Both the position numbers and the translations under genes were made by a program. DNA of 58,400 nt, filler included, from Sluysia triapertura (lineage: Eukaryota), in the NCBI GenBank assembly GCA_046118255.1. It is 4 parts of 4 records of this genome, joined end to end, with 100 filler letters (N's around TTAATTAATTAA, not from the genome) between each part and the next. Parts side by side here need not be neighbours in the genome. Positions count along the whole stretch, not along the records: positions 23,494 to 35,355 come from JBJNIA010162926.1; 3 more parts are not named here. One strand, 5' to 3'. Under the pieces are notes generated by a model. That model did not search any database. It saw only the letters and a program-made list of their open reading frames with translations, and was not told where the DNA came from. Of this stretch, positions 1 to 58,400 are shown one piece after another; the stretch's first letter is position 1, and every line of letters starts with the position of its first letter.

Positions 1-14100: not shown

Positions 14101-14560
14101 GGTTTTGATATGTTTATTAGATGTGATGAGATGAGGAGGTATAAATAAGAAGAGCTTTTAGCATTTCATGCGATTTCTTAAGGAATAACTGCAATCGTTT
14201 AAAAATTCATCAGGTCCTAAATATATATCGTGAAAATATAACTTTACATCTATTACTGGCTGACCATTAGATTTCCTTGTTTCAATAATTTCTTCAACTA
14301 ATACTGTTACTGGTAATTCTATAAGAATATTCATTGATTCATTAATTATTATATTGGTTCTCATTAAAGTTTTGGGTTTCTAGATTCTTTCCATATGGTC
14401 AAATCTTAGCTTTCTTAGGGTACCTTGTTCTTTCGATGGTTTATGTATTAGTAAATTCTTGAATGGAGATGTCAGATTTTAATTTTTTACAATTTCTAGC
14501 ATAATGCCTTTGTTTACCATATCTATGAAATATTACTTCACTCTCAACATTTGTTATTAT
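11146..14560 (-). mobile_element. Degenerate Ty3/gypsy-like LTR retrotransposon (family A, copy 1): NC knuckle, UBL-like domain, decayed protease, RNase H/integrase-like remnants, PPT, 3' LTR
   Basis: Mutated CCHC knuckle FHRYGKQRHYARNC at 14489-14530. Retropepsin-like remnants (DKPHAE..KVKTVID.., IIIGCPF) at about 13100-13380. KFKLWIDNKGL (RNase H-like) at about 12850. A purine tract GGGAGAAG precedes a putative LTR at 11146-11645 with imperfect terminal inverted repeats TGTTGTGTC / GTCACTACA. No RT found. Confidence 0.65.
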
Positions 14561-14669
14561 TGTGCAAGTGTTTGTACTGTCAGTACATACAATCAAATAA
14601 TCTAAAAATAAATAATCAATATAATTGAATAATCAAATAATTTATGTAACATACAATCAAATAATTTAG

Positions 14670-15842
14670 TGTAATCTAAAAATAAATAATCAATATAATT
14701 GTATATATTAAATTTGTAAATAATTATATGTTATATGAAAGATTTTAATTTTAGCGTAAAGATTTTATTATAATTTGGAAATAATTCGGAAATAATATTT
14801 TATAAATAATTTTAATAAATCGGAAAATAATTGAAAATAATTAATCTGGTATTATTATCAACTAAGTTTATTATTTTATTGTTTTAAAATATTGTTTTTA
14901 TAGTTTTGTTTAAAAAATAATAAAGGTCAAGGTAAAATCTTAAAGTATATAAATCTCACTCAAGATTTTGACACATTTTTTAAAATCAAGATTTTGATAC
15001 AGCACATTTTTTAAAAATCATTTAAATTCAACCATTCTTCAAGTGATTCGTATAACAGAAGAAGAAAATCTTTGCTACAAGAGGAGCCAAATCATTATCG
15101 CAGTTGAATAGATTATATATTGTCTACGTTAGTTTTGTTGTTAAGTTTTGACTGTTTTATAAGTTCGTAAATTCTAGTTATTTTATCATTCCCCTTTTTT
15201 AAAAGAAGGTGGAAAAGAGTGTAAATTCGATTATATTATAATCCTATAAAATTATTATTCGTATTGTAACATAATTTACTTTGTATAAATTTTAAATAAT
15301 ATATTTTATTTGAATTAATATATTCTATTTTAATTGACTATTATATTTGATAAATTTTTAAGGTCCCCGATTTTATTCGGTGGAAAACTATTACGATAAA
15401 ATCATTAAAATAAAGAATAAAGTAATTAAGGGACGCCGTTTTTATAGGGACGTAAAATCCACTTAATCTTTGAAATTTATACTTTAAAACATTCACAATA
15501 TAGATTTGTTAAAGAATGTTGAATGTTTACTCCAGATTTACATAAAGATACGTTGAATACAGAAGCTTAAAATTGATTCTACTTTATAAAAGAATTTTAA
15601 AATTGTTGATTTATCCTCTTGTTAAAGTATTAAAGTATTCTATTTAAATTTGATTTTACTTCATCTTAAATTTGTTGAATTATCCTCTTATCGAAGTATT
15701 AAAACATTCCATTCAAATACCTCCATCGTTTCTCTTAATATTGCACATAATTTTAGCCCTTAAGTGTAAAAGTCTAAGATTATATGGGACTCACGTTAAG
15801 AATTAAGAAACCAAGAATCTTTTCACTTTTCACTTATTAACA
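14670..15842 (+). repeat. 5' LTR of family A copy 2
   Basis: TGT...ACA termini, TATATAAA near 14946, ends 2 nt before a PBS and precedes gag. The left boundary is uncertain because of a local duplication at 14585-14700. Confidence 0.6.
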
Positions 15843-15844
15843 AC

Positions 15845-15862
15845 TGGTGCCCAGAGTGAGGA
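15845..15862 (+). promoter_or_regulatory. Primer binding site, probably for elongator tRNA-Met
   Basis: TGGTGCCCAGAGTGAGGA follows the LTR end. Its reverse complement CCTCACTCTGGGCACCA resembles animal elongator tRNA-Met 3' ends (compared from memory). Confidence 0.7.
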
Positions 15863-16047
15863 GCAACCAGTATTAAGAAGAAAATAAATTAAATTTAAGG
15901 AGTAACGAGTATTAAGGAAGAAATAAGATAAACTTTGATAAGTATAAGTGCAAATTCTAAATTTATTGATGAAGACTTTAAGTAAAATTTAAAATAGATA
16001 AGCAATTAGTACTAGCAGAAGACTATAGATCAAAATTAAGAAACTAT

Positions 16048-19000
16048 ATGGCATTACCTAATGATTTTAAGGAATACATGGCTCAATTAGCCAAAGAAAT
16101 GCGCCCCATTATGGCATTACCAGAAATGAAAAAATTTGACGGAGCAGAGGAAGATCTCTGCGACTTCTTATTCGAATATGAAAGCATTGCAGAAGCAAAC
16201 GGCTGGAATGAAGCCGAAAAGATAAAACGAATCCAAAATTATTTAACTGGAGTGGCGATCCAGACCTATAAGGAAATAAGTAATAATAATAAACAGACTT
16301 GGAATGAATTTGTTAACACCTTCGCAGAAGAAATAACACTTGATGACATGGATAAATATTACACTAAAATGTTAAACAGTAGAAAGTAAAAAAATTGCTT
16401 TGTATATGAATATGCTTGTGCTCTTAAAAGCCTTGTCACAAGAGCTAAAATCCCTTAAGATAAAAAAGAAATAGCATTAATAGATAAACTATAAACTGGG
16501 TTACGACCAGAATTAATAATATATGTTACCTTACTAGAAAGAAAACCTTTTAAATAAGTAATTATGAAATTAAGAAATATAGAACGTTCCTATAAGTATA
16601 AAAAGAATAAGAATAATATTGATTATATAAGTAACAATGAAAACAAATGAGAGAAAAGTCCTAAATTAAGAAGAAATAATTATGATGATAATAAATTTAA
16701 TTCTTTGAATTATGAAGGATATAATGACAGTAACTATAATAGCCAACGTAGAGACAATGATAATGCGAATAATTATAGAAATCATTATAGAGGTAATTCA
16801 AGCCATTATAGAAGCAACTCAAATAATTACAGAAGTAATTCAAGCAATTACAGGGGTAACTCAAATAATTATTCTAGAGGAAATAATAATAGAGATATAG
16901 GATTCCAAAGTAATAGAACAAGTATTTATGGTGCATCTAATTATGAACAAAGACCAGCACCAAGATGGTCACCAAGTTCTAATTTTAATAGGAATAGGAG
17001 TAAGAGTCCAATAAGATACAAAAATAATAATAAAACTCAAACTAATATTGATGGAGAAATAATCTGTGACACTGTAATAAAAAAGGACATTACGAAAGAG
17101 ATTGTAGTAAATTAAGACAAAATGTATTTACTCAAGATTTTACTAAGGTAAGGGGACAATATCAACAAAGATACCAAAGCCCTAATAGAAAGGTAAGGTT
17201 TAGTGATAATGATAAGAATGATAAGGGACAGGTAAATTGTAACTATAGATGTCAAAAAAATTATGGAAATAACAAAAACGAATACGAAGATGAAGATGAA
17301 TATCAACATCGAGAAGAAAGAAATAGAAGTAAAAGACAACATAGGTGAAGAGAAATTAGTAGCGATGAAGATGATAAATATCTTAAGTTAATTACCGATG
17401 AGGAAAAAAATCAATGTTACGAGAATTCTATATAACCGGATTAGATTGTGATAAAAATAGATTTTAAAATAAACAAGAAGAATAAATCTTTATGAGTTAC
17501 ATGCATGATAGGTATTTGGAATTTCAGAAGGATAAACAGAGAATGGAACAAAGATAAAAAGAAGAAAAGTTTAACAATTCAACCCATTCAGGTTAGGATT
17601 CGAGAATTATTAGGTCAACCTTTGGAAGAAAGTATTGAACAAATAAAAGAGATAAAAGAACTGATATCAAATGAAGATAAAAGAAAAAGAATTTAATAAA
17701 TAATTGATAAATGAGAAGGAAAGACAAAGAAATCTGAATAAGTTAGTTGACAAAGAAATAGATTCTGAATCAAAAGAAAGTAATGACGAAATAAAAGAAG
17801 AATCAAATACAGATTCAAGTTCAACAGAAGAAGAATCAAATCAAAAAAAAATTAATTAAATAACTTAGAATTAAGTGATGATCAAGAAGTAGAAACAGAT
17901 ATAGAAAATATTATTAATAATAAAGAAAGTGATGATGAAGCAGAAGAAATGGAAATATATAAAGAAGATGCGTATTACAGTGCCACAGAAGAAATGGAAT
18001 CAATAATAATATCTGCTAATGAAAAGATAGATACCCAAGAAATAAGAATTAAAGAAACTAATCAAAAGGTTGAGGAATTTTTATCAAATATGACTAATGG
18101 CAAAGATTTAAATGAAAATTTAAATGACTTATTGAATTCAGAATTAAGTATATATTATATTAAGTAGACATTATATTAAATTAATATTACCTGTTCTAAG
18201 TAAGGAAGATAGTTTATACAAGACGAAAGCAAGAAAATTATTAAGAAAAATAGGACAAAATGAAAAGGTAACTCTAAATAATTAATGAAAATATGTATAA
18301 TTATTAACAATGCCCTGAATATTACCATGGAACTTCCAGTAACTTCAATTGCGAAAGATATTATAGAATTACTTAAGTCAAATGACTCCACTATAACTGA
18401 TGTTGATTTATATTTTTTAAGATAGAAAATTATAACCTAATGATTATATAAATGATTACAGTTATCCATCGATGAATGGAAACCATGAGGAAGCATCAAT
18501 GACTTCCGTAGTTATAATGGCATATACGATACCTTCAGATGACTTAAGAAAATTAGATGAATTAATAAATGATGATAATAATGTTGATTTAGATAGAACC
18601 CAGATAGATCTGCTCAAGAATATCAATGATCATTATAATTATTGAAAAGTTATCAATTATTACTTTGGTGGTGGTTTTTATTATTTTTATCATAAAAAAG
18701 TTGTAAAAATTTGTTGTAAGTTTGATCATCCTACAGTAGTAAGACACATAAAAGATTTTAATTTAAATTTATTTACAACCAAGCTGATATTAAGTAATAT
18801 CACGACTCAGAAAATTTATCACTGAAATCAATCATTACAAAGTTTAATACTGCGTGCGATATTAAGTTATGAGTATTAACAGATATTAAGGCGTTCAAAC
18901 TCATCACGTCGACATAAAAGTTTGTGCAGTTGCCATTTTAAACTAAAACATATTTAAAAAAATCTCATTAACTTTACTTTAACTTTATTTTAAATCGAGT

Positions 19001-19200
19001 TTCTGTGAAATAATACTGAATGTGGTCTCACATTCTTACCTATTTGGCGGATCAGTTTCATGCTATTATGCGAGAATCATAATCAATCTTTTTATTCATA
19101 TCTGTAACACGTATTCTTTTTATGTTGTTGCATTTATCATGTTAAATATGAATTGCAAACTTTTATTTCTTTCTGTAAAACTCTATTTGTAACAAAATAT
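16048..19200 (+). mobile_element. gag: Family A copy 2 internal region: disrupted gag, acidic spacer, UBL-like domain; pol not seen
   Basis: Capsid-like KKFDGAEEDLCDFLFEYESIAEANGWNEAEKI...YLTGVA, an N/S/R/Y-rich linker, and a CCHC knuckle C.HCNKKGHYERDC at 17065-17105 with a 1-nt deletion. The sequence after the knuckle and at 18285-18470 is homologous to copy 1. Many stops; right boundary approximate. Confidence 0.8.
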
Positions 19201-19523
19201 AATGACGGTCTTAAACATAACTACATGTTGGAACAACGCTTAGACGTGGATATGACGATAACGATGATAATTTCTACATTGATCGATAAAAAATATAGAT
19301 GTAAGTTTTCTTCGTTTTATAAATGCAGGTGAAATAAATTTTTGTAAGTTTAAATTGTGTTATAAATTAGAAAAGTGGCTAAAGTATAATGAGTCTTTGA
19401 GTACCTATCATGAACTAACAAGCAAAATAAACATTAAAGTAATGAATCATTTAATTGACAATTCGATCTTTGAATCAAATCGAAATAACATAAGGCTTTG
19501 CTTAAAAGTTAATAGATACATTC

Positions 19524-20432
19524 TGTAAATATTTAAAATCATGTAAAACAGTATTAAAATTGTGTAAAACTATAAATATTTGAAAACTGTAAATAATTGA
19601 ATTATTTAAAACTTTAGAAAATATTTTTATATTGTAGTTTAAAAGAATTTAATAAAATTGTAAACTAAGAATATAAACTAATTAATTTAATTGATTTTGG
19701 AATTTGAAACTTAAAATATTAGAATATTTAAATTATTCAATGATTTTGGACCTTATTTCGGAAATAAAAACTAATTATTTATCAAAATTTTTGAATTATT
19801 CTTAAAGTTGAACAATAAATATTTAAAGTATATTGACATTTTTGAATAATTATAAATCATTTGTATTATCGTCAATTTGCATATAAATAGACGCGATTTC
19901 TTCATAAGACATGCACATAAAATAACGTTATAAAATTTTAACAATTACCTTGAAGATTATTTTGCGGATAAAGACTACTAGTATCAACAGTGAAACCTTT
20001 CATAGTTTTTTGTGGAGAAAACTACTAATATCGTCAATTTTCTGGAGTCATAGTGGACTACATCTCTATTTGGATATTCGTATTATATGAATAAGTAGGA
20101 TATTTATTTTTAAATATTTGCATTAATATTTTGCCTCAAAATCATTACATTTTCGAAACTCAAGCATTCGACTGAGTTAAAATTTGCTTTAAATTTTACG
20201 AATTATTAATTTTATATATTTACTTTTAATATAAGTGTGTTATACATATATATTCAATTCGTATCAAACCATTTTTATTTATAATAATTACTTCATTTTG
20301 TTACATTATTTTTATTAAAAGAATAAATAAGAATTAAAGAATAATTTTTCAAACGAAATTCTAATTTAAAATCTGTAGAAACATAAAGTACTAAATCAAA
20401 AAGTAATTATTAAAGATATTTTACTTTTGTTA
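19524..20432 (+). repeat. Possible solo LTR (not matching the LTR at 14670)
   Basis: Starts TGTAAA, has a TATA-like ATATAAATA at about 19881 and LTR-like composition. No target-site duplication confirmed. Confidence 0.3.
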
Positions 20433-22351
20433 CGAAAGATTTTATTAAAAGAGAGAATTAAATAAAGTATTTCTCGAACGTTGTAAGACAATAAAACGAT
20501 AAGTCTGGTTAAATTTAAAGAGTCAATTAAGCAATTATTAAGATTTCAAGTGATTAATCGTTGGTAGAATTAATTCATTATTCCGAAAAAGTTAAGACTC
20601 TCATTGCGGCAAGGTTTAAGGAAACTTTTCGTAGTTTTTGACATCCTGTGAATACGTCTTTTACGTAATATAAATCGTATATCGCAGGCGGACCCAAAAA
20701 AATTTAGTAATATCATAATTGTTTCATACTTAGAAAAAGTTGAAAAATTCCATGTTCTTATGATATACATCTAGAAACATCAGTCTTGTACAAGCAAGTT
20801 TTGTATTCCTTTCTAGAAACACAAGTAATAAATTAATACGTTCTCTACATTTGCTATGATTTTCGAAGGCAACAGGTTTCAAGCTTGCCTTTCTGTATCT
20901 CTGATTATAACAGTCGTAGGCTTATTAAATGTATAAAATAGAAGTATATATCATCCAGCCAAATAAATGCACCTTGTTAAAGATATTAAAGACTCTTTTG
21001 AAAGAGAACTGGCAGGTTCCACAAGCTATTTAACAGAACAAGTAAGAGAAGCAGGGAACTAACACACGTAGCGATGAATTCTCATAATTATATGATTTTC
21101 AAGATTGGATTTACTTTTCCTCATAATAATGATGTTTCATTTGGTAATTCGAGTCCATATGGACTACCTTAATCAATACAAATAGACAAATACAAATAGC
21201 TTACTGTGTATAGATTCCAGTTTTAAATAGTGTAAAATATTTAACTGTGGTAGCCAACTCATTAATCCTTATAAACTTTATAAAAAAATTCTATTCCAAA
21301 CATATATTAAAATCACATAAACTTTCACTTTTCAAAATACTTTAAGTCTACAATGTCATAACATATAATACTATCAATTTACATTAAACAATTCATCAAA
21401 AATATTTATTTGATACCTCATAACATCCAAACCACAATAACATCTTAAACCATTAAATTAAATTAAAAATGCATTCAAAATATTTTATCTTGCATTCTTT
21501 TATCTGCAACAATTCAATCACAGTTACACTCGAAATTAATCAACAAATATCTTCCAATCAATCCAAACATTCTAAATTCCCGACATTCAACTTTCAGATA
21601 TCTTAAAATAATTTCATTATAAGCATTTTAGGTAATTAAAGTTAAATATGTTAAGAAAAAGAAAACAAATACAGAAAGATTCTGTTTCATAAAGAACAAG
21701 AACTTTATGCATTTATTATTATTAATAATAATAATAATTACAATATTTGTTATTATTATTCTCAACATGTTAATTTTAATTAATTCCAATTTTACTCAAT
21801 TTCGAACAATCAACAGTGTAGCTGCCATCATTAACAATGACATTTCGGTTTACATGTATAATTCAATACCATTGTTAATAATGGTTCCCAGTACTGTTGA
21901 TTCAAACAGCAGTAATTCAATTAATCAATTCAATAAAGTAAACTAACTACTCGTATTGGCTATCCAATCAGATCAATTAACACTCTGTCTGCTTATAGAC
22001 CATTCTGGTTGGATAACCAATCATGGGTAGTATGAACATCAAAAGATTTTTATACACAAAATATGTTCACAATTATTTGTTAGCAAAGCAAAATTCTTTT
22101 CAGCAATTTTTCAAGATTTCAATTTATCATAAATTGTTCAATTCATTTCAATTATTTTAATTTATGTCAATTTATTTTATCTGTGTACAAAATATTTTTT
22201 AAATTATATTTAATAACAATAAATTGCAACTTGGACAATCAATAAAACAGTTACCTTTTTATCAAAAACGCTGAATAGGCAGAATTTGTTTATAAAACAG
22301 TTAATAAAGACTAACCAAGAGTGGTAAAAATATAATAATGTCTTCGGCTAA

Positions 22352-22545
22352 ATTCGAAGAATATAAAGATATCATTAACCACGTTAAGAAATATAAAGAT
22401 GATGATTATAATGTCAAAGAATATATAGATGTCATTAACCATGTTAAGCAATATAAAGATGGTGATTACAATGTCGAAGAATATAAAGACGCAACATCAA
22501 TGTTAATCACTACAAAGATGATGATTATAAAGTCAAACGTAATAA
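22352..22545 (+). repeat. 30-bp minisatellite with 60-bp dimer structure, in frame
   Basis: Translates as YKDIINHVKK / YKDDDYNVKE / YIDVINHVKQ / YKDGDYNVEE / YKD... Confidence 0.75.
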
Positions 22546-23393
22546 TTCTCATCACCACGAAATAATTTCCAGTAGACAATAACATTACATAACCAAAGTT
22601 ATCGCCTTTTGCCCATACTCCGCAGATGATCATGGAGTTTGCATGAAGAATGGATTTAAATGTCGATACACACATACGACCAGCGAATCAGAAATTAACG
22701 AGCTGCTCGTGAAGAGATATACCGATTCTCAAAAGGTTGCCAATGAAAGTTCATAAAGTAATGATTACTTTTTATGACAATAATAATAATTTTATTTGTG
22801 ATTATTTATTAGATAGTGAAACACGGACTCAAGTAGACCATATAAGTAGAATATAATTTCCAAATATTAAATTTTAGTTGTAGATATTTTAAATAAAACT
22901 TTGTATTTCTATATTTGTTCATTCATTAGTTATAAGTCAGAATTTTCATTTAATTTAACTTTAATCTTAATAAAAGTTAAAGTACAATTTGAAATCCTTG
23001 AATATTTAACTAGATTCTTTAAAATAATTCAATTAATTTTAATAAGAAAATCAATTTTATTATCTATTCAAATCTACTCTTTGCACTAACAAAACAGCAA
23101 AAACATTCAGTTATCATTTGTTACGTAATTATTTCCTACAAAAGTGACAGAATTGTTCATTTGTTGTTTCGAAATCAAAGGAATTAAAACAATTCTTTAA
23201 TTCCTTTTCATAAATTGTCACAACCACCAGCATCTTCATCGCAGCCTTTTAAACACAAAAAACACTGTTGCTAACGGCATCAAAAATAAGAATATCTACC
23301 AGAGCTCTCCAGGTACCGCCTATAAGAACTCAAATAAATTGTGCAAATCAGTAATAAAAATAAATGATCAAAGAAAATTAAGTTTACTAAATT

Positions 23394-23493
23394 NNNNNNN
23401 NNNNNNNNNNNNNNNNNNNNNNNNNNNNNNNNNNNNNTTAATTAATTAANNNNNNNNNNNNNNNNNNNNNNNNNNNNNNNNNNNNNNNNNNNN
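23394..23493. other. Artificial contig spacer (six-frame stop linker)
   Basis: 44 N + TTAATTAATTAA + 44 N, identical in three places. Confidence 0.97.
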
Positions 23494-24218
23494 GTTACCT
23501 TATTTAACATTCTGTAATCGCCGCATATCCGGATGTTACCGTCTTTTTTCTTAACGATTTGCAGAGGTGCAGCCCAAGGAGATGAAGATCGTCGCACGAT
23601 TCCTTGTTTTTCCATATCAAGGAATTCCAACTCTGCTTGTGCACGGATTTTCTGTGACAATTCTCTCATGCGTTGTCTGCAAGGTGGGGTTGGGAGAGTT
23701 TTGATAAAGTGCTCTGAGCTAGGCACATACTTCGAATTAAATTGCTGTCGAAGTAATTCGAGATAGGCCTGCTTCACATAAGAAATGACATTTGTTTCAT
23801 TGAGACTCTGTAGGTCAATTTTTATGTGGGACAGTTGTCCAGAGCTTTTGCCTAATGTTTTGGTTCTGCAGTCCACGAGCAGTTTATAATGACTGAGAAA
23901 ATCTGCTCCTAAGATTGGCTGTTGAACTGCAGCTATTGAAAAATTCCATGTGAATACTTCAGCGAACTGGGGTATTGTGAATTTGAGTTGTAGAGAGCCG
24001 AAGCAAGCCACGGTTGTTCCGTTGGTCGCTGTTAGATATGATGGGGTCTGTGTTGTATTTTTAATTATACTATTTGGGATAACTGATACAGCAGCCCCAG
24101 TATCAATTAGAAAGTCCAGTTTTGGGTATTGAGTACCAACGAACGTTAACGGCACTGAGAATATACTATTGATCGCCAGTTGTGTAGGTCGGGCCGCAAC
24201 GACCATTGGCATATTCAG
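23494..24218 (-). CDS. pol: Ty3/gypsy pol, 5' part: aspartic protease and start of reverse transcriptase, cut by the contig end
   Basis: FLIDTGAAVSVIP and ILGADFL retropepsin motifs; SSPWAAPLQIVKKKDGNIRICGDYRMLN is the N-terminal RT motif block. Frame is open. Confidence 0.95.
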
Positions 24219-24224
24219 TTTTTT
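24215..24224 (-). promoter_or_regulatory. -1 ribosomal frameshift slippery site A_AAA_AAC followed by the gag stop
   Basis: TCA AAA AAC TGA in the gag frame; the -1 frame reads AAA AAA CTG AAT ATG CCA straight into the pol ORF. Confidence 0.8.
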
Positions 24225-27200
24225 GATGCCGCGTTAAACGAGTTGAACTGATTACAGCCATCCATGCATCTTTTGGCCAAGTCTTTAAAGTATGCATGGT
24301 AAATACATATATTTTTTATGCGCAGGGTATTGAGTTTATTTGGGTATCTGCACCCTTTTGGCTTTTTGCTGGAACTTGTTGTGATAGTAGCAGATATCGT
24401 TGAATTTCCTAGGATTCCCTGATGATTTTCGTGATATCGAAGATTGTCTTGAATTGTTAAGCGAATTACGTTTGGAAGATACTTTTTCTTGTTTGCCTAG
24501 GACACTTAATGAAAGTATCTTGGTAATTTCGTTCATCTGAGTGGTCAGTGCGTCGATTCTTTGAGACATGGCTTCGAGCACACTATTTGATGTGGCCACT
24601 GGTGATGTATATGTGCTTGTTGCGCCCTGCATCAGATTGACTTTGTCTGGGTGATCGGTACGCCATTGAATTAGGATATTGTCTGCCAAGAGGGCCAGAT
24701 CGTCAATATCCGTGGTGCGACTGACAGCCAGAACTGCCTTGACTATGTCTGGCATTGCGTCGAGGAATAGCCTTTTAAGGACATCATGATTTTCGTCCTT
24801 GTCGCATCCGAATGGGCGTAGATCAGTTTTGATCTTCCACAAGAATTCTGATGGTGAAAGGTTTCCAAGCGATTGTTTCTTAAAATAGTCTTGGAACACC
24901 TTTCGTGTGTCGGGGCGGTAATGCTGCAGTATAACTTCTTTTAAGTCATCATACGCATTGACGGACTGCAAGCAAGTGGGAATTTTGTTGCTTAATTTAG
25001 TCAGGAGCGGTTGCGGCAGGAGCGGTTGCGGCAGGAGCGGTAGTAACTGGTGGAATTTGGCGGTCTGTCTTCGCACTAAATTCCTTTTAAAGTGCGACTC
25101 AACCACCAAAAACCAAGTATTTGGGGACCCGTTTTCATCTGTGAAGAAGGGTGTGTCATAAGATGGGGTTCTCTTTTGGGCCTTATTATCTGCCAGTGGG
25201 TCATCGGCGTCAACATCAGAACCGCCGGGTAACTTGTGTGTGATCGCGATTATAGCCCCGTCAAAAATGCTATAATCGCATAGGGTCAAGTTATCCTGAA
25301 GTGGTTTGGTCTTGTATGAGAACCAAACATCCTTATGATTAGTAATATCATATAGGGTCTTAACCTGAGCCCTAGAGCAGATTTTTCGGGTTATGTTGAG
25401 GGAGCAAGCGACGCATTTTATGTTGATAACTACGGAGTCGTTGCAGTCGTTGTATTCAAAATCGTTGTTGATTATGGTAGGTGTCTTGATTTGTTGTTGA
25501 TGCGGTGTTAGCTTTGTTAGAGTTGTAGGATGTACGCGATTATGAGTTTGGAGGGTTTGTCTGACTGGCTTGAGATGTTGTTTTGGTCTATTGTCGTGAT
25601 TGCCTAAATAGGTTTGTTTGTGTTCAGCTGCAGGTTTGTGTAAAATTTTTAATGTATTGAATTGGGGTCCATTTACGATGTTCTTCTTACAAACCTGAGC
25701 GTAAGATATACCTGGGTTGGAAAGGTATCTCGCTGGCGCCCAAACGCAGTGGGGAACGGGTTTATACGATGGGTTGGTTTGAGGCGGGACCCTAGCGTCG
25801 CCTTTGCGGGGCGTCAGTTTATTAGTTGTGCGCTTTCTTATGGTGTGGGTGGCCACGGCGAAGCCATAGCTGATAATTTCATTATGTTTGTTAGATGTTT
25901 GGTGATGATTTCTAGTGGTGATGTTGTGTGATATGTTATTTTTTGTGTATACATTAGATGATGGAGTAATTTGTGATTGGAGTGATTGATGATTTTTAAG
26001 TTGTACATGTAAAGAGGGTCGGCGCGTGGCCTGTGTAAGACATTTATTAGTGTTGGTAATGTTGGTACCAATGTCGTGTGTGGTTAAATGTTTTTGACTT
26101 GTGCAAAAGGGTTTGTGCATTGTATTTGCGTTAGGTGTTAGATGAGGGAAAAAGTTTTTTTTGTGTATGTTAGGTGTTGTGATTTGTTTTTGTGATGAAG
26201 TGTGTTCAACTTGTCGTATTGGAGTTGTGTGTTTATTAGAGTCTGATGTAATGTTGTTAAGTGTTAATTGATTTGATGGTGCATTAATGGTCATATAGTA
26301 TTGTGTTATGTCTGAGCGAATTTGTCGTAAGTTCTTATTAAATTGGTTGACAAGATGCAATAGATGATTTCTGTCCGTAGTGTCTGTGACAGTGCACTTG
26401 CCAGTGTTTCTTTCCTTGTATGATGTTGTATTAATGGGATTGTATATATTTTGTTAGTGTGTAGTGCCCATTGGACGTGTTTTGGTTTGATGGTATGTTG
26501 CTTAAGATGTTTAGTAGTAGTGTTTTTAATGTTCGAGTTACTGAGTGGTTGAAATATTGATTTAAGGTTTGTCTTGTTAGGTGTAGTTAACACGGGTAAT
26601 GTGTATATTGATGATGGGGGTATGAAGTTGTTATTTGGTATTATGTTTTTACATTTTTGTTTATTTCTAGATGTGATATTCTTGGAAGAGTAGCGTGAAG
26701 TTTGTATAGATGAGTTTGTATTGGTTACGGTAGAGCTGTAAGGTGTGACTTTGTGATTATTTATATAATCCCGTTTACTGTTGTGGGAGGCGATTTTGTT
26801 TTGTTTGTAAGTGTTTAAGTAAAGGTTTTGATGAAATGAATGTGACGTGAAGTCAGAGGTATTTTGTGCATGAAGTTGGTGCGCTTTATCTATTGCACGT
26901 AAATCTTCTGTTGTATGTGGGTATGATTTATGTTTGTTTCTAGTATTGGTTGGTATATGGTTTTGATTGTTAATGTTACTGCTGAAACAATTTGATGTAT
27001 TAAGTGGATGTTTTAAAAATAACTTAAGAGGTTTGAGATGATTTATAATTTGGTTTGAATTTGAAGTAAAGCCGTAATGGCTTGGAGTATCTAGGTTAAG
27101 TACGTTTATATAATCAAAAGTAAAACTAATAAAATTATTGAAATTTGAATGCAAAATTCTACATTTAATTGGGGCTACACTAAGTATGTTCAAATGAAGA

Positions 27201-27378
27201 ACCGTTTTAGTATGAATGTTCGGTTTACGACGAACGATAACGGCTTTTTGATGAGTGTAACCGTAAGGCCAGTTATCAAAAGGACATAATTTATAGATCT
27301 GGTCTAATTTATTGGAATTTAAATTTTTCTTTGTAATAGTAGTGAAAATTCATCTTGGTAAATATGTTTAAAAGGCAT
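24215..27378 (-). CDS. gag: Extended ORF1 of a CsRn1-clade element: low-complexity N-terminus, ubiquitin-like domain ending LPGG, Gag capsid, CHCC knuckles (three frameshifts in this copy)
   Basis: ORFs 26306-27193 and 24336-26360 overlap out of frame. Capsid motif PFF...SPNTWFLVVESHF...KFHQLLPLLP, and LGNLSPSEFL..LFLDAMPDIVKAVL. A C-x2-H-x9-C-x3-C motif at 24254-24307 is characteristic of the CsRn1/Boudicca/Kabuki clade. The start at 27378 is inferred. Confidence 0.8.
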
Positions 27379-27403
27379 TAGAATTATAGTGTTGTCTGCT
27401 TCA

Positions 27404-28700
27404 CTAATAGAAATATGAGGTGTTTTTTTGAAAAGCATCTTCAACTGCGCATTCACAGTTAATACTTTGTGTGTTTGGAGGTAAGACCACGTTTTTGATT
27501 AAACGGATCATTGTTAAGTGTAATATATTAATTTGAAAAATAATTTTACTCCCTATTAATTTAACAATAATTTGAAAATTAGTTTTAGGTGTAGTGCAAA
27601 ATGTGATTTTAAAAATAATTTTGAAAATAATGTTAAAAATACATTTAAAAAGTGCTAAAATTTTAAAGGCAATATCGCCATTCCCAAAAACAGAAGTTGA
27701 ATTGTAAGTGAGATGCCTGACAATGCTTTCCTCCTGACACCATTGAGATGGGCGGCAAGTTATTTTGTTAGGCGTATTAACATTAAAAATTTCTTTTTTC
27801 TTTAATTTCAAATTAAAAATTACAACATTAATGCTATTCAAAAAGAAACAACAAAAACTACAATATTTATTCTGAACTAAACAAAAATAATTTGGAACAA
27901 TAATTTTAGAATTTGTAACGTTGTCAAACATCTCGATTATAGAAACTTCTCGGATAAAAAATATTATAAAAATCATGATAAAAATAGGGTGTAGCTAAGT
28001 TGTCACAATTTGCATATGAATTTTTAAATTCAGTTACACAATTAACTCTTAATTCTTTATTAACTTTATTTCTTAATTCTATGCATTCTTCTAACTGTTC
28101 GTCATTAAATTCTAGACTTACTTGATTGTCACGATTTGTTACTCGAGTACTAAATGAAAAGTGAACTCCTAAATAGTCATGGAAATATAGTTCGCGTTGA
28201 TCCATTATCACTTTCTTCAACATCATCGTCGTCCGAATGATTTCGACCAGGATCACTTATGTTACTATCAATATCAGAATAAAAAATGTCATCTCATGTT
28301 TTGCTGCTGTGGCCACTTTCTTCTGATGCACTGCTTAAGCAATCGTCATTATCGTTGTCGGTATCGGCACTATGTAATTCTTTTGTAGAATTTGTACAAT
28401 TTTTAAAAGAAACATTATCATCATCGTCATCTTCATTATCATCATCGTCTTCTTCATTTGAATCACTTGAAATACGATTTATAAATGAAATATACTCCAT
28501 TTCATTTGCATTTGAGAATCTATTATCGTCTACAATTTCATCATGTTCAGTTTCTTCATCCATTCTAAACAGAGACCAAGGAGAAAATAGTTGAAACTAA
28601 TTACAAAGAATTTAATATTTTAAATTTTTAAAAATCTTACGTTCTTTGTTTTTGATTCAAAATTTATTACTGACCTTGACTTTCTTATCCCATTACGTAG
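27404..28700 (-). pseudogene. Disrupted host-like gene fragment with an acidic N-terminal region
   Basis: ORFs 28294-28563 (D/E-rich), 27924-28256 and 27404-27976 are linked by a stop and frameshifts, with a candidate GT-AG intron at about 28565-28640. Family not recognised. Confidence 0.4.
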
Positions 28701-29659
28701 AAATACAAGAAAATAAATATCATAAATTTGTCAAATAACAATAAATTCGTATGAGATTTATTTGTTAAGTAAATGTTTCAAATCTGATGAAATATAAATC
28801 AAAATTAATATTCTTCAATCATATAGATATATCAGTTAATGAGCAAAAGAACTAATAATAGTATACTACTAAAAAATATATTAATCATAAATTAAAAATA
28901 CAAAAATAAATTTGTAGTTGTAAATAACAATTAAACAAACAAAATATTACGTACAGTCATACCTAAAATATCAAACATCATACAAAAGATTGTGTAAATT
29001 TTGATAAATCATTTACATTTTAACCAATACGTAAAATAACAAAATTATGCATGTTTTAATATAATAATATAACATAAAAAATAACTCAGAAGTATTTTGA
29101 TACAAAATGTACAACTCTAAAGAAAATAATTTGAAACCAAACAGTTAGATAGATATACTAAACTCAATTATATTATGAATAATCTTTAAAATATTTATAA
29201 ATCTATTACTTAATTTTTATATATAATTTAAAATTAATAAATTTAAATAAATTTAATATCTTTGAATTAACTAATTAGTTAATAATTTATAATTTAATAT
29301 TTGTATCAAAAATAACATTGTCTAGTTAATTTAAAATCTTCACAAAATTCAAAACCATACAGACAATATACATGCATGTTTGTTAAAATGAAGTTACTGG
29401 AAATGGCTATTAACGATGAAAATGCAAACGGATAAAAATAAAAATAACAACTATACATAAGTATGACAAAATAATGATTTTGAAATGTAACTTATTTCAA
29501 AAAATGAAATAAAAAAATATAAAATACAATAAAATATGATATAGTATAAAAGTCGAGTATAGATAACTGAAGGAATACACGATTGATAAAAATTAAAAAG
29601 TAGTTACAAAATTTAAATCGCATTTTGCTACTATTTTTAGAACAGCCATTATTATTAAT

Positions 29660-30310
29660 TCAATTTTTATGTAAAGCAGAATATGAATAATCACGATAAT
29701 TTTGATTGTATTTAAATACATCATCATGATAATTAAATTGATTTAAAGTATTATGTTCATGATCTAAAGATGGAGTTTTAGATAATTCGTTGAATTGTTC
29801 ATAATTCAAAAAATAATTACCATTGTTAAGATAATCATTCGAAGTCCTATTGTTATAATTTGACCAGATGCTGTTATTGATCATAATCAATCCTTTTATA
29901 TTACTATAGTAATTTCTTTAAAAAGCAAATTAGAATAAAAATACAAATTGATTCACTAAAGCCAATGTACAATAAACTGACAAATACAATCATATATCTA
30001 TTGAAACACAATCTATGATTTGCCACTCCGCCGATAAAGAACAAGAAAAATTAAATCAGCTTGAAGATACAATAAATGTTAAAAATACGAAAGTTACACG
30101 AACACTTAATAACTAAATGATTAAACTAAATAAATATGCATCCGAATCAATTGAAATCAAAAGAACAGCAATCACATGATATATATAGTTTTTATAAGTA
30201 ATAATAAAAAATAAAAGGAGAATGCAAAAATTAACACTATGATGGTATATTTGGGTAGAGCGATATTGGCGGATTGAAGTGTTAATTTAACTGAATTACG
30301 TTGTATTTTA
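29660..30310 (-). pseudogene. Frameshifted membrane-protein-like fragment
   Basis: Hydrophobic segments (e.g. YMIVFVSLLYIGFSESICIFILICF) lead via a frameshift into ORF 29660-29890. Confidence 0.25.
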
Positions 30311-30630
30311 GCTAAAATGTATTAATATTATATATTTTAAAATTGATAATATGTCTGAAGTATGTTATATTTTAAGTGTTATTATGAGTGAACGATGTGG
30401 CAAGGTGTCGTGTGTATTGGATGTTTGTGCATGCGTATGTTAAGGGTTAGTGACTGAGTTGAACACTACAAGGTAGAAGCATAAAATTAATCATATTGCA
30501 AAGAGTTTCATACTGTTTCATAAGTATGGGAGTCAAAATGATTAGACGCAAAACGGATATGAAAATATTTTAAGAAGTCCTTTGTTTATTAGTTTATCGC
30601 GATACTATGTTAAATGCAATATTTATTATC

Positions 30631-31291
30631 TGTGTTATGTTAGGTTGTCAATATAACTCTGTAAAATCATCTAAAATGCTTTAAAAATCTTTTAATACCT
30701 TTAAAATTACTTTAAAAATATTTTCTAAAAAAGAAATTTATTTTCCAAAAAAGAAAATTCGCTTCTCAGAATAGAATAGAAGCTTCTAGAATGTTCGAGA
30801 ACATTCCATCGATTCTCATTGGCTAGTATATAAAATCCTCCATATTGTAAAATCATCAATTTTGGAGAATTTGTGAAATTTTAGTAATCGTTCTCAACAT
30901 TTTCGAAATATCCGCCGATCGATATTTATCCATATTCCTTCTAATAAATTTATATATTTTTAAGTTCAATTTCAACTTTAGAAGTTGAGATAATAAAATA
31001 CATGTATATTTTATAATACTTTATTTTATATTACTTTCTAAGTCCCCGATATATTGAGGGCTAATATTTACTTAAAATATTTTTGTTATTAGATTAAACG
31101 TTATCGGAGCTTTAATCATTAAAATAATTATTTTTGTCTTCTTTTATTTTACTACTACTATTATTATTAGAATTTGTGTTTCATAAATAAAGTTAATATT
31201 ATTTCCTTTATTTAATTATTAAGTTCAATAAATTATTAAAGTTTTTGAAAAAATTATACTTTTGAGCATTTGTTAAGACCATAACTACACA
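30631..31291 (+). repeat. Probable solo LTR
   Basis: TGTGTTATG ... CATAACTACA imperfect inverted termini, TATA box at 30827, AATAAA downstream, and a GTCCCCGAT motif shared with the LTR at about 15363. Confidence 0.5.
30778..30835 (+). promoter_or_regulatory. Heat-shock element (six alternating nGAAn pentamers) plus TATA box
   Basis: aGAAgcTTCtaGAAtgTTCgaGAAcaTTCc at 30778-30807; TATATAAAA at 30827-30835. Confidence 0.75.
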
Positions 31292-31975
31292 ATATTTATA
31301 TTTATATAGTCATAGGAACGCCCTCTTTACGACATAAGACGTTTACTGCTCAAAAATATTTTGCCGTAGGTTAAGTATTAGAAAAACCAAAGCAGTTATA
31401 TAAATAGACTGAAATGTTTAATATTTTTGATATAGCACCCTCAAAATCAATAAATAAATGAAGGAGAAATGTACAATTATGAGTTGTAAAAAGGAAAAAA
31501 TAAAAGAAACTGTTACAGTCATTAATACCCTTTAAAAAAGGTCCACGACTAACACAACCAATCAGCATCAGTCAATGATGCATTTTTGTTTCAGTGTGTA
31601 TTTATTAATAAATTTTATATATGATATTGTTTTAAATTCGTATTTTTTCCATTTATTTAAACCTTGATTCAACAAAATAAATAAATAAGATGTAAAGTAA
31701 AATGGCACTCTTCAAAATTTTATTTAAATTTTCACATCATTGACCAATTTACTTCAACCACTTAAAGATTATATAGTAATTATGTGACTTTTTGAAATAG
31801 TCTGCAAGCTGTATCATTTTGATAGTTACATAATAAATACATTTGTAAAATTATGGCGATTTATAAATATAGATTATCAAATTTAAATAATAAATAAAAA
31901 TAATAATTTCTTTTTTATTAAAAAATTAATATCGCTTTTTAATGTTCAAAATAAGATACTCGTTCAAGAATTATA

Positions 31976-32029
<54 letters not shown>

Positions 32030-33044
32030 CAATGTTAACAACAATTAGACATTATAAGCGGATACAGTAAAAACATATTTTCATCTTTCAAGATCAGACA
32101 AGCATCAAATTATATATTATCTTTGTATAATTATGTAATCAATTGAATATTAAATGAGTTGTATTTTTTGATATAATTAGTCGTTCAGCAATCGTTTAGA
32201 TGAAAATGGTACAGATGAACAATTACATTCGTATTATTAGATTAATAAATGCTTAGTTTGATTAAATTTGAGGTAAATTTGTATGTTTAAAGAGATTTTT
32301 TGCAAATAAAAGATCTTTAGTAAAATATATTTTGCCTTTTTCATGTTTTGCTTTGCGTTCGCGGTTTTTTTATTTGAAAAGAATTATTTTTAATGTGTCG
32401 TATTTTTGATAGTAATACCTTGGTACATTTTTTAAAATTTCTGTTATGGAATGCTTTGTTATTTTGTGTTTTCTTAAATTTCCATAATAAAATGCAAAAT
32501 TTATCGGCAAAATCTCAAGTAAAAACATTTAATTAAATAAAAAAATTACAAATGAAGATAACGAATATTTTGGCGGAAAAATTCATGCGAAATGAAGATT
32601 ACAACGCATGTGCGAAATTAATAATAAAATCGAAACTTTATGTTAAGACATTACTCGTATTAAAAATCGTATTGAAAAATTTCAATATGGAGTAGACAAG
32701 TTGGGATGCGAAAGGCACAGATTATGAAAATATTTAGAGACTCAATTAAAGCAGACAAAAGAACAAGTGGATAACTTGGAAATTCTCTCGATAGAAATTA
32801 ATTAAATTATCGAACAAGTTCGAGAAGTCGTTAAATATGCATTTAAAAAGGACCACGCATTTTTATTTTGTTTTTATTTATAAGTGATGTTATTGAAGTA
32901 ACTTTTTGGTAAACCTTAAGTATGGTATATACTAAATAAGCATTTGTATTAAGTGATCAAGAAGCTGCTCCCGAAAATGACTGAATTAAAAAATGTCTCA
33001 CCTACAACCAGACATGAATATACTCATTCGAATTAAAATCTAAA

Positions 33045-33645
33045 ATGCTAAAAGGAAACTATTATAGATTGTCCCGAAGCACCGAATATTGTTAGAAAGT
33101 TCATGACAAGAGCTAATGTTGATAAAAATAATAAATTGCTAAATTAATGAATCGTAAGATTAGTAGCTGAACACCAAAAATTTTAAATTAGTACATGACA
33201 AAAACAATTAATTTTGCTAAAGAATAAGATTTACAAAGAGAGATAAACTGTCGTCGATTGAATTATCTCGAGTATCCTTATAAATTTATTGACTTTGTGA
33301 ATTCTGTTAATTTGTTTGTTTTGACATTATCAGTTAAATGAAGTATAAATCAGGAAACGTTTGGAACAGCGTACTTTAAAAGTGGTTCAGAAACGCATCT
33401 AAGCATTTTTTTGGAATTAATGGATTTGAGGCCTGTTGAATGTTTCGTTTTAACAGAAATTAGTCATGGCAATTAAAACAACAGATGAATTTGTTTTACA
33501 TACACCAAAAGTAATTTGACCAAGTATGTTATTCTCGACATAGTGTTTGCTCGACTTATAATGTTGTGGTTTTATAATATGATTTATTATTGGAAACATG
33601 GATCCTAAAATTGCACTTAATGGTTTTGACAATGGTGCTATGATT
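33045..33645 (+). pseudogene. ACOX3: Peroxisomal acyl-CoA oxidase (ACOX3-like) pseudogene, N-terminal part
   Basis: Motifs in the expected order: QREINCRRL, FGTAYFKSGSETH, CFVLTEISHG, DEFVLHTP, IGNMDPKIALNGFDNG. They are interrupted by stops, frameshifts and internal deletions. Confidence 0.75.
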
Positions 33646-34580
33646 AATATTCATTAAAGTCGTGCCATCTCAGATTACTGTCTCATATGATATCCGAGCT
33701 CTTATTCTGATAATCATAGTAATAAATGTTTTATTCGAACTTTACTAATTCATTTTAGGTGTTCCTTAAGATAGATATGCATTTTTTAGTGTTAAAATAC
33801 AACATTTTTATTCGTAAATTTAATATATCATTAGTTCATTGTTGTTTTTCTGTCTTCAAGGAAAATTATAATAATATTTAAGTTTATTTCAATAATTAAT
33901 AAATTAATTATAGTATTAAGTTATTACTTTTGTAACAATATAAAAACTGTTTTCAATCACACATGTACACAATGCATGTATAAAACAAAATTACATAAAT
34001 AAGTCGGTATAAAAAGTAATATTTACAGTCCATTGTCGGGTCAGCCGCGACATTGCAATCTTTACGTTCCGGTCATCTGTCCGGTCTAATTTAACATAAA
34101 CATTGAAACGTTTGCGTAATTTGTTATATGTCGAAGATGGTCAGATAAGAAAGTGTGTACTTTTGTATTTTTATTATTCCTAGGCGTTTAATTGTGAAAA
34201 TGGTGTGTTGTCGCTAAAATTAAATAGGACCGCAAATGGTTAACAAATACAAAATCTGAAATATAAATCTATGTGACAATAAAGCTCCTTGTAACATTAA
34301 TGTGATATAAAGGATTGTAGTTAAATACCTTTATAACATTTTCTATGGAAATAGAAAGAAGTTGGTAGTTATATTCGAGCTAAATCAACGATCTAATCTG
34401 TTGATCGTTTTCTGTTAGAAGAATGAATATTATTATATTAAATTTGTAATTGGTGATAGAAAATTGGAAATGATTTTTTGGAAAACTAGTTTACTCGGTG
34501 GATCGAGTTTATTCGTAATTATTTAAGTAACCAAAGTCCATTTTAATAATTGGTTATCAGAAAAATGCGTCACGTGGCAC

Positions 34581-35355
34581 TGTAAATAATATCATCCTAA
34601 TGATCACAATATTGAAAAATTTGTAAAAAATAATAATAAATAATATTATTAAATCACAATTTATTGTAAAAAATAATAATTTTTAATTTTATTGTAAAAA
34701 ATTTATTAAAATTTTATTATATTTATTGTAAAAAATAATAATAATCTTGTAAATAGTCATTAAATAATAAAACGGATGTATATTGTTATTTCAAAAAATT
34801 AGAATATTTATATTATAATCGGTATTATCATTTATAAATAATTATTTTATTTATATTATAATCGAAAAATTAATAACGAAAAAGGAAATTTACAAACGGA
34901 TATTTATTTAAAATATTTAAAACGAGATACATTATAAATCTTTATTTATATTAATAATATTATCAACAATCAAAAAGGTTCAACAATCAAAAAGGTATAT
35001 ATAAAGGTTCGAATTTATTAGTATCGACACAATAATTATTAGACGTGAAACGTTCAGGTTGCAAGGAATTTTTAGGAGAAGACTATTAATTGTTTGGATA
35101 CAACGAGTTCAATTTTCATATTTTGGTACAAATTATAGATTTGGAGAATATATTTTGGTTCAAATCGCAATTATCTTCAATTGGTTTCCATCGCATTCAT
35201 TTGGTTCAGCTACATCTGATAGGAAATTGGAATACGAATCTATCAATTTAAAATTTTTTAGTAAGCTTTATTTGTTAGGTTACCGACCATATTATTTGGT
35301 CTTAAAATATACGTAAATTTTCTCATAATATTTTCTAAGTAAACCCAAAGGTACC
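34581..35355 (+). repeat. Possible LTR truncated by the contig end
   Basis: Starts TGTAAATAAT, has an AT-rich U3-like region with internal duplications and TATATAAA at about 34998. Confidence 0.35.
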
Positions 35356-35455
35356 NNNNNNNNNNNNNNNNNNNNNNNNNNNNNNNNNNNNNNNNNNNNT
35401 TAATTAATTAANNNNNNNNNNNNNNNNNNNNNNNNNNNNNNNNNNNNNNNNNNNN
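35356..35455. other. Artificial contig spacer
   Basis: 44 N + TTAATTAATTAA + 44 N. Confidence 0.97.
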
Positions 35456-36232
35456 AAACGATGGAAATTACAAAGCTTAACGATTTTATTATGCTATTTA
35501 ACTTAACATTGTTTGATGATAATGAATTAGCGACAAAGTGCTTAAAGTATAAAGATGATCATGAAGCATTAAAGATTATAAAGTTTAACGATTTTATTAT
35601 GCTATTTAACTTAACATTGTTTGATGATAATGAATTAGTGACAAAGTGCTTAAAGTATAAAGATGATCATGAAGCAGTAATGATTACAAAGCTTAGTAAT
35701 TTATTTATATTATTTAACGTTACATTGTTCGATGGAAATGAATTAGTCATAAGATGTTTAAAGTATGAAGATGATCACGAAATAGTAGAGATTACAAAGT
35801 TTATTAATTTATTTATATTATTTAGCGTAACATTGTTTAACGATAATGAACCGACGATAAGAATTTCAAAGTATGACAACAATCATGAAGCAGTAATGAT
35901 TACAAAGCTTAGCAATTTATTTATATTATTTAACGTTACATTATTCGATGGAAATGAATTAGTCATAAGATGTTTAAAGTATGAAGATGATAATGAAGTA
36001 GTAGAGATTACAAAGTTTAGTAATTTACTTATATTATTTAACGCTACAATGTTCAATGATAATGAATCAGCGATAAGATTCTTAAAGTATGAAGTCTATC
36101 ATGAAGTAGTAAAGGTTACAAAGCTTAGTGATTTTATTATATTAGTTATAGTAACGTTGTTTAATGATAACGAACCAGTGATAAGATGCTTAAAGTATTA
36201 AGATAATCATTATGCAGCAAAGATTATAAAGT
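35456..36232 (+). repeat. 108-bp tandem repeat (about 7 units, each 3 x 36 bp), open in one frame for 246 codons
   Basis: 36-aa period ITKLNDFIMLFNLTLFDDNELATKCLKYKDDHEALK. Units 3/5 and 4/6 are most alike. Confidence 0.9.
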
Positions 36233-39200
36233 CCGCTAAGGTAACGACAATCTCAGATCTGAAAGTCATCATTTTTCCTATCATCATTTTTATCTACAAG
36301 CTAAACATCCCTGCACTTCATTCATATACTGATCGAAATGGTTTACTAAATATAAGTCATAAACATGGCATCTTAATTACCACTTCGGCTGGGTCATGTT
36401 GTGATGATGTCATCAACCAAACTGGCGGGACAGTCATGTGGGACACTATTCAAATCACTCCGAGTATGTTAGGAGGTAAATATATAATTTTTAATTTTTA
36501 TTGTTTAAACTTTTGTATAATTTATAAAGTTCATAACTCATTTGTTATTTCTCATATTAGGTTTTATACATTTACTGGTTCCATGAAACGCTGGCGCAAT
36601 GAAACAAACTATATTCGTCAAACATTTGTATATAACATAATAAAAATAAATGTATTGAGATTTGTTTATCATTTTTTGTGCGATTATTACATTAACGATA
36701 TAATTCAATTGAAAAATAATTACAATTTTATTAAATTTGCTATCATAGAATATTTCAAATATAATAAACAATGTTATAATAATACAGCTCATAACAAAAT
36801 GGATCATAATTTCAAATCTTATAAGATAAAAATGTCCTTAAAGGATCATAAAGGAATCCATAGATATTATATCTTAGCTTATAAAATATTGTTACATATG
36901 ATCAATAAAAGTGAATGCAAACTTTTAAAGTCGTCAATTAACTACTACTTTCATACATTTCTAAATCTAACGCCCTCAAGTCTATCATACCCCATAAATT
37001 TTTCCATATTTGAAATAGAAATTGAAAATTGAAATAAAATTAAAAAGCTTTTATTTACATTATTTTATAATTAAAATTGTAATAATATAAAATAAATGAA
37101 ATATTTAACAAATTATATACATTCTTATTAAATTAATACATTACTAATTTTTTTACAAATTATTTTTATAATTTTGTATTTTTCTACTTACAATTTCAAC
37201 CACTTTGTCGTTTATATTACTTTTCGTGTATGTTTCTAGTGTTTTCTGAATGTATTATTTTAAATGTACTTAAATGAAATATAATCAAATTACTGAAATA
37301 TACGTTTGATTTACATAATTGATATGGATAATTAGAGACGACACATTTAAGCTAATTTCCTTTTGCGCTAAATCTTTTAACATTATAATTCTTATTTTTC
37401 ATTTATGTTATAAGTATTTATTTTTTTTAAATTCTGATTGTAGAAGTTTTACAAGATTTATATTACATAATATAATTAACAGATAATACGAAATTATGAC
37501 TAAATATTTTAAAATAAAATAAGCAACTTCGTATTTGAAAAATTTTCAAATTCAAATTAATTATTTTTATTTTTATTTTTGAAATGGTTGATGAATAATA
37601 AAAACCTCATTAATTTTAAATTGTCGTTTGAGTTTTTATTCAATTTGCACATTATGAGCGAGTAACAGTCATTGAAGTGGGTATTAATACCTGTCCCGAG
37701 CATAATGTGTTATTAAAAATTTTAAAAACTTATTGAAAGGGCCAAATGTTGCATCCGTCTTAATGGTACGATCAAAAAATTCTTTATTTTTAGTCTGAGA
37801 TTATCTATTAGTAATTTTACGTGCTCAGTAGTACTAACAATATTTTGTAGAATTAAATTGTTACCAATTAAAAAAAGCTTTTTCTTGAGTTATTTCATAT
37901 CAATTTGTTTATATACGTTGTGCTTTTTTTCGTTCATTTTATCTAGAAATAATCGAAAATCATTTTTGCACAAAATTTAGCAGTTTAAAATACAAACAGA
38001 AATAAAATTAATTGAGATAATCCGGATCTCTAATGAATTGTAACAATGTTTTTCTTGATAAAAAAGAAAAAATTCAGTATTTTATTGTTTTATTTATATT
38101 TATCACTTTCAAATATTCATTTATTTAGCAGTCAAATTTTTATTTTTGAAGATAGAGTTTATATAATAATAATAATAAATAATAATAATAATGGATTATG
38201 TATTTTGTAAATAGTTGTTTTCCTTGTACTTAATCAACAAATAACGATTTTAATTGTTAAGCAAGAATAACACTAATTTCCTTTGTAAGAAGTTACTTAA
38301 AATTTCCATGGATATTTTCATTACATTTATTGTTTACTGAACATTCAAAAAACATTATTAACGAAATAAAACATGTATAGTACATGTATAATTAGTGTTA
38401 TTATTGGAATAGTGATTCTGGAGTAATTTGATTTGATTGGAGTAATTTCTTAATTTGATTGATTAATATCATAACATTAAGGTTACACAATCTATTTTTA
38501 TTTTTAATTCTAATATCTATTCATTGCAGCTTATATTTTCTGTTTCTATGACGTAAAATTAATACTTTCCTAAAAGTACACAGACAGTAGATTTATTGAT
38601 TGATTCTGAATAGGTTATACTAAAATTGATGATAGTGTCATTTTATATCGTTGAATTAATTTTTATTTTGAAAATAAAAATATCGGTTTAAATTTTGTCA
38701 TTTTAATCGATTAAATACGTGCAATTGTATTTATTATTATAATACATATTGTGATAATGATTATTATGCATTGTTACAATTGCAATTGTTATCATCATTA
38801 TGATATATTATAATTACATATATTAATGCTATTACGCATAATTACGATTATAATTATTATACATTACACATTGTTACAATTATAAAAATTATTATTATCA
38901 TTATGATATTGCATATATTAATATTGCATATTATAATTATAATTATTATGCATTATTACTATCATTACATATTTTATTAGTGTGTTATTATTGTTCTATT
39001 TGTAGCATAATATTCATTTATTTTAATTTTAATTTTCACTTATTTTAATATTTCTAAGTTTTAAATCAAAAATCTAAAATTCATCTAATTTAAACTTATT
39101 AAAAAAATTAAATTATTTCAAATTAAAATTAAAATCATTACCATTAAGATTATAATGCTTTATATCAACTTAAAATGAGATTTAATATGGATTGAAAATT

Positions 39201-39559
39201 TAACAACAAATAGTAATCAGTTTTAGATTGAAATAAAATAAATAATCATTTTAAAATAAGATTCTATAAAAAGAATTTAACATTATATTAAATTGAGATT
39301 GATTAGTACATTAAAAATTAATAAAATTATTTTCGATTAAAATCAACTTAAATTAAAGTTCGACTAATTAGACACGTTTTATATCTGATCGAAGACGTTT
39401 TCTAACTCAAGGACACAAAAATATAATGTTTACGGGCGTTTGTATCTGTTCATAAATAACAAGTAATCAATTTCATCTGTGACACGAATATTATCCAAAT
39501 TATTATAACATTTTTCATTAGAAAATTGGTGTGAAAAATAAAAAATCTAAAGAGTGAAA

Positions 39560-39840
39560 TGAAATTCATTATTTTTATGTATGCTAACAATGTTGTTATT
39601 TTAATGTGAGAAGTAATTTAAGTAAAAATAGATTGAACAGAGTAAAAGAAAATGATGATTGTTAATAAATCAAATTTTTGTGTTTTGACATAGTGTACCA
39701 TGTAATTGTCAAAGTTGTTATTGTCGGTCTAATTCTCAAAGATGATTTGTATGAGGGAATGTTTGATTATTAAGCTCAGGATTGATTGGATGATGAGCAA
39801 GTATAAAATGAAGTACTTTAAAATTTTACAACACAATAAT
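39560..39840 (-). repeat. Dispersed repeat, copy 2 (see 10880-11140)
   Basis: Collinear similarity to 10880-11140. Confidence 0.6.
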
Positions 39841-40599
39841 CATATAGAGCCACAATTTAAATTCGAATAGTTCTGCTCATTTCCATGCTGTTGGTAATTT
39901 TCATTTTATTTTAATTTTGCTTAATTTAATTTTATTTGAGTAGGGAAAATAATTTTTTCTTAACTTGTTTTTTTAATTGATTTTCAATTAAATTATAAAA
40001 TTATTAAAATATAAAATTTAATAAAATTATACTTACATAAAATATTTTAAATATCCAAATTACATCGAAATATTAGATTCCACAAATAATTCAAATATTC
40101 AAAATTTTCGATCAAAAAATTCCAATAAAATGTTACACAAATAAAATAAATTATTGATTAAAATACAAACTATGTATAAATATGTGCGACTATAAATATA
40201 AAAAATGAAATATATATATATATTAAATTTTAGTTGTGTTTAATAAATTTTAGGTATTTTTGTCTTAAATCTTTGTAAATTGTTAAATTATTGAAGAAGT
40301 AAAATCAATAATAGAAGAGCAACAATATAAATATTTGTAATTTGTATTATTGTAATTTGTAATATGGATATTTGTAATATGAATATTTGATAATAGATAA
40401 ATAAGTAAAATTTTATAAATTAAAGTTAGATTCCAAGAAAAGTTACTAGGATTAGTAAAGAGTTTAATTAAGTTAGTATATTAAACATTAAGGTATTCGA
40501 GAGAATCAATTAAGAATCAGACTAAAAGTAAAGATATTTATTCAAGAAAGGAAATAAATTATGGTGATAAAGTTTATAGTTAAAAAAAGGAATCTAAGG

Positions 40600-42458
40600 T
40601 TCAATTGCTGGATACATTAGTATAGTTGAATTGTTTGTAGAAATAATATAAAATGCTTATGTAATACGCATTTCTAGGCTTACGAGTTACAGCTACGATT
40701 TTTTCTTCAATAAGAATAATACTTCGCACTTACTTGAGGTTAATCATGTGTTTGTGAATTCTTTTCTTAATAATTTGGTTCATTATCTTAAAGGTAATGA
40801 TTTTAAATCTTATTAATAGTACTTATTATTGATATTATTGGGGTTTGACCTTTCTTTCGATGAGTTAATGTTGTTATGATTCTTTCTGTTAAATGGAACC
40901 GTTATAAATTTATAATTTATTTTGATTTTTATAAAGGTAAGATTACAACTATATGAGTTTATTAATAGTTGAATATTAATATCGAAAATTTTATTAAGAA
41001 TTTTGTCATAACCTTAACAAGTTTACTTTGATTGTGAATTATAGTGGATTTTACTAAGACTCCTAAATTGAATCCGATGAAGAGAATATAAATTTTACTA
41101 AGGTTCTTAAATTGAACCTGTTAAAATTAATTGCGATGCGTGTTATTTAAATTTAAGTTAAGTTTTTTCAAAAATAATTATCTGACTTTATTCAAATATA
41201 ATAACTAAAAGAAATTTATAAATTTTTAAATTAAATAACAATCGAGTTTATCAATACGTGTAATAAGTCAATGAATAATATATGCTAGTGTTTCTTATAA
41301 TGTAACTTACACTTAACAACAAAATTATCTGAGGGTTTAGTCCACCTAATACATACGTTTTATACCAATTCTGGAGACGTATTATTAGGGTTTTTAAATT
41401 TAATTAACTTAGCTTAAATTATTAATCAATACAACTAAATAAACTCGAATCGAATTCTTAAATCTTTTGATTTTAGTTAGGTTGCACAACCCTTTTATTA
41501 AGGTGTTAGGAAAAAGAAGTTGCACAACTCTCTTACTGAGATGTTGTATTGAAAAGAATATTTTATTTATTTTGCACAACCTTTTTATTAAGGTGTTATA
41601 AAAATAAGTATTTTAACGATTTATTTAGTTGTGTGAAATCCTTTAACTTATAAACTCAATGAAAACTATCAAATTCTCTAATATTTTATTTTATTTATCA
41701 AATACTAACAGAAAGGGAAAAAACTAAATTACAAACCAATTGTATAGTAATAATATAATTTTAAAATAATTCAATCACTAGATTGATTATATATATTTTA
41801 AAAATGATAATTACTCAACCCTTTCTTTAAGGTATTGGATAAATATACAGAAATTTGCCTGAGATTTAAATATTCCCACTTAGGGTAATATGTAAACCTT
41901 AATAATAAAAAATTACTTGATTGCTTTGGTTAACATAATTGATAAACAAAAAATTATTGAAAGTTTTGATCTCGATCTAGTTTCGTTATGGTTAACTGTT
42001 ACTTGATGATTGATAACTTAATAACTAATTATTGCTGCGTCTAAATTTTTCTGTTCACTGCTTGATGATTTCTGCCTAAACTATTTCAAGTTACTCTATT
42101 TATACTTACTTGAACAAAGGTTTCCTTTATGAATAATAATTAAAATTTAACTAAAATAATTTTTTCTTTATTAAATTTTAAAAATAACTTACTAAAAATA
42201 ACTAAAATAATTTTTCTTACTTGATTTAAACCAAATTCCTAAAAAATAAATAAATTATTTAATTTAAACAAAATTTAAAAAATTTACTTAGTTTTCTTTA
42301 ATTTATATTTTAGTTTTTTATAATTTATTTAATTTTATATTTTTATCTTTATTTAATTTTTATAATTTTTTATTTTAGTTATAATAATAATAATATTTAT
42401 AAAATAATTATTATATAAAAACACAATTATTATATAAAAAATAATTTACACCTTTACA
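40600..42458 (-). mobile_element. LTR-element remnant inserted into the adjacent pseudogene
   Basis: The minus strand starts TGTAAAGGTGTAAAT right where coding-like sequence stops. It shares GGTTGCA.AACCCTTT with about 11365 and AGTGGATTTTAC with about 15452 (reverse). Left boundary unknown. Confidence 0.4.
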
Positions 42459-42459
42459 G

Positions 42460-43680
42460 GCTTATGATCAACAAATTAAGGAAATCAATTAACAAGGCAT
42501 TAATGACTATAATAATTTTTATATTTTTTATAACAAAGAGTTATAATTTCGTCATTCAACTTCGCCCAAGATTCATCATCTAAAATAAAATGAAGGTTTA
42601 AATTATAGACAAGGTAAATAAAAGAAATAATTACATTATGAGGATACTGTAAGACCTGTGAAATCCACGCCATTACATTTTGGTTTTGAAACAGCAAGCA
42701 GTCTGTGCATTTAATTTTAATAGAATTGACTCTGATATTATTTTGGGATAAATAAATTTCTAGTAGAGCAAAAACATCTAGTGTAATACGCTTGGATAAT
42801 TTTCTCGTAAGTTCTGTACAAATATTATACAATTCATGAGTTGTGATGTCATCGTCGCCTCTATAGGTAATGTTTGTATTGTAAATCAAAAGGTTTGAAA
42901 AATCAAATAACTTTAGAACATGATGGGCAGAATTACAACGAACATTTATTTCATCATTCGTATTTAACATAATAAAGTAAATAATTACAAAACACTATTA
43001 GTGATTCATTATGAAAAGATGTAAAATGACCGAATAAATATGCAACATGTAGTAAAACATTATCTTGTGCTGTATACTTTAAATTTTCTTTACTATAAAC
43101 AGTCATCAACATGCTAAATGAAACGGCGATATTGTCTTTATTACGACCATAGCCTTTTAGAGAATCAATTAAGAAAATTATAGATTCATCCACATTATTC
43201 ATTTGACTTAATGTAGTAATACTTTTTTTCTCTTTAAGCATATTCTCTACAAGTAAATGAGAATCGAAAAATATAATATATCTCGTTACAACGTTCGCTA
43301 TTAGTAACTGAACTTGTTTTTGAAAAATAATGATTACTATATGTCAAAACTATAAATTTGAAACAATTTTTTCATCCATTCTAAAACTGGAACTAAGTAT
43401 CCTGAATTGCGTACGAAAATTAAATAATATCGTTCTATACACTCAAGATTGACACATTTGAATTTTTCATATAAATTACCAACTATTAAACTAATTAATT
43501 TGCTGCTGTTCTCAGTTGATACTAAAGAAAACTTCATTAGGATATCAGATATTTGACAATTAGAATCATATTGTGCTCCAAACAGCTTTTTAATTTCATT
43601 TATTAATTAACGAAATAATGCAAGTAATTCAGTTTCAGAATTAAGTTTAAAATTACACTGTGAATTTTTATTCATTTGGT
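42460..43680 (-). pseudogene. Disrupted gene fragment, predicted helical protein, unidentified
   Basis: Three consecutive same-strand ORFs (43337-43537, 42954-43241, 42500-42970) joined through stops and frameshifts. Confidence 0.45.
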
Positions 43681-43785
43681 TAGACGTTAATTTACTTGTA
43701 TTTCAATGTTATTTACGCTTTAGAAATTTTATAATTTTAATAATTGTGATTGTACTCTGAAAATTTTTATTAAGAAATTGATCTG

Positions 43786-43848
43786 ATTAGTCGTCCAATC
43801 AGATAGCGCATATTCAATAATCAGTATTACACTGATTGGACGACTAAT
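43786..43848. repeat. Perfect 17-bp inverted repeat with a 29-bp spacer
   Basis: ATTAGTCGTCCAATCAG (43786-43802) and CTGATTGGACGACTAAT (43832-43848). Confidence 0.9.
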
Positions 43849-45343
43849 ATTAAAATTAAAACAGAAGCATTGAGTGCTGACATAAATTTACATAGAATAA
43901 TCAGCAATGTCAGTACTGGTGATGGTAGATACAGATTTTGTCGTTAATTAAAATTAAAATTCTTCTTAAACCTTACACGAACTTTCTTGTAATTGTCTTA
44001 ATATTTCTTAACATATTTTGAATCCAAAACTAATAACGAATGAATTGAGTGAAATAACAACAATAACATGAGGAACGACGTTATAGTTATTGAACTGCAT
44101 AAACTCTTGAATTCTTTAAAAACTGTACACAATCTTTAAATCCTTTAGATTTCTAAACATATTGCAATACATTTAAATATGTTTGAAGCTAAAATATTTA
44201 AGTAAAGGTTAGTTTAAATGAATTTTACATATGATAGCAGATCTTATACCATGCAGCGAAATGCAGAACGATAGAATGAATTTTTAGATGGTGACTAATG
44301 TTTGTGATTGATAGTTATATTTGAATATTGGAAGACTGTGACCATAAGATGCACTGAGAAGAGTGTGGTTTAGTGCATGAGAAAAGATAAATTATAGTAC
44401 AACTCTTAGTATATTCGAAAGGTTTTGTACAATATTGATAATATGATTTGTTCTCTTGCTATTTTTAAGTGGTATTGTCTTTTGTGCTGTTGGGGATTAT
44501 TTGATAACAAATGATGAATTTAAAATGTTGAAATTGATTCGAAGGTGTCGGGTGGCTAATTTCAAATGTGGTTGTAGTTTGATTGTCGAGTAACACATCT
44601 TTGATGGATCTGTTGATGTAAATTGATGGTATTGGATGTAAGTGTGGTTTGTATGTTGAGATTGTGGATATGACTTGATTCTGGCAGATGAACTGTTTTA
44701 GTGAGTGAAGAGAAGATAAACATGTGAATATTAAAGTGTTAAGGGATTATTTTTTTAAGAAAAATTTAATAAAAGTGAAAGTTGACCACCAAATCATATG
44801 AGTTATAACAGCTCTTTTTTATGACAATGTCACCAAGAAACAACTTTAAATTTTATTAACACATAAACCATTCCGCGTAGTACTCACAATTGTAGAATTT
44901 CATAACAATTTTGTGAATAAAGTAACGAAATTCTGACGAATGAAATTGTTTAAATCAGAAATTAAAAAAAATTCACTAAAAGAACGTTAAAAAGTTTGTG
45001 ATTATATAACCAATTTCATTTTATATTATAACTTTTGGCATATAATTTACTTACATCTCCTTTGTGTCATAGTATTTATTTGTGCTACCACAGTGTTTCC
45101 GTTCAATCCATAATTTTTCTTCTAGCTAATTAAGAGTGGTAAATCCTATTTCACATTCTTCCTTTCTTATTTTTAAAGACTAAACTTTATTTTTTGAAAC
45201 TACTAGAGTTTGAATTATTTCTCGTAAAAGTTTTGAGATTATCTACAATTAAAATTATTTTCCAATTTGGGATTTTAATTGACACCTACACAATAGTCAA
45301 AAATTGTCTATCAGTAATTAAACAAAAACAAATGCTTAATCCT

Positions 45344-46106
45344 TTATACTTTTATCTCAGGAAGACAAATAATCGCTTCAAAGGCGAACTCCACAAAACC
45401 TATAAATAAAAAAGCAATATTAATATGCTAACCAATTATCCTAGTTAAATCCTTATTGTACTTTTTAGCTAGTTCTAAAGTACTTGTTGAATTTATATCT
45501 GTATTGGATTGTATTATACACAAAATAAGTGAATTCTCCTTCTTCATATACTCTACTGTTATTTCTTCAGTTTTCTCAATTATATCTTTATCCTGATCAT
45601 CGCTTTTAGATTTCACAAGACCTGGTAGATCTATCATAGTTAAATTTGGAACATTGGGTGATTCTTTAATTAATATAATTTCTTCATTAACGACTTTATT
45701 TTCCAATACATTAACTTGAACTAAAATGAATAATTTATTAATAAGCCATTTATTGTTATTAAAAGTAATTACAATCTTAAAACTCTATAACAAAGTACTT
45801 ACTTTCATGAATTACATCATTTGCATTGATCGATTCACCTGACTCTATTTCTTTCCCGAGGAATAAAATTGTTGTCTTGTTCTTATTTGATCTCCTCATT
45901 TGAATTAAGAGAGGACATACTGTTGTAGTACCGGTACCAACAGGTAACTGAATTCCCGTTATTGCTGTCATAACAGATGACTTTCCAGCACTTTGTTCAC
46001 CAACAACTACAATTTCTGGTAAATCAATACCTTTTATATCATATAAAGAAAGTTTATTTCGAATATCATCGATTAAATTTAGTTTTTCAACAAATTTTTT
46101 CAACAT
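45344..46106 (-). CDS. Mx/dynamin-family GTPase, N-terminal GTPase domain, apparently truncated; exons 46106-45803, 45720-45433, 45399-45344
   Basis: LPEIVVVGEQSAGKSS (G1), LPVGTGTTTVCPL (G2) and LTMIDLPG (G3). An 82-nt GTAAGT..TTTTAG intron keeps the frame, and a 33-nt GT-AG intron is a candidate. No TKxD (G4) motif found. Confidence 0.85.
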
Positions 46107-46850
46107 ATTTCAGGAAGTAACAATTATTTAAACAATTTTATATTAATAAAATAAAAAGTAGTTTTATCAATAAGTAGTGTAATATTAATTTCTAAATTTA
46201 AGTTATATACTCTTTATATTGCTTTTGCAATCAAAAGTACGATACATTAACAATTACAAATTCATTAACAACGATTGTACAAAGTATTATTTTAATGATA
46301 CTTTATTATTGGGTTGTGTAAATTTAATATTTCTATATTTTTATGCGATACAGCATTATCAGATTCTTTTCATTTTTTTAACTGTGTAAACTGTCAAAAC
46401 TCATTACAATCATTGCGTAATTTTTATCAATATAATGTTAATAGCTTACATGAATTCCTTGTTTTGTATGCTTTTGTGAAGTAGATTATTTCAAAATTTC
46501 TTCACAGACACTAAATACTATTGAGGCATATATGCCTAAAAATGTCATTAAATATTTATATAATGTATTACATAAAAAGTCATATGACATTTATAACTCA
46601 TTAGTCTTAACATATAGATTTAAACTTGGGACCTTCAACAGAAATAAAAGCAAATCAGGTAAATATTTGCAAGAATTTCAGTGCCGTTTCTTTAATAATT
46701 TAAAGTAACTCTTAAATTCAAAACCTAGATATCAAAAAAATATGTTTACTGCATTTAAATTTTAACTTCATGCCTAAAAATACTATAAATATTGAGCTTT
46801 GCAAAAGGTGTCATTTCGAATAATAATAGTATAATTTACTATAACAATAA

Positions 46851-46942
46851 AATTGATAGCTTAGTGATCAGAGGATCGAACTGCACAACTATAAAGCGAG
46901 AGGTACCGGGTTCGAATCCTGGTCAGTCCATTTATGAAATCT
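46851..46942 (+). repeat. tRNA-Ala-derived element, copy 2; fragments also at about 47033-47113 (+) and 48330-48357 (-)
   Basis: TGATAGCTTAGTG...GAGGTACCGGGTTCGAATCCTGGTCAGTCCATTTATGAAATCT matches copy 1 including its 3' flank. The B-box is intact. Confidence 0.75.
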
Positions 46943-47119
46943 TACATATTTGGTGAGCCCACAGATCCAAAGCCATTAATAATTAATAATTTTCATGATG
47001 TTTGAAGTAAAACATAATTGATACGGGTGAAATATGTTGAGGTAGAGGCCTAAAAATAATGATAGTATAATTGACTGTAATAAAATAAAATTATTAGACG
47101 GGGCTAATAACTCATTTGC

Positions 47120-47265
47120 CAGAAAATGCCTGCGCAGATGAAAGAATTCTTCTTTGTCACTCTGAAAAATACCTATGTACCCATTATGGTCATATCGTTG
47201 GTTGAGGTAACTTCTCCATGCTCATACCGAATGGCTTTCCAGATCAATATGGATGGATTGTACCT
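47120..47265 (-). mobile_element. Possible non-LTR reverse transcriptase remnant
   Basis: Frameshifted reading resembling the DLEKAFD.AWR motif. Confidence 0.3.
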
Positions 47266-47544
47266 GCAACAATACAGTTTTAAATGAGAATAATGCGAGT
47301 TGCCTCTGTAAAGTTAATTTTTTATGTTTTTGTTATATTTTACGTTTTTTATTAAATTTATTATATGTTTATTCCTAAAATTAATATTATTATTACAAAA
47401 TTAACTATTAAATAAAATTAATAAATTTAAGTAAAATTTTTAATTTTAATAAAATTATAAAAAATTGTAAATAATAATTAAATAATAATTTAAAATAATT
47501 AATAATTTTATAATCATATTTATAAATATTTATTTAAAATAATT

Positions 47545-47644
47545 NNNNNNNNNNNNNNNNNNNNNNNNNNNNNNNNNNNNNNNNNNNNTTAATTAATTAA
47601 NNNNNNNNNNNNNNNNNNNNNNNNNNNNNNNNNNNNNNNNNNNN
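47545..47644. other. Artificial contig spacer
   Basis: 44 N + TTAATTAATTAA + 44 N. Confidence 0.97.
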
Positions 47645-47649
47645 CGATT

Positions 47650-48325
47650 TATAAAATACCTCTCAAAATATAAATTCAATAAACTTTCGTTGGTCCTTAA
47701 GATCAATAATAATATAATTATCACAGGGTAGAGTTTTTTATTAAAGCTAGACCCTTATTATATTTAAAATCTTTATTGATTAATATAAATTTGTTATTTT
47801 TGTGTGTTTATTACATTTTTGAAAGAATCATATAAAATTTTAATAGTTTCTTGTGAATATTTATTAATAATTCTTTTAATTCTAACATTAACTTTTTAGT
47901 CGTGTTTATTTAATTATTACATTTATAGCATTTTTGTTGTATAATAAAAATATCAGTTTTTCTGTATTTTATTATTATTTTTAAAGAAATAAAAGTATTA
48001 AGGTACGATTACAATAACATTTTTATTAGGATAATTTGTTATTAAAAGATACGATCTGCACTAAGAAGTTTTACACTTCCACTCTTAAATTAATACCTAG
48101 AATCTAACATTGGTCTCATTTAGTTTTACTTAGTTCTAGTTGTAAATTAACGATTTTACTTATTAGTATTAAATAGAGACGAAACATTTTTTTAAGAAGT
48201 TAAATTTTGATAATTACTTTACGTGATTTTTACAGATACGCCATAGGTAAGTCGTATACTGTAAACGGACTCATAAATATTAATTATTTTTGCTGTAGGT
48301 AAATCTTTAGGTTAAAAAAGAACCC
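47650..48325 (-). repeat. Dispersed repeat of about 0.7 kb, copy 2 (see 3975-4700)
   Basis: Its reverse complement is collinear with 3975-4700. Confidence 0.7.
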
Positions 48326-50271
48326 AGCAGAGCTATCAGCCCTATCTAACAGTTTTATTTTATTATTATCAATTTTACCAAATGGCACCTTAAGCCTTTT
48401 TACACCAACAAAATAATAAAAAGAAAATTGCCTAAAAAAATTTTGGTCACAATTACTAGATGGAAAAAAATATATTAATTTATATTGCGCTCATATCTAC
48501 TCAAAAGCACTTAAAATAAATCATTCACTATCATATTTCTAAAACAGAAAGAACTTTACCTTTTTCTTAAGTAATTCATAATCTTCCAGTAATTTGATAT
48601 TCTCTGGTAACTGGTTGTATACAACAAGTGGTATACAAAATATCACTATGGATATATTCATCAATGAAATATTCATCTTAATTTCCAATTTTTTATTATT
48701 TCTAAAAGATATTAAGGATTTCCGTAATGTGAGAATTTGTAAATTATTGTCATGGTTTTGAATTCTAATCTTGCTTTTTTTGGCAGCAAATGTAAGGTGC
48801 TACATGAGATCTTCTTCCCACTTGGAGAATTAGTCTTGCTGCTTGATTAAAAATGAAAAATAATGGATAAAAAATTAATTAATTAATTACAGATTGAAGA
48901 AATTCCTATTTGGACTGAAAATGTATTAATTGAAACTGACGATAAATTATCAGAATTAAATTTTAAAGAAGAATACTGTCTCTTTGTTCTGAATTCGATA
49001 ATAATTCTTTATTTAGGAAGTGTTTCTAAAGAATTTGATAATTATGAGAAAATATCGACTAAACGTTTAAATAATCGTTAAAAAGTGATAAATTGATGCA
49101 TTATTATGTTGAAGTCGAGGTTATTATTTTACAATTGGTGTAAGTCATGAACACGTTAATTTTTTTCGTTATGAAGAAGTTTTACGGTATGTACCAGTTC
49201 TATAGAAAAATGTCAACTTTACTCCGAGTGATTTTTAGTTCTTCAAAGCGCAGAAATCTGAAATTTCTGAATTAATGCTTTTGTTAAAAAATACTATTCC
49301 GTTTTATATTGATAAAGTTGTCTTTAAATATTTAGTGTCGTTCTACATTGGGCCACTTGTATGAAGATAAGTTTAAATCATATTATACTTTGTTATAAGC
49401 TAATTCACGAATGATATTGATATTATTTAGATATTACGTATATGGAAATAAATCTTACAGTTATTTAGAATATATAAAAATTTATTTACTATAGGAAAAT
49501 AATATCAATCGATTTATTAATTATGTGGTTTCAATAAAAATATTTGTAGAATTATCTCTACTTCTACTAAGACATTAATAAAATTGATTAAATGTCTCAA
49601 AATCCATTAAACAACTTCTATATGACAAATCTATATTTATTAATGTGTACTATTTTTAATCATTTCAGTAATATAATCTCAAATTTTAAATCAGTATAAC
49701 TATTTTTATGAATATTGTACATCATAGGTTTTACTTATACTGAAAATCAAAGTCCATACATAGTTTACATACATATAAATTTGAAATAACTTTGAAAAAA
49801 GAGAATTATTTTTGTTTGCATGCTCAAATTTTGAAGAAAGTTGAAACAGCAACAAAATATATTTCATAAATATCTATATTGATTTTTAATAAATAATTTA
49901 TCTATATATGTATTTGAAATGATGTTATGTTTAATATTATTTCCCTTAACCGTAAGGTAAGAATAAGAACAATATTTAAACTGAGTTTTCATTCGTGGCT
50001 TCTAAAAATAGTCACATACAATTATGATACCTATATTGTAAAATGAAATTTAAGAAAAAAGAAACCGAACAAAAATATTACTGCATACATTTCAACTACC
50101 ATTATTGTTTGTGTGTATTATAGGAAATTATATATTACACAATTTTATAATATTCTGGAAGAAAGTGACACTATAATATTAGAATTCTTGCTTTGTACTA
50201 ATTATAATTATGTATTTATTTTAATTATCTTCGATGAATATTTTAATGTGGTCACAAAACTAATTTAAATT

Positions 50272-51457
50272 ATGATTTTACTAGAACGTTTCAGTCATTA
50301 TCTTTTACTTTTCTTATTAATAACGGTATTTATTCATAATATAGATTCAAAATTCAATACTTCGAACAATTATTCTAATGTTACACGAGAAAGTATTATG
50401 TCATTTATTTTCAAGGGTTATAATAATCATGAGAGACCATCTGAATCTAAACAAACTTTGGTAGTGGTTTACATGAAAGTGCTAGCTATAAATTCAGTAG
50501 ACGTGTTGAAGATGGAATATTCAACTGATGTTCTTTTGCGTCAAGAATGGGCTGATGAAAGATTAGCTTGGAATGAAACTATAGAATACAGTTCATATAA
50601 TAATAGTATAACATCACCATCATTGAAAAAGAAAGTTTGGCTTCCGGATTTATTTTTTCGAAATGGTAAAAAAGGTTTCGTACATACTATGACATTACCG
50701 AATTATCTAATGCGTCTTTCACCGAATGGAAATATTTTGTATAGTCAAAAAATTACAATGCGTTTCTCGTGTCAAATGAACTTATCCACATTTCCAATGG
50801 ATACGCAAGAATGTATAATGGACATTGGAAGTTATGGTTATACTTTAGATCAATTAAAATTCTTATGGCGTGCGGCGTCGCCTATTGTGATTGCAGATAA
50901 CTTGCAAATACCTGAGTTTAATCCCAGTACATCTCCAAAAACCACAGATTGTTCAGAGAAAGCGTCTACTCAAACTGGTAATTATACCTGCTTAAAGGTG
51001 AGCTTCCATTTAGAACGCCAACTTGGTTCTTATTTGGCTAGTACTTATATTCCAAATGTTTTAATTGTTATGGTATCATGGTTAAACTTTTGGGTCAGTA
51101 TTGAAGCCATACCAGCTCGTATTACATTAGGTTTACTGACTCTACTAGGTATATTGACTCAAGCTACTGGTATGAGTAGTTCATTGCCTAGAGTCAGTTA
51201 TATAAAAGCAATTGATATATGGATTATTGCTTGCATTATTTTTGTAATAGGTGCCCTCATAGAATTTGCAGTAGCTAGTATGATTGCAAGAAAACGAAAA
51301 AGTGAAGATTGGCAAAAACAAGTTAGGGATATTGTTCGACAGGAATTAGCAAGATGGTGCAGTTTGTGTCAGCAACAACAAACTCAAGATATGGGTGTGT
51401 CAGGATTAATAGATTATCATTCATCAGGACCCAATAATACTATGGTTGTCAATTCAG
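50272..51457 (+). CDS. Cys-loop ligand-gated chloride channel subunit (GluCl/GlyR-like), first coding exon: signal peptide, extracellular domain, M1-M3, start of the M3-M4 loop
   Basis: Signal peptide, WLPDLFF, Cys-loop CQMNLSTFPMDTQEC, second Cys pair in loop C, PAR anion-selectivity motif (AIPARITLG) and KAIDIW..EFA in M3. The splice donor CAG|GTGAGA is at 51457/51458. The M4 exon was not found in the window. Confidence 0.95.
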
Positions 51458-54259
51458 GTGAGATGTTTAATTATATAAAATTTTGTTTTGTAAATAGCAT
51501 TCGATAAATGAATTTAATAAACGCTTATGGTGTATTATTAAAGTATATTCTGAAACTTAATAGGGTGGTTAATATTTAGATATTTTTTAAAAAGATATAG
51601 TTAAACATGCAGGAAACTATTCTATTATTAATTTTAAATTATACAAGTTAAATAAAGAATCTGTAATTAGAGTAACCCTTAAATTGGTTTCTATTTTGTA
51701 GTATTTGTACTAATCATTCGCAAAAAGCATTTCTTTAAACAATACATACACGAAGTAAAGTTTTGTAAGGGTTTATCTTACGCGACTACAGTGATGAGTG
51801 ATGTAAAAAATGAGACTTTAATGACCCTCTACTACCGTGATCGAGGAACTTTTACTTCCAATACCCCAATATGATTTTAGTAATTTTGTCATTACCCCAC
51901 TTGGGGTCATTTGTCCCTGTTTCTCGACTACAGTACAATCGACTCCGCTGCTACATCTTGAATTAAATCAACATAGTTGTAACCGTTTTTAAGATTAAAG
52001 CAGGACTAAAGTACTAAATTATAAACTATTCTGCATTATACAGTTATACACTATGCAATGTAGTAATAATGTTTTTCTGTTAAGTTAAAACTTTTTTCAT
52101 TTTTGAAAATTATTTAAATTTTTTGTTCATCGTCATTATCCTCCAAAAATTTCATTTTTACCACATCTGGACTATATTTTTCTTAACCCATTAAGTATCT
52201 GTTTGTTTGTATTCAAAATCACGACTGAAAATACGACACCAAAAATAATTGAACAATTTCAAATATAACATACAAATATATAATATGCAAAATATTATTA
52301 TGCAGTATTATCGGTATTTCGAAAAAAAAATCGGTATACTGAATGGATTAAAACAAAATAACAAAAGTACTAAAAAATTTAATTATTAAAATATTTGGCT
52401 AAATAATAATGAATAAATAAATAGTTTTTAAACAATTTTAGATTATTTACAATGTAAACGATGGAGAAGCTAATGAATATTTAATAATTTAATGAATATC
52501 CTTATTTAACTTCGGTCTTTAATTTGTTCTTCTTTATGTCAATTTCTTTAATCTTTTCTCTATCCCAATTTACTTGCTTATTTATATATGATTTTAAATT
52601 TTTTAAAATTAATTTTTCTTATTTTAATTTAAATGGCTTTAAAATCTATTTCTGTTTTGTTATTTTCATTTTTTATTAAAAATATTTAATTAAGATTCAA
52701 TAATGTTTTATTAAATTAAATATTTTATCATTAACTGATAAATTTGTAAATAAATTAAATCGAATAAGAGAAATCGAAATGGCAAATTATAAAATTAAGG
52801 TAACATAAAAATACAAATTTCAATAAATTTAAATCATCTAAGTAATTTTAAAATAAATTATAGATAAATCTTTAAATATCTCAGTAACTTCAAAATAAAT
52901 AACTTAAAATGTCAAAATAAAACAGAAGAATATAAAGAAAGAAACCGACTTGAATATGCTACATTTAATTGGCAAGTGAAAAAGATTATATATAAGTCGG
53001 TTGATTCGGGAGAATATAAAATCTATGGTTTTGTTAAAATGGAAATGAAGAAATGACTACAAACAAGCACAAACTAACAAATAAACGATTAGCTAGAAAG
53101 TAAGTTTATATGAATGTATATGTATATGGCAAATAAATATTTTTGTAACTAAGTACTAAAAGAAGTTGACCACATAATAGAATAGCTATTATGTAATAGA
53201 ACTGAAAATTAATTGGCCATAATATATATGCGTAGTAAAAAATAGTATCCAGGAGTAAATTAGCCTCAAAAATGAATCTAAATAATATAAGATTTCGACA
53301 ATCTAAAAGTAACTCATCGGTTTATAATACTACGTAACCATTGAATTATTGTACTGATACTTTACTTAGACATGATATGATAGTGACTCATCGACTTATC
53401 GTACCAATCTGGTGTGCTGAAATATTATTTGAATATAGCTTAAATGCATCTTATCGATTTATTATACTGCGATATTTTTTAGAAAGTAACTAAATTATTG
53501 TAATTAAGTGTTAAATTATTAAAATAATTAATATACTATTTAACTCTAAAATCGCACCTGTTTCTTCGCAACAACCACACCATCTGTTGTAATCCCAGTT
53601 ATGTGATGTTTTAAATCCAATTCGAACTCTTTCAATTTTTGTTTAATTAGTTCTTATCAAAATTTAATTAAATTTTAAAATTTTAAATTAAATTTAATTA
53701 AAATTTAGATATTATTTAAATAGATATTAATTTAATGTTAAAATTTTATGACATATCTTTTTAAAAAGAATACTTTATATCGAATTTGACAATTCCTAAG
53801 TCTTATGATGAAAATTACTCACTATGAATAACACAAATAGCCATCACAGTAAATATAAATATATAATATAAAATTTATAATATCTTAAAATTACATTCGA
53901 TAAAAAATATTATAAATATAATTACAATAATTTGTTTAAAAAATAATTCGGAATAGATAGTTCTAATTTATTAATGTTTTTCTCTTAAAACAAGATTAGT
54001 AAGTTGAGACTGAGTTTAAGTTAAGTTAACAAAAATGTTGCATTTCTATCTCTAACAACAGAGACAAGTTAGAAAAACTAACGATATAATTGAGATTTAA
54101 GTCATTTGACAAATGTATGGCTTTTGCAAACTTTAAGAATGTCTGACATTAATGTTTATAGTTATAAAGTGAGCAAAACTTATTATATTTAACAAATTTC
54201 AAAGTTGTTATATCCAATTTCAATGTGTGTGTGTGTGTGTGTGTGTCAATGTCGTCATA

Positions 54260-54884
54260 CCGTGTTTCCCTGAAAATAAGACCTAGCGTGATGTTTCAAG
54301 ACCTAACCCTAAAATAAGCCCTGGTTCATATCCGATTAGGATATATATTAAAAGTCAGTGAATGGCTGCAGACGGCGTTCAATGTATTCTTTAACACAAT
54401 TAGCTTTAAATTACAATACTTTCATTGTCAAAGCATTCTGGTTCACTTTCTGACTGTGACTGACTATAACAAAATTCTTATTTACTTACAGACAATCCTC
54501 CAAGTACGATTTTATTAACAATTATCAAATCATTTCTCCTTTGTCGCACAATATTCATGAGAATGATTTTAAAAAATGAAAATTAATTTAAAAAAACTCC
54601 GCAGAAGCTTTGGAACCCAGTGACTTGCAAGACATTCTAGAGGACGACGATATGGTCATTCTTAAATGATTTATAGTTAATGGTTTTTAAACTTACAACG
54701 TGTTATTCATTAGTAAATGAAGAACAGTTTTCATGTTTTTTGTATATTCAGAAATTTCAATTCTCTACTTTGTAGCTTTGTTTCTCGATAGATGAAAATA
54801 TGACAGGCCCAAAAAGTAAGCCCTAGTGTCACATTTTGGAGTGAAAATTAATATAAGCTCTGTCTTATTTTCGGGGAAATATGG
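54260..54884. mobile_element. Non-autonomous Tc2/pogo-like DNA transposon (625 bp)
   Basis: TIRs CCGTGTTTCCCTGAAAATAAGAC and GTCTTATTTTCGGGGAAATATGG (20/23 match), flanked by a TA target-site duplication on both sides. No transposase ORF. Confidence 0.85.
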
Positions 54885-55467
54885 TAATATAACACGTTAA
54901 TATTTTACATTTGATCGTTTTTCATGAACGAGCTTGTCATGCTTTCAGAGCTATTTTTAATATTTTGATGCTTCAGATTGACTTTACATTAAAAAATTGA
55001 TGTGCATTATCATAAAGTCCTTCGAAGTATTTCTTGATAATCTGATTACGAAAATAGAGATAAATCTTTCTGCAATACTGGCCAAAAAAATGCAATAAAT
55101 ATAATATATTATAACAAAAATAAAACTAAAATACAGCATAATGTTAATAATCAGATATCACTTAGTACAATAGAATAATAAGTGTAGTAATTGGAAACAA
55201 AAAAGATGTTAAACAAGGAGAAATATTTAATTGTTTTATTACAAATACATTGTTTATGCACGTTAATTTGTGTGTCAGTATGATTAAATTTCATATTTCG
55301 TGAATTATGAACTTACATTAAAGACAAAAGTCGAATATTAAGTTTCGCGATTGGTATCTAAAACGAGAATTGAGTTTTATCTTCATATTTGGTCACGAAA
55401 GTAAGCATCATTGTTGAATCATCGCTGAAATTTAAGGGTTTTGACTTTGTCAGTCCTAAACTAACAA

Positions 55468-55527
<60 letters not shown>

Positions 55528-56711
55528 CGTAAAAAATAACATGAAGAGTTTTTCCGTATAATATTGTCTATCAGGTTTAAAATTTGCCATGGTTAATACA
55601 TAATATGGCCAATTTCAACATTTAATCAACGTGGCTATAATAAATGAAATTTTATTTTAAATTAATATTAAATTTACAATATGATACAGTTATTATAGAT
55701 ATTAATAATAAATATGTTGTAGTAATTAGTATAAATCAATATTCGTAAGGTGCTGCTAGATTCTTGAATTGTGCTGTCACTACTACAAATACACAAGCGA
55801 CGTCAGAAAACTATGCATTGGACATGATTATTACAATTTTGGACACGGGCTTAAAAAACTATTAATGCTTAGCTTACTAGTCGGTACGTACGGCAATGAA
55901 TTAAACAAATTTATTTTATTATTATGTCGGTGTGACGTCAAATTTTTCTTGTTATGAACACATTGAGGACGGATGACGTGAATTCAACTGTTTTTTTAGA
56001 ATTCATGTGTTCATAAATTTTTAATATTATATTATACTTAATAAATGTTACACTGTGTTTTGGAAATTATCACTTTTAGTTTATATGATTTCAACAAAAT
56101 ATGCGAGAATTCAGGCTCTGTTTTTCATCACATACCGTTTTCGATGTGTTGCGACAAGAAAAATTAATGATAATAAAATAATTAATTTGAAGATATTGTT
56201 GGAATACATAAATTTAAGATTATTTATTAAAATTTTAATGTTTGGTAATTTTCATTCACGTCATCTTAATTTATATGCGTATTTAAAAAATTTACAAAAT
56301 CAAACTTTATAACTTTATAATTTTAACTTATCTCTTGATCGATTTAGATTGAAGTGCAACAAATCTGAAGTCCTAGTTTAAAATCCCTTGAATTACTTAA
56401 TGAAGTTTGTATAAGAATTCAAATAAATATGCAGAACAAAACAGTAAGATGTATTTTCTTGTTGTATTTGTTATAAAATATGTGGAGTCCTTGAATTTAT
56501 ATTATAATAATCGATCCATAATTTGTATTGCTTGCAATCAAACAAGGAAATGTAAAATTTGCCTTTTATATGCAAAATTTTGCTATTTGTATAGTATTTT
56601 TTGCTCCTAACATCATTCTTCATTATATAATAATGTTCTATAATTAATTTCTATATTTGATTCTATTATAATTTACATACACTATGGTTGTATATCCAAT
56701 TTTCTCTATTA

Positions 56712-56779
<68 letters not shown>

Positions 56780-58400
56780 CATATTGGCTAAATATTTTCT
56801 TTATATTATAATTTTAATCATGCATTTTATTCATTTATATTTGCACAGTTGTTTGTGCTAATTAGTATTCATTTTTGTAACAGATTTTCCATGTTTTATT
56901 GACATCTACAATTAATTCATAGATAATTTCTCGTCTTCTCCCATAATGTTTGTTTTATAATTTCTCTTTTTTCTTCTTTAAAGATGCTAATTGATGTTTT
57001 TGGTGCTTATACAGATATTATCTTGAGTTGTTAAAGGTTTTCTGACAGTTCTTTAACTAATTCTAATGTTTTATGGATTTTTAATAATTTTAATATCATA
57101 CAATTTTCGTTATTATATTATAATTTTATAAAAATAACTTTATAACTTCTAACAGTACTTTTTAGTTCGTATTAATTAATAATTGGAATAATAAATTATA
57201 TTAATTGTTATTAACATTTATATTTACATTGATTTTTCTTTAACACGTTAAAATTTAAACTTTGTAAAATTATATGTTTACACGCAACGGCAAAATAAAT
57301 ATGCTTAAGTGGGTTTATTGTCAAAATCGAATTGTACGTTAATTAGATGTCAGGATAACTCAATAACAAATTAAATTAGTCTTAAATTTCACATTATACT
57401 CAAATCCAAGAATGGCACAACCTATCGAAAGTCAGTACCAGTATAAAGAAAATTAATCACAAAAAGAAAATATTAAAAAGATTAATCAATTGCTAAAATT
57501 AAAGCTCCAATCATATTGTTTGTTATTTTTATTTTGGAGCAGCTTTTCTACAGCTTTCTTCAACAGTTTAGTCTGCTATTTGTGAGTGAATAGAGCACTT
57601 AAGTAATTTGAAAAGTAGGTCATAATTATCGTAACATTCCTATAAAGTATATTGACATAGTCATAATATTATTCTAAAGAAATCACCGAAAACTCGTCAT
57701 TTTATGCTGACCAATCAGTTAAATTTTTATGTCATTTCTACAACCACAATCGTCGATCCAATTAGACCTTCACCAATTTTTGTATTCTGTATTATGTATA
57801 AGTAATAAGTGCTGCATGTTTAAAGCAAGCTTCTAAAATCTAGGTAAAATCTATTGTAAATATTTCAAGGTAATTTAATGTACCAATGAAATCCGAATAA
57901 AGCATTTGTATGTAATATTAAGTTTATTTAATGTTTTTTAATCGTTATATTTCTTCTTTTTTCTTTATTATATCGTATCTCACACTTTATTATTCAAAAA
58001 ATAAAAGAAATTTTGGTTTAAATTCAATTTTGTGATAATCTTTTAACAGTCACATGTTAAAATAGTGACTAAGTCACGATAACCTCATAGGACCATGAAG
58101 TTCAAAATTTATATTAAAATCGTTATTAAAATCCTATAGTTAAACCCGTATACCAAATTCTATTTTGAGTAAGTCTAAATTAAACTTAACTAAAACATTC
58201 GCAAATACTAAAATACGACCTCATAATTTTCTGTATTATTTCTTCTATAATAAATCTTATTTCTTCATGTTAATTTGTTGTGTCTTTTAATATTTTTATC
58301 TTCCCAAATTACTAAATCAAAACTCAATAATTAAATAAACTCAAAACCTCAGTATATTTGATATATTATCAAAACTACAATCAGATTATATAAATTATAA

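Follow-up and report, generated by a model that had tools for sequence, protein, structure and literature searches.

In LTR retrotransposons and retroviruses, the processing of polyproteins is credited to the element's own aspartic protease. Cellular deubiquitinases cut linear fusions in which ubiquitin or a ubiquitin-like (UBL) domain ends in Gly-Gly (GG), such as UBA52, RPS27A, FUBI-eS30, Sde2 and the inserts of cytopathic pestiviruses. A Ubi2/SUMO-like motif (PF11976) has been described in the polyprotein of Burro, the giant Gypsy-like elements of planarians (PMC6431247), and the Gag CHCC signature CX2HX9CX3C was defined in the CsRn1 clade, which includes CsRn1, PwRn1 and AgCR (PMC2582038). 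The first-pass annotation of the locus described here knew of no UBL domain with terminal GG, fused upstream of Gag, in Ty3/gypsy elements. This agrees with our full-text literature search, in which no published description of a UBL-GG-Gag architecture was found.

The window is the whole stretch of DNA that was analysed, 58,400 nucleotides (filler included) from Sluysia triapertura (GCA_046118255.1), in which positions 23,494 to 35,355 come from JBJNIA010162926.1. The element lies on the minus strand of this piece. It is likely, in our judgement, that a copy of a ubiquitin gene was captured by an LTR retrotransposon lineage and fixed in-frame between a translated leader and Gag, where it is cut by deubiquitinases. 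The features of the window copy, in coding order, are as follows:

27743..28038, minus strand: putative 5' LTR, adjoining the primer-binding site (PBS), which sets its 3' end; the 5' boundary, at a TGTAAC-like start at 28038, is tentative.
27731..27742, minus strand: PBS TGGTGTCAGGAG, an 11/12 match to the tRNA-Leu(CAA)-type PBS; the same PBS occurs in relatives.
25434..27730, minus strand: leader of about 2.3 kb (~770 codons), formerly one continuous frame according to stop maps and Markov simulations.
25221..25433, minus strand: UBL of 71 aa with the terminus K-L-P-G-G, from translation, profile, model and Foldseek.
25221..25226, minus strand: Gly-Gly codons, predicted deubiquitinase cleavage site, invariant in relatives; the next residue is Ser.
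25149..25220, minus strand: acidic linker of 24 aa from GG to the Gag core (15-49 aa in relatives).
24339..25148, minus strand: Gag capsid-like region of the Pfam DUF7041 type (E 4e-6), start FFTDENGSPNTWF.
24354-24392, minus strand: first CHCC knuckle, partial, from the frame translation.
24217..24353, minus strand: Gag C-terminal tail, shifted to another frame, from three-frame translation compared with intact relatives.
24254-24307, minus strand: second CX2HX9CX3C knuckle, complete and in the other frame, from three-frame translation.
24217-24219, minus strand: gag stop, from three-frame translation.
23494..24212, minus strand: start of pol, with the aspartic protease and the first part of reverse transcriptase (RT), ending at the piece edge; an ORF with weak retropepsin Pfam matches.

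The UBL segment lies inside ORF 24336-26360. An ungapped alignment of its C-terminal 37 residues with ubiquitin 40-76 has 11 identities, and the segment, the ORF and each of the identities listed in the first-pass annotation were reproduced. This match is the top ungapped window across the entire ORF, its identity level outside GG was reached by 33 of 200,000 composition-matched shuffles, and the end of the segment coincides with the G76 position of ubiquitin. Searched alone against the Pfam ubiquitin family (PF00240), the segment reaches 20.2 bits (E 5e-4), short of the 25.4-bit cut-off, while in a PDB sequence search all of its weak matches (47 of 47) are ubiquitin, ISG15 or NEDD8. A profile built from 29 diverged segments, with the window included and near-canonical ubiquitin copies excluded, matched monoubiquitin over residues 2-76 with E values of about 1e-12 to 1e-13, and 11 of these 29 copies match Pfam ubiquitin individually at E <= 0.01. 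The ubiquitin fold that had been expected was also recovered: the AlphaFold2 model with the family alignment reached pLDDT 80.6, with an uncertain register of the N-terminal strands, and its best 50 Foldseek matches in PDB were all ubiquitin, ISG15, NEDD8 or SUMO (TM 0.6-0.7). AlphaFold on the single window sequence was uninformative (pLDDT 39). By profile homology and by the model, the window segment is a diverged ubiquitin homologue with a ubiquitin-like fold.

The window copy is decayed and sub-threshold in Pfam by itself, as would be expected if the UBL and Gag had come together by chance or through misassembly, with a pseudogene of host ubiquitin, for instance, beside a decayed element. 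However, the identical in-frame architecture recurs in no fewer than 33 protein clusters and in another 21 independent contigs, drawn from several samples, and the comparative data refute such an origin. The relatives all come from metagenome assemblies, and related loci were gathered with the subclade alignment; a homologous-protein search returned none for the window protein and one protein for the 22-sequence alignment.

For the Gag region, 1573 homologues were found in the representative search. The capsid motif, which had been placed about 23 aa after GG, was measured at 24 aa, and a 15-bp tandem repeat lies within the Gag region (25002-25041, minus strand). A frameshift at about 24339-24353 splits the two knuckles, which are in a single frame in intact relatives, and truncates ORF 24336-26360 at its 3' end; the ORF does contain the UBL as first annotated, but its extent was corrected at this end and also by the leader, which is far longer (~2.3 kb). 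The assignment of the Gag as CsRn1-type holds for the CX2HX9CX3C signature and not for the PBS, which is of the tRNA-Leu(CAA) type rather than tRNA-Trp. In relatives, gag and pol are overlapping frames with no single ORF, and the Pfam families of their pol are RT, RNase H and integrase only, with no deubiquitinase domain. L001 holds two near-identical copies with intact UBL-gag and pol, which reflects recent activity; naturally intact UBL-Gag ORFs are, for instance, L001:114-1607 and L003:476-1612. The two L001 copies and L002 are identical in UBL and gag, and the 6 differences among them are all in the leader.

LTRs of L001, L008 and Steamer-like elements begin much like the TGTAAC-like sequence at 28038, and the LTRs of relatives are about 170-240 bp long with the start TGTAATAG. 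The 3' LTR of the window element falls beyond the edge of the piece. The complementarity of the PBS to tRNA-Leu(CAA) follows from a published probe sequence (PMC7997516). In the window, an ATG in the UBL frame (27741-27743) spans the junction of LTR and PBS; a PBS of this type with an overlapping ATG is also found in L001, L006 and L008. Another PBS candidate, TGGGCGCC... near 25742, was rejected, since nothing in its complement resembles a T-arm; the match that does look like a PBS is the one at 27731-27742.

Between PBS and UBL, the window leader is low-complexity and N/T/S/K/H/Q-rich, with a G-poor coding strand, and it has no Pfam domains, likeness to other leaders or internal repeats. One frame is open from 27996 to 27407, then meets 4 stops at 27352-27406 and is open again from 27351 to 26309, and from 26455 on no stop interrupts the UBL frame; alternative frame paths contain 58 and 64 stops. 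None of 2000 Markov simulations produced an open run as long as the 279 and 328 codons seen here. The same was observed among relatives: the stretch from PBS to UBL in 15 loci (2017 codons) has 6 stops in the UBL frame, whereas the remaining frames have 129 and 211. Since this stretch is kept open in the UBL frame, a leader peptide is translated upstream of the module. In two of the 15 relatives, L003 and L015, the leader frame is interrupted by stops, so the long leader is not universal, and their translation probably starts nearer to the UBL. The P0018 leader of 815 aa has a marginal Pfam match, slight similarity to the P0026 leader and no relatives in PDB. Captured host coding sequence is present between PBS and module in some relatives: in L008 it encodes an LRRC47-like protein, and in L030 it is a fragment of CNOT1. 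Decay of the window copy shows in the frame change and the patch of stops in its leader and in the gag frameshift; with an ATG in the UBL frame missing near the domain, this copy is uninformative on expression. The flanking ORFs 27404-28594 and 35059-35316 have no Pfam matches, and no Rfam families or tRNA genes were found in the piece.

To the question of what is conserved in the module, the first-pass annotation had pointed to GG, and it turned out that GG ends all distinct tails (47 of 47). Among 32 UBL segments, the two glycines are the sole invariant columns, with a mean column identity of 23%; among 22 UBL+Gag sequences, GG is invariant together with core Gag and zinc-knuckle residues. 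Of the 47 tails, 46 carry L, I or V at position -4 and 41 carry R or K at position -5. GG is followed by Ser in 25 tails and by N, T, M, G, A, D, V or Q in the others; Pro follows it in none of the 47. What persists across 39 diverged copies is the hydrophobic core with the R-L-x-G-G tail, while Ile44 is mostly replaced by Thr, Ser or Cys and Val70 mostly by Asn, His or Ser, the lysines of ubiquitin are not retained and the N-terminus bears a variable leader. The window tail has Pro at the Arg74 position. Outside its conserved parts, the UBL evolves faster than Gag.

The conserved fold would also suit a UBL that stays uncleaved as an integral N-terminal part of Gag, as in Rad23, Ddi1 or parkin, and docks the proteasome, ESCRT or shuttle factors. 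Two pieces of background favour such a role: cellular Ddi1 pairs a UBL with a retropepsin-type protease, and a ubiquitin fusion to retroviral Gag can stand in for the late domain. We nevertheless consider it unlikely, as integral UBLs rarely retain a terminal GG, which is here found in 47 of 47 tails and exactly at ubiquitin position 76, and as the Ile44 patch used by proteasome receptors and most ubiquitin-binding domains is lost. The module also tolerates a swap to plain ubiquitin, which is readily cleaved from fusions in cells.

The invariance of GG bears as well on the element's own aspartic protease, which might cut the junction with the ubiquitin fold as a mere folded spacer. A retropepsin is present in the element and would be the normal processing enzyme of a retroelement polyprotein, but the invariance falls exactly on the processing site of ubiquitin, and we know of no requirement of retropepsins for a ubiquitin fold or an L-x-G-G tail; we give this explanation very little credence. 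It is also very improbable that the freed leader-UBL-GG itself has a function, either as a modifier that can be conjugated or as a decoy that perturbs host ubiquitin pathways, although release would leave a free GG end, the R72 position is R or K in 33 of the 39 diverged copies and recently captured copies are still ubiquitin-like. This suggestion of the first-pass annotation is disfavoured by the replacement of Ile44 and Val70, by lysines that are not kept and by N-terminal leaders of 45 to ~770 residues without conservation, and the remaining domain evolves faster than Gag. The lost Ile44 patch and lysines also speak against E1 activation and conjugation of the UBL.

In the Gag tree, all UBL rows (25 of 25) fall within one side of 36 rows (SH-aLRT 96), and the other side has the UBL in 0 of 99 rows, so the module is restricted to one clade. 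Two apparent absences of the UBL in this tree proved to be artefacts. In L006, a member of the clade without the UBL module, the start of gag is intact. Near-canonical modules are found, for example, in L011 and P0158. Such ubiquitin (61-78% identity) sits at the module site in elements that are nested among carriers of the shared-derived diverged module, and this nesting indicates at least one event within a single subclade in which newly acquired host ubiquitin took the place of the old diverged module. The AU test of the near-canonical elements as one Gag clade was borderline (p 0.049), for a group that was defined after the tree was seen.

Taken together, the UBL fold, the conserved GG and the translated long leader make release of Gag by host deubiquitinases the best-supported mechanism, and from them we infer the cleavage after GG, the responsible enzymes and the selective reason. 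The release of Gag from a long leader, as first proposed, thus stands as to the in-frame translated leader and the invariant GG, and the cut is its conditional part. In this mechanism, translation would begin at the PBS or just upstream, and ribosomes would pass through the variable, unconserved leader and then the UBL into Gag, with Gag-Pol made via frameshift. Host deubiquitinases would recognise the ubiquitin fold together with its R-L-x-G-G tail; a cut behind the second Gly would then free Gag from leader-encoded sequence, with a new N-terminus that is usually Ser-Asp and would read SDVDADD in the window. The UBL module would then serve as a host-powered separator between leader and capsid protein, and the PBS region, probable RNA signals and some captured host sequence could be translated without burdening the capsid protein. 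Several observations count against this reading: the Ile44 patch, which many deubiquitinases contact, is lost in diverged copies, the Arg74 position is Pro in the window tail, the window copy is broken, the long leader is missing in some relatives, and L006 is module-less.

More tentatively, and with a probability that we place below even, the module might be a general cargo-release linker, by which long leaders could arise and captured host sequence be carried and expressed, and which is refreshed from host ubiquitin mRNA. Any insert between PBS and module would be translated and then severed by the host, and the module would be renewed by recombination with host ubiquitin mRNA once too decayed.

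If host deubiquitinases do cut after GG, this clade has ceded its first cut to host enzymes, which would be a second, host-dependent processing route, and the module would be a fixed, heritable counterpart of the sporadic ubiquitin inserts in cytopathic pestiviruses. The clade would also offer a natural series of ubiquitin folds selected solely for cleavage, showing that cleavage needs the core and R-L-x-G-G but not the Ile44 patch. The module replacement is a clear case of the same host gene being captured repeatedly at one site, and the module may account for translation of the element through the PBS and leader region. For annotation, ubiquitin matches in such repeat ORFs should be read as real domains, and neither as contaminating host genes nor as host ubiquitin-fusion genes.

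Compared with known systems, the element shares with the CsRn1 clade the CHCC Gag signature and, with several AgCR elements of that clade, a -1 frame shift overlap of gag and pol, while it differs in the PBS, which is tRNA-Trp in that clade and tRNA-Leu(CAA) here, and in the UBL, which is not described there. With Steamer-like elements (Mag C, Ty3/gypsy) it shares the 12-nt tRNA-Leu PBS TGGTGTCAGAAG right after the 5' LTR and, tentatively, a short LTR starting with TGTAA (TGTAACA in that group); the window PBS matches at 11 of 12 positions, with the mismatch within the last three bases, as in Steamer-like elements too. In Steamer, gag and pol form one ORF and no ubiquitin-like domain is reported. 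Burro also has a ubiquitin-like motif within an LTR-retrotransposon polyprotein, but this motif is downstream of Gag among accessory domains in the 4,873-aa ORF1 of a giant element, and neither a GG processing role nor clade-wide conservation is described for it.

UBA52, RPS27A, FUBI-eS30 and polyubiquitin resemble the module as GG-ended ubiquitin folds fused in-frame to a downstream protein, with a residue other than Pro next. Their downstream protein is released by cellular deubiquitinases, as it would be here; the differences are that the downstream protein of this element is a retrotransposon Gag or Gag-Pol and that a translated leader precedes the UBL. Since the UBL surface is decayed, free ubiquitin is probably no useful product in this case. 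Sde2 is similar in its strongly diverged UBL, the main role of which is its removal at GG, exposing a defined N-terminal residue, but Sde2 is a cellular splicing/replication factor with no mobile-element context. As in the cytopathic pestiviruses (BVDV), host ubiquitin sequence has been captured into the polyprotein of a replicating RNA element; there, host enzymes cut after GG and so make the N-terminus of the next protein, and the same cut is proposed here. The pestivirus inserts are sporadic recombinants in persistently infected animals, whereas the module of this retrotransposon lineage is a clade-wide fixture that has been renewed at least once.

The piece of the window at 23494-35355 carries, on its minus strand, the 5' portion of an LTR retrotransposon, surrounded by very AT-rich DNA (GC about 17-31% beyond 27500). 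Its features are as follows:

Ends 27743, minus strand: putative LTR, adjoining the primer-binding site (PBS)
27731-27742, minus strand: PBS
PBS to ubiquitin-like segment, about 2.3 kb, minus strand: leader
25221-25433, minus strand: ubiquitin-like segment (UBL)
Between UBL and Gag, minus strand: acidic linker of 24 residues
3' of the linker, minus strand: Gag, with Pfam DUF7041 and CHCC zinc knuckles
Reaching the edge of the piece and incomplete there, minus strand: start of pol, with retropepsin and the first RT motifs

This copy is decayed and not itself functional. A break in the gag frame at about 24339-24353 puts the second knuckle (24254-24307) and the gag stop (24217) out of frame with what precedes them, and the leader contains one frame change (between 26309 and 26455) and 4 stops within a 55-nt patch (27352-27406). 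Inside Gag, a perfect 15-bp tandem repeat of 2.7 copies (25002-25041), encoding LLPQP repeats, appears to be a small duplication that arose recently in this copy. Upstream of the element, short ORFs at 27924-28594 encode very acidic Asp/Glu/Asn-rich peptides with no Pfam match, among which lies a 21-bp repeat (28413-28465); they may be host exons.

The first-pass annotation described a 71-residue segment ending in Gly-Gly (GG), with 11 identities to ubiquitin 40-76, and we recovered both exactly; this identity level was equalled in just 33 of 200,000 shuffles. Alone, the segment scores below threshold against Pfam ubiquitin (20.2 bits; cut-off 25.4), and its weak PDB matches are all ubiquitin, ISG15 or NEDD8 (47 of 47). 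We built a profile from 29 diverged copies, leaving out on purpose those close to ubiquitin, and it turned out that positions 12-85 align end to end with monoubiquitin residues 2-76 (E about 1e-12 to 1e-13); 11 of the 29 also match Pfam ubiquitin individually. With the family alignment, AlphaFold2 gave the window segment a pLDDT of 80.6, and the top 50 Foldseek matches of this model in PDB are all ubiquitin-like, which is the fold that had been expected. Poor alignment of the N-terminal half of the window sequence makes the register of the model's first two strands uncertain. Taken together, profile and model show that the segment is a diverged ubiquitin homologue.

To find relatives, we ran a full HMMER search with UBL plus Gag against 1.84 billion representative proteins and got 1,573 Gag relatives, the best alignments extending back into the UBL. 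UBL carriers were identified with the Gag N-terminal motif as anchor and the UBL profile. Among the best 150 of the 1,573 matches, at least 33 clusters (50% identity, near-duplicates excluded) have a GG-terminated UBL that stops 15-49 residues short of Gag. A subclade alignment scanned against metagenome contigs brought in 21 further loci, and GG terminates the UBL at every contig locus matched by the profile. Metagenome or read-set assemblies are the source of all relatives. A Gag tree of 135 representatives has a branch (SH-aLRT 96) with all 25 UBL rows on its 36-row side; none of the 99 rows on the opposite side has a UBL. We examined nine of the 11 rows scored without UBL on the 36-row side: P0014 retains part of a UBL tail with its final GG, P0015 has an upstream UBL interrupted by in-frame stops, four are N-terminally truncated, and two are basal and have no UBL. 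The ninth, L006:106-1008 (P0025), truly has neither UBL nor leader; its gag start codon, an ATG, sits across the LTR/PBS junction, 20 residues before the Gag motif, a layout that may be ancestral or may be a loss. The data fit one gain close to the base of the 36-row group and rare loss after it.

Conservation of GG in other members was one of the points on which the first reading could fail, and GG is invariant in 32 UBLs and in 47 distinct tails. In the 32-UBL alignment (mean column identity 23%) the two glycines are the sole invariant columns; in a 22-sequence alignment of UBL plus Gag, nine Gag residues, including a knuckle Cys and His, share this invariance. For the 39 copies less than 50% identical to ubiquitin, G75 and G76 are always retained, L73 is conserved as L, I or V in 38 and R72 as R or K in 33, and buried core positions stay hydrophobic. 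Ile44 is replaced by Thr, Ser or Cys in 32 of them and Val70 by Asn, His or Ser in 26, and the ubiquitin lysines are not conserved. The residue after GG is Ser in 25 of the 47 distinct tails and Pro in none. A fold and tail kept without the recognition surface would be expected of a domain selected for removal by cutting, not of a working ubiquitin.

Some modules are much closer to ubiquitin. Those of P0158/P0019, L011, P0004, L015 and L010 are 61-78% identical to it, with Ile44, His68 and RLRGG intact, while the remaining copies reach 14-34%. At the position of the initiator Met, three of these near-canonical modules have Ile and one has Phe; Met is found only in L011. P0158, P0004, L011 and L015 lie inside one Gag-tree subclade (support 100/99), L010 having too short a Gag to be placed. 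Other members of this subclade carry a diverged module with derived features (among them a one-residue deletion and the FYL[ST] and NFR motifs) that are shared with distant subclades. L011 (76% to ubiquitin) and L013 (26%) are sisters, as are L015 (65%) and L016-L018 (24-27%), both pairings having starred support. Since near-canonical copies are nested among modules with these shared derived features, at least one replacement of the old module by fresh host ubiquitin is required. Each near-canonical copy is nearer to ubiquitin than to any other of them, and the AU test of these elements as one Gag clade gave p = 0.049, for a group named after the tree was seen; several replacements may have taken place. 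Such replacement amounts to a natural swap experiment: selection at this site keeps any ubiquitin fold ending in GG.

The relatives L001 and L008 have a short LTR (about 170-240 bp) starting TGTAATAG, and TGGTGTCAGAAG stands directly 3' of the LTR in relatives as PBS, complementary to the tRNA-Leu(CAA) 3' terminus (PMC7997516). Between PBS and UBL, 2,017 codons from 15 loci contain 6 stops in the UBL frame, all confined to two loci, versus 129 and 211 in the remaining two frames; the leader thus appears to be translated. A UBL-frame ATG overlaps the LTR/PBS junction in L001, L008, L017 and L029, and also in the window, where a leader of about 770 codons follows; the nearest such ATG lies inside the LTR in L004, L013, L021 and L022, and in L003 the start lies 17 codons ahead of the UBL. 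No similarity was found between leaders of different elements. The window leader (25470-27200, minus strand) is G-poor (7-10% G) and A/C-rich on its coding strand, with a plus-strand GC skew of 0.43-0.61 across 25494-26993, and hundreds of codons stay open with hardly any ATG despite this composition.

Some leaders include host sequence. For instance, L008:555-2134 (P0016 residues 1-540) has a 535-residue leader between PBS and UBL, in which residues 190-441 match LRRC47 (PDB 6zxd_k, E 6e-20). The match begins close to the N-terminus of LRRC47, is collinear and shares the UBL-Gag frame; by this match the leader is a captured host gene. The same locus has a pol end, polypurine tract and LTR upstream of the PBS. 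In L030:258-3248 (P0030), a single ORF joins four parts:

Residues 45-364: DIS3L1-like N-terminal region (E 7e-26)
Residue 367: PBS-like TGGTGTCAGAAG, no obvious LTR before it
Residues 437-542: CNOT1 CAF1-binding fragment (E 1e-18)
After the CNOT1 fragment: UBL-Gag

Besides, a histone H2A fragment (P0053 residues 12-115) and an HSP90-like fragment recognised by eye, with no Pfam match (P0001 N-terminus, L005:1-140), share the open frame with the UBL and lie upstream of the PBS, outside the element; these could stem from elements inserted in host genes or from read-through contigs. L001:1-10324 and L021 hold head-to-tail tandem elements with common LTRs (LTR-internal-LTR-internal-LTR), and the L004 assembly is circularly permuted, its ends overlapping by 141 nt. 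Identical coding regions in the L001 copies suggest recent activity or recombination.

GG-ended fusions such as ubiquitin-ribosomal proteins, FUBI-eS30, Sde2 and those of cytopathic pestiviruses are processed by host deubiquitinases. No deubiquitinase or cysteine-protease family was found in pol of the relatives, so any cut after GG would have to come from the host. The likeliest function, which we hold to be quite probable, is that a host enzyme removes leader-UBL after GG, co- or post-translationally, and that Gag and Gag-Pol then would begin at Ser. A cleavable module would let the PBS-to-Gag interval grow with the capsid protein unaltered in an ancestor that had its gag ATG on the PBS; such room for expansion is a plausible selective reason, following from the layout of L006.

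Full-text literature search found no description of a UBL-Gag fusion. The nearest mobile-element precedent is the Burro giant planarian elements, with a Ubi2/SUMO-like motif among their accessory domains (PMC6431247). Steamer-like Mag C elements have the same PBS, TGGTGTCAGAAG, as the UBL-Gag relatives (PMC8905726). Gag had been labelled CsRn1-type, and the CHCC signature is indeed common to both; the tRNA-Trp PBS of CsRn1 is absent here, where the PBS is of the tRNA-Leu(CAA) type. In conclusion, a ubiquitin fusion processed by a host deubiquitinase is already known, and what is new is its place in a retrotransposon Gag, with predicted cleavage, its fixation in a clade, the renewal of the module and its coupling to a translated leader.
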